64,000 nucleotides of DNA from an uncultured delta proteobacterium (GCA_963696385.1 CAVOKF010000005.1:736001-800000); one strand, 5' to 3'; counted from the stretch's first letter, positions 1 to 64,000 are shown. The notes: generated by a model from the sequence alone, not told the origin. Made by a program: numbers and translations.

Positions 1-284
1 ATCTTGATTCGCCCCTTGAGGCGACCGTCGTTGCCGAGCGTTGCGCTTCCGGTTCCGCTGACCTGGTCGAACTCCCAAGCGCCCTGCCACGTGAACGAGA
101 CGCCGGTTTTCGTGGGCTTCGCGTTCACGTATGCCAGCAGGCAGTGCATCCGCAGGCGATCGGCATGCCCGGTCAGCGAGAGCAGCGCCGGTCCCAGGAT
201 GTTGAGGTCGACATCGTCCCACTGCGAGGTCTCGACGATGCGCCACCAGCCCCGATACTCGCGCGGAATCTCGGCGTCAGTCAC
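1..284 (-). CDS. Hypothetical protein, 3' end outside the window
   Basis: Manual translation from GTG 284: MTDAEIPREYRGWWRIVETSQWDDVDLNILGPALLSLTGHADRLRMHCLLAYVNAKPTKTGVSFTWQGAWEFDQVSGTGSATLGNDGRLKGRIK..., open to the edge, beta-rich globular composition; absent from the ORF track. Confidence 0.65.
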   Translation of the reverse strand, partial: MTDAEIPREYRGWWRIVETSQWDDVDLNILGPALLSLTGHADRLRMHCLLAYVNAKPTKTGVSFTWQGAWEFDQVSGTGSATLGNDGRLKGRIK

Positions 285-341
285 GACGCAGGGACGGTAC
301 CAACGCGAGCGTACGAGGTCACTCCTTCCAGCAAGGCGGGG

Positions 342-378
342 TCAGGCTTCGACGAGAGCCCTCAGCCGATCGAGCGCC
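342..378 (-). pseudogene. Detached 3' end of the ArsR/SmtB regulator gene (..ALDRLRALVEA*)
   Basis: Joining 5460-5153 to 372-342 across the AGCGCC duplication gives a 339-nt in-frame gene (112 aa) ending WDKALDRLRALVEA*. Confidence 0.9.
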
Positions 379-486
379 TGTAGACGGACGCGTAAATCCG
401 CGGGAAAGGCGACGTGGAAGCAGTGCGCCGCCGATCCCGGCGCTACCTCCTGAGGAAGGCGGCGCCGGGCAGCGGACGAGAATGGC

Positions 487-780
487 TCAGCGAGGGAGGG
501 GCTTGTCGTGGTGGTTGTGGTCACGCCCGTCGACGACGTTCTGCTCGGCGAGTCGATATTGGCGGATATGCCTGCGTAAAGCGCGCATGGCATTGAGGAG
601 GTCGCGAGTGGGGGGATGATTGGCGCCGCCGCGTGTCGACGAGGAGGGGTCGAGGCCGATGGCGAGAAAGCGGCGAGCCGCGATGAGTGCAGCGTCGAGC
701 ACGAAGAGCGGACCGAGTTCGGGCGCCAAGACGATGTCCCACTCGGAGGGCGCAACGAGCCGCTGGCGCGGCGGCGTCAC
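487..780 (-). CDS. Small helical hypothetical protein (97 aa), last gene of the IS
   Basis: GTG 780 overlaps the istB stop (GTGA coupling); MTPPRQRLVAPSEWDIVLAPELGPLFVLDAALIAARRFL...LLNAMRALRRHIRQYRLAEQ; lies inside the IS ends. Confidence 0.7.
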   Translation of the reverse strand: MTPPRQRLVAPSEWDIVLAPELGPLFVLDAALIAARRFLAIGLDPSSSTRGGANHPPTRDLLNAMRALRRHIRQYRLAEQNVVDGRDHNHHDKPLPR

Positions 781-1562
781 ACGCGCCTCCGGGCGGAGGC
801 GCCTCGCGAGCGGGGCCTGGGTTGCGGAGGCGGTGGGGAGTTGCCCGGCTTTTGCCGGTAGGAGTCGGCATCGATGTCGATGGTGTGCAGATGCTGGGTG
901 AAGCGATCGATGAGAGCGACGAGGCAGGCGGCGCCGGGGAATACGCCCCCCCATTCCTTGAAGGCCAAGTTGGTCGAGATGATGGTGGAGGCTCGTTCAT
1001 GGCGCCGGCTGATGATCTGGAAGAAGAGGTCGACGGCGCGCTTGTCTACGGGCACATATCCAAGTTCGTCGCATACGAGAAGATCGACATTGGTATAGCG
1101 CTTCATGCGTCGCTCGACGGCGGGCAGCGACTCCTGTTTCAAGAGATCGGCGAGCGCCGAAACGACCGGGGTAAAGCAGACGGTCATGCCGGCGCTGAGC
1201 GCGGCGAGGCATACGTTCTGCGCAAGCATGGTCTTACCCACACCGCTTGGGCCGCGAAAAAGGACGTTCTCGCGGCGCTCCACGAAGCCCAAGCCGAGGA
1301 CATTCTCGCATAGGGCGCGGTCGATCTTGCGCGGATGGCTCCAGTCGAAACGGTCCATCGTCGTGTGCGCCCCCACCGTCGCCATCTTGGTGCGGGTGGC
1401 GAGATTGCGTGCTTCACGCTGCCGGCGCTCCATTTCGACCAGCAGCTCGACGACCTGCACGTGCGAGAGGCGGTTGGCGGTCGCGTGCGACAGCAGTGCC
1501 TCGAGCTGCTCGCGCGACGCGCAGAAGCCGATGGCCCGGAGCTCGTCGACGACGTCGCTCAC
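777..1562 (-). CDS. istB: IS21-family helper AAA+ ATPase IstB
   Basis: Walker A GPSGVGKT, Walker B LLVCDELGY, STIISTNLAFKEWG, ALIDRFTQH, SYR; directly downstream of istA. Confidence 0.96.
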   Translation of the reverse strand: MSDVVDELRAIGFCASREQLEALLSHATANRLSHVQVVELLVEMERRQREARNLATRTKMATVGAHTTMDRFDWSHPRKIDRALCENVLGLGFVERRENVLFRGPSGVGKTMLAQNVCLAALSAGMTVCFTPVVSALADLLKQESLPAVERRMKRYTNVDLLVCDELGYVPVDKRAVDLFFQIISRRHERASTIISTNLAFKEWGGVFPGAACLVALIDRFTQHLHTIDIDADSYRQKPGNSPPPPQPRPRSRGASARRRV

Positions 1563-4050
1563 GACTCACCCCGCTTTCGGTCGTAGGAACCGAGGTCGTG
1601 GGGCACCACGATGGCGTCGACGACGTGCGCGCCGAGCACGATATCCACCGGCATGGGCCGGTCGGTTCGCTGCCGCTCTTGCTCGCAGAGAAGGGCCAGC
1701 GCGCCGATGTCGTGCGTGCCGCGCTCGCCCATGACGCGCACGGCGTAACCGAAGATCTCCAGCCCGTAGAGTGTGAAGAGCTTGCGCGCATGCCCGGTCA
1801 TGAAGTTGATGTTTCGTCCCTGCTCGACCCAGCGTTCGTAAAGCACCGAGAGCTCGGGCACGGCGCCGAGCAGCTGGTCGCGTATCGTGATGGCCTCGGC
1901 TCGTGGCCGCCCCTCGCAGAGGGCGCGGCGATGCGCGGGGTCGTCGATGCGCTGACCGCGTCCCCACGAGCGTCGGTGGCGCGCCACCTCTTTCTCCCCA
2001 TCGAGAAGCCGCACGTGATCGTCGTCCGCCACGAGCGTCAGCGTCGCGCTCGCGTACTTCGGCGGCGCCGAGTAGCGGTTGGTCCCGAGCCGTACGCTCG
2101 CCGTCTTGTCGACGGCGACAGGCAACACCAGGTCCGCCGTCGGCATCGGATTGGGCAGCGGCATCAGGCGCTCCTTCTCCTCGGCGAAGACCTCGCCCAC
2201 GCTGCGGCTGGCGAGGGTTGGGTGGCGACGCGTCATCACGACCGATTCGATGTGGCGCCGCAGGCCGAGGTTTCCTATCTCCAGACTCGGGATCGAACGG
2301 CCCGCGAAGAATCCTTCTTTGAGCTCGCGTATGGCTCTTTCGACTCCGCCCTTGTCTTCGGGCGTCCGCACGCGCGCGAGCACTGGTTTGACGCGAAGCT
2401 GTCCGGCGAGCTCGATGATCCCGGAGTGAAGCCGCGCGGCGCGACCATGGCGCTCGATCACGACGATCTTGGGGTTGTCGAAGAGAAGCTGCCGTGGCAC
2501 GCCACCGAAGAAGCTCAGCGCGCGCAGGATCGAGCGCCGGAGCGATTCCGCCGTCATATCGAGCACCGACTCCGCGTACCGCATTCGCGAATACGCCAAA
2601 AGCATCACGAAGACCCAGAGCGCCCGCATCCCTCCCATGACGGAGAGCTGCCCCACGTGACCCCAGTCCACTTGCCCTTGCTCGCCCGGCAGGCGCTCGC
2701 AGACCAGGTACGCCTTGCTCGCCGCGCGCGGACGGATGCCTTTGACGAAGCGCTCGACGAGCTTTGCGCTGCCCCGAAACCCGCGCTCGGCGATCATCGT
2801 GCGCAGCCGCGTCGCGCGCAGCCGTGGATACCTCTCGATCTGCTCGAGGATGAAGCCCTTGTACGCGTCGAGCTTGCTCGGCCGAGGCTCGCGCGCGGGC
2901 TGTCCAGTGGCGTCCTCTTCAGCGGCGCCCTCGTTGTGACCCACCCCGCGGCGGGATCGTGAGCCAGGGGGGCCGGTGAACGGTGGCCCTCTGGCGGCGT
3001 GATCGTGATCCACCTGGTTGCCCAATAGCAAGCCGTCGAATAGGGCCGGCGCGGGCTCGGGCACGCGCTCTGCATCGAGCCTCTTGCGACCCAATGAAGT
3101 GCATAGCCATGATCGCAGCGCGAGGAGCGGGGCCGTGTTGCCGCGTGTTGCCACGTGGCAACGCCAGGCCGGTGCACGGCGCCCTTCCAGGTGTGCACGA
3201 CCCCAGCGAGCGACGAGCTCGTTCGTCGGCTGCGAGTGGTCGTGGCATGCGACGTGCGTGAGCAAATTCCATATTTTATGAAGCAATATCCAATACATAG
3301 ATAGCCCTCCCGCCGCCACCCGGTCGGCCCGTCGAGAGTCGCAGTCGATCTGCCGTTTGCTTCACGAGCACACGCTGCGGCCCAGCCCTTGCCGCGCGTT
3401 GGAGGTGTTGGCGAATCGACGTTCGAACAGGCCATCTTCGACGTTGACGTCGGCCTCGTGCGGCGCGGTTGCCCTTGTTCTTGACGGAGCCAGCGCGCAA
3501 GGGCTTGCGCTCGGGATTCTAGAGTCAGCGTGCAGCGCGGCTCGGCACTGCCGGGCGCGCGGGTGCGCAGAGTCCTACCGGCGTCTTGCTTCGGGGCTCC
3601 CACTGCCGAGGCTCTCGCGACGCTGTCAGCGCCCTCGCGATCGGATCACTCTCGCGATCCAAGTAGACCGATTTCGAGAGAAGCGACGACGACCAATCTC
3701 CGAGCGCGCACGAAAGCGAGCCGCGATGACGGCTACGCGGGAACGGCTCCGGCTGCGAAAGTCAATGCGCGTATCCCACCGACCGGACCCGGCCGTCCAC
3801 CGCTGACCTTGGCGGTAGACGGGTGGGTCACGATCCCGCCGCCGCCGGCGTTGCGCTGGGACCATGACGTGGATCACGAGAACGCCCGGAAGTGGATCAC
3901 TTTAAAGGCGCCGCTGAAGGCGTCCTGGGCGAGCACGCGCGTGACGACGTCGTGGTGCACCCCCAGCTCGGCGGCCACCGTGCCTTCGGGCCACTTCTCG
4001 GCCTGCACGAGCCGAAGGATCTCGCTCTCGCACTCTTTGCTGACTGTCAT
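1559..4050 (-). pseudogene. istA: IS21-family DDE transposase IstA, interrupted by a nested element (restored length 493 aa)
   Basis: N-terminal HTH MTVSKECESEILRLVQAEKWPEGTVAAELGVHHDVVTRVLAQDA at 4050-3920; the rest (RPSKLDAYK, PGEQGQVDWG, LFDN, KGGVERAI) at 2909-1559; the parts join in frame (1482 nt). Confidence 0.93.
2917..3919. mobile_element. Non-autonomous MITE-like element with IS21-type multi-repeat ends and no transposase
   Basis: Perfect 13-bp inverted repeats CTTCAGCGGCGCC / GGCGCCGCTGAAG; 7-bp duplication GCGTCCT at 2910-2916 and 3920-3926; three GTGA(T/C/G)CCA-type subterminal repeats at each end. Confidence 0.9.
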
Positions 4051-4421
4051 GGCGACACCCCCTGCAAGCAGACCTGCCGCAGATCACCGAAGCAGCCCAA
4101 TCCCCCCAGACGGCCCGCGCGACGGCGATGCGCCGGACCGCGCAGCATCACCTCCACGTCGAAATGCAGATTGCGCACGCCGAAGCCCAGCGCGTCCTCC
4201 AGCCGCAATGCAGACATAGATTCCTCGGTATCCGCACAGAGAACAACGCAGAGCGGGCGCTGCTGCCAGAGCGCCAGCCCCTCGAGCAGCGTGGAGGCCG
4301 CCCGCGGATGCGCCGACGCCGATGGGCCCAACACCGCCCGCATCCGTTCCTCGCGCCCCTCCATCATCAGGATCCGCGTCGCCTCGCGCCGGGGATCCAT
4401 CGTCACCGTCCATCGATTCAT
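4047..4421 (-). CDS. IS-associated hypothetical protein (124 aa) directly upstream of istA
   Basis: ATG 4421 with AGGAG upstream; stop overlaps the istA ATG (ATGA); globular sequence HPRAASTLLEGLALWQQRPLCVVLCAD...GCFGDLRQV. Confidence 0.75.
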   Translation of the reverse strand: MNRWTVTMDPRREATRILMMEGREERMRAVLGPSASAHPRAASTLLEGLALWQQRPLCVVLCADTEESMSALRLEDALGFGVRNLHFDVEVMLRGPAHRRRAGRLGGLGCFGDLRQVCLQGVSP

Positions 4422-4875
4422 CGGTCCTGCTCCTGGCCGCCTCGGTCGCCGCCTCCGGGTTGGAGGCGAGCGCCGCGCCGCGCGAGCGCACAACACGCGA
4501 ATCGGCACTCCCACCAGAAGGGGGATCCGTTACGACCTGCCCATCCGTTCCCGGCGCGACCGGCGCCACCACGCCCCGCTGCCGAGCCTTGCGGCCTCGC
4601 CGGCCCGGATGTGCTTGGCGAAACCAGTGCTGCCGGTCGCGGTTGTTCTGCCGACCCTCCACCGTCGTCGCTTCCAACCGCCGCGCCGTGCGACAGATCC
4701 GCGCGCGCCCTACCCCTTGGCACGCCTCGCTGCAGTAGCGGCGCTCGCCGAACCAATCGCACCTGGCGCACGCGTAGAACCCCTCGCCGCAGGCCCCACA
4801 GCACGCAAAACGAAGCGGCTGCTCGACTCCCTCATGCTCGTGCACGCGTCCATTCCACGGACGCGTGATGCGCAC
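4084..4875 (-). CDS. Cys-rich zinc-finger-like protein, first gene of the IS (start uncertain)
   Basis: CGAC-x6-CARCD-x6-YCSEAC followed by a basic helix, plus a C-terminal RCSLCG; paralog at 6381-6743. Confidence 0.7.
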   Translation of the reverse strand: MRITRPWNGRVHEHEGVEQPLRFACCGACGEGFYACARCDWFGERRYCSEACQGVGRARICRTARRLEATTVEGRQNNRDRQHWFRQAHPGRRGRKARQRGVVAPVAPGTDGQVVTDPPSGGSADSRVVRSRGAALASNPEAATEAARSRTDESMDGDDGSPARGDADPDDGGARGTDAGGVGPIGVGASAGGLHAARGAGALAAAPALRCSLCGYRGIYVCIAAGGRAGLRRAQSAFRRGGDAARSGASPSRGPSGGIGLLR

Positions 4876-4941
4876 GGGTTGACCCGGCGCTTGCTCTCAG
4901 GCACCGTCCGCGGCGTCCAGAGCCGCGTCCGCGTCTGGGCC

Positions 4942-4979
4942 GAAGGCTCGGGGTTGCCGCCCTGGGCCTTCACTCTTTT
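4942..4979 (+). terminator. Intrinsic-terminator-like hairpin in the IS leader
   Basis: GAAGGCTCGGGGT-TGCC-GCCCTGGGCCTTC, a 13-bp stem with three G-U pairs on the + strand, followed by ACTCTTTT. Confidence 0.55.
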
Positions 4980-5103
4980 GTGCGTCCATTTCGTCGCGCC
5001 TTCTACGCCAGCACGCGCGCCGACACGAGCGGGGACCCTTCCCGCCGGCTCTCACGCAAGAGGATGGCCTTTGCGACCCGTCCTGAACGAATGCTCGGGC
5101 GTC

Positions 5104-5460
5104 CTACGCCCTGACGCGTCCCGGATCAGGCGGTTCTTCGCGTCGCTCTACAAGCGCCTTGTCCCATTGCTTGGAGATCTGGTCCAGGTGCCGCTGCGCC
5201 TCCTGCAGGCGGCGTGGCTGAAGCTCCCAGACGCTCTCGCGTCCCTCGCGCATGCCCCGCACCACGCCCGCCTTGGCGAGGACCCGCAAGTGCCGCGTGA
5301 TGGCCTGGCGCGTGACGTCGGTCCCCGCCGTCAGCCGCGTGATGGACAGCGGGCCTTGCTCGCACAGCCGGGCGACGAGCCCGAGGCGCGTCCGATCGCC
5401 CAGCGCCCCGAACAAGGGCGCCGCCGTCTTCAGCGCCCGTGCCCCGCTGCTACGCGGCAT
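5104..5460 (-). pseudogene. ArsR/SmtB-family HTH regulator, C-terminus replaced by IS sequence
   Basis: FGALGDRTRLGLVARL...ITRLTAGTDVTRQAITRHLRVLAKAGVV...GRESVWEL; IS sequence starts at 5152 and supplies a foreign tail. Confidence 0.88.
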
Positions 5461-5944
5461 GTGAGAGATACTTTTCGATGAGCTTGGCTTGATGAGTCCA
5501 CCCTCCCTCGTTGGCGGTGAACGCCTGAGCCCGGCGGGCCAGCGGGATGCCGTCGAAGCCGGATTCGGTGATGGTCAGCAGGGTGGCGCCCTCGACCTCC
5601 TCCAACTCGAAAACGACCAGGGTGGTGGGCTCGCTCGAATAGTCCACGGCGGGATCGATGGCGAAAGGGTGCCAGCGAAACGAAAAGAGCCGCGCCGGTT
5701 CAAGGCGGTCGACCGTGATCTCGAAGGGCTTCCCTTCATGGGGCTTCTGGAGCTTGGCCACCTCTTCGTCGACGGTGGTCGGAACGATCCTTCCGGTCAT
5801 GCGAGCGCCCGCGACGAAAGGTCCGTCGAAGGCCACGCCGAACCAGGCCCCGAACTGCCGCGCGTCGCTCACCGCACGCCACACCCGCCCCAGCGGTGCT
5901 CGAAGCAAGACCTTCTTCTCGATGCGATCCTTGTCGGTCGCCAT
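5450..5944 (-). CDS. SRPBCC/AHSA1-like (START fold) protein
   Basis: DRIEKKVLLRAPLGRVWRAVSD..FGAWFG, FSFRWHP, TLLTITESGFD, NEGGW; typical pairing with ArsR. Confidence 0.92.
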   Translation of the reverse strand: MATDKDRIEKKVLLRAPLGRVWRAVSDARQFGAWFGVAFDGPFVAGARMTGRIVPTTVDEEVAKLQKPHEGKPFEITVDRLEPARLFSFRWHPFAIDPAVDYSSEPTTLVVFELEEVEGATLLTITESGFDGIPLARRAQAFTANEGGWTHQAKLIEKYLSHAA

Positions 5945-5945
5945 G

Positions 5946-6009
5946 TGCAACCTCCTTGTTGCATGTTTCGATAGCGGCGCACCACGCGACATGCAACCAC
6001 AATGTTGCG
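5946..6009. promoter_or_regulatory. Two palindromic operators TGCAAC-N6-GTTGC(A/G) upstream of the SRPBCC-arsR operon
   Basis: TGCAACCTCCTTGTTGCA (5946-5963, covers the RBS) and TGCAACCACAATGTTGCG (5992-6009). Confidence 0.7.
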
Positions 6010-6061
6010 TCATGGTGGCGAAGCAACGCCGAGAGGTGCCGCTGGGACGATGAAATGCCGA

Positions 6062-6265
6062 TCAGCCGCTTCGCTTTTGCTTGGAGTGGGTCGCGTGCTC
6101 AGGCTGCTTGCTCCACCACTGCTCCAGCACGTCCGTGATGATCGCGTTTAGCGAGACGCCCCTGTCAATCGAAAGGTGCCGCAAAGCTGTGTGAAGGTCC
6201 TTTGGAAGCCGAAGCATTAGTCCCTGCCGCCCATCCTCCGCCGGTTCGCTCTTCTTCGCTGCCAC
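6062..6265 (-). CDS. Ribbon-helix-helix (Arc/CopG-like) DNA-binding protein
   Basis: GLMLRLPKDLHTALRHLSIDRGVSLNAIITDVLEQW has the beta-alpha-alpha RHH pattern. Confidence 0.85.
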   Translation of the reverse strand: MAAKKSEPAEDGRQGLMLRLPKDLHTALRHLSIDRGVSLNAIITDVLEQWWSKQPEHATHSKQKRSG

Positions 6266-6380
6266 GACCGTCGTCGTACACGAACCATGGCGGCTTGACA
6301 GTGTGATATCACGACATCAAGATACAACTGCGGAGAGGTTTCGCTCAAGATGAGCCGCGAAAGCACGGCGGGCAAGCAGA

Positions 6381-6743
6381 TCAGCGTCCGAGAAGGGTTC
6401 GACATGGTCGCGGCTGTCGTCGAGTGCCCGAAAAGAGCCAGATCTTGCGTCGACGGGGCGCAAGAAGGGGGAGAACTTCGGGCAAAGCCGCGGCTCGATA
6501 TTGTTCCACGCCTCGGAATGACCACAACGCTTCGCCGCCGCGACGGCGAGCGCGCAGCTCACGCATGGCGGCCCGATGATCCGCTCGCCCCTCCGGGCTG
6601 CGCTGGTGACGGGCACGGGCCTCGCGCCGGCTCCGGGCGCGGCCGCGCGACCGGCATGCCTCACCGCAGTACGCGTGACCTCGATCGCAGCAACGGCAGA
6701 TGAAGAAGACGGTTCTGCACCACGCGCACGGACGCATCCGCAA
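6381..6743 (-). pseudogene. Second Cys-rich zinc-finger-like gene, probably truncated near 6530
   Basis: CAWC-x6-CRCCDRGHAYCGEAC...RARHQRSPEGRADHR resembles 4084-4875; similarity ends after RELRARRR. Confidence 0.7.
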
Positions 6744-6797
6744 CGCGTCTTGGTCGTCTCGGGAAGGATGTCGCCGAACGAGCTCGATTCAAGATCG

Positions 6798-7322
6798 TTA
6801 CTGCGGATCGCGAAGCAGTGCGGGCGCCGGCCGATCCGGATCGAGCCGACGGATCGCCTTGACCAGCCGCGCGCGGCAACAGTCGCAGTAGTGGCCCTCG
6901 CCTAGCTCGTTCATCAGCATGACCGCCCGGCGGTACTGTTCTGCCGCGACGTCGCCCGAACCTCTCGCCTCGTGCACCTGACCGAGCCGCTCGATTGCCA
7001 GAGGCTCGTGGGGATATTCCGACTCGAGCTGGCGAGCTGTCGCCTCGGCCTCGTCGTACTGCCCGGCGTCGATCTGTTCGAGCACCCGCTCGGCGAGCCC
7101 GTCGACTTCATCCAACGCCCGCGACTCCTGCAAAACCTCCCGCGCCCGCTCCAGCACCGCCGCGGCGACCGTGGGCCCTCCGTCCACTTCCGCAGCCTGT
7201 CGCTCGCTCTCCGCTCTTAGCCGTTCTGCCCGCTCCTCAGCCTCCACTCGTTCGAGACAGCATCGCTTGAACTTCTTGCCGCTGCCGCACGGGCACGGAT
7301 CGTTGCGTCCGACCTTGGCCAT
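6798..7322 (-). CDS. SEC-C motif protein with TPR-like helices and a C-terminal YCDCC
   Basis: [28 protein letters not shown] upstream. Confidence 0.88.
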
Positions 7323-7408
7323 CGCCCGGTGCTCCTACCCGATCTCCAACCGGACTGCACTGGCCGGCAATTCGTTCATGTTCCGCCGCTTCTTCGCGAG
7401 CGCGGACA

Positions 7409-8004
7409 CTCCTGACGTCCTTTGGAACAAGGGCGTCATTCTCGTTCGGCGCTCGCACACGCTCGGATGCGAAATCATGGACATGACGAAGACGAAGCTT
7501 GATCAGCGCATCAGCGTGCCCGCTGATGTCGTTGCCGTGCTTCAGTGGCACCTCGATACGCAGCTCACGACGTCCGAGCAGCAGGCGGCTGAGCTTCTCT
7601 TCCCATCGAAGGCTGGCACGTTCCGTTCGGAGTCGTCCCTCAAAAAGCCGTTCGCCGCGGTGTGCGAGGCGATCGGGCTAACGCAGCACTTCACGCCGCG
7701 CGGCTTACGCAGAACGTTCAACGATCTGGCCCGTCGCGCGAAGGTGAGTTCTCTTGTCACGAAGAGCATCTCCGGTCATGCCACCGATCGGATGGAGGAA
7801 CATTATTCGACGGTGAGCGAGACGGAGCAGCGCAACGGCATTGAAGCGCTGCTGCAACGGGTGAAGCCGATCCTGCCGACGGAGGATGCGGACCGTGACG
7901 GCTTGGCGACCCGCGAGGGCGGTACGCCGCCCAGCCAAGTGGGTGCTCCGCTGGGTGCTCCTGGGGGAGGAGTGGGTGCTCCAGACGGGAGCGACCTTCA
8001 CTAA
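7409..8004 (+). pseudogene. Tyrosine recombinase/integrase, C-terminal fragment only
   Basis: TKT, LLFPS, TPRGLRRTF (HxxR box variant), SGH, HY catalytic motifs; no box-I Arg or N-terminal domains; lies next to a tRNA. Confidence 0.85.
7938..7982 (+). repeat. Three direct TGGGTGCTCC repeats, candidate integrase arm-type sites
   Basis: Copies at 7940-7949, 7952-7961 and 7973-7982, 50-90 bp from the tRNA 3' end. Confidence 0.6.
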
Positions 8005-8030
8005 CTATGCGACTTTGCTTGCTTTTTTTG

Positions 8031-8102
<72 letters not shown>

Positions 8103-8119
8103 AGAAGTTGGAACTCGAA

Positions 8120-8148
8120 CAGCTAGCGTTCGCTCTACGCGCTGTCAA
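8120..8148 (-). promoter_or_regulatory. Possible sigma70 promoter for the tRNA
   Basis: TTGACA (8148-8143), 17-nt spacer, weak -10 TAGCTG. Confidence 0.4.
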
Positions 8149-8549
8149 TCGCAGGGAGCGAGTACTGCCTGACGATTTGTCGGTCGCAGAGTCGTCGCGC
8201 GTCGTATAGGCGAGCCGCCACGCTCTGGGCGGACGCGTATTGTACGACCTTGCGCTTTCGTCTCTTCACCCTTCGTCCAGCCCTAGCTCACGCGGCTCGA
8301 GCCGCGTCCCGGTCGAAGCGTGCTGGCCGTCTGACCTCCGCCCTGACTGCTCGCTCCTTGTTTGAATGAACCGGCGGCGCGATGCGCTTGGCTTGCGGCC
8401 TGGACCTCGACCAACATGCGGCCCCTTCGGGCGCTTCGCATCGCGCCATGAGCCTCCGCACTCTACGCAGCGGTGGCCGGACGGGAGCCTCGCCTCGCAC
8501 GGGTCCTCGGTAATGCGAGGTGCTTTCAGCGATGGTAGCTTCCGGGGCC

Positions 8550-10624
8550 ATGGAGAGCCGTTACGATTCGGCGGCGGCGGCGCGCACCATCCAAGAACTC
8601 GCTACGCAAACGTCTGAGCTGCTCGCGCTGCGCACGTACACCGCGCGGCTGATCGGAAGCGAGCCAGCGCTCGTGCTGCACGGCGGCGGTAATACCTCAG
8701 TGAAAGCGCGCGCCACGACGTTGCTCGGCGAGGTGCTCGATGTGCTGCACGTCAAAGGCTCGGGCCGGGATCTTGCCACGATCGAGCCACGAGGACAGCC
8801 GGCCGTACGTCTGATGCCACTTCGCGCCCTAAGGCGACTGGACGCGTTGACCGACGAGGCCATGGTCAATGAGCTTCGCACGAACCTGCTTGATGCCTCG
8901 TCGCCCGATCCGAGCGTCGAAACTCTCCTTCACGCCCTGCTTCCCGGCCGTTTCATCGACCACACCCACGCCGATGCCATCCTCGCGCTCTGCAACCAGC
9001 CAGACGGCAAAGGGGTCTTCTCGTCGCTCTTCGGTCCCCGGCTCGTCTGGGTACCGTATGTCATGCCGGGCTTTGCACTCGCGAAGCGCTGCGCCGACGC
9101 GTTCGAGCAGATTGCGGGCGCCGAGGGGCCGCCCGCTCTGATGGTGCTAGAGAAGCACGGCCTGTTCACGTGGGGCGAAACCGCGCGCGAAAGCTACGAG
9201 CGCACGATTGACGCTGTTTCCAGCGCCGAAAGGTACGCGCTTGAACGTCGTCGCTATGTGGCGATGCCGGGTAGCGCTCCCCTGGCCGCCTGTGAACAGA
9301 CGGTGTTGCCGGCGCTCCGTGGGGCGCTCGCAAAGCTCGCCAATGAGTCGTCCGAGCGCGGCCCCATCGTGCGGATGCGATCGAGCGACGCGATCCTCAG
9401 CCTGCTGGCACGCCCGGATGCCGCAGAGCTCGTTGCGAAGGGGTGCATGACGCCCGACCACGTTCTTCGGACCAAGCCGACGGCCTTGCTCGTGCCCAGC
9501 CCCGCGTACGGCGATGCCGCGAAGCTCGCATTCCAGCTGGAGGCCGCGATTGCCGACTATGGGCGAAGATACGATTTGTATTTCGACTCGATGTGTCGGT
9601 CAAAGGGGGTTACGAAAACGAAGCTCGATTCGTGGCCGCGCGTCGTTCTTTTGCCGGGGCTCGGCGCGTGCTCGGCCGCCAGCACGGCACGCGAGGCCGA
9701 CATCGCTCTCGACATCTACGAGCACACTTCAGCCGTCATGCAGACCGCGGCTGACGTAGGGAGTTACGCGCCGTGTTCGCGCTCCGACTTGTTCGACGTC
9801 GAATACTGGAGTCTCGAGCAGGCGAAGCTCAAGATCGCCGCGCCGCTGGCGCTGTCCCGGTGTGTCGCGCTGGTCACGGGTGCGGCCAGCGGAATTGGCC
9901 AGGCTACGGTACTCCAGATGCTCGCGGCGGGCGCTCATGTGTCGCTCGTGGACCGCGACACGGAGGCCCTCGCCGCGATTGCTCACGCGCTCGGAGCGAC
10001 ATACTCGGATCGGATCCTTGCGACGGTGGCGGACGTCCGCGACGCCGACGCTGTCGACGCGGCCGTTGCGCGCACGGTCCGCGCGTGGGGGGGCTGGACG
10101 TCATCGTGTCCAATGCCGGCAACGCGCCCGAGGGCCGGCTCGAGACGATTGGGGGGCAAGCGATGCTCCGGGATTCGCTCGAGCTCAATTGCTTGTCGCA
10201 CGCGTCGGTGGTTCGGGCGGCGGTGGATGTGATGCGGGCACAGGGACGCGGCGGCTGCTTGTGTTTCAACATAAGCAAGAGCGTGTTCAATCCCGGTGCG
10301 GGGTTCGGCCCGTATGCTATCGCAAAGACGGCGCTCTTGGGGCTGATGCGCCAGTTCGCCGTCGATCTCGGTCCGTTGGGCATTCGTTCAAACGGCGTGA
10401 ACGCGGACCGCATTCGAACGCGCTTGTTCGATGGCGGTGTGCTCGAATCGCGCGCCGCGGCACGCGGCCTGAGCGTCGAGGCCTACTTTCGGTCGAACTT
10501 GCTCGCCCGCGAGGTCGCGGCTCGTGACGTCGCCGATGCCTTCGTGTTCCTCGCCACCGCGCGCGCCACGACCGGCTGCGTCCTCACCGTCGACGGAGGC
10601 AACCCGGCCGCATTTCCTCGATGA
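8550..10624 (+). CDS. Bifunctional class II aldolase/short-chain dehydrogenase, frameshifted at a G7 run (10087-10093)
   Basis: LVLHGGGNTSVK, PSVETLLH, HTHADA, TPDHVLRTK, EYWSLEQAKL, VTGAASGIG in one frame; GLDVIVSNAG, YAIAK, VDGGN in another; one extra G restores W-G-G-L-D. Confidence 0.9.
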
Positions 10625-10767
10625 CGCCGCGACGCCAGCAGCTGGCGGTCGCAGATCTCCGCGCGGCCGGGACCTGCTGGCTCGGGGTTTGCGTTTCTCG
10701 CGTCCTGCCCGATCGTGACCTACGGGCGTGACCCGGGAGATTCGGCCGGAGGGTACGTCCGTCGGCG

Positions 10768-12252
10768 ATGCGTGGCCCTGGCGATCTCCCGGCGTTGAGG
10801 CCAAGTAGTGGGATGCGAGATGGGGTACCCGATGGCGCGCTCTACATTGCCTCCCGTTGCATCCGAGATGGAGCCACGCTCTCGGTGCGCGAGCCTTGGT
10901 CCGACGCTGAGCTCGGTCGCGTAGTGCTCGCCAACGCTGCACACGCCGAAGAGGCCATTGCGGCGAGTGTGCGTGCGTTCGCCCGGATTCGGGAGCGAAC
11001 GCCATTCGAGCGAAAGCTCATCCTCGAGCGCGTTGCGCAAGAGATCGAGGCGCGGAGCGAAGTTTTCGCGGAGCTCATTGCGCGTGAGGCGGGCAAGCCC
11101 ATCACCCTTGCGCGAACGGAAGCCTCCCGCGCGGTGACGACGTTCCAACTTGCCGCCGAGGAGGCGACTCGGATGGCGGGTGAAGTGATTCCGCTCGACA
11201 TTACCCCGAGCTCGCGCGGTGCCACGGGGATCTGCGTTCGCGTCCCCGCGGGACCCGTCGTCGGGATCGCGCCGTTCAACTTTCCTCTGAATCTCGTCGC
11301 TCACAAGATTGCTCCGGCGATCGCGTGCGGTGCGTCCATCGTTCTAAAGCCTCCGCCCCAGGCGCCACTCAGCTCGCTGCTCCTCGCGGAATGCGTGCGT
11401 CGATCGGGTGCACCGGAAGACGCCGTCCAAATCGTGCCTTGTGAGGTGAGCGTTGCCGAGGCGCTCGTGCGCGACGATCGCTTCGCGACTCTTTCATTCA
11501 CCGGCAGTGCCGCGGTCGGTTGGCACCTCAAGTCGATTGCACGCAAGAAGCGCGTTGTCCTCGAGCTTGGGGGAAATGCGGCAACGATCGTGCACGAGGA
11601 CGGGCAGCTCGACCGTGCGCTCGACCGCGTCGTCGCGGGTGCGTTCGGATACGCCGGTCAGGTCTGCATCAAGGTGCAGCGGCTGTACCTCCACCGGCCG
11701 ATTGCGGATCGTTTCGTGGCTCGGATAATCGACCGGACGCGGTTGATCGAGCCCAAGTCGCCGTTGGACCCGACGGGGGTCTGCGGATCCATGATCGACG
11801 AAGGAAATGCACGCCGTGTCGAGAAATGGGTGAACGAGGCGGCGCGGGCCGGAGTCCGCGTTGCCTGTGGAGCCAAGCGCGAAGGCAACCGCTACTGGCC
11901 GACCGTGCTCGACGTCGAGGGCGACGGGCATGGCCTGGACGTGGTGGACGAGGAAGTATTTGGCCCCGTGCTGACCGTCCATCGGTACGACACGTGGTAC
12001 GAGGCCTTGACCCTGGCGGACTCGACCCGCTACGGCTTGCAGGCCGGTGTGTTCACCGATTCACGCACTCGCGTCGCCGAGGCGTTTGCACGGCTGCACG
12101 TGGGCGGCCTCATCGTGAACGATGTTCCGACCTTCCGCGTGGATTCGATGCCGTATGGTGGAACGCGCGACTCGGGTTTGGGTCGCGAGGGCGTGCGCTT
12201 CGCCATGCAGGAAATGACCGAGCGCAAGCTGCTCGTGGTTCACGACGGGTGA
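10768..12252 (+). CDS. Aldehyde dehydrogenase (start may be 10813)
   Basis: PFNFPLNL, SFTGS, LELGGN, GQVC, EEVFGP, MPYGG. Confidence 0.95.
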   Translation: MRGPGDLPALRPSSGMRDGVPDGALYIASRCIRDGATLSVREPWSDAELGRVVLANAAHAEEAIAASVRAFARIRERTPFERKLILERVAQEIEARSEVFAELIAREAGKPITLARTEASRAVTTFQLAAEEATRMAGEVIPLDITPSSRGATGICVRVPAGPVVGIAPFNFPLNLVAHKIAPAIACGASIVLKPPPQAPLSSLLLAECVRRSGAPEDAVQIVPCEVSVAEALVRDDRFATLSFTGSAAVGWHLKSIARKKRVVLELGGNAATIVHEDGQLDRALDRVVAGAFGYAGQVCIKVQRLYLHRPIADRFVARIIDRTRLIEPKSPLDPTGVCGSMIDEGNARRVEKWVNEAARAGVRVACGAKREGNRYWPTVLDVEGDGHGLDVVDEEVFGPVLTVHRYDTWYEALTLADSTRYGLQAGVFTDSRTRVAEAFARLHVGGLIVNDVPTFRVDSMPYGGTRDSGLGREGVRFAMQEMTERKLLVVHDG

Positions 12253-12363
12253 GGGCGTCCAAAGCCCGCTAAACTGGTCGAGTTGCGCCCGATCCGGCGT
12301 GCTGCCGAAATGGATTGGCTTCGAACGCGACCGGTTGACGATCCTCGTCATTCGCCCTAGGCC

Positions 12364-13287
12364 GTGCCCATGCTCCCCGATGACGAGTCGGTTCCACGCG
12401 TGCAAGTACCCCGAACGTTGCGAGCGCGATCGGTGGGACCCGAAGATCCCTTGCCGAACGTCAAGAACGTGGTGCTCGTAATGAGCGGCAAGGGTGGCGT
12501 CGGGAAGAGTTCCGTCGCGACGAACCTGGCGATGGCACTCTCCCGCGGCGGGTATCGCGTCGGCATCCTCGACGCCGACATCTATGGCCCGTCGATTCCA
12601 ACGATGCTGGGGGTGTCGGGCCGCCCAGTCTCGCTCGACGGCAAAACCATCGAGCCTCTCGATCGCTTCGGCATCAAGATCATGTCGATAGGCTTCTTGC
12701 TCGAGGATCCGAAAGCGGCGGTCATTTGGCGTGGACCCATGCTGCACGGAGCGCTTCAGCAGTTCATGAAAGACGTCAGTTGGGGCGAGCTCGACTTCCT
12801 GGTCATGGATCTTCCTCCCGGAACCGGCGACGTGGCGCTCACGCTATCGCAGCGGGTGAAGGTGACGGGGGCGGTGATGGTGACGACTCCGCAGGCCGTT
12901 GCGACCGACGATGTCTACAAGTCCGTCTCGATGTGCAAGAAGGTCAACATTGGTATTCTCGGCGTAGTGGAAAATATGAGCTTTTTCGTCGACAGCGTGG
13001 GCATTCGCCACGAGCTCTTCGGCAGCGGGGGTGGTCAAGCCGTCGCCGACTTCGCAGAGGCACCCCTCCTCGGGCAGGTGCCGCTCGAGTCGACGGTGCG
13101 CGAATGGGGTGACAAGGGAACCCCGGTCGTGCAGGCATTGCCGGCTACCGATGCGTCGAGGGCCTTCGTGGCGATTGCCGAGCGTGTCGTCGACGCGTGC
13201 GAGCGGACGCACGGCGAGGGCGACGACGACCTCGTCATCGATCGAAGCGGCGGAACGGCCAAGAAACGCTTGCCCATAGCTCGTTGA
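12364..13287 (+). CDS. mrp: Mrp/NBP35 (ApbC) P-loop ATPase
   Basis: SGKGGVGKS, DADIYGPS, WRGPM, DLPPGTGD, VTTPQ, VENMS. Confidence 0.93.
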   Translation: MPMLPDDESVPRVQVPRTLRARSVGPEDPLPNVKNVVLVMSGKGGVGKSSVATNLAMALSRGGYRVGILDADIYGPSIPTMLGVSGRPVSLDGKTIEPLDRFGIKIMSIGFLLEDPKAAVIWRGPMLHGALQQFMKDVSWGELDFLVMDLPPGTGDVALTLSQRVKVTGAVMVTTPQAVATDDVYKSVSMCKKVNIGILGVVENMSFFVDSVGIRHELFGSGGGQAVADFAEAPLLGQVPLESTVREWGDKGTPVVQALPATDASRAFVAIAERVVDACERTHGEGDDDLVIDRSGGTAKKRLPIAR

Positions 13288-13299
13288 CGCACGCGCCGG

Positions 13300-14169
13300 C
13301 TAGCGACGTTTGATGGCTGCGAGTTGTCGGGCAGGCTGGGTAGGCCCATGGCGTGCGAAGCTGCGTACCGCGTCGATGTCGCGTTCCTCCTTGAGCAACA
13401 CCCCGAGAAACGGCAGCTCGTCGACGAAGCGATCCCGGCCAACGCCGGCATGCATCAATACGGTAATCCAATCCACCAGTTCGCTCGTGGACGGGGGTTT
13501 GCGGATGCTCGGGACCGTGCGGATCTCGTAGAAGGCTTGGACGGCTTGGTCGACGAGCGCGTCATCGACGTGCGGATGGTGCACGCGAACGATGCGCTTC
13601 ATTCGGTCAGCGTCCGGAAAATCGATGAAGTGAAAGACGCAACGGCGCAGGAAGGCGTGCGGTAGCTCCTTTATGTTATTTGAAGTGATAATCACGATCG
13701 GTCGGTCGGTCGCATTTACCTCGTCTCCGGTCTCGGGAATGACGAATCGCATTCGGTCGAGCTCGTGGAGCAAGTCGTTCGGAAATTCCAGATCCGCATT
13801 GTCAACTTCGTCGATCAGCAGCACGACACGATGGGCGGAAGCGAATGCGCGGCCCAGCGGGCCGAGCTTGATATACCGGCGAATCTCTTTCACGTCGATG
13901 TCGCCAAAACGTGCCTCGTAAAGTCGCTGCACGGTATCGTAGAGGTAAAGCCCGTCCTGGGCTCGTGTCGTGGACTTGATGGGCCAATGAAGCCAATCCA
14001 GCGACAAACTCTCGGCGATGGCGTGCGCGAGTTGCGTTTTACCGGTGCCGGGCTCGCCTCGGACGAGCAGGGGCCGTTCCAGCGCGAGCGCGCAATTGAC
14101 GGCCGTCTCGAGAGACTCGTTCGTCAGGTAGGTCGGAGTACCGGCGAAGCGGCGAAATGCACGAGGCAC
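13300..14169 (-). CDS. MoxR-family AAA+ ATPase
   Basis: GEPGTGKT, LLIDEVD, FPNDLLHELD, AFLRRCVFH, KPPSTSEL. Confidence 0.92.
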   Translation of the reverse strand: MPRAFRRFAGTPTYLTNESLETAVNCALALERPLLVRGEPGTGKTQLAHAIAESLSLDWLHWPIKSTTRAQDGLYLYDTVQRLYEARFGDIDVKEIRRYIKLGPLGRAFASAHRVVLLIDEVDNADLEFPNDLLHELDRMRFVIPETGDEVNATDRPIVIITSNNIKELPHAFLRRCVFHFIDFPDADRMKRIVRVHHPHVDDALVDQAVQAFYEIRTVPSIRKPPSTSELVDWITVLMHAGVGRDRFVDELPFLGVLLKEERDIDAVRSFARHGPTQPARQLAAIKRR

Positions 14170-14216
14170 TTTGAATTTACAAATAGCACGATTTCGACAT
14201 GATGCCTACGGTATCG

Positions 14217-15812
14217 TCAATTGCTGCCTTCACCGCAACGCGATCCTCCGAGCGTGTGCGCTACGACATCGTAGTCCCCCACGGGCGTGGACCGCGGAAT
14301 GAAGAGGGCTCCCCCAAAGGAGCCGGCATCGTCGGTCGCTAACGTTCCGACGGGCCACTGTTTTCCCGTACGAGGGTCCCGGAAAGACACGTCGACCGGA
14401 AGGTTGACGCATGTTTGGTCCTCGGTACGCACCGTTCCTCTGACGCGCAGGGGTAAACCCCGGTGTGCGTCGGTGTCCGTGACTTCGAGCGTGATGGTCG
14501 AACGCGGCCAAGCTCCGCCCGTTGAATTCACCGTGCGGGCGCCCGCAGACATCGATTCGGACGAGCCGTCGCCCGGCGTTGCGGCGGGTCGGCTGGAATT
14601 CGGCGGTTCCGTCGAACGCAAGCGGGCCGCGGCAACCACCTCGTCGCCGCGCTCGCTGCCCGCGGGCCACCCAAACGGATCCGCCGGCGGCGCGTACGCC
14701 GCGCGACCCTCGGCGGCACCCAGGTCGCTGATGTTTCCGGCGCCGCCGAGGTCGATGCGTCGCCACATGCTTCCGTCATGAACCTCGACCCACGCGTGTA
14801 TCTCGTTGAGCACCATTCGGGTCGGAATGCCGAGGCTCTGCGCCGTCACGAGGAACGCAAACGCTCGGTGTCGACAGACGCCCGAACGGGAAAGCGCGAG
14901 GTCGAGATAAATGCTGCCCCGCGAATGCGGAGGCTCCTTCGAATCGGAGAAGCCACGAAAGTACTGCACGAGCTTCGAAATGGCATCACGCGGCCTCATT
15001 CGCCGGCTTACCCCGATTGCGTGCTGCACCACCGCCGCCTCGCGGGCGACGGGGTCAGGCAGCGGAGGGACGAGGGGTAAATCGGACCACTCGGCGTCGC
15101 CCATCGGACCGCCGAAAGCGGCGCGAGCGATCGCCAGCACCATGACGAGTCGCGCGCGCGTCGTGGTCACGGTACCCATGGGCTCTACGAACCAGTTGTC
15201 GGCGCCGTCGTGCAAGAGGCGAAACGGCAGTTCCTGGGCACCGACGGCGAGTCGCGTGAAAACCGGGTGCGCGTTCGGGCCGATGCTCGGAATGCGCACC
15301 CGCCCAGCGTGCGGTATCTCGATGACGAGGTCGCTGTAGAATATGTCGTCGGCCCAGTCCGGGGGCAGGCCGGTGGCGAGGGGCACCCGTCGCGGATCGC
15401 GGACTTCGAGCGTGTAGTCGTCGCGGACCGCGTCCAACGCCGTGAGCCGCTTGAACGGCGCGTTGGACGGGGAGAAAGGGTCGTCGTAAGCCGCCCCGTC
15501 CGGTCGGCGGGTGTCGCGGTCCGGGATCCAGCGGCCCTCGGCCTCGCCGGAATAGGCGTGGTCGAACGACGACGGAAGCCGCCGCGGATCGGGCGCACCG
15601 ACGTTGCCGGCCGGCGTCGCAATCGCTGCCGGCAGATTGCCGTCGAGCACCACGTGCATCGCGAGATCCTCGGCCGGATCGGCCGGAATCGGCTCGTGCA
15701 AAACGGCGCCCTCGGTTCGGCCCGAGGCCCGCGTGGCCAGCGTCGGGGCCACTGCGACCGCCAGGAGCAGTAGCCTGCGCAGCCAACGTTCCTGCCTCGC
15801 CGCGCGGAGCAT
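14217..15812 (-). CDS. Exported transglutaminase-like domain protein
   Basis: Signal peptide; Cys-His-Asp triad GVCRHRA...HAWVEV...WRRID; start couples to the upstream stop (the ORF-track N-extension overlaps another gene). Confidence 0.85.
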   Translation of the reverse strand: MLRAARQERWLRRLLLLAVAVAPTLATRASGRTEGAVLHEPIPADPAEDLAMHVVLDGNLPAAIATPAGNVGAPDPRRLPSSFDHAYSGEAEGRWIPDRDTRRPDGAAYDDPFSPSNAPFKRLTALDAVRDDYTLEVRDPRRVPLATGLPPDWADDIFYSDLVIEIPHAGRVRIPSIGPNAHPVFTRLAVGAQELPFRLLHDGADNWFVEPMGTVTTTRARLVMVLAIARAAFGGPMGDAEWSDLPLVPPLPDPVAREAAVVQHAIGVSRRMRPRDAISKLVQYFRGFSDSKEPPHSRGSIYLDLALSRSGVCRHRAFAFLVTAQSLGIPTRMVLNEIHAWVEVHDGSMWRRIDLGGAGNISDLGAAEGRAAYAPPADPFGWPAGSERGDEVVAAARLRSTEPPNSSRPAATPGDGSSESMSAGARTVNSTGGAWPRSTITLEVTDTDAHRGLPLRVRGTVRTEDQTCVNLPVDVSFRDPRTGKQWPVGTLATDDAGSFGGALFIPRSTPVGDYDVVAHTLGGSRCGEGSN

Positions 15813-16138
15813 CACCGTCGCGTCCAGGTACCCGGCTCGTAGAAATAAGTTCCCTCTCGGATGGGGTAGCGTGGCGCCCGCCAATTCGCGCCGGGCGGGG
15901 CGTCCTCCCAATGTCCGGGAATCCATACGTACTGCATCCCGGTCCAATGCCAGTAACCGGCGATCCAGACTGCGTGGGTGTTCGGGGGCGGCGCACGCTG
16001 CTCTTGCACGGGCTGCGGCGGCGGTCCGCTGACGGCAATCCCACTCCAAGGCGCAGGGGTCGCCGCTTCGACGACACATCCGGTCAGCCCCATGGCCACG
16101 ATCGCAAAGCAAAGGCGCGCGCCGAGCCCTCGATGCAT
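15812..16138 (-). CDS. WXXGXW (YXWGXW) repeat lipoprotein
   Basis: Lipobox LTGC; WIAGYW, WIPGHW, YEPGTW repeats. Confidence 0.85.
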   Translation of the reverse strand: MHRGLGARLCFAIVAMGLTGCVVEAATPAPWSGIAVSGPPPQPVQEQRAPPPNTHAVWIAGYWHWTGMQYVWIPGHWEDAPPGANWRAPRYPIREGTYFYEPGTWTRR

Positions 16139-16268
16139 TCGCCTATCGAACCTCCACCCTGGGCGATCCGGAAGCGCCGAACACGCCGAACGCTTCGCCT
16201 CCGCGCAACCCAAGCTTACCATCCGCAGAGGCATCCGCGCTCTAGACCCCCTTTCCGCGAGAGACACC

Positions 16269-17453
16269 ATGACTGAATCCGAGCTCCGAAGCGAATTGGC
16301 GAACCTCTCCGCGCCTTTGCGCGCGCGCCTCGACCGGTCTGGGTTCGATGGGGAGCGCCTCGTCGCTCTCGCGGCGCCCCTATTTGCCCGCGCCAGGGGC
16401 GAAACGACGTTCGATCGGGAAGCGCGCAATCGCGTGTGCGGCCCCGTCGAACTGCCGCGTCCCGAAGACATCGGCGAGTTGCCCCTCCCGGGCACGGAAG
16501 CTCACGAGCGACTTGCGTCGATCGGTCGCCAGGCGCTAGCCCGCGGAGAAGTCGCCCTGTGTGTCTTGGCGGGCGGCATGGCCACCCGCATGGGCGGCGT
16601 CGTAAAGGCCCTCGTGGAAGCCTTCGACGGGCGGACTTTCCTCGATCTAAGGCTGGCTGAGAACGCTACGCTCTCGCGGAGCGCTGGAACCCCGATGCCG
16701 CTCTGGCTGATGACGAGCGAGGCAACCGACGCGCCCATTCGCGACGCGTTGGCGAGTCGGGGTGCTCCGGCGCACGTTGCGTCCTTTACCCAAGACCTGG
16801 GACTGCGACTGACCCGCGAGGGGCGACTCTTCCGCGGAGAGGACGGTCAGCCAAGCACGTACGCTCCCGGCCATGGGGATTTGCCGGACGCTTTGCGCCG
16901 GTCCGGCTTGCTTTCGAACTTCGTGGATCGCGGCGGCAAGCACGTGTGGATCGCGAATTTGGATAACCTTGGGGCGACGGTCGACGAGGCGCTGCTCGGG
17001 CAGTTTCTCCAGCGGTCGGAACACCTTCTGGTCGAAGTGGCGCCGAAGGTGGCCGGCGACCGCGGCGGAATCCCAGCGTGGGCGAACGCCGAAGACGACG
17101 ACGGCCGTCTCGTGCGCCGTCTTCAGGTGCTCGAGGAGTTTCGACTGCCTTCGGGGTTCGATCCCAGCGCCGTGCGCGTCTTCAATACGAATACGTTTCT
17201 GGTCGATGCTGATGCGCTTCTGCACACGCGGATCCGCTACCGATGGTTCGAAGTGGAAAAGAAAGTCGGAGATCGGGTAGCGGTTCAGTTCGAACGACTG
17301 CTGCAGGAGCTCACGGCAGCCCTCGACGCGGCGTACTTCCGTATTTCTCGCGAGGGTCCCACGTCGCGTTTTCTTCCGGTCAAGGATTTCGACGAGCTCC
17401 AGCAGCGCCGCGATGCGATCCGGTCGGTGGCGCGGGCGCGGGGGATGAGCTGA
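16269..17453 (+). CDS. UDPGP-family UDP-sugar pyrophosphorylase
   Basis: LAGGMATRMG, PGHGD, NLDNLGA, FNTN, QFE, RFLPVK. Confidence 0.9.
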   Translation: MTESELRSELANLSAPLRARLDRSGFDGERLVALAAPLFARARGETTFDREARNRVCGPVELPRPEDIGELPLPGTEAHERLASIGRQALARGEVALCVLAGGMATRMGGVVKALVEAFDGRTFLDLRLAENATLSRSAGTPMPLWLMTSEATDAPIRDALASRGAPAHVASFTQDLGLRLTREGRLFRGEDGQPSTYAPGHGDLPDALRRSGLLSNFVDRGGKHVWIANLDNLGATVDEALLGQFLQRSEHLLVEVAPKVAGDRGGIPAWANAEDDDGRLVRRLQVLEEFRLPSGFDPSAVRVFNTNTFLVDADALLHTRIRYRWFEVEKKVGDRVAVQFERLLQELTAALDAAYFRISREGPTSRFLPVKDFDELQQRRDAIRSVARARGMS

Positions 17454-17499
17454 CGGGACGAACCGTTGCATCCGCACCGGTATCCGAAGGAACCTGCAC

Positions 17500-17997
17500 A
17501 TGACGCAGTCGATTTCCAATGCCGCCTTCCGTGACGCCCTGGCGCAATTTGCCAGCGGCGTGACGGTCGTGGCGGCAAACAGTCCGTCCGGCCCCGTGGG
17601 CTTCACCGCAACCGGCTTCGCGTCGCTCTCGCTGTCGCCCCCCCTCGTTCTCGTTTGCGTGGGCAAGGATGCCAGTGCATATCGCGAGATCGTCACCGCG
17701 ATTCACTTCGCCGTGAGCATCCTCGACGAAGGGCAAGCGTGGATCGCTCGACAATTCGCGCGTTCCGGGGCCAACCGATTCGAGGGTATCCCCCTCGAGG
17801 GGGCGGGAGTGGCGCGGGCGCCGCTCATCGCGGGAGCGATCGCGCAAATTCAGTGCCGCGGCCACGATCGGTACGATGGCGGGGATCACACGATCGTGAT
17901 CGGCGAGGTCGTGGAGGTGTCGGTCGGCAAAGGCCGCCCCCTGGTGGATTTTGCGCGGCAATTCGGGGCGTTCGTCGCCGAGCCGAGTCCCGGCTAG
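17500..17997 (+). CDS. Flavin reductase family protein
   Basis: FRDALAQFASGVTVV, SLSLSPPLVLVC, GGDHTIVIGEV. Confidence 0.94.
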   Translation: MTQSISNAAFRDALAQFASGVTVVAANSPSGPVGFTATGFASLSLSPPLVLVCVGKDASAYREIVTAIHFAVSILDEGQAWIARQFARSGANRFEGIPLEGAGVARAPLIAGAIAQIQCRGHDRYDGGDHTIVIGEVVEVSVGKGRPLVDFARQFGAFVAEPSPG

Positions 17998-18185
17998 GAA
18001 TCGCGTCGCCGGCCGGTGCCCGAACCCCCTTTTTCGGGGGCTGGTCGCTCGAAGCCGGGCGTAGCGGTGGCGGCGTCGATGGTCCGATGCGTCATGGCAG
18101 CCGCGGTCGGTCTATCGAAAGCGTCACGGCGGGCGCGAAGTGATGACATGCCGCGACGCCTGTACTAGCGTCGCGCGCCGAATCA

Positions 18186-18596
18186 ATGGCGCAAGCACGC
18201 ACGACGAATCGCGGGAGCGACGCGCGCATCGGCAGTACCGCCCGAATCCGCGGTCGCATTCACGGGGACGGCGATCTCGTCGTCGAAGGGCAGGTCGAAG
18301 GCGCCGTCGCATTGCGCGGGGATCTCACGATCGCCGAGGGGGCAATGGTCTCAAGCGAAGGCATCGAAGCCACCTCCGTCACGATCGCTGGCGCGCTCGA
18401 AGGCGACACGTTGGCCAGCGGCGCGGTACGGCTTGCGGCCAGCGCGCGTGTTCGAGGCAATATCCGAGCGACCGCGATCGTCATCGACGACGGCGCCCGC
18501 TTTTCGGGGAGGCTCGATTGCGAGTTCGATCTGCCGACGGAGATCGGCGGGGTTTCGCGCGGTGAGCCGCGCGGCCGTGCTTCAACGCGGCGCTAA
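18186..18596 (+). CDS. Bactofilin (BacN-like)
   Basis: IRGRIHGDGDLVVEGQVEG...VRGNI...IDDGARFSG beta-helix repeats. Confidence 0.92.
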   Translation: MAQARTTNRGSDARIGSTARIRGRIHGDGDLVVEGQVEGAVALRGDLTIAEGAMVSSEGIEATSVTIAGALEGDTLASGAVRLAASARVRGNIRATAIVIDDGARFSGRLDCEFDLPTEIGGVSRGEPRGRASTRR

Positions 18597-18636
18597 ACCT
18601 CTCCCGGTGTGAAAATCCAGGCTAATCGGAGACATC

Positions 18637-18951
18637 ATGGCGAGCACGGTCATCGGCGCAGGGATCACGATCGAAGGCGAGATTACGACGGAGGAGGACA
18701 TCGTGGTCGCAGGCACCGTGCGCGGTAAATTGTCCGCGAAGGAGGCCGTGACGATCGAGTCGGGCGCGACCGTCGAGGCCGACGTGCAAGGCGGATCGCT
18801 CGCCGTGGCAGGGACGCTCACCGGCAACGTCACAGCCGGCGATCGCGTCGATCTCCAGTCGGGTGCGCGGGTGGTCGGAAACGTCAAGGCCGCGCGAGTG
18901 ACCATTGCCGACGGCGCCCAGTTCAAGGGCAACGTCGACATGGACGTGTGA
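18637..18951 (+). CDS. Bactofilin (BacO-like, minimal domain)
   Basis: TVIGAGITIEGEI...IADGAQFKGNVDM; GGAGA RBS. Confidence 0.94.
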   Translation: MASTVIGAGITIEGEITTEEDIVVAGTVRGKLSAKEAVTIESGATVEADVQGGSLAVAGTLTGNVTAGDRVDLQSGARVVGNVKAARVTIADGAQFKGNVDMDV

Positions 18952-18954
18952 GCC

Positions 18955-19557
18955 ATGGCCGACAACAACACTACGGTCATTGGCCATGCCGCGCGGGTTC
19001 GTGGCCGGCTGACGGGCGAAGTCAGCGTCCATGTGCACGGTTTCGTCGAAGGCGAGATCGCGGTCGAAGGCGATGTCACGGTCGAGTCCTCGGGGATTGT
19101 CGACGCCACCATTCGGGGCCGGCGTCTGGTAGTCCGGGGAGCCGTCCGGGGCGATTTGATTGGGGGTGAGTCAGTCGGCCTCGCCGAGGGTGCTCGGGTG
19201 GTCGGCGACATTCGCGCTCCGCGCGTGGCCATCGCACATGGGGCGCTTGCGCGTGGGGCTGTGGAAGCCGGGGACGAAGGCGAGGCGTCGGCCGTCGGGG
19301 CTCGCTCCCAGTCGGTGGGGAGGACCGCCGCAAGTCCCGCCAGTCGTGGCGCGCCGCCGCCTGCGAAGGTCGTTGCGACGTCGCCCGTAGTCCGGGCCGC
19401 TGCCAGGATCGAGGTGGCGGCTCCGGCGCCGATCGGGGCGGCCAATTCGAGTGCCGAAGCGAAGCCGAGCCACACACCAGCCCGTCGCCCGCCGCCGCCC
19501 GTCGTTCCCACACTGAAGAAAGCGAAAGGTCAGGTCCTCAAGAAGAGGGAGCGCTGA
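18955..19557 (+). CDS. Bactofilin with Pro/Ala-rich basic tail (BacP-like)
   Basis: Bactofilin domain, disordered tail ending PPPPVVPTLKKAKGQVLKKRER. Confidence 0.9.
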   Translation: MADNNTTVIGHAARVRGRLTGEVSVHVHGFVEGEIAVEGDVTVESSGIVDATIRGRRLVVRGAVRGDLIGGESVGLAEGARVVGDIRAPRVAIAHGALARGAVEAGDEGEASAVGARSQSVGRTAASPASRGAPPPAKVVATSPVVRAAARIEVAAPAPIGAANSSAEAKPSHTPARRPPPPVVPTLKKAKGQVLKKRER

Positions 19558-19804
19558 CAGCGGGTGGGATCGTTCGAGCTCCGCAGCGTTTTTACAGTCG
19601 CGCAACGTTGCAGCTCGTCGGGAGAACCATGCGACCTTGCGCCGGTTCGGGTGGCGAGCACGAAAGGGGTTTTCGAGGTTGGGCGCCACGCCGACCCCAC
19701 GGCGGGCGCGTTCGAAGTCGCCGGCGATCGCGGCGACAAAAACGCGCTTCATGGGTGCACCCTGGGCTTGCGCAGCGCTATGCTCGGGATCCGACGGAGT
19801 TCGG

Positions 19805-20647
19805 GTGGAACCTCGACGCATCGACATTTTGAGCGATTCGACAGGCGAAACGGCCGAAAAGGTCGTGCGCGCTGCCATGCTGCAGTTCCCGCACTCCGGG
19901 GTGCAGATCCGTTTGCACCCGCGCGTTCGGGCAAAAGAGGCTGCGCGCCCCATTCTCGAGAACGCTTCGAAAGAAGGCGCTCTCATTGTGTTTACCGTGG
20001 TCGGGCCAGAGCTGCGCGAGTACATCCACGCGGCTTGCTACGAACTGAAGCTCGAAGCTCTGGACGTAATCGGTTCGCTCATCGGGAAGCTCGCGACCTT
20101 CCTTGACCGGCAACCCATCAATATGCCGACGGGCAAATTGGCGCTGACAGAGGAGTATTTCCGGCGCATCGAAGCTGTGGAGTTTGCGGTCAAGAGCGAC
20201 GACGGCAAAGAGCCGCGGAACTTCAAGAGGGCGGATTTGGTGCTCTGCGGAGTGAGCCGGACCAGCAAGACCCCACTTTGCACGTTGCTGGCGCAGCGCG
20301 GGCTCAGGGTCGCCAACCAGCCGATCGTGCTGGGCGTCCCGTTGCCGTCCGAGCTCGAAGAGGCTCCGCAAGAACGCATCGTCGGGCTCACGATCGAGCT
20401 TGATCACTTGGTCGAGATCCGCAAATCCCGCCTGAAGCAACTCGGCATGCCCATGGACCCGGGTTACGGTCTGCGGGATCAAGTGAAGCAGGAGCTGGAC
20501 TACGCGAACCACATTTTTGGCGATCATCCGAAGTGGCCGGTCATCGACGTCACGGGCAATGCGATCGAGGAGACTGCGGTGATTATTTTGGAATCACTCG
20601 GCCGCCGCGACGACGCGACGGACTCCGCCCGGACCGGGCCGCGCTGA
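19805..20647 (+). CDS. ppsR: PEP synthase/PPDK regulatory kinase-pyrophosphorylase (DUF299)
   Basis: ILSDSTGETAE, YFRRIEAVEF..DDG, GVSRTSKTP, AIEETA; start taken as GTG 19805. Confidence 0.92.
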   Translation: MEPRRIDILSDSTGETAEKVVRAAMLQFPHSGVQIRLHPRVRAKEAARPILENASKEGALIVFTVVGPELREYIHAACYELKLEALDVIGSLIGKLATFLDRQPINMPTGKLALTEEYFRRIEAVEFAVKSDDGKEPRNFKRADLVLCGVSRTSKTPLCTLLAQRGLRVANQPIVLGVPLPSELEEAPQERIVGLTIELDHLVEIRKSRLKQLGMPMDPGYGLRDQVKQELDYANHIFGDHPKWPVIDVTGNAIEETAVIILESLGRRDDATDSARTGPR

Positions 20648-20690
20648 CCGCTTTCTGCCGGGCGTCATCGAGGGCGGCGACAAGAAGCCG

Positions 20691-22658
20691 ATGATGGGGC
20701 TGCGTGGCTGTGCCGTGCGACTGCTGGGCATTCCGCTGGCAGCATGCTCGCGCCCGGCGCACGTGACCGTGGAGGCCGACGCCTCGACCTTCTCCGTTTC
20801 GGCGGCCATTCCGGCCTCCCGTGCCGCTGCCTCGGTTGCCGAGGAGCCACCGACGGTTCAGCGGTGCGGCGAGCCCGCCGATGTAACCTGGTTCACTTCG
20901 CCGGAGCGTCCGGTTGGAGGCCAGCCGCTGCGTGTCGTCGCCGTCATGGATCGGCCCGTCGATGCGCGACTGACGGTGAGCCTGCTGCCGGAGGCGACAG
21001 CGGTGGATGTGCTGGAGCCTCGAGGCGGTCCGCCCTTTTTCTGGCTTGCGCGAATCGCAGCGCCGGGCGTGGGAACGTGGCGGGCCACCCTTCGCCGCAG
21101 CCCCGAGTGCGGGGCAGCGACTCTCGCCGTCAAGGAGGGCAGGGTGAGCGCGACAGCCGCCGCGCCGCTGGGCGTGCCACGGACCTCCTTATGGGCGACC
21201 CGACACGCCTGGTCGCCGTCGATGGAGGACATTTACTCGGCGTGGGTGGAGCAGCTCTTCGACGCGCCAATCGGCGAACAGTCCACCTTTGCCGCGCTTC
21301 ACGACGTGCTGCGGGACCCGCGTCGGAATTTTCTCTTCGATCACCTGGGGATGCACGAGGACCAGCAGGGAATCACAGTCCGGCCCGATTGTGCCGATCT
21401 CCCTTATTTTCTGCGCGCGTACTTCGCGTTCAAGTTGGGGCTTTCCTTCGGTTGGTCGCACTGTTCGCGAGGCGAAAACGGCGCTCCGCCTCGCTGTTCG
21501 GACTTCGCGACGAACGAAGACCCTTTTCCGCCGTCGATCGACCCGCCGACGACGTTGCCACCGTGGGCGGACCCGGGTCGGGATCGCTCCGGTCCATGGG
21601 AGAACAACATAAAAAGGCTCGGCGAGTTCTTTCGTACGACGCTCGCCGACGCGGTCCAGTCCGGCGCCGGCCGTACGCCCGCCGATGCCGAGGAGAGCGA
21701 TTTCTACCCCGTGACTGTCTCGCTCGATTCGCTGCGTCCGGGGACCATTTTCGCCGATCCGTACGGTCACGTGCTCGTCATCGCGTCGCGCATTCCTCAG
21801 GCTGCCTCGGCTTCGGGCGTTCTTCTCGCGGTCGACGGTCAGCCCGACGGCACCGTGTCTCGAAAGCGGTTCTGGCGAGGCAACTTTTTATTCGCGATCG
21901 ATGCGGCGCTCGGAAGCGCTGGGTTCAAGCGCTTTCGCCCCATCGTTCGAGAACCGGTCACGGGGCACCTCGTGCACGTGAAAAACGCCGACATCGCCGA
22001 CTACTCGCCGACCGATCAGTACTCCGCCGGCGTGGAAGGGTTCTACGACAAGATCGAGGACTTGCTGTCACCCGCTGCCTTGAGCCCAACTCAGGCATTG
22101 ACCGAAACGATCCAGGCACTCGAAGAGCAGGTCAAGACACGCGTGACCTCGGTGGACAATGGACGGAGGTTTCTGGCGAGCGGTCGGTCGGTCGCCGATA
22201 TGCCCGATGGTGAAAAGATCTTCGAGACCACGGGAGCTTGGGAGGATTTTGCGACCCCTTCGCGTGACCTCCGGCTCCTCATTGCGATCGACGTGATGCG
22301 CACTCTGCCGGGACGAATTGAAAGGCGCATCGAACACTACGCCGAGCCGGAGAAGTTGCGCGCCGATCAGGTGCGCGAGGACCTCGAACGACGAGTCGCG
22401 CTCGAGTTGCGAGATCGCAGGTTCCGATACGTGCGCAGCGACGGGTCAGAATGGGAGCTGTCACTGGAGGACGTGGTGGAGCGCCAAGACGCCTTGGAGA
22501 TGGCCTACAACCCGAACGACTGTGTCGAGGAGCGGTGGGGGGCTTTGCCCGGGACCCCGGAGGCGGCCACGTGCACGGCCCATGCGCCGGCGGCGCAACG
22601 CGACAAGATGGCGGGGTACCGCATGTGGTTTCACGATCGTCGGCGTCCGCCACGCTGA
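20691..22658 (+). CDS. Large hypothetical lipoprotein with a possible papain-like Cys/His dyad
   Basis: Lipobox LAAC; PDCADLPYFLRAY and LRPGTIFADPYGHVLVI. Confidence 0.8.
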   Translation: MMGLRGCAVRLLGIPLAACSRPAHVTVEADASTFSVSAAIPASRAAASVAEEPPTVQRCGEPADVTWFTSPERPVGGQPLRVVAVMDRPVDARLTVSLLPEATAVDVLEPRGGPPFFWLARIAAPGVGTWRATLRRSPECGAATLAVKEGRVSATAAAPLGVPRTSLWATRHAWSPSMEDIYSAWVEQLFDAPIGEQSTFAALHDVLRDPRRNFLFDHLGMHEDQQGITVRPDCADLPYFLRAYFAFKLGLSFGWSHCSRGENGAPPRCSDFATNEDPFPPSIDPPTTLPPWADPGRDRSGPWENNIKRLGEFFRTTLADAVQSGAGRTPADAEESDFYPVTVSLDSLRPGTIFADPYGHVLVIASRIPQAASASGVLLAVDGQPDGTVSRKRFWRGNFLFAIDAALGSAGFKRFRPIVREPVTGHLVHVKNADIADYSPTDQYSAGVEGFYDKIEDLLSPAALSPTQALTETIQALEEQVKTRVTSVDNGRRFLASGRSVADMPDGEKIFETTGAWEDFATPSRDLRLLIAIDVMRTLPGRIERRIEHYAEPEKLRADQVREDLERRVALELRDRRFRYVRSDGSEWELSLEDVVERQDALEMAYNPNDCVEERWGALPGTPEAATCTAHAPAAQRDKMAGYRMWFHDRRRPPR

Positions 22659-22747
22659 AGCGCGCGTGTCGGCCGCTCTGCGCCGCGTTTGCCAGTGCGG
22701 TGTCGGGCCTTGCGCCACCGATGCTGTGCTAACCACACGAGCCGCTC

Positions 22748-23674
22748 ATGTATTTCCAAGACGTGATCCTGGCACTCGAGGCGTTCTGGGCGAAGCGGGG
22801 TTGTCTCATCGTGCAGCCTTACAACAGCGAGGTCGGCGCCGGGACATACAATCCTGCGACCTTCTTGCGCGCACTGGGTCCGGAGCCGTGGAGCGTCGCT
22901 TACGTCGAGCCGTCTCGACGTCCGGCCGACGGTCGGTACGGCGATAATCCGAATCGCACGCAGCAGTTTCACCAGTACCAAGTGATCCTCAAGCCTTCGC
23001 CGATCGACATCCAGGACCAATACGTGGAGTCGCTTATCGCGCTGGGAACGAGGCCGGCGGATCACGACGTGCGTTTCGTCGAAGACGATTGGGAGTCGCC
23101 TACACTCGGCGCGTGGGGTCTGGGCTGGCAAGTCTGGCTCGATGGGCTCGAAATCTCGCAATTTACGTACTTTCAGCAGGTGGGTGGCTTCGATTGCAGG
23201 CCGGTCAGCGGGGAGCTGACGTACGGTCTCGAGCGCATTTGCATGCACCTGCAGAACGTCGAGTCCTTTTGGGAGATGCAATGGGCGCCGGGCATTTCTT
23301 ATGCGGAGCTCGTGCGTCAGGGCGAGTGGCAATGGTCGACCTACAACTTCGAGCAGGCGGACGTCGCCGCGCATTTTGCCCGGTTCGACGAGTGCGAGAA
23401 GGAGTGCAAGAGGCTGCTCGGCGTCGGGGCGGACCCTGCGAAGAAGCTCGTGTTGCCCGCATACGATTTCGTGATCAAGGGCGCGCACGCGTTCAACGTC
23501 CTCGACGCGCGCGGCGCGATTGGCGTGACCGAACGGCAGCGATTCATCGGCCGCGTCCGCGCCATGGCCAAGGGAGTCGCCGAAGCGTGGTTGGCGCAAC
23601 GCGAATCTCTGGGCTTTCCGCTGATCAAGGCTCGCGTTGCGGATGCCTTCGCCGAATCGAATCGACGCGGATGA
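22748..23674 (+). CDS. glyQ: Glycine--tRNA ligase alpha subunit
   Basis: [54 protein letters not shown]. Confidence 0.98.
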
Positions 23675-24207
23675 AGCCCCACGTCGCGTGTCTGTTCGCT
23701 GCGTGCGTTGCTTGCGGGCATCCGCTCGATGCGCGCTACGCTCCGCGTGAGCCGGGGTGCGCCGTCGAAAAATTCCCGGGCGCTCCGAAGTCGGACGTGG
23801 ACGACCTCGGAATCGTGTCCGTCGACTGCAGGTCCGAATCATCGTGCGATCGCCAACTGCTCGACGGCGTTTGCGCGCGCGGCGGCGATGTCGCCTGGGG
23901 TTTGGCTGACAACGCCTTGACGGCAACCCATCGGGTGGCCCGTGCGGCGCACACGAGGCGGTCGGCACAGAGCCCGCGCGAGCGCGGATGCCCGGTGCAG
24001 CTGTTCGAGGAGGCGCCACCCATGCCGACCGAAAACATCGGGCCCGTGTCTGCCCTTTGCGCCGAGGACGATTCCCATGAGACTTGCCTGCGGGAGCTCG
24101 AGGACCAAGTGTGTCTCCTCGGCGGTGACGTACTGTGGGAGGTGGAGGGGCGCTTGGTCGAAGGCAACAAGCATCACTTGCGGGGCCGCGCGGCCCACAC
24201 GAAGTGA
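23671..24207 (+). CDS. Cys-rich lipoprotein with an internal domain duplication
   Basis: ATGA overlap with glyQ; lipobox-like CVAC; two repeats PRExGC...C...C..xL...VC..GGDV.W. Confidence 0.8.
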
Positions 24208-24220
24208 CGGAGGCCGCGTT

Positions 24221-24523
24221 TCATTCGAGGCATTTTTCGAATGCCTCGGGGGTCACGGCGTGCATGGCGCATTCGAACTCGACGCGGCCCACTTCGGAGC
24301 TGCAGTTCTTGAAGGCGTCGTCGCCGCGAGCCTCGCGTTTTTCGCGCTGCCGCTCGGACTCGATCTGGGCGGCCGAAGCGTCCGGGTCTCGAGCGGTGAC
24401 GACGAGTCCCGCGTACCGGTCGACAAGCTGCTCGCATTCTGCGGCGCTCGCCTTGGGCCGGCAGGCCGATAGTCCCGCCACGAGGGCGCATGCCAGAGTG
24501 CAGACCGGAGCCGCGCGATTCAT
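24221..24523 (-). CDS. Small Cys-rich helical lipoprotein
   Basis: Lipobox LSAC; four further Cys; ATGA-coupled to the upstream paralog. Confidence 0.8.
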   Translation of the reverse strand: MNRAAPVCTLACALVAGLSACRPKASAAECEQLVDRYAGLVVTARDPDASAAQIESERQREKREARGDDAFKNCSSEVGRVEFECAMHAVTPEAFEKCLE

Positions 24524-24819
24524 CGAAGGCATTGATCCAGCTCTTGCGCGGTGTTCGCTCGCTTGACGCAGGAAATCGTCCAATCCGTCACCCGCAGGCC
24601 CTCGCACGATGTGAGTTCACTCTGCAGTTCCGATCGGACCTGCTCCTCGCGCTTGCGAATGGCGGATGGGTCGGTCAGGCTCATCTGCCTCATCTGGAGT
24701 TCCACGCTCCTGTCGACGATGAGCCGACAGTCGCCTTCCGTGGCTCGGCGACCGCACCCTGCCGCGAGGACCCCCGCTGCGACGGCAACGCGGCCGAGCG
24801 AGGCAAAGCGGAAGCGCAC
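24520..24819 (-). CDS. Small Cys-rich helical lipoprotein, paralog of the downstream gene (start uncertain)
   Basis: Lipobox AAGC; similar Cys spacing (DCRLIVDR...SC...SCVKRANTAQELDQCLR). Confidence 0.75.
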   Translation of the reverse strand: MRFRFASLGRVAVAAGVLAAGCGRRATEGDCRLIVDRSVELQMRQMSLTDPSAIRKREEQVRSELQSELTSCEGLRVTDWTISCVKRANTAQELDQCLR

Positions 24820-25031
24820 GCGCGCACGCCTAGCACGTTTCCGACGGGCGTGGCGCTCGGGCGGCCGCGGAAGTACCCGCGCCTCAAACGCGAGGTCCTC
24901 GGCACCGGGATCATTTCCGCTATGATCGTTGGTGGCAGCGCCGAAGGAGCGCGCGATGTGCGGTCGTGGCTCGATCGATTTACAGCCGGGGTCATCCCCG
25001 AAGGGGCCGCCCATCCCGATGGAGACTCGAA

Positions 25032-26378
25032 GTGAAGCCTTTCGAATTGCTACGAGCGCGGTCCCTCGGCTTATGCGTGGGCGCGGCACTTGCCGTGTGG
25101 CCCCTTCCTCTCTGGGCCGCCACCGGTGGATCGGACACGGGTGCGTTCCAACGAGCGCTCGCAAAGGGAGCCTTCACGGCGCTCGCCGCCAGTTACGGCT
25201 TCGGCCTCGTCACGAGCCTCACGCCGTGCGTGTACCCCATGATCGCGATCACGGTGTCGGTGTTCGGCGCGCGGGAAGCAGCCAGCCGCACTCACGGTGC
25301 GCTGCTGTCGTTGACGTTCGTTCTGGGTATTGTGTGCCTCTTTGCGCCGCTCGGGGTGGTCTCGGCCTTGGTCGGTCGCGGCTTCGGAGCCGCTCTCGGC
25401 GATCCACCGGTGGTTGCGGCGATCGCGCTCGTCTTTCTCGCGCTTTCGGCTTCGCTCTTCGGGGCCTTTGAGCTTGCCCTTCCGCCCGCGTTGAACAACC
25501 GCCTGGCGAGTCTGGGAGGTGCCGGCTTCGGTGGCGCGTTTCTGCTCGGTCTCATGTGCGGCGTGGTCGCCGCCCCGTGCGTCGGGCCCTTTTTGTTCAG
25601 TTTGCTCGGGTGGATCGCGACGACGCGCAACCTCGCGCTCGGCTCTGCGGCGATGGCCTCCTACGGACTCGGCCTCGGCACGTTGTTCTTTCTCGTGGGC
25701 GCCTTCGCCGTCAATCTTCCAAAGGCGGGCGCGTGGATGATGGGTATCAAATGGCTCGGGGGCGTGGCCCTGGCGTACTTGGCGCTGGCCACGCTGCGCG
25801 ACGCGCTGCCGACTGATACGGTTCGAAAAGTGGTCCTTCCCGGGGCGCTCTACGGGGCGGTGGGAATCGCGATTCTCGCCGTTGGCGTGGGCCTTGCGGC
25901 CGTCCACGTCGCCGCCGAGCGACGCCGCTCGCCGATCGCGAGGCTTTCGAAGCCAGCCAAGATCGCTTCGATCGCGCCGGCTGTCATCGGACTTTGGGTG
26001 GTCCTCACCTGGTGGCAAATCCGTGTGCCGCAGCTCGCGTGGGAGGCCTCCGAATCGACGGCCCTGGCACGGGCCACGAGCGAAAGGCGACCCCTGCTCA
26101 TCGACTTCGGCGCGAGCTGGTGCGGCGCGTGCAAGGAACTGGAGCGAGAAACGTTTCCCGACCCACGCGTTCGCGCCGAGGGAGCGCGCTTTGTCGCGCT
26201 CCATGTCGACGCCACGAACGAGGACGATCCGGAGGTTGCTCGTGTTCTCCGCAAGTACGGAGCGACCGAAGGACTGCCGGTCCTTCTTCTTTTAGGCAGC
26301 GACGGGAAGGAGGCGTTCCGGTTTACGGAGTTCGTCGCGCCAGAGCGTCTCGCCCGAGCACTCGTCGAGGTTCGGTAA
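25032..26378 (+). CDS. DsbD/CcdA-type thiol-disulfide transporter fused to thioredoxin
   Basis: SLTPCVYPMI, AAPCVGP, LPKAGAWM, DFGASWCGACKE. Confidence 0.93.
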   Translation: MKPFELLRARSLGLCVGAALAVWPLPLWAATGGSDTGAFQRALAKGAFTALAASYGFGLVTSLTPCVYPMIAITVSVFGAREAASRTHGALLSLTFVLGIVCLFAPLGVVSALVGRGFGAALGDPPVVAAIALVFLALSASLFGAFELALPPALNNRLASLGGAGFGGAFLLGLMCGVVAAPCVGPFLFSLLGWIATTRNLALGSAAMASYGLGLGTLFFLVGAFAVNLPKAGAWMMGIKWLGGVALAYLALATLRDALPTDTVRKVVLPGALYGAVGIAILAVGVGLAAVHVAAERRRSPIARLSKPAKIASIAPAVIGLWVVLTWWQIRVPQLAWEASESTALARATSERRPLLIDFGASWCGACKELERETFPDPRVRAEGARFVALHVDATNEDDPEVARVLRKYGATEGLPVLLLLGSDGKEAFRFTEFVAPERLARALVEVR

Positions 26379-28994
26379 GAGCCTTCTTGCGTCCGTTAGA
26401 GTCCACACGAGAATCGGGGTTGCTGCGAGACGGAACCCGCCGCCCTCGGTCGATTCGAGAAACGCGGCCACGCCACGACCGCCTGCAAGGGCAGCCTGAC
26501 CTTGGCCCGCGTTCGCGCCCGGGCTTGAGAGCTCAAGAGGCTCTCCGAGCACAACCCCGCTCTCCGACAGCGTGATCGCCCGCAAATCGTGCTTTGTCGG
26601 GGGACCTTCAGTCCAAACGAGCAAGAAGCGATTGCCCGGTAGCGCGACGACGCCGGGCGACATCGCTTGCTCGCCCTTGCCGCCGGGCGGCGGATTGAAC
26701 GAGGTCGGTTCCGTCGATAGATCACCCACTTTGAACCGAACCGAGCGCAGCTGCCATGCTCCGGCGGGGGACGCGCGATCGGCCCAGGCGAGGAGAACGA
26801 CGCCGTCGTTCATGGCGATGGCAGGGGCTCCGACGCCTCCGCCCAGGCCGGCGAAGCGACGGAGCTCGCCGAGCGCGGTCAGCGTGTCGCGGCCCGCCAC
26901 AAGGCCAACTTCAACCCCACCCGAATGCCGGAAGGCAATGGCCGTCGTCGACGCGCCACCGGAACGGTCGGTTGCCGCGCGCACGGCCTCGATCTCACCG
27001 TCTATCGGCCAAAGCCGACCGGCTGCAGCGCCGCCCGGACGCGACCATACGATGGTGGCGTCCGAAGCGCCGACCTGAAGGGGGGGAACGGTCGCGATCG
27101 TGCGCCGCCCGCGGATCCCCTCCGTCTCGCCGTCCCCGTCGACCATGGCGAGCGGAAGACCGTTGCTGGAGAGCCCGGGCGTCACCCGAACGATCGTCGA
27201 CGAAGAAGGGGCCGTTACCTTGGAAATGACCGACAGGGTGTTCGGGTCCAATCGGAGCGACTCTGCTTGACGATCGCGTGCCGCGAAACCGACCAGCACG
27301 TCGCCTCCGAGCACTCGAAGTTCGACTCCAGCGTTGACCAGCGCGCTTGGGGCGAGGACCTTCGGGGAGCCCGCTACGACACAAGGGGCCAGAATGGGCC
27401 GATCCTCCGATGCGGGTGCCGACACGCTTGCCGTCGAGGGCGACTGGACCGATCTGCGGTCCGGCTCAACGGGGCCGGCGAATTCGCCCGGAGCCGAATG
27501 CTGCGTGGCACTCGGGTGGCGGCGAGCAAGCGAGAAGACCACCACGACGACTCCGAACCACAGTCCGGCGAGCGCAACGGCCGGTAGAATCCACTTGGAT
27601 CGATTGTCCTTGCGGACCGGTTCCTCCAGCGTGACTCTCGCCGGCGCCGAAAGGCCCGTGCCGAGTCTACGTGCGCGCAGACGCGTGCCGAGCTCTCGCG
27701 TCAACGCGAGGAAACGCGCGGTCTGCCCTTGGGTCGTCGCCGAGGAAAGAATCGTTCGCGTGCGAGCCGCGATGCGCGCCAAGAAGGGATGGACCCGTCG
27801 CGAGTGCGCCGAGATGCGCGCCAAGAGACGCGTGCGGAGCCCTTGAGCCATCGCGGGCAGCGCCCGTGTCGTGTGCTTCAGCCGTGTGAGGGCGGCGATG
27901 AGGGGTGTCTGCGGAGGGCCGATGTCCTCCGCCTCGGCGGCCTCCGGCTCGCTTCCGTGGATCGATTCCGACACCGAGCGCTCCGGTGACGGACCCACGC
28001 TGCTGTCGGCGTGCGCCGTGGGGGGAGCCGCGAGACCTCCGTGCGGCGCGGCGGCGTCGGACATTGGGGTGCCGTCATCTCGAGCCGACTGAGCGCCGAC
28101 GGGCAGCGTCAACGCGGTGTCGTGAAGTTCCTCCGCGGCGGGGATCCGAATTTCGCGATCGACCTCCGTTGCCGGCGTACGCGGAGGCAGGCTGGGGTCG
28201 GCCGTTCGCGGAGGCAGGCTGGGGTCGGCCGTTCGCGGAGGCAGGCTGGGGTCGGCCGTTCGCGGAGGCAGGCTGGGGTCGGCCGTTCGCGGAGGCAGGC
28301 TGGCCTCGGTACCTCCCGTTTGCGGAGGGGCGTCGGCGGTTCCGGGCAGAGTCGCATCCGGCGTTTTCGGTGTCAGACTGGCGTTGGCCGATCGTGGCAG
28401 GGAGCTGTCCAGGGCCGAGTGGGCCGTTCGCGGAGGCAGGCTGGGCTTGGCCGTTCTCGGTGGCGGGCCGATCTTCGCTGCGGGTTGGGCCGTTCGCTTT
28501 GCGCGCTGCGGTTCGGCTGGCGGAAACGACGCCGCCTTGGCCGGACGGACGAAGGGGGGTGGCACGGTAGGCGGTCTACGGCTTTCGGCCACCGGGGTGG
28601 GTGGCCGTCGGGAGACCGGCGGGGCCTGCCGAATTGCGTCGGTCGTCCGCGGCGGCGGTGCCCGCAGTTCATCGACAAGGACGGATCCGCTGAGCTCCTC
28701 CGCCTCCGCCTGCGACTCGCGAGCATCATCGACCGGGAGCAACGCCGAGGTACTAACCTCTTCGACGACAAGAGGCGGTCGGCGTGGTGGCGCGCTCCGC
28801 GGCCCGGCGGACTGGCCTCGCTCTTCATCTCCAATTCGCGGCGCCGAAGAAGACCTGGCTCCCGGCGCGTCATTTGGGCCACCGTTGCCGGGGCTGCGAG
28901 CCGGCATCCTCGGCGGCGGTAAGGGGGGCCGCGAAGTACCGCCGAGCTTGGTGCCGCCGGAAGGCTCGACCTTGCGATCCCTATCTTCGCTCAC
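26292..28994 (-). CDS. Large Pro-rich single-pass membrane protein with a C-terminal beta-rich domain (true stop may be 26396)
   Basis: Long ORF with disordered Pro-rich N-terminus, TM segment WILPAVALAGLWFGVVVVVFSL, beta-rich C-terminus; as sequenced it overlaps the dsbD-like gene by 87 bp. Confidence 0.8.
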   Translation of the reverse strand: MSEDRDRKVEPSGGTKLGGTSRPPLPPPRMPARSPGNGGPNDAPGARSSSAPRIGDEERGQSAGPRSAPPRRPPLVVEEVSTSALLPVDDARESQAEAEELSGSVLVDELRAPPPRTTDAIRQAPPVSRRPPTPVAESRRPPTVPPPFVRPAKAASFPPAEPQRAKRTAQPAAKIGPPPRTAKPSLPPRTAHSALDSSLPRSANASLTPKTPDATLPGTADAPPQTGGTEASLPPRTADPSLPPRTADPSLPPRTADPSLPPRTADPSLPPRTPATEVDREIRIPAAEELHDTALTLPVGAQSARDDGTPMSDAAAPHGGLAAPPTAHADSSVGPSPERSVSESIHGSEPEAAEAEDIGPPQTPLIAALTRLKHTTRALPAMAQGLRTRLLARISAHSRRVHPFLARIAARTRTILSSATTQGQTARFLALTRELGTRLRARRLGTGLSAPARVTLEEPVRKDNRSKWILPAVALAGLWFGVVVVVFSLARRHPSATQHSAPGEFAGPVEPDRRSVQSPSTASVSAPASEDRPILAPCVVAGSPKVLAPSALVNAGVELRVLGGDVLVGFAARDRQAESLRLDPNTLSVISKVTAPSSSTIVRVTPGLSSNGLPLAMVDGDGETEGIRGRRTIATVPPLQVGASDATIVWSRPGGAAAGRLWPIDGEIEAVRAATDRSGGASTTAIAFRHSGGVEVGLVAGRDTLTALGELRRFAGLGGGVGAPAIAMNDGVVLLAWADRASPAGAWQLRSVRFKVGDLSTEPTSFNPPPGGKGEQAMSPGVVALPGNRFLLVWTEGPPTKHDLRAITLSESGVVLGEPLELSSPGANAGQGQAALAGGRGVAAFLESTEGGGFRLAATPILVWTLTDARRLLPNLDECSGETLWRDELRKPERLLPVAA
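28180..28303. repeat. 27-bp coding tandem repeat (4.6 copies; SLPPRTADP)
   Basis: CGCGGAGGCAGGCTGGGGTCGGCCGTT at 28180, 28207, 28234, 28261 plus a partial copy; degenerate copy near 28422-28456. Confidence 0.95.
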
Positions 28995-29119
28995 AGGATA
29001 CCTTTGCGATACTAGCGCCGAAGAAAACAAAAGGCTTTGCCCATGCGCGATGGCTGGCGGTCGCACCCAAACCGGCTGGCTTCACTCCTCGAAGGCCCTA
29101 CGACGACGGCAGGCTCCCA

Positions 29120-29770
29120 CTACCCATCTGCTTGTGCGACGACGGCCGATTCGACCTGTGAAGCACCCGCCGATCGGATGGCGTGTTCGCATGCGCGGAG
29201 CGTTGCGCCGGTCGTTCGAACGTCATCCACGAGCAGGACCTTTCGATTCGCGAATGGGTTTTGCGCAACGAACGCGCCGGAAACGTTGGCTGCGCGCATT
29301 CGGCGATCGAGCATCGCTTGTGTCGCCGTCTCTCTCGTGCGCGTGAGGGCCCGGGCGCACATGGGGGCGCCGAGGCGTCGCGCGATTCCGCAGGCGATGA
29401 GCGTTGCCTGGTTGAATCCGCGCTCGGCCAGACGAGACGGATGCAATGGAACCGGCACGATGACCGCGCCGCTCAGAGAGGTGCGCTGCGGCTCGATGGC
29501 TCCCCAAAGCAGATCGCTCAGGGGGCCAGCGATTTCGGGCCGACGCTCGTACTTCAAGCGAGCGATGGCCCACGCGATCGCTCCGCCGTAAACGAACGCG
29601 GTCGTCACCGATTCATGGGTCGCGACGAACCGCTCGACGGTGTACGCACAAGCTCGGCAAAATGCGACTCGCGATCGGACGGGCGCATCGCATGCTGCGC
29701 ACCGAGCAGGGACACCCGTCGGGGCCACGAGATCGCTGCCGACAGACGAAAACCGACGAGGAGGATGCAT
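29120..29770 (-). CDS. comF: ComF-family phosphoribosyltransferase with zinc ribbon
   Basis: CAAC...FCRAC, VPVPLH, RGFNQA, LLVDDVRTTGATL. Confidence 0.9.
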   Translation of the reverse strand: MHPPRRFSSVGSDLVAPTGVPARCAACDAPVRSRVAFCRACAYTVERFVATHESVTTAFVYGGAIAWAIARLKYERRPEIAGPLSDLLWGAIEPQRTSLSGAVIVPVPLHPSRLAERGFNQATLIACGIARRLGAPMCARALTRTRETATQAMLDRRMRAANVSGAFVAQNPFANRKVLLVDDVRTTGATLRACEHAIRSAGASQVESAVVAQADG

Positions 29771-29809
29771 CCTACCCCCCCCTCGGCCGCCTGCGTTCGA
29801 AGTTGCTCG

Positions 29810-30421
29810 TCAGGTTGCCCGTGGCCACTCGTCCGCGGTCACGGCGAACACGAAGTGGTCTTGCCATGCCCCCGCGATGCAAAGGTATCGCTCCGCGAGC
29901 CCCTCACGCCGGAAGCCGGCTTTTTCGAGGACGCGCTGGCTTGCCCGATTGCTCGGCATCACCGCCGCCTGCACGCGATGCAACCGCGCAAATGCGAACG
30001 CAAACGTGGTTGCCGCGCGCACCGCTTCGGTCATCAGGCCACGGTTTTGGCGGTCGGCATCGATCCAGTACCCCAGGTATGCATTCTGAAAGGCGCCTCG
30101 CAGGATGCCGCCGAGCGCGACGCGTCCGATGACGATCGATTCGTCGCCGCGCGGGATGACGAGCAGCACGTACGTCTGGCCCTGCCGCCATTCGCGGCGA
30201 TGCCGCAAGACGGCCCGCGAAACGGCGGTCAGAGAGGCCGGATCTTCGCCCGGCGTGGGCGCCACGCTCCACGGTTTCAGGTGTGCGGCATTCTTGCGGA
30301 GTGCGTGGCGCATTCGAGCGACGTCGGACGTGCGCGGAGCTCGCAGCACCAACCGTTCGGTCACGATGCGCGTCGAGAGCGGCGTCGACACGGGCCCATC
30401 GGGCGGTGCGCTCTCAGTCAT
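29810..30421 (-). CDS. RimJ/RimL-family GNAT N-acetyltransferase
   Basis: TERLVLR, LGYWID, GLMTEAV, LHRVQA, NRASQRVLEKAGF, WQDH. Confidence 0.92.
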   Translation of the reverse strand: MTESAPPDGPVSTPLSTRIVTERLVLRAPRTSDVARMRHALRKNAAHLKPWSVAPTPGEDPASLTAVSRAVLRHRREWRQGQTYVLLVIPRGDESIVIGRVALGGILRGAFQNAYLGYWIDADRQNRGLMTEAVRAATTFAFAFARLHRVQAAVMPSNRASQRVLEKAGFRREGLAERYLCIAGAWQDHFVFAVTADEWPRAT

Positions 30422-30435
30422 CCAGACTCAGATAT

Positions 30436-32679
30436 TCATAACAGTTGCACGGGGTCGACGTCGATCGATGAGCGCACCCCCCGCCCGAGCCCCGAACGAC
30501 ATCCGTCGATCGCGCCGAGGACCAGGCGAAGTGCCGTCCGCTCCGACGCACGCAGCATCAACCGGAAGCGAAAGCGGTTGCGGATGCGGGCGATCGGCGC
30601 GGGCGCCGGGCCCTGCAACGTCACTCGCCCGCTTCGCACGGACTCCGTCGCGCTCGCGACCTGCGCCAAGGTCTTCGAAGCGTCGCGAGCCTCGCCCTCG
30701 TCGAGGGCGTCGACCCGCACGAGTGCAGAGCGTGTGAGCGGCGGGTATCCAAGTTCGCGGCGATCGGCGAGCTCTCGCTCGAGGAACGCATCGACGTCGT
30801 GTTCGGCCGCGAGCGCGATGGCCGGGTGCTGCGGATCCCATGTCTGGACGATGACGCGTCCGGGCGTGTCGCCGCGACCTGCACGACCCGCCACCTGAAC
30901 GAGCAGCTGGAACGAGCGCTCCGCGGCTCGAAAATCCGGAATACTCAGCGCGGCGTCCGCATTGACGACTCCGACGAGCGTTACATTTGGCAGATCGTGG
31001 CCTTTGGTCACCATTTGAGTTCCGATCAGGATATCGATTTCGCGCGCCCGGACTCGGGCCAGGATCGCTTCGATTTTCTTTCCCTTCGCCACATCGCGGT
31101 CCAATCTGGCGACCCGCGCGTGGGGGAAGGCGGCCGAGAGCGTCTCTTCCAGCTTTTCGGTACCGACGCCTTCGAGCGCGAGCGCCTCGGCGCCGCACGC
31201 GGCGCAACGCGGTCCGAGCGGCGCCTCGAAGTCGCAGTAGTGGCACCGAACGGTGCCCGAGCGCTTGTGGAACGTGAGTGCCACCGAGCAGGATTCGCAC
31301 ATCGCCACTTTGCCGCAGGCCTCACAGCGAATGCTGGGCGCAAATCCCCTGCGGTTCAGAAATAGGATCACTTGCTCGTGCGACCGGAGCGTGTCTTCGA
31401 TCGCGCGGTACAAGGGCATGCTGATGCGTCGGTCGCCCGTCGGACCCGGACCGATGCGCCGCAGGTCGATGAGATCGACGCGGGGCATTGGTTGCGCCCG
31501 CGCACGGTCGGGCAGCCGGAGCTTGATTGCGCGCCCGGTCCGCGCCAGGTGTTCGCTCTCGAGCGAGGGCGTCGCGCTGCCGAGCACGCACACGCCGCCC
31601 GTCCGACGCGCTCGCCAGATGGCCATGTCGCGCGCGTGGTAACGAACGCCTTCCTCCTGCTTGAAGCTCGGGTCGTGCTCCTCGTCGACTATGACGAGCG
31701 CCAGCCGTCGGACCGGCGCGAACAGAGCGCTCCGTGCCCCAATCGCCACGTCGACCTCGCCGACCCGCAACCTCTTCCACATGGCGTGCCGCTCGCGCGG
31801 CGTCAGCCCCGAGTGCAGGACTGCGACCTCGTCTCCGAAGCGCGCACGGAAGCTCGCGACGAGCTGCGGGGTGAGCGCGATCTCGGGAACCAGCATGATG
31901 GCGCCCTTGCCGCACTGGCGAGCCGCAGCGATTGCGCGAAGGTAGACCTCCGTCTTGCCGCTTCCCGTCACTCCGTGAAGAAGAAATGTTTGCGGTCGGA
32001 TGGACGCAATCGCCGTGGCGATGGCATCGACCGCCGCGGTCTGCGCGTCCGTGGCGCGGTGCGGCGCGTCACGCGCGACCGACCCGCTGAAGAGCGGATC
32101 CGCGGGAGCATCGCGCTCTTCGACCACCACGAGGCCAAGCTTGAGGAGCCCTTTCACCGCGGCGCGGGCGTTTCGCCATCGAGACTCGAGCCGACCGACC
32201 GGCTCCGCACCTGCCGCGCGCAAGTACGCCACGATCGCTTTGGGTTGCCCGCGCAGCGTGCCCGGCGTTTCGACCTGCGGCGTCGCACGAACCCACTGAA
32301 CCCGCCGCGTCGCCACGCCTCGTGCGCGATCGAAAAGCGTCGGGTCTTCGAGCTCGCGGGCGGTCTCTCGATCCATCGGAGGCAAGGCGAGGCGGACGAC
32401 CTCACCGATGGGCGCAAAGTAATACGCCGCGAGGTCGAGCAGAAAGGCAAGTAGGTCCGGCGGAATCGAGGGCTCGTCATCGACGACACTCGTAAGCATC
32501 GTCGTTCCGCTCGGCGCCTCGCCCTCTCGCAGAGCCAAAACGACGCCCACCAGACGACGCGTCCGGACCTTGCAGACCACCCGGGCGCCCACGGCCGCGC
32601 GCGAGGCCAGCGCCTCCGGCACGGCGTAGGTGAAGGCACGTGCGACCGGTACCGGCAGCGCGACGTCCGCCAACAACAC
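30436..32679 (-). CDS. priA: Primosomal protein N' (replication restart helicase)
   Basis: HGVTGSGKTEVY, VPEIALTPQ, DEEHD, four CxxC, GTQMVTKGHD, QVAGRAGR. Confidence 0.98.
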   Translation of the reverse strand: MLLADVALPVPVARAFTYAVPEALASRAAVGARVVCKVRTRRLVGVVLALREGEAPSGTTMLTSVVDDEPSIPPDLLAFLLDLAAYYFAPIGEVVRLALPPMDRETARELEDPTLFDRARGVATRRVQWVRATPQVETPGTLRGQPKAIVAYLRAAGAEPVGRLESRWRNARAAVKGLLKLGLVVVEERDAPADPLFSGSVARDAPHRATDAQTAAVDAIATAIASIRPQTFLLHGVTGSGKTEVYLRAIAAARQCGKGAIMLVPEIALTPQLVASFRARFGDEVAVLHSGLTPRERHAMWKRLRVGEVDVAIGARSALFAPVRRLALVIVDEEHDPSFKQEEGVRYHARDMAIWRARRTGGVCVLGSATPSLESEHLARTGRAIKLRLPDRARAQPMPRVDLIDLRRIGPGPTGDRRISMPLYRAIEDTLRSHEQVILFLNRRGFAPSIRCEACGKVAMCESCSVALTFHKRSGTVRCHYCDFEAPLGPRCAACGAEALALEGVGTEKLEETLSAAFPHARVARLDRDVAKGKKIEAILARVRAREIDILIGTQMVTKGHDLPNVTLVGVVNADAALSIPDFRAAERSFQLLVQVAGRAGRGDTPGRVIVQTWDPQHPAIALAAEHDVDAFLERELADRRELGYPPLTRSALVRVDALDEGEARDASKTLAQVASATESVRSGRVTLQGPAPAPIARIRNRFRFRLMLRASERTALRLVLGAIDGCRSGLGRGVRSSIDVDPVQLL

Positions 32680-32681
32680 GC

Positions 32682-33977
32682 CTAACGCACCGCGATCGCG
32701 AGGGCAGCGGTCACGAATCCGATGATCACCAGGACCGTGACGGCCGCCAGCCTCAGGAGGTTGCGATCGCTCGGTCCGGCCGGACGCCGATCGGAAGGCG
32801 GGGCGATGGTACTCGCATGCAGCGGGGTGGGCGTGGGCACCTCGGGCGTGAGCGCCGTCGGCTTCAAGGGCGACGGTCCCGTGTCCGATCGCCGTTCAGC
32901 GTCGGCAGTCGCCCCCTCTGGGCCCTGGTCGGACCCGAGGGCAACAAACACGATAGGGGCGCCCCGCTCCAGCGCTTCCGCCGCACGCTCGCGTGCTCGC
33001 CGCTTCGCGACGATCTCCGCGCCAAATGTCTTCGCAAGCCAGTCCCCGAGCTGGAGGGGGCTCGTCATCAGCTTGGCCTGGATCGCGTAATCGTGCAGAT
33101 CTCGCTGCATGGCCGCCGCCGACGGATAACGCATCTCGCGGCGGGGTGAGAGCGCCTTGCCGACGATCTTGCGCAGCCGATCCTCGGCGGGTAACCCGCG
33201 AGTCGGAAGTTCCGGGATCTCGGCGCGACGCGCGCGTTCGATCAAGGTCGGACCGCCCTCTTCGGGTGCCTCCTTGTACAGACGCCGCCCGGCTGCGAGC
33301 TCCCACAAGACGATTCCTACGGCGAACACGTCTGCTCGAGAATCGATGGGCTCACCGCGGGCCTGTTCGGGGCTCATGTAGCCCGCCTTGCCCTTGATGG
33401 CCTCGTCGAAGTGATGCGCGGCCACGGTTCCAATGGCCGTATTCGCTCGTGCGATACCGAAGTCGCAGACCTTGACTTCGCCTTCGAACGATACGAGCAG
33501 GTTCGAAGGCGACACGTCGCGATGAACGATCCCGAGCGGTCGGCCCGCCTCATCCGTTCTGCGGTGCGCGTAGTCGAGACCGCTCAGAGCTTCGCGGATG
33601 ACGTGTGTCGCGAGTTCAAAGGGGATCGGCACTTTGGCGCGCGAACATCGACGCAGCAGGTCGTTCATGTCGAACCCCTCGACATACTCCATGGCGATGT
33701 AGAGCCGTCCGTCTTCGCGTCCGAGATCGAACACTTGTACGACGTTGGCGTGACTGAGGCCCGCGGCAAGCTTGGCCTCGTGGACGAGCATCTCGCTGAA
33801 GCCCGAGTCGTTCGCGAGTTCGGGAAGGATCTGCTTGACGACGCAACGCCGCGACGCTCCAAATTCGGATTTCTGGCGGGCGAGGTAAATTTCGGCCATG
33901 CCGCCCTTTCCGATGAAGTCGAAGAGGGCGTAACGGCCGAACGAGCGCGGCAGGGCGATACTGGGGGCAGCCGACAT
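32682..33977 (-). CDS. Hanks-type Ser/Thr protein kinase with a C-terminal TM helix
   Basis: GKGGMAEIY, VVK, HRDVSPSN, DFG, YMSPE, DVFAVG. Confidence 0.95.
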   Translation of the reverse strand: MSAAPSIALPRSFGRYALFDFIGKGGMAEIYLARQKSEFGASRRCVVKQILPELANDSGFSEMLVHEAKLAAGLSHANVVQVFDLGREDGRLYIAMEYVEGFDMNDLLRRCSRAKVPIPFELATHVIREALSGLDYAHRRTDEAGRPLGIVHRDVSPSNLLVSFEGEVKVCDFGIARANTAIGTVAAHHFDEAIKGKAGYMSPEQARGEPIDSRADVFAVGIVLWELAAGRRLYKEAPEEGGPTLIERARRAEIPELPTRGLPAEDRLRKIVGKALSPRREMRYPSAAAMQRDLHDYAIQAKLMTSPLQLGDWLAKTFGAEIVAKRRARERAAEALERGAPIVFVALGSDQGPEGATADAERRSDTGPSPLKPTALTPEVPTPTPLHASTIAPPSDRRPAGPSDRNLLRLAAVTVLVIIGFVTAALAIAVR

Positions 33978-34263
33978 CCGTAGGCAAAGGTCATCGTACC
34001 TAGGTTCGCAGCCGTCAAGCACCCCGGCGTCGGTCGCGCCAAATCCCGCGGTAGCGCGCTTGGCGCGGTCCCGCGCTCGATGTCGTGCGCGGAACTCGCG
34101 GAAAATGGCCGTGGAGGCCGGGAGTTTGCCCCGGACCCGTGTGAATGCACCGCGGATGCGCTCTCTCCAGGACCACGACGGTTGGCTCTACCGGGCGTGA
34201 CAATCCCCCGATCTGCAGCACGAGCCAGTGGTCATCTCGAGCGAGGGTCCGCATAATGTCCCC

Positions 34264-35772
34264 ATGTCGTCGCCTCCCCCGCAGGGACGGTCGCCGTCGG
34301 CCACCGAGGCGTTCTCCGACGACTTGGCGGTGACGGCGGCAGCTCGCGTGGACGGGCCCCCCGTTTCGCGCCTCGGACGCTTGGCTCGCCTCGGCGCGCT
34401 CGCGCCGCGGGCGATTCCCATCGCCGCCGAAGCCGTTCGGAGGGCCGTCGGTGGGCGCCGGAGTGAGGACGACGAAGCACAAGCTCGACGGCGGCTCGTC
34501 CAGAACGCGAAGAAGACGGCCGACGCGATGCTCAAGACTCTGGGAGAGATGAAGGGCCTGCCGCTGAAACTCGGTCAAATGGCCTCATACATCGATGGGC
34601 TCGCTCCACCGGGATACGAGGAAAAGCTGCAGCGCGTGCTCGTGCGCTTGCAACAGAAGGCGCCCCCGCTCTCGCCCGAGGCGGCGGTGAAGGTGGTGCG
34701 CGAGGACTTCGGGGCCGACCCCAGGGAACTCTTTGCCCGCTGGGAGAGCGAACCGTTCGCGGCCGCCAGCATTGGCCAGGTGCACCGCGCGGTCACCCGG
34801 GCCGGTGAGACCGTTGCCGTCAAGGTGCAATACCCGGGCATCGACAAGGCGATCGAGAACGATCTGAAAAGCCTTTCCCTGCTCGAGTCGATCATCGCTC
34901 CGATAGGGCGTCGTTATCAGTCGAAGCAGACGCTCGAGGAGATTCGGAGCGTGTTTCTCGCCGAGGTGGACTATCGCGTCGAGGCCGACGCGGTCGAGAG
35001 CTTCCGTCGCATTCACGAGGGCGATGACGAGATCGTCGTGCCACGCATCCTGCATTCTCTGTCGAGCAAGCGAGTGCTCACGATGGAACTCATGGGCGGC
35101 CTCGACTACTCCGAGTTCTGCGAGCGTGCCCCGCAACGCGATCACGACGCGGCGGGGGAGACGCTCGCGCGGTTCATGTTCCGCGCGCTCTGGCGTCATG
35201 GTCTACTCTACGCTGATCCGCACCCGGGCAATTACCGTTTTCTCGGCGGCGGCCGCGTGGCGTTTCTCGATTTCGGCTGTCACAAGCGCATCTCCTCCTC
35301 GCTCGTGGAAGGCATGAAGCGGTACATCACGGCGCTCCAGCGGGGGGATATGCCCGCATTCCTGCGAGCGTGCGTCGACGTTCTCGGGTACGACCCGAAC
35401 GACGAGGAAAGCTTTCGACTCTACACCGAATACACGAAGCTGATTCTCCAACCGCTCGTGGTCGACGCACGATTCCGATACACGAAGGAGTTCGCACGCG
35501 AGAGTGTTGCATTCTTGGTACGTGGCGGACGCCGGATCGTCTTCAAACCAGACGACAAGTTGCCAAACCTTCCCGCGCCCGTCCGCATGCCCACCGACTT
35601 TACCTTCGTCAATCGGCTGCAATGGGGTTTCGGAAGTGTACTCGCCGGACTCGGCGCCGAAGCGAACTGGCGGCGGCTTGTTGCGCCGTGGGTCGAAGGG
35701 GCGGTCTTTCCGATCCCGGGAGAGGTCGAAGGGGCGGTCTTTCCGATCCCGGGAGAGGTGGCCCGCGACTGA
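34264..35772 (+). CDS. ABC1/AarF/UbiB-family atypical kinase
   Basis: LKLGQ, AAASIGQVHRA, VAVKVQYPG, ADPHPGN, LDFG. Confidence 0.94.
   Translation: MSSPPPQGRSPSATEAFSDDLAVTAAARVDGPPVSRLGRLARLGALAPRAIPIAAEAVRRAVGGRRSEDDEAQARRRLVQNAKKTADAMLKTLGEMKGLPLKLGQMASYIDGLAPPGYEEKLQRVLVRLQQKAPPLSPEAAVKVVREDFGADPRELFARWESEPFAAASIGQVHRAVTRAGETVAVKVQYPGIDKAIENDLKSLSLLESIIAPIGRRYQSKQTLEEIRSVFLAEVDYRVEADAVESFRRIHEGDDEIVVPRILHSLSSKRVLTMELMGGLDYSEFCERAPQRDHDAAGETLARFMFRALWRHGLLYADPHPGNYRFLGGGRVAFLDFGCHKRISSSLVEGMKRYITALQRGDMPAFLRACVDVLGYDPNDEESFRLYTEYTKLILQPLVVDARFRYTKEFARESVAFLVRGGRRIVFKPDDKLPNLPAPVRMPTDFTFVNRLQWGFGSVLAGLGAEANWRRLVAPWVEGAVFPIPGEVEGAVFPIPGEVARD
35691..35756 (+). repeat. Perfect 33-bp tandem duplication at the kinase C-terminus (VEGAVFPIPGE x2)
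   Basis: GGTCGAAGGGGCGGTCTTTCCGATCCCGGGAGA twice. Confidence 0.95.
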
Positions 35773-35909
35773 CGTCGCACGGCTCTGCCGACGTCGAACG
35801 CGGGCGAATAGGGGCTTGCCAAGCGCCTGAGAGGCGAGCATGAATTCGGCCCAATCCGCAGGCCCCACGGACGAGTAGGCACACAAGCCCGGAGGCAAGG
35901 ACGACGAGC

Positions 35910-36341
35910 ATGAAAAAGACAATCACCCTCATGACTGCAACGTTGGCTGTCGCATTCGCTGGAGCCGCCCTTTCCGCGTGCGGCAGTGGCGACGACAACA
36001 CCGTCGCGCCTCCGTCGACGACAGACGGTGGTGGCCACGACGCGACGACGACCACCGACTCGGGCGGCGATGGCGCGACCGATGCGGTCAGCGATGGTGC
36101 GAACGATGCGGCCGGTGATGGCGCGAGCGACGCGGCCAGCGACGGTGCGAGCGATGCGGGCAGCGATGGCGCGAGCGATGCGGGCAGCGATGGTGCAACC
36201 GACGCGGCCAGCGATGGCGCAACCGACGCGGCCAGCGATGCCGCAACCGACGCGGGCGATGCTGCAACCGACTCGGGCGTCGACGGTGCCACCGACGCCG
36301 CGACGGACGCGGCCGGTGACGGTGCCATCGACGCGGGGTAG
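35910..36341 (+). CDS. Asp/Gly/Ala-repeat lipoprotein
   Basis: Signal peptide with lipobox LSAC; about 11 DG(A)(T/S)DA(A/G)S octads. Confidence 0.88.
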   Translation: MKKTITLMTATLAVAFAGAALSACGSGDDNTVAPPSTTDGGGHDATTTTDSGGDGATDAVSDGANDAAGDGASDAASDGASDAGSDGASDAGSDGATDAASDGATDAASDAATDAGDAATDSGVDGATDAATDAAGDGAIDAG

Positions 36342-36519
36342 CGAGTTTCGAGGCTAGTCGAGCAGGGGGCCGCACACTCGGTACAGCGCCCCGATAGGCG
36401 GCCGAGCTGCGCCGGGGTACGCCTGCGTTGCAGACTGGTGCTGTACTAAGGTGGTTTCCTCGGGGCTTCGCCCCAACCCCCCAATCGCCTCTTGGCGATT
36501 GAAGTACACCGCCCGGCTG

Positions 36520-37635
36520 ATGTCTTCGTTCTGGGGCGGTGTACTCAGGCTCGCGCCGTGGATCGCCTTGAGTCGCCTCTTCGCAGCTTTTCTCATAGAA
36601 GCCATCGCACTGTCGCTCGCGAGCAGCGCCGCCGCGCATTCCATCGGACTCTCCCGAGCCGACTACCGCGTTTCGGGCGACGTTGTCGTCGCCACGTACG
36701 TCTTCTCGGGAGCCGAGGTCGCCGCTGCCATGCCCGAGGTCGACGTCGATCACGACGGGCGACTGTCGCCCGCGGAGATCAGCCAGGCCGGCGAAGCCGT
36801 CGATCGACGCGTCGTGGACGCTACGATCGTCGACGCAGACGGGTCGACTTGCCGCCCTCATCTCGATTCGGTCGAGGCCGCCTACGGGGACGGGGTTCAG
36901 ATCCGCGCCTCGTTTCGGTGCGACCATGCTCCGCGCACGCTGACGATCGACTGCAGGTTCATCGCTGCCTTCTCAGCCGGCCATCGCCACCTCGCGACGG
37001 TGTTTGCACACGCCCACGAGACCTCGTTCATTCTCGTGTCCGGTCGGGAGCGTCTCGCGCTGACGCTCGACGCGACGACCCGTGCCGGCTCGACGTTCGG
37101 AGCGATGGTCTGGACCGGGGTCACGCACATCTGGACCGGCTACGACCACCTCGCTTTTCTCTTCGGCCTGCTCTTGCCGGGCGGTCGCCTGCGTACGCTC
37201 GTCGGCATCGTGTCGGCGTTCACCGTCGCGCACTCGCTCACCTTGGCTCTGGCGGCGTTGGGCGTCGTGTCACCCGCCCCCTCGATCGTCGAGCCAGCCA
37301 TCGCGCTCTCCATCGTGTACGTGGGGCTCGAGAATCTCTTCGTCTCGCATCCGTCCAGACGATGGCGAGTCACCTTTTTCTTCGGTCTCGTGCACGGCTT
37401 CGGCTTTGCCGGAGCACTCCGCGAACTCGATCTGCCGCGCGCGCAAATGCCGATCGCGTTATGTGCGTTCAATCTGGGCGTGGAGATGGGGCAGATCGCG
37501 GTGGTCGCGGCGGTGCTGCCGATCATCGTGTGGGCGCGGCATCGTTGGGCGTTTCGAGTTTGGGGGGTTCGCGGGTTGAGCGTCGCGCTCTCGCTCGCGG
37601 GTTCGGTCTGGTTCGTACTGCGTGTCGTGCGGTGA
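36520..37635 (+). CDS. HupE/UreJ-family membrane protein with an N-terminal EF-hand-like loop (start uncertain)
   Basis: HIWTGYDHLAF, FTVAHSLTL, FGLVHGFGFA, FNLGVEMGQ; DVDHDGRLSPAE. Confidence 0.9.
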   Translation: MSSFWGGVLRLAPWIALSRLFAAFLIEAIALSLASSAAAHSIGLSRADYRVSGDVVVATYVFSGAEVAAAMPEVDVDHDGRLSPAEISQAGEAVDRRVVDATIVDADGSTCRPHLDSVEAAYGDGVQIRASFRCDHAPRTLTIDCRFIAAFSAGHRHLATVFAHAHETSFILVSGRERLALTLDATTRAGSTFGAMVWTGVTHIWTGYDHLAFLFGLLLPGGRLRTLVGIVSAFTVAHSLTLALAALGVVSPAPSIVEPAIALSIVYVGLENLFVSHPSRRWRVTFFFGLVHGFGFAGALRELDLPRAQMPIALCAFNLGVEMGQIAVVAAVLPIIVWARHRWAFRVWGVRGLSVALSLAGSVWFVLRVVR

Positions 37636-37751
37636 CGGGCCGATCTGCGCGTGGGACCGTGCGTCGGCTCGCGGAGCGAGGCCGGCTTGGTCCGTCGCGC
37701 ACTGGCGTGCGGGCGACGAATCGCGCCGAGACACGCTATCGTGATGCGCCC

Positions 37752-39026
37752 ATGGGGTCCGCCTCACCGGCCGCTCGATCTTCGTCGAGGCGTCTGCGCA
37801 GTCCGAGGATCGATGGTGGTTCCGGCGCCTCGTCCGCGGCTCCGCCTCTCTTTCGGCACGATCCGGCTCGCTCGTATGGAGACAGGCGAGGGGACGGAAT
37901 CGTGCTGCATGCCGAGAACCTCGGCGCGATGCGCCGTCTTTCGGCGGCCCGATTCGATGCTCGCTTTCGCTGCATCTACCTCGATCCGCCGTTCAACTCA
38001 GGGAGACGCTTCGCGGAGTACGACGACACGCTCGCGCCGAGCGTGTGGCTCGCCATGATGCGTGAACGCCTGGAAGCCGCGCGCGCGCTCCTCTCCGAGG
38101 ATGGCGCGATCTTCGTCGAAATCGACGATACGGGGCTCGGACCGTTGCAAGTCGTGATGAACGACGTTTTCGGTCGCGACCAGCGAGTCGCTACGATCAC
38201 CGTCGTCCGCAGCGCTGCGACGGGGCACAAGGCCAAAAACCGCGGCCCGGTCAACGTCGCGGACTACATTCTGGTGTATGCGAAGGATCGCGCGCGGTGG
38301 CGTTGTCATCCCGTCCTACGCGAGCGCGCCGGCTACGATGATGCCTACCGAACGTGGCTCGTCAATCCGAACGATTCACCGGATGCATGGCGTTTTTGCC
38401 CGCTGGCGGCCCACGTCCGCCGGACGTTGAACGGTGTCGTCTCGAGAGACGACGTCGAGCGACACGCATTGGCCCACGCCGCGCACGTCGTCCGCTTCGC
38501 GCAGCCCCGTTACGAGGCGGTGAGTCGCGCCGCACGGGCGCTCATCGACTGCTCGCGGCGCGAGCCGGGTCGGGTGATGAGGCTCGTTCGCCCCGGGCGC
38601 AAGGACTTGCTGTTGCGCGCAGGTAACCGAATCCTGTTTCTTGCCGACAAGGTTAGGGAGAGCGACGGGCGGCCGGTGATCGTTGAGCCGATCACGAACG
38701 TCTGGGACGACGTCCCGTTCCAGGGGATAGCGGGTGAGGGGCAAGCGCGCTTCGTGCGAAACAAGAAGCCCGAGAAGCTGCTGGCGCGTATCTTGGCGCT
38801 TTCGACCGACCCGGGCGATTGGGTGCTCGACGCATTCCTCGGAAGCGGCACGACCGCCGCCGTCGCGATGAAGATGGGCCGGCGTTGGGTCGGCATCGAA
38901 CGGGGCCCTCACGTCGACGAGCTCGCCCTTCCTCGCCTGCGGCGCGTGGTCGACGGAGTCGATCCGTCCGGGGTCACGACCACGTTCGCGTGGAAGGGCG
39001 GTGGCGGATTCGATGTTTGGACGTAA
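37752..39026 (+). CDS. Amino (N6A/N4C) DNA methyltransferase, beta class, Type III Mod-like, orphan (start may be GTG 37632)
   Basis: CIYLDPPFN precedes KPEKLL and VLDAFLGSGTTAAVAMKMGRRWVGIE; ends WKGGGGF. Confidence 0.9.
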   Translation: MGSASPAARSSSRRLRSPRIDGGSGASSAAPPLFRHDPARSYGDRRGDGIVLHAENLGAMRRLSAARFDARFRCIYLDPPFNSGRRFAEYDDTLAPSVWLAMMRERLEAARALLSEDGAIFVEIDDTGLGPLQVVMNDVFGRDQRVATITVVRSAATGHKAKNRGPVNVADYILVYAKDRARWRCHPVLRERAGYDDAYRTWLVNPNDSPDAWRFCPLAAHVRRTLNGVVSRDDVERHALAHAAHVVRFAQPRYEAVSRAARALIDCSRREPGRVMRLVRPGRKDLLLRAGNRILFLADKVRESDGRPVIVEPITNVWDDVPFQGIAGEGQARFVRNKKPEKLLARILALSTDPGDWVLDAFLGSGTTAAVAMKMGRRWVGIERGPHVDELALPRLRRVVDGVDPSGVTTTFAWKGGGGFDVWT

Positions 39027-41232
39027 CAGCGCCGGCGGCATCGCGTTGACGCTTGCGTTGGCGCACGCGTGCGGCGCCAAGGACGCGTCAATCGCGGCCG
39101 CTCCGCCTCCCGCGACCTCCGACCCGACGGCAGTCGCGCCGGCTCTCGCCGTGGCTGCGGCACCCGTTCGGCCGGCGCCCCCTTGGTCGCCGTTGGTGCG
39201 TGACGCGGAGTGGGATGCGGCGTGGCGCGCGCTCGAGGCGCTGCCGGAAGCCGACAAGGTGCGACCCGACGTGCGCTACGTCCGTGCTCGGGTTGCTCTG
39301 GCCCGGGCGGACATGGCGGTCGCGCTGCCGCTGCTCGATGGGCTCGAGACGACGTTGCCGCTTTTGGCGGCGGACGTTGCACGGCGCCGCGCCGAGGCCG
39401 AGCTCGTGGTGGGACCTTTCGCAGAAGCCGGCGAATGGTTTGGGGCACATGCCGCTCCCAGCGCACAGATCGAAAGTGCTCGCGCGTTCGCAAAGGCCGG
39501 CGACGCCCGGCGCGCCCGTGCAGCGGTGGAACGCGTCCTCTCGAGCGACAAGCGGACGCGGGCGCAAGAGGGGGAGGCGCGGGCGTTGCGCATCGCCCTC
39601 GCGACCGTCCCCGATGAGGTGGAGAAGGCCGATGTACGATGGCTCGCCGTGCAGGGTGCGGACCTCGCGGTGGCGTCGGACGCACTCGCACTTCGGGCCA
39701 AGGTCGACCCCGATCAGCCGCTGACGGCAAACGAGCTGCTCTTGCGCGCCCGCGTCCTCTCGGACGCCGGCCGCATCGACGATGCATTGCGTGCGGTCGA
39801 CCTCGCTCAGCTCGCTCGGCACGCCGACAAGGTGTCGCGCTCCGAACGGCTGCATGTTCGCGGGATGGCGCTGTTTCACGCGCGAGGCCGCGGCAGCGAA
39901 GCCTCCAGAGCGCTCTTCGATGCCGCCGCTGCAGGGGGGCCGACGGCGGCAGAGGATGCGTTTCATGCCGCTCGTGCGCTCTCGCGTGCCGATCGGGACG
40001 AAGAAGCGATCGTGGCTTACAACGATGTGCCGCGGCGATATCCCAAGTCCACGTGGGCCGAGCAGGCGGGCTATTTCGTGCCGTACTTGCGCATGATCCA
40101 CGGCGAATGGCGCGAGTGCGCTCGCGGCTTCGGCGCGTACCTGCACGCGCACCCTACCGGCGATCGGGCCCCGGACGCTCGCGCGAGCGGCGCGCTCTGC
40201 AGACTGCTCGACGGGGACGCCAAGGGGGCGCGCGCCGCCTTCGAGCAGCTGGTCGAGGACGAGGCCGAGCCGATCGTCAGCGCACGAATGGCGAATATGG
40301 CGGCGCTTGCCGCGTTGCACGACGGGGATCGTACGCATGCCATTGCGCGATGGACGGACGTGGCACGGTCGAGGCCCCTGTCCTGGCCTGCGCTCGTGGC
40401 CCGTGCGCGGTTGGCGGAAGCCGGGGCTCTGGTGCCGCCTTCCATCGATCCTGCCGCCGAACCGGCGTCGCCGGATCCCGGAGCGATCAACATTTCCATC
40501 CCGCCACCGGCCGACTTGCTCGATCGACTGGGCCTCGATGAGGATGCCGAGGTCGCGCTGCGCGAACGCGAGAACTCCATCACGAGCGGTGCCGGTCCCC
40601 ACGCCGCCGAGGCCCTCTGCGTCGTGTACGGCAAGCTCGGCCGAGCCAGGCGACGGTATCAAATTGCGCAATCGTTGCCTTCGGCGTTCTTCGCATTCGC
40701 GCCGACGTCCCGCACGCAATGGGCTTGGGACTGCGCCTTCCCCAGGCCCTACCTCGACGTCGTTCGCGACGCCGAGGCGCGAGAGCAGCTGCCGAGTGGC
40801 TTGCTCTGGGCCGTCATGCGCCAGGAGAGCAGTTTCGATCCGGACGCCGTATCGCCGGCAAAGGCCGTCGGCCTCATGCAGCTGCTGCCCGAAACGGCTC
40901 GGCCCATCGCCGAGGAGCTCAGCCTGTCCCGCGAAGACGCGCGCCTTACGAGCCCGTCGTACGCGATCCGCGTCGGGGCGCGTGCGCTGCGCAAACTGAT
41001 CGACCAACTGCACGGCAACGTCCCGCTCGCCGTCGCGGCGTACAACGCCGGTGCCGAATCCGTCGAGCGATGGCTTGCGGGCGCCCCAGGCATGCAGATC
41101 GACACCTTCGTGGAGCACATTCCGTACAAGGAAACGCGCGATTATGTGATCCGGGTCATGGGCAACTTGGCGCGCTACGGATACCTCGGCACGGGCGATG
41201 GTGGGGTCCCGGCCGTTGGACTGGCGCTTTGA
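39013..41232 (+). CDS. Soluble lytic transglycosylase (Slt70-like) lipoprotein with TPR-like superhelix
   Basis: AVMRQESSF, AVGLMQL, AAYNAG, IPYKETRDYV. Confidence 0.93.
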   Translation: MFGRNSAGGIALTLALAHACGAKDASIAAAPPPATSDPTAVAPALAVAAAPVRPAPPWSPLVRDAEWDAAWRALEALPEADKVRPDVRYVRARVALARADMAVALPLLDGLETTLPLLAADVARRRAEAELVVGPFAEAGEWFGAHAAPSAQIESARAFAKAGDARRARAAVERVLSSDKRTRAQEGEARALRIALATVPDEVEKADVRWLAVQGADLAVASDALALRAKVDPDQPLTANELLLRARVLSDAGRIDDALRAVDLAQLARHADKVSRSERLHVRGMALFHARGRGSEASRALFDAAAAGGPTAAEDAFHAARALSRADRDEEAIVAYNDVPRRYPKSTWAEQAGYFVPYLRMIHGEWRECARGFGAYLHAHPTGDRAPDARASGALCRLLDGDAKGARAAFEQLVEDEAEPIVSARMANMAALAALHDGDRTHAIARWTDVARSRPLSWPALVARARLAEAGALVPPSIDPAAEPASPDPGAINISIPPPADLLDRLGLDEDAEVALRERENSITSGAGPHAAEALCVVYGKLGRARRRYQIAQSLPSAFFAFAPTSRTQWAWDCAFPRPYLDVVRDAEAREQLPSGLLWAVMRQESSFDPDAVSPAKAVGLMQLLPETARPIAEELSLSREDARLTSPSYAIRVGARALRKLIDQLHGNVPLAVAAYNAGAESVERWLAGAPGMQIDTFVEHIPYKETRDYVIRVMGNLARYGYLGTGDGGVPAVGLAL

Positions 41233-41300
41233 ACGTCTGGATCGTCGATCGGAGCCAGCGTTCGCGCGGGCCGGCTCCCCGCACAATCACGGGCGGATTC

Positions 41301-41347
41301 GCGGGTCACCACGAGCGGGTCACCACGAGCGGGTCACCACGAGCGGG
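41301..41347. repeat. 14-bp tandem repeat (3.4 copies) spanning the antiporter stop codon
   Basis: GCGGGTCACCACGA at 41301, 41315 and 41329. Confidence 0.93.
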
Positions 41348-43067
41348 CGGACCGCCTCTTGGGACGCTGCGAGGCCCGCGTCCTGCGCGCGCTGTCGGAG
41401 AGCACGCGGGTGATTTCGTCGAGGCCGCTTGCCGCCACGAGCTCCTGTCGCGCACGCGCGTCGAACGTTGCGCGAGCGATCGATGCAAGAATACGTACCT
41501 CCTCTTCGTACGCCTTGGGTGGCATGAGGAGCAGGAACACGATGCGCGCGGCTCGGCCGTCCGGCGCGTCGAAGTCGATCCCGGCCGGCGCGAGTCCGAG
41601 GGCGAGCAGGGGACGATCCAGACCGTCGACGGCAGCGTGAGGAATGGCCACCTCGTCACCGAGGCCGGTGGCGGCGACCCGTTCGCGCTCGATCACGGCG
41701 TCGCGCGCTCGCCGCTTCATGCCGGCCAACAGGGAGCCGAGCGCACGGACGAGCTCGCCAATGGCCTCGGTCGGGGTGTGCGCATGAAGCTCGGCTATGA
41801 ACCCGCCGCGCCGGAGGAGGGTCACGACATCCTCCTCGGCCTCGTCGCGGTACAGCAGCCGCTTCATCGCCGGGCCGCTGACCAGCGAAGTGATCAGGGC
41901 CATCAGCACGAGTGCCACGAAGATCCGGTCGGTCAGCAGCCCTGCATCGCGCGCCAGGTCGGCCAAGATGAGGCCCATGGCCCCGCGTGCGTTCATTCCG
42001 ATGCCGACCGCGGTGGCTTGCCGCCACGGCAGTCCGCCGATTCGCGCGCCGATCGCGCATCCGGCCAGCTTGGGGACGGTCGCGAGGACGAGGATGAGCG
42101 CGCAGAGCCGCACGTCGAACGCGCTGACGAAGTCGACCCGCAGCCCGATGGAGGCGAAAAACACCGGTGCGAACACGTTGATGACGAAGTCCTCGATGGC
42201 GCGTCGTGTCCGCACCTTGATACGCTTGGAGCCACCGACCGTGAGGCCTACGACGAAGCCACCGAATACCGCGTGCAGGCCGATCGCTTGCGTCGCCGCT
42301 GCGCCGACCAAGGCCAGCAAGATGACGACCGAAAGGATCCGGCCCGACCCGCCGGTTCCCATGCCTTCGACACGGCTGAGGGCTATGTCGAGGATGCGCC
42401 GGCCGCCGATAAGTAACCCGGCCGCGAAGAGTGCCGTGAGCGCTGCGGTTTTCGCGAACGAGCCGAATGCCAAGCCTGTTCCGTGCATGGGCCCGAGCAA
42501 CAGCGACAGCGCGAGCCAACCAGCCAAGTCGTCGATCATGGCGGCGGCCATGACGAGCAGGCCGACGTCCGATTTGAAGAGGCCCAGGTCGAGCAACGTC
42601 TTGGCAATGACGGGAAGCGCGGAGATGCTAAGCGCCACACCCATCAAGAGCGCGAACGTCGTGCGCCGCGAGGGGTCGAGCAGATCGGAGTCTGGCAAAA
42701 GAAAGCCGAGCGCCACGCCGCACGCCGCGGGGAGCAAGATTCCGAGCACGCCGGTGAGCAATGCGACGGCTCCGCGCCGCCTGAGGACACCTAGATCGAT
42801 CTCGAGGCCGACGACGGCGAGCAGCAGGACGGCTGCCACGGTCGTGTAGGCGCCAATCATCGCCTGAGGCGTGCCCGGGCTGAACAGCCAGAGTTGGGTT
42901 CTCGGAAGAAGCCGCCCCAAGGCCGTGGGCCCGAGCGCGATCCCGGCGCCGAGCTCTCCGACGATGACGGGCAATCCGATCGCCCGCGCAGCCTCCCCGA
43001 GCGCCCGCGCCGCGGCCAAAAGAGCGGTCAGCGCGAGCAAGAAGACGAGGACGTCGTGGTCATTCAT
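41334..43067 (-). CDS. CPA2 cation:proton antiporter fused to a PTS EIIA-like domain
   Basis: GELGAGIALGP, SISALPVIAK, AMIDD, MNARG; C-terminal ERERVAATGLGDEVAIPHA. Confidence 0.93.
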   Translation of the reverse strand: MNDHDVLVFLLALTALLAAARALGEAARAIGLPVIVGELGAGIALGPTALGRLLPRTQLWLFSPGTPQAMIGAYTTVAAVLLLAVVGLEIDLGVLRRRGAVALLTGVLGILLPAACGVALGFLLPDSDLLDPSRRTTFALLMGVALSISALPVIAKTLLDLGLFKSDVGLLVMAAAMIDDLAGWLALSLLLGPMHGTGLAFGSFAKTAALTALFAAGLLIGGRRILDIALSRVEGMGTGGSGRILSVVILLALVGAAATQAIGLHAVFGGFVVGLTVGGSKRIKVRTRRAIEDFVINVFAPVFFASIGLRVDFVSAFDVRLCALILVLATVPKLAGCAIGARIGGLPWRQATAVGIGMNARGAMGLILADLARDAGLLTDRIFVALVLMALITSLVSGPAMKRLLYRDEAEEDVVTLLRRGGFIAELHAHTPTEAIGELVRALGSLLAGMKRRARDAVIERERVAATGLGDEVAIPHAAVDGLDRPLLALGLAPAGIDFDAPDGRAARIVFLLLMPPKAYEEEVRILASIARATFDARARQELVAASGLDEITRVLSDSARRTRASQRPKRRSARSW

Positions 43068-43106
43068 GCGCGTTCATCCCCTGGCCGGGGCGCATCATGG
43101 TAGGAC

Positions 43107-44465
43107 TTGCACCCAGTGTGGGGCTTGGTCGTTGCGGCGCTCTGCGTTGCTCTCAACGGTTTCTTCGTCGCCGCGGAGTTTGCCCTCGTCAAGGTGCGGG
43201 CTACGCAGCTGCGCTCGAGGGCCCGCAAGGGGGAACGCAAAGCCATCGTAGCCGAGACGATTGTCGGCCGGCTGGACCGTTATCTCTCGGTCACGCAGTT
43301 CGGCATTACGCTGGCGAGCCTGGGTCTCGGCTGGATCGGGGAACCATCGCTGGCGGCGCTGCTCGACCGCGTCGCAGTCGCTGCGTTCGGGGTGCCGGCC
43401 GCGGGCGCCGTTCATGTCGTGGTCGCCGTGGTCGCGTTCGCGATTCTCACGTTCGGGCACGTTTTGCTGGGTGAGCTCGTGCCGAAGCTCATCGCGATCC
43501 AACGATCCGAGGCGACGGCGCTTGCGGCCGCCATTCCGCTGCGCGTCGTGTACTTCACGTTTCAGCCCTTGCTTTGGCTGCTCGAACAGGCATCTCGATT
43601 CATCTTGAGTGCCGTAGGCATGTCGCCGGATGTCGCCAGTGTCGAGGGCCGCTTCAGTGAGGACGAGATTCTGTCGATTCTCGCCGCGAGTGCCGCGCGG
43701 TCGCCTCGCGGCCGCGCACTGGCGGAGTTGCTCGAGCGCGTCATGCGCTTTTCGCAGCGCGCAGCGCGCCATTCGATGGTGCCGCGCGTGGACGTCGTGT
43801 CGCTTCCGGTACAAACGAGCGGCGCGGACGCCGACGAATTCGTCCGTGCGCATCAGTACTCTCGCGTGTTGCTCACCGTCGGTCGGTCGCTCGACGAAGT
43901 CGCGGGGTACTTGTATGCGAAGGATTTCTTGCTCCACGCCGAGGCGCGCACGCTCCCGAGCCTCGTACCTCTCCGGCGCGACGTTCTGTTCGTGCCCGAG
44001 GTACAGAGCGGCATGGATGTCCTGCGGGAGATGCAGAGAAAGCAGGTTCCCATCGCCGTCGTCGTCGACGAGTATGGGGGCACGAGCGGGCTCGTCACGA
44101 TGGAGGACCTGCTCGAGGAGATTGTCGGCGAGATTCGCGACGAGTTCGACGAGGAGCCGCAGAAGATTATTCGCGAACCAGGTCTCGACGAGGCATGGGA
44201 CGTCGACGGACGGGCGGCGATGGAGGAGGTGCGTTCGGCGCTCGGCATCCAGATACCGAACGCGGACCTGGCCGAGACCATCGGAGCGTTCGTCGTCGAG
44301 CTTTTGGGGCGGTTGCCGCGTGCCGGTGACCGGGTCGAGCTCGCGCGCGGAGCCATCGCGGAGGTGACCGGAATCAGCCGCAGGCGCGTGACGCGGGTCC
44401 GGGTCCGGATCCAGAAGCTTTCGGACGACGCGGCGTTGGCGGAGCGGTCCGGCACGAATCCATGA
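43107..44465 (+). CDS. HlyC/CorC (CNNM-CBS) family protein
   Basis: NGFFVAAEFAL, QFGITLASLGLGWIGE, GELVPK, VVDEYGGTSGLVTMED. Confidence 0.95.
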   Translation: MHPVWGLVVAALCVALNGFFVAAEFALVKVRATQLRSRARKGERKAIVAETIVGRLDRYLSVTQFGITLASLGLGWIGEPSLAALLDRVAVAAFGVPAAGAVHVVVAVVAFAILTFGHVLLGELVPKLIAIQRSEATALAAAIPLRVVYFTFQPLLWLLEQASRFILSAVGMSPDVASVEGRFSEDEILSILAASAARSPRGRALAELLERVMRFSQRAARHSMVPRVDVVSLPVQTSGADADEFVRAHQYSRVLLTVGRSLDEVAGYLYAKDFLLHAEARTLPSLVPLRRDVLFVPEVQSGMDVLREMQRKQVPIAVVVDEYGGTSGLVTMEDLLEEIVGEIRDEFDEEPQKIIREPGLDEAWDVDGRAAMEEVRSALGIQIPNADLAETIGAFVVELLGRLPRAGDRVELARGAIAEVTGISRRRVTRVRVRIQKLSDDAALAERSGTNP

Positions 44466-46894
44466 GCAGGCGGGCTGTCGGTTCGTGGCTGACGGTTGGC
44501 GCGATCGGGGTCGTGACGATGCTCTCGGCCTGGCTCACCGTCGTCAAGCTCCGGGTATCGACCGATCTGTCGTCGTTGTTCCCCGGCTCAGGCGACGCCG
44601 CGGCGCTCTCACGCTGGAACCGCGCGTTCAGTGGGCGAGACCCGGTCCTTCTCCTCGTGAGCGGCCAGAGTCCGGAAGACGTCGAGCGGGTAGCGGACGA
44701 CGTCGCGGACGGGTTACGGCGCGCCCCTTCGATCGAACGGGTCATCGATCGAGCCCCGGCGGTCCCGCCGCCGCCCGACCCCACACTGGCCTGGGCGCTT
44801 TCCGGACCGCAGGCGCGCGCGCGGCTCGCTGACCTCGTGACGCCCGAGCGGATGCGCGCACGGCTGGCCGAGACACGTGCCCTGCTGCTTGCGCCGCCCG
44901 CGGACGCGGAGGCGGAGACCTGGCTCGCTCGCGATCCGCTGCGGCTGGGTCAAGTGCCGTGGGAGTCGCGCACGGATCTGGCGGGTGGTGTGACGGCGCC
45001 GGCCGGCGCGGCCTTCACCGCCGACCGAGATCGTGCGCGATTGGTCGTGGTCCAGGCGCGCGGCAGCGCGTTTGTATCGGCTGACGCGAATGCAGCGATG
45101 GACGACGTGGATCGGGCTCTTCGCACCCGTGCGCGGCCGGGTGTGACCATCGAGGTGGCGGGCGGTCACGCCATCGCGCGTGCCACCGAGCGGATGCTCA
45201 AGCGCGACTTGGCCGTGAGCGGAACGCTGTCGATCGTCCTTGCGTCGCTGGCATTCGTCGTCACGTTCGGCCGCGTGCGCGCCCTTGCCGCGGTGCTGCC
45301 GCCGCTCGTGGTCGGCACACTTTGGACGACGGGTCTCGCCGCACTGTTTCCTTTTGGGTTGAACGCCTTGGCCATCGCGTTCGCGGCCGTCGTCGTGGGA
45401 GTCGGGGTGGACACGGGCGTGCACGTTTACGCCGCGCTGCTCGATGCGCGTCGCGCTGGGCTCGCCGGCGCGGCCGCCGCCCGCGCGGCGCGATCTTCGA
45501 CTTGGATGCCGACGATCACGGCCGCGGGCGTCGCCGCCGTCGCGTTTGCCTCCCTTGCTCTCAGCGGTCTGCGTGCCATGCAAGAGCTCGGGTTGCTGTG
45601 CGGTGCCGGCGAGTTGTTGACAGCGGTGGCCATTTTGCTCATCACACCCGAGATGGGTGCGTTTCTCGAGCGACGCTCGACACCGCCGGTGCGGTCGTCA
45701 TGGTGGATCGAGTGGCTCATCCGCGCCACCGCAACGCGCGGCCGAGCCGCAGTCGCACTGGGCCTGTGTGCGACGCCAGTAGCCATTCTCGCCGTCATCG
45801 GGTGGCCTCCACCCGCCGATGCTCTCGTGGCCGTTCGCCCTCGCGCGATGGCACCGCTTTTGGCCGAACAGCACATTCGATCCCTGTTCGGCGGTCATTC
45901 CGGCCAATGGTTCGTCTTGACGATCGACTCCGATCCAGAGTCTGCGCGGGCGCGGGCAGATCGCGTGGCCGAGACGCTCGAGGGCCTCGAGCAATCCGGC
46001 GACATCGACAGCTTCGACGCGCTCGGGACGCTTGCGCCCGCTGCGGTGACTCAGCGGGCGCGCTTGGCCGAGCGCGACAGTCTCGATCTGCCGGCTCGAC
46101 GGGGCTTTCTCGAGGCGGCCCTTCGCGAAGAGGGCTTCGACCTCGGCGCCTGCGCCCCCGCGCTCGACGCGTTCGCTCACCCCTCGCACGATCTTGTGCC
46201 CGATGCCCTCGGAGGTGGAGAGGCGGCTTCCTGGTTATTCGCGCGGCACCTCGCGCACGACGGGCCCGACACGCTGGTCGCCACCTACGTGCGACCGACC
46301 GGTGGCGCATCGGCGAACGCGCGCGCGCGCGCGGCCATCCTCGCGACCGACCCGGCTGCGCTCGTCACGAGCTTCGATGCGATCGACCAAGCGCTCCGCG
46401 ACTCGCTGCATCGCGATCTCATCCTCGTGGGTGCAGTCGCCCTGGGCGTCGTGGCCGTGGCGATGCGGGTAGCTCTTCGGAGCGCACGCCACGCGCTCGT
46501 CGCTCTAGCGACGCTGGCCTGCGAAATGGGAGCCGTGGGGGTGGCCATGCGCGCCTTCGGAATGCAATGGCACGTCTACGACGCACTCGTTCTGCCCGTC
46601 CTCTTCGGCGTGACGATTGACGAATCGATGTTTCTTTTGCATGCCGCCCGCCACGGTTCGATGGCCCAGGCGCTTCGAACACAAGGACCGCTCGTGGCCG
46701 CTACCGCGCTGACCACCGCCGCCGGTTTCGGCGCGCTAGTCGCGTGTCGCTTCGACGGACTGCGCGACCTCGGCTCGATCGGCACCGTGGGCGTTCTTGC
46801 CGGCCTCGTGGCCGCGCTCGTCGTGGTCCCCGCCGCCGTTCGCGCATTCGAGCGGAGCCCGGAGCTCGGATCCCGGTCGTGCGAGCCATCGTAG
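44462..46894 (+). CDS. MMPL/RND-superfamily membrane protein
   Basis: Two 1+5 TM repeats with GVGVDTGVH and GVTIDESMF, and TTAAGFGAL. Confidence 0.85.
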   Translation: MSRRAVGSWLTVGAIGVVTMLSAWLTVVKLRVSTDLSSLFPGSGDAAALSRWNRAFSGRDPVLLLVSGQSPEDVERVADDVADGLRRAPSIERVIDRAPAVPPPPDPTLAWALSGPQARARLADLVTPERMRARLAETRALLLAPPADAEAETWLARDPLRLGQVPWESRTDLAGGVTAPAGAAFTADRDRARLVVVQARGSAFVSADANAAMDDVDRALRTRARPGVTIEVAGGHAIARATERMLKRDLAVSGTLSIVLASLAFVVTFGRVRALAAVLPPLVVGTLWTTGLAALFPFGLNALAIAFAAVVVGVGVDTGVHVYAALLDARRAGLAGAAAARAARSSTWMPTITAAGVAAVAFASLALSGLRAMQELGLLCGAGELLTAVAILLITPEMGAFLERRSTPPVRSSWWIEWLIRATATRGRAAVALGLCATPVAILAVIGWPPPADALVAVRPRAMAPLLAEQHIRSLFGGHSGQWFVLTIDSDPESARARADRVAETLEGLEQSGDIDSFDALGTLAPAAVTQRARLAERDSLDLPARRGFLEAALREEGFDLGACAPALDAFAHPSHDLVPDALGGGEAASWLFARHLAHDGPDTLVATYVRPTGGASANARARAAILATDPAALVTSFDAIDQALRDSLHRDLILVGAVALGVVAVAMRVALRSARHALVALATLACEMGAVGVAMRAFGMQWHVYDALVLPVLFGVTIDESMFLLHAARHGSMAQALRTQGPLVAATALTTAAGFGALVACRFDGLRDLGSIGTVGVLAGLVAALVVVPAAVRAFERSPELGSRSCEPS

Positions 46895-46961
46895 TGAGCC
46901 GGACGACGGTGCCGGTTGCGCCGGCGGCGCGAGCGCCCTACGTACGCGCATCCGAGCGAAG

Positions 46962-49900
46962 ATGCCGCGCGTGACGCTGACCTCCACGCTTCGGGAGCAA
47001 ACCGGCCTCACGCCGGAGGAGCTGTCGGCCGGTCTGCAACCGACTCCCGAGTCGCTCGAGCCGCTCGAATCACTCTTGCCACCCGAGGGCATCGTCGCGT
47101 CGCGCGTCGGGGACGTGCTCGCTCGGGTCCGCGGGCCCACGCGGCAAAGGCTCGATGTCGCGGGCGTACACGGTTGCGCGGGAGCTGCGATCGTCGCGGC
47201 CTTTGTCCGTCAGGGACGCCGCGTCGTTTTCGTGGCACAAGACATCGACCTTGCGCGCCGCTCTGCGGACGACGTCGGATTCCTCACGCGAGGCTCGTTC
47301 GACGAGAACGCGGAGGAGACGGGCGAAGGCGACGTGATCGTCTTCGCCGCGAACGAATCCTCGCCGTACGCCGAGGTCAGCCCGGACCGCCGTGCCGCGA
47401 TGAGCCGAATGGCGACGTTGTTCCACCTCGCGCAGAACAGGCCGTGGCGCGTGCTCATCATCCCTGCGACGGCTCTTGTACGCAAAGTCGTTCCGAAGGC
47501 TGAGCTCACGAGGCGCGCCGATCGAATCGTCGCTGAGTCGGAGATCGACCGCGACGCGCTCGTTGGCGCGCTCTCCGAGGCGGGCTACCTGCGGGTTCCG
47601 GTGGTCGAGGACCCCGGCAGCTTCGCGGTTCGTGGCGCACTTCTCGACGTCTGGCCGCCATCGAGCGAATGGCCCGTGCGGGTCGAACTTTACGGTGAGC
47701 TCGTCCTGTCGCTCAAGCCGTTCGACCCCATCGAACAGAAGACGATCAAGGACGCGGCGGAGCTCAAACAGATTCTGGCTGTCACCGGCGCGGGAGGCGA
47801 TCCTCGATCCGCGTACCGTTGCGCGAGCACGCTCGCGACTCACGCAGCTCGCCGACTCGATCGACTGGCCGACGACCAAGGTTCGGGCGCTCCTCGACGA
47901 CGTCACCAGCGGCAGGTCCTTCTTCGGTGCCGAGGGCTTTCTGCCCGCGTACTACGAACGAATGGACCCGATCCTCGCGTACGTGCCCGCGGACGCGGTC
48001 CTCGTTCTCGAGGACCCGCCCAGCTTGACGCGCGCCGTTCGCAACGAGCTCGAGCGCGCGCGAGCGGACGCGGAGCCGAAGAGCGGCGACGGCCCCAAGT
48101 TCCTTCCCGAAGCCTTCTTCGCCGACGAAGAGGACGTCGCGCGCGAGATGGGCTCGCGCACCGTCGTTGCGCTGCACCGTACGCTTGCCGTCGGGCGGGC
48201 CGAAGGCGGCATGGGTTCGTTCGAGAGCCCCGCCGGCGATCCACTCCACCTAGCGTCGCGCGATCACGACGATCTCACGCGTGCCATCAAAGTGGCGCGG
48301 TCCGCGAAGGGCAAGAGCGCGGGGCTCGCGCCGCTCGTTCGCCGAGTCCGTCACTGGCTCGATCACGGGATGAGGGTCTTCGTCACGGCGCGAGCGCAGA
48401 CACAAGCCGAGCGTCTCGTGATGCTGCTGCGTCACCAGGATGTCGCGTGCAAGGCGCGACTGTCGGCGTTCGACCCCGCTTGGCTGGACGAGCCGGCCCA
48501 AGACGGGGTTCAGGTGGTCGTCGGACCGCTCGCGCGCGGCACGATCATCCCGGCGGACGGGTTGGTGCTCGTCACCGAAGAGGAGATCTTCGGCGCGCGC
48601 ACTCACCACCGTCGTGACAAAACGCGGTCCGCCGATCCGGCAAGGCCATTTCTCGAAGACCTGCGAAGTCTTTCGCCGGGTGACTACGTCGTGCATGGCG
48701 AACACGGGATCGGCCGTTACCAGGGCCTCGTCCACAAGAACGTCTCGGGCCTGACCGTCGACCTCATCGCGATCGAGTACGGAGGCGGAGACAAGCTGTA
48801 TTTACCCGTCTGGCGCCTCAACCAGCTCGAGAAATACGTTGGCGGCGAGCACGCCCAGCCGAAGCTCGACAAGCTCGGCGGCAGCACGTTCGCACGCACC
48901 AAAGCGCGCGTGGCACGCGAGGTCCGCAAAATGGCCGACGAGCTACTGCGTCTTTACGCCGAACGGCGGGCGGCGGCGGGCGACGTGCTGCCGCCCGCAG
49001 ACGACGACTACCGGGCGTTCGAGGCCACCTTTCCGTTCGACGAGACCACCGACCAGGCGCGCGCGATCGACGACGTGAACCACGACCTCGAGTCGCCCCG
49101 GCCCATGGACCGCCTCGTGTGTGGCGACGTCGGCTTCGGCAAAACCGAGGTGGCGTTGAGAGCCGCATTCCGAGTCGCGATGAGCGGCAAGCAGGTGGCC
49201 GTCCTCTGCCCGACGACGGTGCTCGCACAGCAGCACTTCCGGACGTTCGAGGCGCGAATGGCCGGCTATCCCGTGAACCTCCGGGCCCTGTCGCGCTTTC
49301 AATCGAAGAAGGAACAAGAGGAGACGGTCCTCGGTCTGAGAGACGGCAAGGTCGACGTCGTCGTCGGCACGCACCGGCTGCTTTCGAAGGACGTTCACTT
49401 CAAGACGCTCGGACTACTCGTCGTGGACGAAGAGCAGCGCTTCGGCGTGACTCACAAGGAGCGCATCAAGCAATTGCGCGCGCAGGTCGATGTGCTCACC
49501 CTCACGGCGACGCCCATTCCGCGGACTCTGCAGATGGCCGTCACGGGATTGCGCGACTTGTCGCTCATTACGACGGCGCCGGTCGACCGGCGTGCGGTCC
49601 GCACGGTGGTCACACGCTGGGACGATCAGGTCGTGCGGGAGGCCGTGCAGCGAGAGCTGGCGCGCGGCGGGCAATGTTTCTACGTGTACAACCGCATCGA
49701 CAAACTCTACGAGAAGGCGCAGCGTCTCCAAGAGCTCGTGCCGACCGCTCGAATCGCTGTCGCCCACGGACAGATGAGCGAGACCACTCTGGAGGAGACG
49801 ATGCTCGACTTCGTGGACGGCCGTTACGACGTCCTGGTGTCGACGGCGATCGTGGAAAGCGGGTTGGACATCCCGCGGGCCAATACGATGATCATCGACC

Positions 49901-50673
49901 GGGCCGATCTCTTCGGCTTGTCGCAACTCTACCAGCTGCGTGGACGCGTCGGTCGAAGCAAGGAGAGGGCGTATTGCTACCTGGTCGTGCCGCCACAGAA
50001 CGTCATGAGCGACGAGGCCCGATCGCGCATCGAGGCCCTTGAACGCCACACTGAGCTCGGCAGCGGCTTCCAGATCGCGTCACTCGATCTCGAACTGCGT
50101 GGTGCCGGCGACCTTCTCGGTGGAGAGCAATCCGGCGACGTGGCTTCGGTGGGCTTCGATCTCTTCTGCCGCATGCTGGACGAGGCCGTGCACGAGATGC
50201 GCGGCGAAGAGGTGGTGCACGACGTCGATCCCGAACTCAGCTTCGACGTGGAGGCGCTCTTGCCGGATGCCTACGTGACCGACGTCGGCGTGCGCCTGTC
50301 GCTCTACAAGCGGCTTGCGAGCGCCGTGGACGAGGCGCACGTTGTCGAGATCGCGGCGGAGATGGAGGACCGCTTTGGCGCTCCCCCCGAGGAGGCGCGA
50401 CGCTTGGTCAAACTGATGGCGCTCAAGACGGAGCTACGCCGGTTGCGTGCGCTCGGCTGCGAAGCGAACGCCCGCTTCGTGACGCTGCATTTGCGCGAAG
50501 ACACGCCCCTCGATCCGGCGAAGATCGCTGCGATGATCCGCACGTCGCGCGCCACGTGGAGGCTGACGCCCGACATGCGTCTTTCCCGTCGGTTCGACGA
50601 GGGGGCCGGAGACGGGTTGGCGAATGCCGAGACTGCGCTTTCGGAACTGGCGGCTCGACTGAAGGACGCGTGA
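46962..50673 (+). CDS. mfd: Transcription-repair coupling factor, +1 frameshift near 47772-47775
   Basis: VEDPGSFAVRGALLDVW in one frame; VVHGEHGIGRY, CGDVGFGKTEVA, DEEQRFG, TATPIPRTL, QLRGRVGRS in another. Confidence 0.96.
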
Positions 50674-51890
50674 CGCTCGTGACTTCGGCAAAGGAGGCGA
50701 ACGAGCGCAGCGAGCCCGCGATGCCGGCGCTTCGTCCCTCCGCCGCCGAGACCGCGGAGAGCCGGGGTGCGGCTCCGGGCAGTGCCGAGGCGCTCGCGCG
50801 GAGCGAGCGATACGCATTGGGCTGGGCCGCTGCCGCAGCGATGGCCGTTGTTTGGTGGATCGTGATGCCCGTCGGCGTCGGACTTTTGCTCGGAACTCTG
50901 TTGGCCTTCGTCGTTCAGCCCATCTACGAACGTTTCATCCCCGTATTCGGCCGCCGAGGAGCGGCGCTCGGAGCCGTCGGCGTGACGGCGATGAGCCTCG
51001 TTGCCAGCGCGGGCGGTCTGGTATGGCTGTTGGGCGCCGAGGGCGCGGGACTCGCGCGTCAGCTGATCGACGCGGTCGGCCCGCGCGGGGGCGGGAGTCG
51101 TCTGATCACGCTGTTCGGCCATATGACGGATCGGTTCGGGGTCACGCCCGAACAGCTGCAGGACCGTCTTCAAGGCGCCGCAGAAGGGGCCGCGGCTCGA
51201 GCCGCGAGCCTCGCCGAAGCGCTAGTGGCGGCTTCCGCATCGACGCTGCTCGCGCTTTTTTTTGCGATGCTCACCATGCACTTCATCCTGCGCAATTGGC
51301 AGAGGGTATCCATCCGCGCCCAGCAGGCGCTGCCCCTGAGGCCGGACTACACGCGCAAGCTCTTCGAAGAGTTCCGGCGTGTCGGACGAACGACGCTGCT
51401 CGGCACGATCGGTACCGGGCTCGCGCAGGGTATCTTTGCGACCATCGGATACGCGATCTGCGGGGTTCCCAAGCCGCTGTTCTTCGGCGCGGCGACGGCG
51501 GCGGCGTCGCTCGTTCCGGCCGTCGGAACGATGCTCGTCTGGGTCCCGGTCGGGGTCGTGCTGTTCCTGACCGCACACCCTCTGGCTGGCGGTTTCGAGC
51601 TTGCCTGGGGCGCGGCCTTCGTCATGGCGGTTTGCGACTACGTCATCCGGCCGCACTTGGTCGGGGCGGACGCGGAGATGCCGTCGCTCGTCACGTTCGC
51701 AGCGCTATTCGGGGGCGTCGAAGTGTTCGGCCTCAAGGGCCTCATCATGGGCCCAGTGCTGATGGCGCTTGCGATTGCCGTTCTGCGGCTTTATGTAGAC
51801 GAAGCTGCGAGCCGTCGGCAGAGTATGGCCCATCTGGCCCAGGCCACAGAATCGGGTCCGGCGTCGGGCAAGAGTCCACCCCCGGCCTGA
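50670..51890 (+). CDS. AI-2E family transporter
   Basis: Multiple TM helices; SLVPAVGTMLVWVP, DYVIRP, FGLKGLIMGP. Confidence 0.9.
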   Translation: MTLVTSAKEANERSEPAMPALRPSAAETAESRGAAPGSAEALARSERYALGWAAAAAMAVVWWIVMPVGVGLLLGTLLAFVVQPIYERFIPVFGRRGAALGAVGVTAMSLVASAGGLVWLLGAEGAGLARQLIDAVGPRGGGSRLITLFGHMTDRFGVTPEQLQDRLQGAAEGAAARAASLAEALVAASASTLLALFFAMLTMHFILRNWQRVSIRAQQALPLRPDYTRKLFEEFRRVGRTTLLGTIGTGLAQGIFATIGYAICGVPKPLFFGAATAAASLVPAVGTMLVWVPVGVVLFLTAHPLAGGFELAWGAAFVMAVCDYVIRPHLVGADAEMPSLVTFAALFGGVEVFGLKGLIMGPVLMALAIAVLRLYVDEAASRRQSMAHLAQATESGPASGKSPPPA

Positions 51891-52054
51891 ATCGTCGGAG
51901 GATGTCGTCGACGCGAACGTGATCGAAGGCCGCCCGACGGGCTGCCTCGTCAGGGCGCCCATCGGTTGCCGCCGCGTTCGACCGGACCCCTGCATAGGAA
52001 TGCAACGCACGTCTTTTCTTTTCTTGTCGCCTCAGCGGCGTCATCATGGTTGCC

Positions 52055-52210
52055 ATGAAAACTCGGGGAGAGCAGCCGAAACGCGCGGAAGACGCACAGG
52101 CGCGGCCGCGGCGCGCGCCATCCACGCCGCCCGATTCCAATGGGGCGTTTTTGCGTGCCTTGGCCGATGCGCTTCGCGACATCTTGCGCGACGAGCACAG
52201 CGCCGCCTGA
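52055..52210 (+). CDS. Putative small protein (51 aa)
   Basis: MKTRGEQPKRAEDAQARPRRAPSTPPDSNGAFLRALADALRDILRDEHSAA*; fills an intergenic gap, amphipathic helix. Confidence 0.5.
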   Translation: MKTRGEQPKRAEDAQARPRRAPSTPPDSNGAFLRALADALRDILRDEHSAA

Positions 52211-52252
52211 CCGGCGCCCGCGAACCGGGCGTGCCAAAGCTTTTGCGCGCAC

Positions 52253-53083
52253 ATGATCGGTGAGTCGACTCTTCGAGACAAGACGCTTTTCATCACGGGG
52301 GCAAGCCGCGGGATCGGCAAGGCGATCGCGTTGCGGGCGGCCAAGGACGGGGCACGGATCGTCATCGCTGCCAAGACGGTCGAGCCGGATCCGAGGCTAC
52401 CGGGGACGATTTATTCAGCGGCTTCAGAAGTGGAGAGAGCCGGTGGGCGCGCGCTGGCCTGCATCGTGGACGTTCGCTCGGAAGACGCGATCCGCGCAGC
52501 GGTCGCTCAGGCCGTGTCGACATTCGGCGGCATCGACATCCTCGTGAACAACGCGAGCGCCATCAGCTTGACCGGTACCCTGGACACGCCTGTCCGGCGT
52601 TACGATCTGATGCACCAAGTCAATACGAGGGGCACTTTCGCGTGCTCGCAGGCGTGCCTGCCGCACCTGCTCCGGGCCGCCAATCCCCACATCTTGAACA
52701 TCAGTCCACCGCTCGTCCTGCAGGAGAGGTGGTTGTCGCCCCATGTGGCCTATACGATGACGAAATTCGGCATGAGCATGTGCGTCGCCGGCATGGCGGG
52801 CGAGTTTCGACAGGCCGGCGTAGCCGTCAACGCGCTCTGGCCACGAACCGTGATTGCGACCGCGGCCACGCAAAATCTTCTCGGGGGCGACGCCATTGTT
52901 CGCGGTAGCCGAACGCCCGAGATCATGGCCGACGCGGCGCACATCGTGCTGACCCGCCCCAGCCGCGAGTGTTCGGGCCAGTTCTTGATCGACGAGGATG
53001 TCTTGCGCGGCGCAGGCGTCACCGACTTCGAGAAATACCAGACGGTTCACGGCGCCGACCTCATCAACGATCTTTTCGTTTGA
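52253..53083 (+). CDS. Short-chain dehydrogenase (HSDL2-like)
   Basis: ITGASRGIG, NNASAI, YTMTK, NALWPRTVIATAA. Confidence 0.94.
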   Translation: MIGESTLRDKTLFITGASRGIGKAIALRAAKDGARIVIAAKTVEPDPRLPGTIYSAASEVERAGGRALACIVDVRSEDAIRAAVAQAVSTFGGIDILVNNASAISLTGTLDTPVRRYDLMHQVNTRGTFACSQACLPHLLRAANPHILNISPPLVLQERWLSPHVAYTMTKFGMSMCVAGMAGEFRQAGVAVNALWPRTVIATAATQNLLGGDAIVRGSRTPEIMADAAHIVLTRPSRECSGQFLIDEDVLRGAGVTDFEKYQTVHGADLINDLFV

Positions 53084-53089
53084 GCGGCC

Positions 53090-53902
53090 ATGGATGACGC
53101 CGACTCTGGGAGCTTGAGGCGGGAGATCCTCGACGGCATTGGGTCCGTTTTGTACGAAGAGCTTGCCGCCGAGGCGTGGGGGCGCGTGCTGGTCGAAGTC
53201 GTCCGGGCTCCCAACGGCTCGATCGTCGTCGCCGGCATCGATGTCGAAGAGGTGATCGGCGACGATGCGCGCGTCGACGAAGTCTTCGGCGGTGACAAGG
53301 CGCGGGCGGTCACCCCACTGCTCGCCCGCGCGATCGAGGCCCTGTGCGCGCTCGACGGCTTGGACGTCGACGAAGTTCGCGGCGGCACCTTCGCGCACTT
53401 CGTGGACACGACGTTCGCGTGGCTTCCCGGGCTGGTCCATGCACCGAGCGTGGCTTTCGATCGAGCACGGGACGATGTCGTCGTTCGGTTGCGGGCGAAG
53501 AACGAAGATCTCGAGGCGCGCTTCGGATTTCCAAGCGGCGGCACGCCGGAAGTCGACTTAGCGCGCGAGCGCGTCCAATTTCGGACCCGAGCGGGATCGA
53601 TCGTCCGCGCCCGCGCCACGCTGCTCGGCACGTTCGCGCTCAAGTCTCGCACGTGGGGCTGGGGTGGCTCGCATCCCAACGTACCCGAAAGCGTCCGGCG
53701 CGCGTCGGCCGCCGTCCTCGACTCCATCCTCGAGCGGGACCTTTGGGAGCTGTCCACGCCGATCTTCGCGACCGACGAATCCACGGCCTGGGGACTTGCC
53801 GCGTTTGTATGCGACAGGGCCCGTGGCGATGGGGTGCTGTGCAGCAGCGAAGAGCAGGGGGGGCTCGCGTTTTTCCTGCTTCGCGATCTCGACGTGGAGT
53901 GA
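53090..53902 (+). CDS. Hypothetical protein with a DUF6882-like C-terminal domain
   Basis: ATLLGTF...SRTWGWGGSHPNVP; family call tentative. Confidence 0.7.
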   Translation: MDDADSGSLRREILDGIGSVLYEELAAEAWGRVLVEVVRAPNGSIVVAGIDVEEVIGDDARVDEVFGGDKARAVTPLLARAIEALCALDGLDVDEVRGGTFAHFVDTTFAWLPGLVHAPSVAFDRARDDVVVRLRAKNEDLEARFGFPSGGTPEVDLARERVQFRTRAGSIVRARATLLGTFALKSRTWGWGGSHPNVPESVRRASAAVLDSILERDLWELSTPIFATDESTAWGLAAFVCDRARGDGVLCSSEEQGGLAFFLLRDLDVE

Positions 53903-53926
53903 CGAGGTCGCGGGTCGTGGGTCGCC

Positions 53927-55276
53927 TCAGCGGCTGGAACGATGCCGCGCGATAGTCGTCAGGGTGGGCCGTGTGACGCCGGCGACGTCTTTGGAAGCGA
54001 AATAGGCTCTGAGGACGTCGCGCGCGACAACGTTGGCCTTGACTTGCCACGCGGGGCCATTGACGACCAGAACGGCGATCGCAACCTGTCCCAGGCCGGA
54101 CTCGGCTCGCGCGGGGGCGAAGCCCGTGAACCAGGTGTAGAACCGATGGGTCGCGGCGTCGGTCAACGTTCCCGTTTTTCCCGCCACCGGGAGGCCCGGC
54201 AAAAAGGCGCGGCCGTGCCCGTCGTGAAACGCGTGCCAGCAGGTCCCTTCGCTGACTGTGTGTTCCATCATGGCCGCGAGCTGTTCGGCGGTGTCGCGTT
54301 CAATGGCCCGGTGCGAGAAGGTCGAGGGCGATGCCGACCCCAGGACGACTCCATTGGAAGCCATGACTCGGTCCACGATGGTCGGCCGCACAGTCTCGCC
54401 CTGTCGAGCCACGATCGCGCTCATTTCGGTCGCTTCGAGCGGCGACAAGGTCGTGTTCCAAAAGCCCGCGGCGGTGCGCGCGAACTCCAGGGGATCGCTG
54501 GGTACGCGGACGCCGCTCGTCTGAACGGGCACGTCGAACGCCATCGGTTGTCCGAAGCCGAATCGGCGCGCCATGGCCTCGAGCTGAGGCGGGGAGAGGT
54601 GTTGGGTCGCGAGGCGCGCAAACACGGTGTTGATGCTGCGCCCCATCGCCCCGGCCAGCGTCGTGCACCACCGGTCGCGCTGCGGATCGTCGATCAGGTC
54701 CGAGCTCTTGATGCGCTGCTCGCCACCCGAGTAGCATTGCTTCGTGTCCGCTCCGAGATGGGCATCTTCGATCAGGGCGGCGGCGGTGACGATCTTGAAG
54801 ACGCTCGCGCTGGGAGCGAGGGCTTCGGCGCAAATGTCTCGGGGCGTCCCCCAATCCACGTGGCTGGCGTAGACGAGCAAGCGACCCGTCGGGACGTCCA
54901 TGAGCACCACGGCCGCTTCGGGCAAGTGATGCGAGGCCAAGAGCGCACTGGCCGTGCGTTGCAAGTCGCCGTCCAGCGTCAACCGAGCCGTTCCGCCCGC
55001 GGTGGGGGCGATCAGACCCGCGTCGTCCGCAGTGATTCGAAGCAGGTCCAAGCCTTCGACGCCCGTCGGTTCGGGCGACGGTACCGTCTCATGCGGGAAG
55101 GCCGGCCTTGCCTCCGCCACCTGGGCGATCGAAGGCTGCGCTTGGGCCCCGGGGGGAATCGGTGGAGGGATCGAGCGCTGCGCGATGCGCATGAGGCCGA
55201 TCGTCGCGACCCCGATCGTCGCCGTGACGGCCGCTGCGAGCATCGAGGAACGACGCATGGCCGTTCGATCTGGCAT
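53927..55276 (-). CDS. Penicillin-binding protein, transpeptidase domain only (start uncertain)
   Basis: SVFK (SxxK), SIN (SxN), KTGT; N-terminal TM. Confidence 0.92.
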   Translation of the reverse strand: MPDRTAMRRSSMLAAAVTATIGVATIGLMRIAQRSIPPPIPPGAQAQPSIAQVAEARPAFPHETVPSPEPTGVEGLDLLRITADDAGLIAPTAGGTARLTLDGDLQRTASALLASHHLPEAAVVLMDVPTGRLLVYASHVDWGTPRDICAEALAPSASVFKIVTAAALIEDAHLGADTKQCYSGGEQRIKSSDLIDDPQRDRWCTTLAGAMGRSINTVFARLATQHLSPPQLEAMARRFGFGQPMAFDVPVQTSGVRVPSDPLEFARTAAGFWNTTLSPLEATEMSAIVARQGETVRPTIVDRVMASNGVVLGSASPSTFSHRAIERDTAEQLAAMMEHTVSEGTCWHAFHDGHGRAFLPGLPVAGKTGTLTDAATHRFYTWFTGFAPARAESGLGQVAIAVLVVNGPAWQVKANVVARDVLRAYFASKDVAGVTRPTLTTIARHRSSR

Positions 55277-55446
55277 GCCACGCGCTGAGCGGCCAACAAA
55301 CGAGCCGGAACGGGATCGGCGCTGCGCGGATCGCGACCGCTTGCGCCATACGGTAAGCGGCGAACCAACGAGCCGGAACGGAAATCGGCTCCCCCTCCCC
55401 GGCTCGCGATCGCTTTCGTCATGAGGCATACGGAAGACACGGTTCC

Positions 55447-57885
55447 ATGACGCATCCATCGTCGCATTCGGTCGCGGTCGCGGTCGCCGTCACGGCCTTC
55501 CTTGCAGGAATTTTCGGCGCGCGGGGCGCGTTCGCCGATCTCCACGCCGGGGCCCCCGCCGACGGCGGCCTTCCCGCCCTCGATGTTCGTGTGGATCTGG
55601 CCCACGCGATCGTCGACTCGAATGGTACGGCCGTTCCGATTGGTCTCGATCGAGCCCAGTTTCCGGCCGAGGAGGCCGTTTCCATCGAGACCGTCTCGAT
55701 CGGTCAGCACAAGCACGTCATTCATGTGCGGGTTCCGATACGAGGCGCGGGACGGGATGGACCCGCGTGGGAGGCCATCTTGGCGGGGGGCCGTCCGCGC
55801 CCCTTGTGGGCGGGGGTTACGGGTCTGACCGACGGCGATCCCGGCGAAAGGACGGGAAAGGCGATCCAGATAATGGCCGTCGGGCCGACGGCCTACGTGC
55901 TCGTCGGAGACATCCACGAGGACAACCGAATCTGCGGACAATCGGCCACCCTGATCGACCCGCAAGCGCTCTACCCGGCCTCGCTCGAGTTCAAGTCCGC
56001 GACTGTGCATCGGCTGAGTGCCGAACAGCGCGCCGCCTCCCAGCCCATCGACGCCCGACCGCTCGCAGGTCCCTTGACGCCACCGCTGTCGAAGCTGCTC
56101 GTTGCACGAAGCTCGAGCGTTGCCGGCTCGCGTGGATTGGAGCTCGTGGACGGCGACGCGCAGACGGTTTGGCAGGAGCTTCGCCCGGGCGCGGGCCAAG
56201 GGGAATTCGTCGTGCTCGCCGCGCCGAAGGACGTGCCCATCCCGCGTTTGGCGATCGTGCTCTCACCGCCCAACCCCCGGGTCTTCGATCAGGGGGCGGC
56301 GCCCAAGACCCTGTATGTCGTCACCAGCACGCAAACGTTTCGAATTGCGATCCCCGAGGATGCCTGGACAAAGCCCGGCCAAGCGTACGAGGTCGACTTT
56401 CCGAAGCCGGTTGAGACGTCCTGTCTCTCGCTCGTGCTCGACGAGGCCTACGCGCGCGGGCTGGCTCACCCGGACGTGGGAGTGGCCGAGCTCGTCGCCT
56501 ATTCCGAATTCGACGTTCAGGGCGACACCCTCGACCAGGTGGCGAAACGGCTTTCAAGTGACTCCGGCGTCGCGGCAGCCGAGACCCTCGAGCGCGCCGG
56601 CCCGAAATCGCTCGCGGCCGTCTCGAAAGCGTACGATGGTCTCGACGCTCACGGTCGAGCCCTCGCGATGGACGTCGCGGCGAGCGTGGAGCCATGTCAA
56701 GACGCGGCGCCGTTGCTCACGCGAGCGGTCTGCGACAACGCGGGGGAGGCGTCGCGCAAGGCTCGAGAAAAGTTGGAGCGCTGTGCAGGGGTCGCCGTCG
56801 CGCTCGCGGCGCGAATGCGTCAGGACGCCGAGTCGCGTGCTTGCGTGGCGTCGTTGTTTGCGACGATCGCGCCCGGCGAGGCCCTCGAGCCCATCGCGAA
56901 CGCGCTCGCTGCTGCGTCCGAGGCGGACCGCGAGTCACGTGCCGCTCTGCGTGCTGCCTTCGGCGAGGCTCTCGGACGGGTTCCTCCGGGGCGCTTCGCG
57001 ACTCTTTTGGGCAATCCGGCGCGCAGCGTCGCGGCGCGGCTCGAGCTCATGCGCGCGGCCGATTTTCGCGTGACGGAGGCGCCGCGCGAGGTCAACGCGA
57101 CGGTGACCGAGCTGCTATCGACCGCTCCGACGATTCGTAACCGGTACCTCGCGCTCGGGCCTCTCGGGTGGTTGGCGCGAGCGGGGGACCCAGACGCCGC
57201 CGCGCGGATCGTCGACGCGCTCGCGCACGACGCCGAGTGGCCCGTGCGCCTGCATGCCGCGGAGCAGGCGACGGGAGTGCCCTCGGCGCACGTCGAGCTG
57301 ATCCGAGCGGTCCACGATCCGGAGCCGCGCGTGCGCGAGGCGGCCCTCGCGGCGCTGGTCGTTTCTCCGTCGCCCGACGCGGTGGAGCTCGCTATCGATC
57401 GGCTGGCGCACGACGACTGGTGGTTCGTGAAGACCCAGGCCGTGAACGTGCTCGTCACGGCGAAGGCGAAGTCCCGCGCGGACGACGCTCTCGGCCTCGG
57501 CTTGCGCGACCCGTCGCCTCGAGTGCGCCGGTCGATCGTGGTCGCGCTCGCAAGCCGTCGTGCGGTGGCTTGGCGCGCCGCCATTCGGGACCGGTTGGCC
57601 GACAAGGACGAGGACAACGACGTGCGCGCCTCCGCAGCGACGGCGCTCGGTGCATTGTGCGACGTAGACTCGACCGGCCGGCTGACGGATCTGGTCCGGG
57701 GCCTGTCCGTGTCCGGCAACGACTCGAACGCCGAGCAGCTCGGATTTGGAGCGCTTTTGGGGCTTTCCGCCCTGCATCCGCGCGATCTGCAGGCCCGTCT
57801 CGCTCCGCTCTTGGCGAGTGGCTCGCCGCCGGGGGTGCGCGCCGCAGCCCAGCAAGCGCTTCTGGCAAAACCGCTGTGTCGATGA
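55447..57885 (+). CDS. Exported protein with a beta-sandwich region and C-terminal HEAT-like repeats
   Basis: Signal peptide; LVDGDAQTVW (discoidin-like); DPEPRVREAA, DPSPRVR, DNDVRASAA repeats. Confidence 0.82.
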   Translation: MTHPSSHSVAVAVAVTAFLAGIFGARGAFADLHAGAPADGGLPALDVRVDLAHAIVDSNGTAVPIGLDRAQFPAEEAVSIETVSIGQHKHVIHVRVPIRGAGRDGPAWEAILAGGRPRPLWAGVTGLTDGDPGERTGKAIQIMAVGPTAYVLVGDIHEDNRICGQSATLIDPQALYPASLEFKSATVHRLSAEQRAASQPIDARPLAGPLTPPLSKLLVARSSSVAGSRGLELVDGDAQTVWQELRPGAGQGEFVVLAAPKDVPIPRLAIVLSPPNPRVFDQGAAPKTLYVVTSTQTFRIAIPEDAWTKPGQAYEVDFPKPVETSCLSLVLDEAYARGLAHPDVGVAELVAYSEFDVQGDTLDQVAKRLSSDSGVAAAETLERAGPKSLAAVSKAYDGLDAHGRALAMDVAASVEPCQDAAPLLTRAVCDNAGEASRKAREKLERCAGVAVALAARMRQDAESRACVASLFATIAPGEALEPIANALAAASEADRESRAALRAAFGEALGRVPPGRFATLLGNPARSVAARLELMRAADFRVTEAPREVNATVTELLSTAPTIRNRYLALGPLGWLARAGDPDAAARIVDALAHDAEWPVRLHAAEQATGVPSAHVELIRAVHDPEPRVREAALAALVVSPSPDAVELAIDRLAHDDWWFVKTQAVNVLVTAKAKSRADDALGLGLRDPSPRVRRSIVVALASRRAVAWRAAIRDRLADKDEDNDVRASAATALGALCDVDSTGRLTDLVRGLSVSGNDSNAEQLGFGALLGLSALHPRDLQARLAPLLASGSPPGVRAAAQQALLAKPLCR

Positions 57886-57927
57886 GACTCGACGGCGGCG
57901 CGACGTGCCGCTAAAACGTGACGGGCG

Positions 57928-58362
57928 ATGAGCGACATTCCGCGCATTTCGCCGCAGGAGGCCAGCGAAAAGCTCGCCTCGGGGTACACGTACGTCGACG
58001 TTCGAACAACCGAAGAGTTCGAGGCGGGCCATCCGCTCGGAGCCGTAAACGTTCCGATTGCTCATGCCGGCGCCACCGGGATGGTCCCTAATGCGGATTT
58101 CGTGCGCGTGATGACCGCTTCGTTCTCGAAGGACGCGCCCATCGTCGTGGGTTGCAAGGCGGGCGGGCGGAGCCTGCGCGCCGCACAGCTTCTCGTGGGG
58201 CAGGGCTTCACCAACGTCGTCGACCAGCGCGCCGGGTGGGATGGCGTGCGTAACCCGTTCGGGCAGCTGGTGGAGCCCGGGTGGTCCCGAACGGGCCTGC
58301 CGACGGAAGTCGGCCAGCCCGCCGGCCGGTCGTGGGCCGACCAGCTCAAGAGCGCCGGTTGA
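57928..58362 (+). CDS. Rhodanese-domain protein
   Basis: YVDVRTTEEFEAGH, CKAGGRS, AGWDG. Confidence 0.93.
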   Translation: MSDIPRISPQEASEKLASGYTYVDVRTTEEFEAGHPLGAVNVPIAHAGATGMVPNADFVRVMTASFSKDAPIVVGCKAGGRSLRAAQLLVGQGFTNVVDQRAGWDGVRNPFGQLVEPGWSRTGLPTEVGQPAGRSWADQLKSAG

Positions 58363-58372
58363 GCCTGCCCCA

Positions 58373-58960
58373 TCACGGCCCATTCGCGCGGTCGTAATCC
58401 GCGGCCGCGCGATCGACCTCTTCGAGATCGCGCGAGGCACGTTCGGCTTCCGCCTGGAGCTCGGCCGTAAACAGCGTAAGGCCCCAGATGCCGTTTTCGC
58501 GCCGGCGAAAGGCGTAGCGGGTGCCCCGCGCCGTCACGACGGTCGCCCGCTCGCCTTGAATCTCCACATGTGCGGACCCGGACAAATCCCGGTCGAGGCG
58601 CGCGGTCCAGCCACGCAGCGTCGCGAGCCGCGCGAACACGTCCGGGCCGTCCGCTGCCTCCGCCTCATCTTTCCACCGGTCGAGCAGCGTGGCGCGCTGG
58701 TCGGCCGGATAGCTTCGCCGAACGCGATCGCACGCTTTCTTGCGCGCGTCCCCGATGGTGTACGCCGCCCACTGGGCTTCGGTCTCGAGGTACGCGAAGG
58801 CGTCTTTGGGGCGGCGTTCGGCTATCGCGAGAGCGATTCGCGCATACGCCCCTTCGGGCGTCGTGTCGGACGGGAAGGGGCGATGGTCGATGATCCGGGT
58901 GCCCATCCAGACGATGCACGCGACCGCGAGAGCCAGCGCAAGCGCGGGCCAGCGAGTCAC
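58373..58960 (-). CDS. Hypothetical membrane-anchored protein
   Basis: N-terminal TM; TPEGAY...VEIQGERATV..YAFRRRENGIWGL; start GTG 58960 or upstream. Confidence 0.75.
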   Translation of the reverse strand: MTRWPALALALAVACIVWMGTRIIDHRPFPSDTTPEGAYARIALAIAERRPKDAFAYLETEAQWAAYTIGDARKKACDRVRRSYPADQRATLLDRWKDEAEAADGPDVFARLATLRGWTARLDRDLSGSAHVEIQGERATVVTARGTRYAFRRRENGIWGLTLFTAELQAEAERASRDLEEVDRAAADYDRANGP

Positions 58961-59000
58961 CGAGCGTCGCTTCACCGGGCGTCGCTTCACCGGGCGTCGC
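58957..59000. repeat. 15-bp tandem repeat (about 3 copies) at the start of the hypothetical gene
   Basis: GCGTCGCTTCACCGG at 58964 and 58979 plus partial copies. Confidence 0.85.
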
Positions 59001-59034
59001 CATAGCATGCGATAGCCTTTACGCTGGCAAGTTC

Positions 59035-59775
59035 ATGTGGCTCGGATCGCGCGTCGTCGTTGTCGTCCCCGCGTGGAACGAGGCGCCTCGCATCGAGCGC
59101 GTAGTGCGAACGATGCCGCATTGGGTCGACGCCATCGTCGTCGTCGACGATGCGAGCACGGACGGTACGGCGGACCGAGCCCGCGCGGTCGACCGTTCGG
59201 GGATCGATCTGGTGCGCCACGAGCGTAACCGCGGCGTGGGGGCCGCGATCGTTACGGGGTATCGGCGCGCCCTGGAGACGGACGGGAGTCCGACCGACGC
59301 CTTCGTCGTCATGGCAGGGGACGGGCAGATGGATCCGGTCGATCTTCCGGCCGTCGTGTCGCCCATCGCACGCGGCGAAGCCCACTACGTGAAGGGATCC
59401 CGCTTCGGCGTGAGCGGCGTGGTCCGCGCGATGCCCGTCTCCCGGCTGCTCGGAGGGCTCGTGCTTTCGTGGGCCACCGCATACGCGATTGGCGTCTCGA
59501 TCTCCGACAGCCAGTGCGGCTATACGGCCATCGCGCGGGGCGCGTGTGCTCGCCTCGATCTCGACCGACTCTGGCCACGGTACGGGTACCCGAACGACCT
59601 TTTGTCGCAGCTGGCGTTGCGCGGCCTGCGAATCGCCGAGACCGAAGTGCGGCCCGTCTACGGCGATGAAGTCAGCCGACTGAAACCGCATCATGTGCCC
59701 ATGATCGCCGGACTCGTCGCGCGCGCGTGGCTGCGTCGGGTTCGGCAATCGCGTTCACGCGAGCGCTCGGTCTAG
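59035..59775 (+). CDS. Glycosyltransferase family 2 (DPM1-like)
   Basis: [38 protein letters not shown]. Confidence 0.93.
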
Positions 59776-61050
59776 GATCGCAGGAACATGCGCCAACGCA
59801 CGATCCAGATCGAACAATTTCTCGAGCTCGGTCGGGTTCAAGTGTTCCATGAGCTCGGCGTCGGCCGCGAGCAGATCGCGAAAGCGCCCCAGGCCTTGCC
59901 AGGCGCGCATCGCGTTGCGCTGCACGAGGACGTAAGCCTGTTGGCGCGGCATTCCCGCTTCGACGAGCGCGAGCAGAACTGCTTCACCAAAGTAGAGCTC
60001 GGCGGCACGCTCGACGTTTCGCTTCATGTGGTCGGCGTACACGACCAGCCCATCGACGAGTCGGGCGCCCCGATCGAGCATGAAGCCGAGCGTTGCCGTC
60101 GCGTCGGGTCCGATCATGCGCTCGACCGAGGAGTGGGAGATGTCGCGCTCATGCCACAGGGAGACGTCCTCCAATGCCGGGACGACCGCGGCACGAACGA
60201 TGCGCGCCAGACCACATAGGTTTTCGCTCAGAATCGGGTTGCGCTTGTGGGGCATGGCGCTCGACCCCTTCTGCCCCGCGGTGAAAGCCTCTTCGACCTC
60301 GGCTACCTCGCTTCGTTGCCAGTGCCGCACGTTGGTGGCCAGTCGCTCGATGGCTGCGGCGACGAGTGCCAGTGCGGCGAAGTACGCGGCATGTCGATCC
60401 CGTGCCACGATCTGCGTCGCTACCGTTTCGGGCTCGAGCCCTAGGGAGGCGAGCGCGCGCCTCTCGAGCTGCGGCGACAAATGTGCGTACGTCCCGACCG
60501 CTCCCGCGATCTTGCCGACAGCAATCTCCCGGCGGGCGGCCGCCAGACGCGCGCGGCTTCTTGCGAACTCCGCATGATGTCCGGCCAGGGCGAGTCCGAA
60601 CGTGATGGGCTCGGCGAAAATGCCATGGCTGCGCCCCATCATCGGAGTCGTAGCGTGCTCGCGAGCGCGGCGTGCCAGCGCCGCGAGCATGACGTCGCAG
60701 CGAGCCAGCAACATGTCCGCGGCGTCTCTCAGCAGGATCGCGAGCGAGGTATCGAGGACGTCGCTCGACGTCATGCCTCGGTGCAGCCATCGGGCTTCGA
60801 GGCCTGCGAGTTCCTCGACGTGGGTCAAGAATGCGATCACGTCATGCTTCGTCGTGCGCTCGATTTCATCGATGCGCGCCGGATCGAGAACGAGGTGCTT
60901 GCCGCGTAGGCTCGCGGCGGTCCCGGGGGGGACGACCCCAGCCTCCTCCATGCTTTCGCATGCGGCCAGCTCGACGTTCAGCCATACGGTAAACCGGTGC
61001 GCGGGCGACCAGAGATCGGCGAATTCGGCTGGCGTGTAACGAGGGATCAC
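59755..61050 (-). CDS. purB: Adenylosuccinate lyase
   Basis: MIPRYT (GTG start), [42 protein letters not shown]. Confidence 0.98.
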
Positions 61051-61138
61051 CCATCGCGAGTACCACAGGTTGCGGTCCGCGTGGGGGGCTCCCCCAGTGG
61101 GGGACACCGACCATGGTTCGGCGGGGCGGCGGCGCGAT

Positions 61139-61849
61139 TCAAGCCCGCCCGTAGATCGGGACCGAGACGCCACTGACGTGCCGCGATTCGTCGCTCAGCA
61201 GGAATGCGATCAGGTCTGCGGCCGCCCGTAGCGGGACCCAGCTGCTCGGATCCGCGTTCGGCATCGCGGCGCGGTTTGCGGGCGTGTCCATTGTGCTCGG
61301 CAGGATGGCGTTCACTCGGACACCGTACTGCAGGACCTCTGCGGCCGTCGCTCGCGCCAGTGCGACGACGGCGGACTTTGCAGCCGTGTACGCGACCGCG
61401 CCCTTGCCGGTCCACGGCTGCTCGACCACGCGCGATCCCACCACGACGATGCTTCCGTTGCGGCCAGCCACCATGGCGGGCAGCAGCGCGCGCAAACTGC
61501 GGTACGCCGTTTCGACGTTCGCCAGCATCATCGCTCGCCAGGTTTCGTCGTCTGTCTCTTCGTGAAGCGGTCGTCCGCCCCCCCAAGCGCCGGCGACAAT
61601 CGCCGCTCGCGTCGGCCGGGCCCCAAGCTTTCGCTCCACGCGATCCAAGGCAGCGAGCCAGGTGGCATCGGTCGCGACATCCCCCGCGAACCAGGTTGCG
61701 CCGCTCAGTGTGCCGGCGAGCCGCTCGAGGCGATCCGCGTGTCGTTCATGGTCCAGTAGCGCCACGGGGTGGCCGCGCAGAGCGAGCACGCGAGCGACCT
61801 CGGCCCCTAGAGCGCCCGTCGCCCCGGTGACGATCCCGACATCCGTCAT
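61139..61849 (-). CDS. Short-chain dehydrogenase/reductase
   Basis: [29 protein letters not shown]. Confidence 0.92.
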
Positions 61850-61865
61850 AACGGCAATCCTAGCC

Positions 61866-62675
61866 TCATGCCGCTTCGTCGCGCACGTCGTCGAGACGGG
61901 CCCGCAGCTTCGTACGCGCACGCTCCTCGAGTTGACGCACTCGCTCCTTGCTGACGCCCAGTTCCATACCGATCTCCTGGAGCGTGCGTGGCTCATCGGC
62001 CATCAGCCGCTCTCGAACGATGAGCCGCTCGCGATCCGTCAATTCGGTCAGCGCCAGCCTCACGGCCTTCCGGACCCGCTCGGCGGTCTCGCGACGGCCA
62101 ACATCTTCCTCGGGCGTCGGACACGACGACGCGAGCCCATCGACCAGAGCGCCCCTCTCCGGCGTCTGGACGTCGATGCTCGCCTCTCGCGCGGCGAGGA
62201 TCGGCAGAAGCATCTCTGCGCGCTCGGGGGTCAACCCGCTGACTGCGGCAAGCGTCGCCGCATCGCAGTTCGACGCGATCCGGAAAGCCCGAAGAGCTCG
62301 GCGCTCCCCCTTGGTGGTGCCCAGCCGCACGACGCGGTAGGCGCGCACCACGTGCTCCCGGATTTCCGCCCGGATCCAATATGCGGCATATGTGGCCAGT
62401 CGGCAGTCCTTTCGGGTGTCGAACTTGATCGCGGCGCGCAGCAGCCCCACGTTGCCTTGCTGAACGATGTCCTCGAGGGGTAAGCCCCAGCGACGATACT
62501 CGAGTGCGATCGAAACGACGAACGGCAGACACGCCACGACCAGGCTATGTTCGGCCCGGCGATCTCCGTCGTGCAAGCGCTTCGCCAGTGCTCGCTCGGT
62601 CTCCCGGTCGAGCGGAACGATTTCCGCAAGATGGCCTCGGTAGGTACGAAATGCACGACTCTCGCTCGGCGGCAT
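61866..62675 (-). CDS. Sigma70-family, RpoH/sigma32-like sigma factor
   Basis: DIVQQGNVGLLRA, ATYAAYWIRAEI, TLQEIG..LGVSKERVRQLE; AAAGGAG RBS. Confidence 0.92.
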   Translation of the reverse strand: MPPSESRAFRTYRGHLAEIVPLDRETERALAKRLHDGDRRAEHSLVVACLPFVVSIALEYRRWGLPLEDIVQQGNVGLLRAAIKFDTRKDCRLATYAAYWIRAEIREHVVRAYRVVRLGTTKGERRALRAFRIASNCDAATLAAVSGLTPERAEMLLPILAAREASIDVQTPERGALVDGLASSCPTPEEDVGRRETAERVRKAVRLALTELTDRERLIVRERLMADEPRTLQEIGMELGVSKERVRQLEERARTKLRARLDDVRDEAA

Positions 62676-62705
62676 GGTGGCTCCTTTCGCAATCGCTTGG
62701 CGGCG

Positions 62706-62721
62706 TGCACGTGAAGTGCCA
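62706..62721 (-). promoter_or_regulatory. Sigma54 (-24/-12) promoter for the sigma factor gene
   Basis: TGGCACTTCACGTGCA (GG-N10-GC), ending 31 bp upstream of the ATG. Confidence 0.65.
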
Positions 62722-62840
62722 TCGGCCATAGCCCGAATTCGGGCCACGTTGGAGCCGAATGCGCGAAAACCACGCAGTTGGGCCTCCGCAGATAGCGCAG
62801 GCTTTTCGCGATCGGCGGGGCCCCCCGGCCCCCGCGTCCC

Positions 62841-63683
62841 TCATGCGTCGATGACGAGACCTTCGTGCGCCGCGATGACGCCGGGGAAGAGCGCCTTTGC
62901 CCGGCTCTCCTTCTCGCGGACTGCGGCGTCGTTCTGAATGGGATCGTGATGAAAGAGCACGAGCCGCACGGCGCCCGACGCCTTTGCCAAACGCACGCCC
63001 TCTTCGAACGTGCTGTGGCCCCAGCCCGTTTTGGGGCCTCCGGTGCCCGCGCTTCCAGCGTACTCTTCGGGCGTATACTGGGCGTCGTACACCAAGACAT
63101 CTGCGCCGCGCGCCAAGTGCACGAGCTTGGCATCGACGCGACCCGCGTAGTGTTCGGTGTCGGTGGCGTACACGAACACTTTGCGGCCGTGCTCGACTCG
63201 GAACGCGTAAACGCCCTGAGGGTGATTGCCGCTGGCGTTGGTCACGCGGACGGGTGGCCCGTCGTCGTCGATCACGACGGTTTCGCCCTCGACCAGGTCT
63301 CGGAACCTCATCGTTGCGTCCATCGCGCTCAGATGAACCGGGAAGTTCGGGTGGTCCATCTGGCCGGCCAACGTCTCTTCCAGAGTGCGCGATACGTTGT
63401 TGCCCCCGTACAAGTAAAACACGTTGCCGGCGACGAATGCCGGCTCGAAGAACGGAAACCCTTGGATGTGATCCCAGTGCACGTGGCTGAAGAACATGTG
63501 GGCCGTCAGAGGCATTTCCTTCAACAGCTTCTTTCCGAGCAGTCGCAGCCCCGTTCCCCCATCGAAGATGAGAATGACCTTGCCGGCGCGAACCTCGACG
63601 CAACTCGTATTGCCCCCGAAGTGCACGGTGGTGGGCCCGGGCGTCGGGATGCTGCCGCGGACGCCCCAGAACGTGATTTGCAT
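62841..63683 (-). CDS. MBL-fold metallo-hydrolase
   Basis: FWGVRGSIP, GGNTSC, SHVHWDHIQG, TDTEH, WGHS, FHHDP. Confidence 0.93.
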   Translation of the reverse strand: MQITFWGVRGSIPTPGPTTVHFGGNTSCVEVRAGKVILIFDGGTGLRLLGKKLLKEMPLTAHMFFSHVHWDHIQGFPFFEPAFVAGNVFYLYGGNNVSRTLEETLAGQMDHPNFPVHLSAMDATMRFRDLVEGETVVIDDDGPPVRVTNASGNHPQGVYAFRVEHGRKVFVYATDTEHYAGRVDAKLVHLARGADVLVYDAQYTPEEYAGSAGTGGPKTGWGHSTFEEGVRLAKASGAVRLVLFHHDPIQNDAAVREKESRAKALFPGVIAAHEGLVIDA

Positions 63684-63765
63684 CGGCTTCCCGTCGCTCC
63701 TTTGGCCGCAGCTCCCTTCCGACGATCGTACCTCGTTGGAGCAAAGAAGGGTATTCCTTGTCCCT

Positions 63766-64000
63766 GTGCCGACCGACGAATCCGATACCCGGCGCGAGCC
63801 ATTCGCGGACGCGATCGTGGTTCTCGGTTGCGCGGTGCGTCTCGACCCGGACGGACGCCTGGGGCCTGGCGCGCTTCGTCGTCGCATCGATGCGGCCGCG
63901 AAAGCCTACCGCCTTCGAGCGAACGACCGCACCGTGGTCGTCGCGAGTGGGGGACGGCGCTGGCGCGGGGGTGTCGAGGCGGACGTGATGGCGCGTGAGC
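63766..64000 (+). CDS. YdcF/DUF218 (ElyC/SanA-like) protein, 3' end outside the window
   Basis: Manual translation: DAIVVLGC...LRRRIDAAA...VVVASGG...EADVMAREL. Confidence 0.85.
   Translation, partial: MPTDESDTRREPFADAIVVLGCAVRLDPDGRLGPGALRRRIDAAAKAYRLRANDRTVVVASGGRRWRGGVEADVMARE

Follow-up and report, generated by a model that had tools for sequence, protein, structure and literature searches.

The locus at positions 379-5152 of the window (the 64,000-nt stretch of DNA that was analysed) raises the question of what three conserved genes, present in addition to the usual two, are doing in an insertion sequence. The segment is an IS21-family element from a soil myxobacterium. Its ends start with TGTAGA, and the motif GACGCG recurs in them (TGTAGACGGACGCG.. 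at 379 and, as the reverse complement, TGTAGAGCGACGCG.. at 5152); the istB-distal repeat does not differ among the four copies in the genome. The element interrupts a gene for an ArsR-type regulator: the ORF part at 5104-5460 matches HTH_20 and HTH_5, and when the flanks are joined, an ArsR-type ORF terminating in ..WDKALDRLRALVEA* is regained. Three more copies in the genome are uninterrupted (3763-3765 bp, ~100% identity), and each of the four copies has its own 6-bp duplication (GGCGCT, AGGTGG, TCCCCT and GGTGAG). The features of the window copy are as follows.

342-378, end of the arsR-type gene: last 12 codons and stop, where the reading frame resumes past the element
373-378, left copy of the AGCGCC target-site duplication, identical to the 6 bp at 5153-5158
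379-5152, whole element, genes on the minus strand, TG..CA inverted ends
379-425, minus strand, istB-distal terminal inverted repeat: TGTAGACGGACGCG.. and a second GACG(C/T)G motif
487-780, minus strand, 97-aa gene, starting at the GTG of a GTGA overlap with the stop of istB, with GGAGG 5 nt upstream
777-1562, minus strand, istB, AAA+ helper ATPase of 261 aa (PF01695, E 5e-53)
1559-2916, minus strand, 3′ part of istA, codons 45-493 of the intact gene, with rve and Mu-transpos_C_2 matches
2917-3918, no strand assigned, nested non-autonomous insert of 1002 bp, ends CTTCAGCGGCGCC.., 8-bp duplication GGCGTCCT
3919-4050, minus strand, 5′ part of istA, codons 1-44, with its ATG (4050) in the ATGA overlap with the 124-aa gene
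4047-4421, minus strand, 124-aa gene, predicted RNase H-like fold; AGGAG 8 nt before the ATG
4084-4875, minus strand, gene for the 263-aa zinc-type protein; putative start at the first GTG (4875)
4942-4981, plus strand (antisense to the genes), conserved hairpin with a T-run, from a terminator-like scan
5108-5152, minus strand, gene-proximal terminal inverted repeat: TGTAGAGCGACGCG.. on the minus strand and a second GACGCG motif
5153-5158, right copy of the AGCGCC duplication, identical to the 6 bp at 373-378
5153-5460, minus strand, 5′ part of the disrupted arsR-type gene (HTH_20 and HTH_5); the frame rejoins

This anatomy agrees with the original prediction, which had proposed an IS21-family element with inverted ends and a 6-bp AGCGCC duplication, inserted into arsR with clean rejoining, and carrying five genes on one strand, the last four of them joined by stop/start overlaps. 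These overlaps were read directly (ATGA at 4047-4050, GTGA at 1559-1562 and GTGA at 777-780) and are accompanied by Shine-Dalgarno motifs. The predicted restored form of 3764 bp is obtained when the 1002-bp nested insert is removed.

The two usual genes place the element in its family. Intact IstA, a DDE transposase of 493 aa (L002:2680-4161), scored 208.4 bits against NF033546 (cut-off 160), and IstB, encoded directly after istA, 203.9 bits against NF038214 (cut-off 200). Along with the overlapping stop and start codons, the AAA+ helper, the TG..CA ends with repeated subterminal motifs and the short target duplication, these are features shared with canonical elements of the IS21, IS5376, IS100 and ISKpn7 type. 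The family is described (PMC10122671) as having two ORFs only, istA and istB, whereas here the ends enclose five conserved genes in 3.76 kb. The gene content thus departs from the family description, without conflict with a classification based on the transposase. In three canonical plasmid IS21 examples, considered through their annotation tables only, no zinc-type gene was annotated upstream of istA.

In the window copy, istA is interrupted after codon 44 by the nested insert, which is flanked by the GGCGTCCT duplication at 2909-2916 and 3919-3926. Because this insert splits istA, the window copy is dead; no IstA can be made from it, and an intact copy would have to supply the protein in trans. 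The insert is missing from the three other copies of the element, and a separate copy of it lies on contig C2. Its ~95-bp ends are ~80% identical to those of 4.5-kb IS21-type elements of the same genome, and it is a derivative of that second IS21-type element. The second type has a ParB-like gene in the accessory-gene slot.

The distribution of the additional genes bears on whether they belong to the element. For the 124-aa protein 133 homologues were found, and its family amounts to 646 clusters at 50% identity; homologues were present, in multiple copies, in 14 of 41 related genomes. The 124-aa gene lay immediately upstream of an IstA homologue in 19/20, 11/12 and 19/22 fetched loci, in three sets that contain several copies per genome and in which six loci appear twice. 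Of the five exceptions, one is at the end of a contig, three are truncated or fragmentary, and one is cut by an IS66-type insertion. This linkage is kept even where IstA identity falls to only ~30%, and in the window the stop codon of the 124-aa gene is coupled to the istA start through the ATGA overlap. Seven longer matches to the 124-aa family were inspected, with no clear domain fusion among them.

The N-terminal domain of the zinc-type protein was detected in 39 of 301 sampled genomes (34 of 208 genera of the phylum); at 23 of 30 loci from across the phylum it is closely followed by an IstA homologue. Only 11 plasmid records match the zinc-type gene, compared with 3933 in which IstA is matched. 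The end of the zinc-type gene always overlaps the istA start or sits within a few tens of bases of it. The gene can nevertheless decay, since one of the four genomic copies and a copy in a sister genome are frameshifted. It is the core accessory gene and the marker of a whole IS21 subgroup, and both this gene and the 124-aa gene are parts dedicated to the element.

The 97-aa gene behaves differently. Its codon-position GC pattern is consistent with coding, and its product has 30 homologues (57-94% identity) sharing a conserved 75-aa core, but no match in Pfam, NCBIfam, PHROGs or the PDB sequences. A relative in genome G012 contains an ATGA-coupled copy. The gene is conserved but confined to one sub-branch, and it is an optional add-on, since it is absent from complete relatives of 3248 and 3365 bp. 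The view that the extra ORFs are dedicated components and not cargo, put forward in the original prediction, holds for the zinc-type and 124-aa genes, both IstA-linked, and less well for the 97-aa gene.

In a tree of IstA sequences three canonical IS21-family outgroups were separated from all the elements bearing the zinc-type gene (SH-aLRT 91), and the deepest branch was among lineages carrying the nested 124-aa gene. The closest plasmid relatives by IstA (37-40% identity) are those of Aromatoleum aromaticum EbN1 (NC_006823), Cupriavidus sp. P-10 (pMTS3) and Burkholderia thailandensis (p2002721643). In each of them a homologue of the zinc-type ORF ends where istA starts, and the PLSDB gene table, itself incomplete, lists no CDS for it in any of the three. 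All three also have a small ORF overlapping the istB stop by 4 nt, while the nested 124-aa gene is absent. When compared by hhalign, the product of this post-istB ORF (68-71 aa) was not significantly similar to the 97-aa protein (probability 0.7-1.7%). The gene layout is mostly unannotated. A search limited to the literature returned no description of these accessory genes, in agreement with the proposal that the system is undescribed; however, RefSeq plasmids already list a small ORF behind istB, under the name 'hypothetical protein'.

The explanation that we consider probable is that the element belongs to a distinct, mostly unannotated IS21-family subgroup in which istAB and element-specific accessory genes form one coupled operon, the accessory proteins controlling the expression or the assembly of the transposase. 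A single leftward-end transcript would be made, and istA would be reached only by ribosomes that had first translated the zinc-type gene or the gene nested in it, so that the transposase would be made together with, and limited by, the accessory proteins. The zinc-type protein would bind nucleic acid, either the element ends or the transposase complex, and may serve in regulation or assembly, as do InsA of IS1 or OrfA of the IS3 family; the 124-aa protein would be a non-catalytic partner of IstA, and an antisense RNA from the leader would damp expression. InsA and OrfA are small nucleic-acid-binding proteins encoded at the 5′ side of the transposase, where they limit transposition; InsA contains a zinc finger, and their genes overlap or couple to the transposase gene. 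To our knowledge the zinc-type protein has no sequence relationship to either of them, and we know of no sign of a programmed frameshift fusion. The downstream partner also differs, since IstA is complete here and has an N-terminal HTH of its own.

The role assigned to the 124-aa protein depends on how its structure is read. The AlphaFold model (pLDDT 76) has the order beta-beta-beta-alpha-beta-alpha-beta-alpha, right for an RNase H-like fold, which the protein is thus predicted to have. VIA-align placed it near pantothenate kinase (the top row, 9.4), YqgF/RuvX, a phage terminase nuclease domain, poxvirus resolvase and the RuvC domain of Cas9, at Z values of 8-9.4 that are middling and, by the tool's own account, common for models without true relatives. 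It might then be an active nuclease of the RuvC or YqgF type, cutting the strand that IstA spares or resolving a branched intermediate, much as TnsA, which gives Tn7 its cut-and-paste transposition. Holliday-junction resolvases and RuvC domains are among the best structural neighbours (Z 7-9), and the predicted topology is like that of RuvC, YqgF/RuvX and poxvirus resolvase (Z 8.2-8.9 over 109-117 aligned residues). A catalytic role is moreover conceivable because several acidic residues and a histidine are conserved (E47, D64, D76, H86 and D113). Unlike these nucleases, however, the 124-aa protein lacks a conserved first catalytic Asp: the corresponding site at the end of strand 1 (position 9) is D, E, A, S or V among 30 aligned sequences. 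Nor did it match RuvC, YqgF or any other nuclease family in Pfam and PDB-sequence searches, or any family in NCBIfam, or in PHROGs at E 0.01, and many relatives work without the gene. An active nuclease is, for these reasons, rather unlikely, and a non-catalytic partner of IstA is preferred.

The N-terminal domain of the zinc-type protein contains six cysteines and a strongly basic helical hairpin; a disordered linker follows, and a CxxCG lies in the C-terminal part. The model of the protein is confident at residues 20-100, and about half of it is of low confidence. In alignment A2, C26, C29, C36, Y47, C48, C52, C211 and C214 are invariant. There are eight conserved cysteine positions, seven of them invariant; the remaining one, C39, is absent in three sequences, in which a further Cys precedes C211. 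The six cysteines on the N-terminal side and the two on the C-terminal side would suffice for two Zn(Cys)4 sites, and we infer that zinc is bound. No Pfam or NCBIfam family could be assigned (only weak zinc-ribbon, MYND and NinG rows appeared, at E 0.01-1), no DNA-binding family was matched significantly, and a fold search returned nothing. With PHROGs at E 0.01 the window protein had no match and two relatives matched weakly. Two candidate identities were considered and rejected: NinG/Rap (PF05766) matched 2 of 21 members, with a best E of 0.0088, and zf-MYND, for a MYND/HIT zinc finger, matched 3 of 21, with E values no better than 0.1. Neither family's curated cut-off was reached; the relative at L087:644-1114 scored 23.4 bits against a cut-off of 25.4.

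The original prediction had likened the extra proteins to TniQ acting with TnsB and TnsC, that is, as selectors of the target site, in which case the zinc-type protein would hand some feature of the target to IstB/IstA. A DDE transposase and an AAA+ regulator encoded beside an extra cysteine-rich protein are indeed also found in Tn7-like and Tn5053-like elements, and the linkage of the accessory genes to istAB is strict. Nevertheless, the zinc-type protein, in contrast to TniQ, has no match to a Pfam or NCBIfam family, and the element copies occupy unrelated contexts. Nine insertion sites (four in this genome, three in G008 and two in G005) have no sequence in common, although they are only nine and a structural preference is possible, and their duplications of 5-8 bp are typical of untargeted IS21 insertion. 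Target selection in the manner of TniQ is thus unlikely, and this part of the prediction was not upheld.

A passenger role for the extra genes, whether selfish or directed at the host, such as an addiction module or defence and counter-defence functions, is quite unlikely. They contain no known transposition domain, the 97-aa gene is optional, and the same slot of the second IS21 type is filled by the ParB-like gene, as might be expected of passengers. Against this, the zinc-type and 124-aa genes are almost never found apart from IstA, the exceptions being truncated copies; their translational coupling to istA is kept across lineages at ~30% IstA identity; and the 124-aa, 97-aa and window zinc-type proteins are all without a match in PHROGs at E 0.01.

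The zinc-type and 124-aa genes overlap in different frames. In the myxobacterial branch the 124-aa gene is nested, out of frame, within the linker and C-terminal part of the zinc-type gene, the zinc-type ORF continuing through it for ~335 nt, and the C-terminal CxxCG is encoded inside this overlap. In all of the 31 distinct homologues, T is the third base of codons 59 and 62 of the 124-aa gene, against a background of 11.6% T at third positions; residue 62 may be C, S, Y, V, L or A, but its codon is always NNT. T at both wobble positions means that the TGY cysteine codons, and hence the CxxC, are kept in the zinc-type frame, and because this T is fixed in all 31 homologues, both overlapping frames are under selection. 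That the zinc-type ORF is untranslated in the overlap and open merely through high G+C is very improbable, for while the codon-position GC pattern there follows the 124-aa frame, the overlapped part of the protein is mostly predicted to be disordered, and the long form is seldom called by gene callers (just 2 full-length proteins are on record), the wobble-T result speaks against it, as do the C-terminal CxxC and basic tail of relatives without the nested gene and a zinc-type frame open in nearly all intact relatives, stopping at or near the same TGA.

A last element of the proposed control lies in the leader, where a hairpin is found ~70 nt upstream of the putative start codon of the zinc-type gene. 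It was seen in the window and in 15 relatives, with 11 pairs, 6 of them showing compensatory changes; the alignment contains 17 G-U cells that become A-C mismatches if read on the sense strand. This suggests an antisense hairpin-terminator, and hence an antisense RNA that might damp expression. No sigma-70-type promoter was found on either strand.

Taken further, and with less than even confidence, the two-frame gene pair may be ancient and may form an accessory module that a large subgroup of IS21 elements requires. The zinc-binding protein would close its metal sites with the C-terminal CxxC, encoded out of frame within the complete gene of the RNase H-fold protein, and the two proteins, along with an antisense RNA ending at the conserved terminator of the leader, would set how much IstA-IstB machinery there is or how active it is. 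If so, IS21 transposition in these lineages would be a four- or five-protein system; the two-protein system is the one used as the structural model.

The element was also encountered in contigs X1, X2 and X4, which come from RNA libraries and from which transcription cannot be proven. In the metatranscriptome assemblies X1 and X2, from two studies, it is mostly 95-99% identical and lacks the nested insert. The X1 element, and short pieces of 100% identity in X4, have other flanks.

The element inserted in arsR carries genes for a zinc-type protein and a 124-aa protein, followed by istA, istB and a 97-aa gene. Its layout is as follows.

Features of the element in the window
373–378 and 5153–5158: 6-bp target duplication AGCGCC, from the sequence reading
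379–5152, genes on the minus strand: IS21-family element, ends starting TGTAGA with repeated GACGCG motifs, from the sequence reading
4942–4981, strand antisense to the genes: hairpin plus T-run, a terminator-like feature
4875 to 4084, minus strand: ORF of the zinc-type protein (263 aa), overlapping the 124-aa gene by ~335 nt in another frame
4047–4050, minus strand: ATGA start/stop overlap, from the sequence reading
2917–3918: 1002-bp insert interrupting istA after codon 44
2909–2916 and 3919–3926: 8-bp duplication GGCGTCCT of the insert
1559–1562, minus strand: GTGA start/stop overlap, from the sequence reading
777–780, minus strand: GTGA start/stop overlap, from the sequence reading

The ends, the AGCGCC duplication and the perfect rejoining of arsR, all proposed in the original prediction, were confirmed in the sequence: the ArsR-type frame was whole again once the flanks were joined, and its 5′ part (5104–5460) matched HTH_20 and HTH_5. 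The three overlaps said to chain the last four genes were present as well. IstA from an intact copy scored 208.4 against NCBIfam model NF033546 (curated cut-off 160) and IstB 203.9 against NF038214 (curated cut-off 200). Three further copies of 3763–3765 bp and ~100% identity were found in the same genome; the 6-bp duplications of the element copies there were GGCGCT, AGGTGG, TCCCCT and GGTGAG, one each. Since each further copy has its own duplication, the ends and the mobility of the element are beyond chance. The insertion costs the ArsR-type regulator its last 12 codons. The disrupted arsR is immediately preceded, on its own strand, by a 187-aa ORF (5450–6013, minus strand) that overlaps it by 11 nt and by eye resembles an SRPBCC/Aha1-type protein, a type often partnered with ArsR.

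The window copy is broken by the nested insert, removal of which gave the predicted restored form of 3764 bp. A 6-bp GGCGCC duplication at a palindrome centre was considered for this insert and rejected, the real junction being the 8-bp one. In metatranscriptome assemblies X1 and X2, from two studies, the element was mostly 95–99% identical and free of the insert, with position 2908 joined to 3919. Other flanking sequence was seen past the element's ends in X1 and in the 100%-identical short pieces of assembly X4; assembly X3 yielded short pieces of the element only. This shows that an intact form exists in other samples, contigs from RNA libraries being a record of presence only that says nothing on transcription, strand or level.

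The 124-aa ORF is a genuine gene with a firm link to istA. Its frame shows the codon-position GC pattern of this genome's genes, and AGGAG lies 8 nt before the ATG. Homologues were present in 14 of the 41 related genomes, frequently as many copies; a large protein collection contained 133, all unnamed, and an exhaustive profile search gave 646 clusters at 50% identity, nearly all of ~120 aa. Seven longer matches were inspected, and none was a clear domain fusion. A tblastn search of plasmids with the 124-aa protein returned no match. In three sets of fetched loci, with several copies per genome and with six loci that each occur in two of the sets, the homologue lay directly upstream of an IstA homologue in 19/20, 11/12 and 19/22 cases. 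Of the five exceptions, three were truncated copies or fragments, one lay at a contig end and one was interrupted by an IS66-type insertion. This linkage persisted down to ~30% IstA identity, and a very divergent member (hhalign probability 93.8%) occupied the same slot on a further branch.

An AlphaFold model of the 124-aa protein (30-sequence alignment; pLDDT 76) had the order beta-beta-beta-alpha-beta-alpha-beta-alpha. Its structural neighbours included YqgF/RuvX, RuvC, a poxvirus resolvase, Cas9 RuvC domains and an IS110-type recombinase at Z 7.8–8.9, a range that the fold-search tool calls common, and the top neighbour was a pantothenate kinase (Z 9.4). Such nuclease neighbours raise the alternative that the accessory protein has a nuclease role. 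The position of the first catalytic Asp of these nucleases is, however, unconserved in the family, so the 124-aa protein is read as a probably non-catalytic protein of the RNase H fold.

Alignment of 21 zinc-type sequences revealed invariant C26, C29, C36, Y47, C48 and C52. A basic segment (pattern RHQRS.EGR.DHRDR..YR) is also conserved, the acidic linker varies, and the C-terminal part has C211 and C214, both invariant, ahead of a basic tail. C39 was absent from three sequences of one clade, each of which has an additional Cys immediately in front of C211. The structural model was confident at residues 20–100 (a small zinc ribbon and two long helices), moderately so around 211–223, and disordered elsewhere; in fold searches with it, Z never exceeded 4.8 and E was never below 2, and the ESM Atlas returned unnamed clusters only for this protein and nothing usable for the 124-aa protein. 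For all three accessory proteins, Pfam, NCBIfam and PHROGs contained no family, and PDB sequence searches gave no significant match. One of the four genomic copies (G000:C7:242245-246009, in the window's own genome) has a frameshift near codon 60–70 of the zinc-type gene, as does the 96–98% identical copy of a sister genome (loci L051/L065). A read-through fusion of the zinc-type protein to IstA, suggested by their common frame with one stop between them, was rejected: termination-reinitiation coupling explains the layout, and the different frames of the two genes in some relatives count against fusion.

In the overlap, each C-terminal Cys codon of the zinc-type gene consists of the wobble base of 124-aa codon 59 or 62 plus the next two bases. 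Both wobble bases were T in 31/31 distinct homologues, against a T3 background of 11.6%; these homologues are kin, and the count is not a probability. Residue 62 of the 124-aa protein may be C, S, Y, V, L or A (TGT, TCT, TAT, GTT, CTT or GCT), and the T kept by all six of these codons is still difficult to account for unless the second frame is selected. Independent evidence comes from relatives that lack the nested gene and still have the C-terminal CxxC and basic tail. Both frames are thus under selection, and the nested pair is a clear natural example of extended out-of-frame dual coding (~335 nt), in which a simple feature of the sequence reveals the dual-frame selection and which frame-specific mutations can probe.

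The 97-aa gene is a real but lineage-restricted addition. It starts with the GTG inside its GTGA overlap with the istB stop, is preceded 5 nt upstream by GGAGG, and has a coding-like codon-position GC pattern. Across its 30 homologues a core of 75 aa is conserved, and the acidic tail varies. In one relative (G012) the gene is ATGA-coupled to istB, while two complete relatives, G005 (3248 bp) and G008 (3365 bp), leave no room for it. In the 168-aa database protein P0151, the IstB C-terminus runs straight into the 97-aa protein, followed by a frameshift; the protein represents a decayed copy or else a variant fused to IstB. On a Klebsiella pneumoniae plasmid (locus L123), a 79-aa RefSeq 'hypothetical protein' overlaps the istB stop of ISKpn7 by 4 nt, so small post-istB ORFs may be more general in the IS21 family.

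In a phylum-wide sample of 301 genomes, 39 (34 of 208 genera) had the N-terminal zinc-type domain. An IstA homologue lay just downstream in 23 of the 30 returned loci; two loci ended after a ParB-like gene, three had a context that could not be judged, and two had no IstA within the 1–1.5 kb available. In three-gene relatives the zinc-type gene encodes 140–190 aa and ends at most ~25 nt from the istA start or overlaps it. On plasmids, the closest IstA proteins (37–40% identity) were from betaproteobacteria. All three plasmid elements inspected (Aromatoleum, Cupriavidus and Burkholderia thailandensis) have a homologous zinc-type ORF ahead of istA, for which PLSDB's gene table, itself incomplete, lists no CDS, and a 68–71-aa 'hypothetical protein' overlapping the istB stop by 4 nt. 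Plasmid records matching the zinc-type protein numbered 11, and those matching IstA 3933. The annotation tables of three canonical IS21-family examples list no gene in this slot upstream of istA. On a quick IstA tree rooted on these three, with the root and several forks weak, all elements bearing the zinc-type gene fell on one side (SH-aLRT 91). Among the nested-gene lineages is the deepest branch, and three-gene forms are scattered between them, a pattern compatible with an ancient nested pair that was lost more than once. The 97-aa gene was labelled on the tree only for rows whose contig extends past istB. A single row in each of alignments A2 and A5, and one locus in two counts, come from an unpublished genome (G010), on which no claim depends.

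The hairpin in the leader recurs in 15 other lineages, 104–126 nt upstream of the first cysteine codon. In the 16-sequence alignment, six of the 11 predicted pairs show compensatory changes, and 17 cells are G-U pairs that would be A-C mismatches on the sense strand, which argues that the folded strand is the antisense one. We infer that the hairpin is the terminator of a putative antisense RNA over the leader, comparable to RNA-OUT of IS10; a promoter scan found no sigma-70-type promoter. An 87-aa ORF (4710–4973) has a coding-like GC pattern but was not counted as a gene, because conserved hairpin nucleotides explain its apparent conservation.

The two upstream genes are dedicated to the element and co-evolve with IstA. 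The proposal that all the extra ORFs are dedicated parts holds for the zinc-type and 124-aa genes, through their IstA linkage, and is weaker for the lineage-restricted 97-aa gene. The role of the two upstream genes is most likely the control of transposase expression or assembly: the gene arrangement would make ribosomes reach istA via the zinc-type and 124-aa genes, and the control would be exerted by a zinc-dependent nucleic-acid-binding protein together with a non-catalytic partner of RNase H fold. The targeting role first envisaged, by analogy with TniQ, is a less likely rival, as is a nuclease role; a comparison of nine insertion sites, a small sample, showed no common target.

IS21 serves as the model for the control of a DDE transposase by an AAA+ ATPase, and is described as a two-gene element. 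The widespread subgroup found here in myxobacteria and betaproteobacteria has at least one further conserved protein, mostly missed by annotation, so its transposition control is probably richer than that model. Annotation could gain three families: zinc-type, 124-aa RNase H-fold and 97-aa. A passage of PMC10122671 gives IS21 members two ORFs. Full-text literature searches, whose scope does not extend to ISfinder, returned no account of extra IS21 genes.

The nested insert has a separate copy on a different contig of the genome (G000:C2:55519-56536). Its ends (~95 bp) match at ~80% those of several 4.5-kb elements of that genome, which code for distant IstA and IstB proteins (25–30% identity), and this match marks the insert as a small non-autonomous derivative of a second IS21-type element. 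At least seven copies of the parent type are present; one, in locus L087 (G000:C4:1129700-1135200, ~495–4987), carries five genes. The product of the first, 156 aa long and rich in cysteine, has a relationship to the zinc-type domain (hhalign probability 80%; NinG fell just below its cut-off), and the others encode a ParB-like protein (HTH_ParB), IstA, IstB and a tail ORF ending in ..DDNTF that resembles the small post-istB proteins of the plasmid elements. No significant similarity was found between the 97-aa protein and the post-istB ORFs of the plasmid elements or the second IS21 type.

Outside the element, the zinc-type domain family also includes the first 68 residues of a stand-alone ORF (6381–6743, minus strand; hhalign probability 99.5%). 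Its near-twin (G000:C4:158299-158541) lies beside IstA fragments, so the ORF is probably what remains of a third element that has decayed. Three ORFs adjoin it, labelled by eye from their translations.

ORFs adjoining the remnant
6062–6265: ribbon-helix-helix-like ORF
6798–7322: SEC-C-motif protein
7171–8004: ORF with a tyrosine-integrase C-terminal signature

Together with the remnant, these ORFs (6062–8004) suggest a possible old island.
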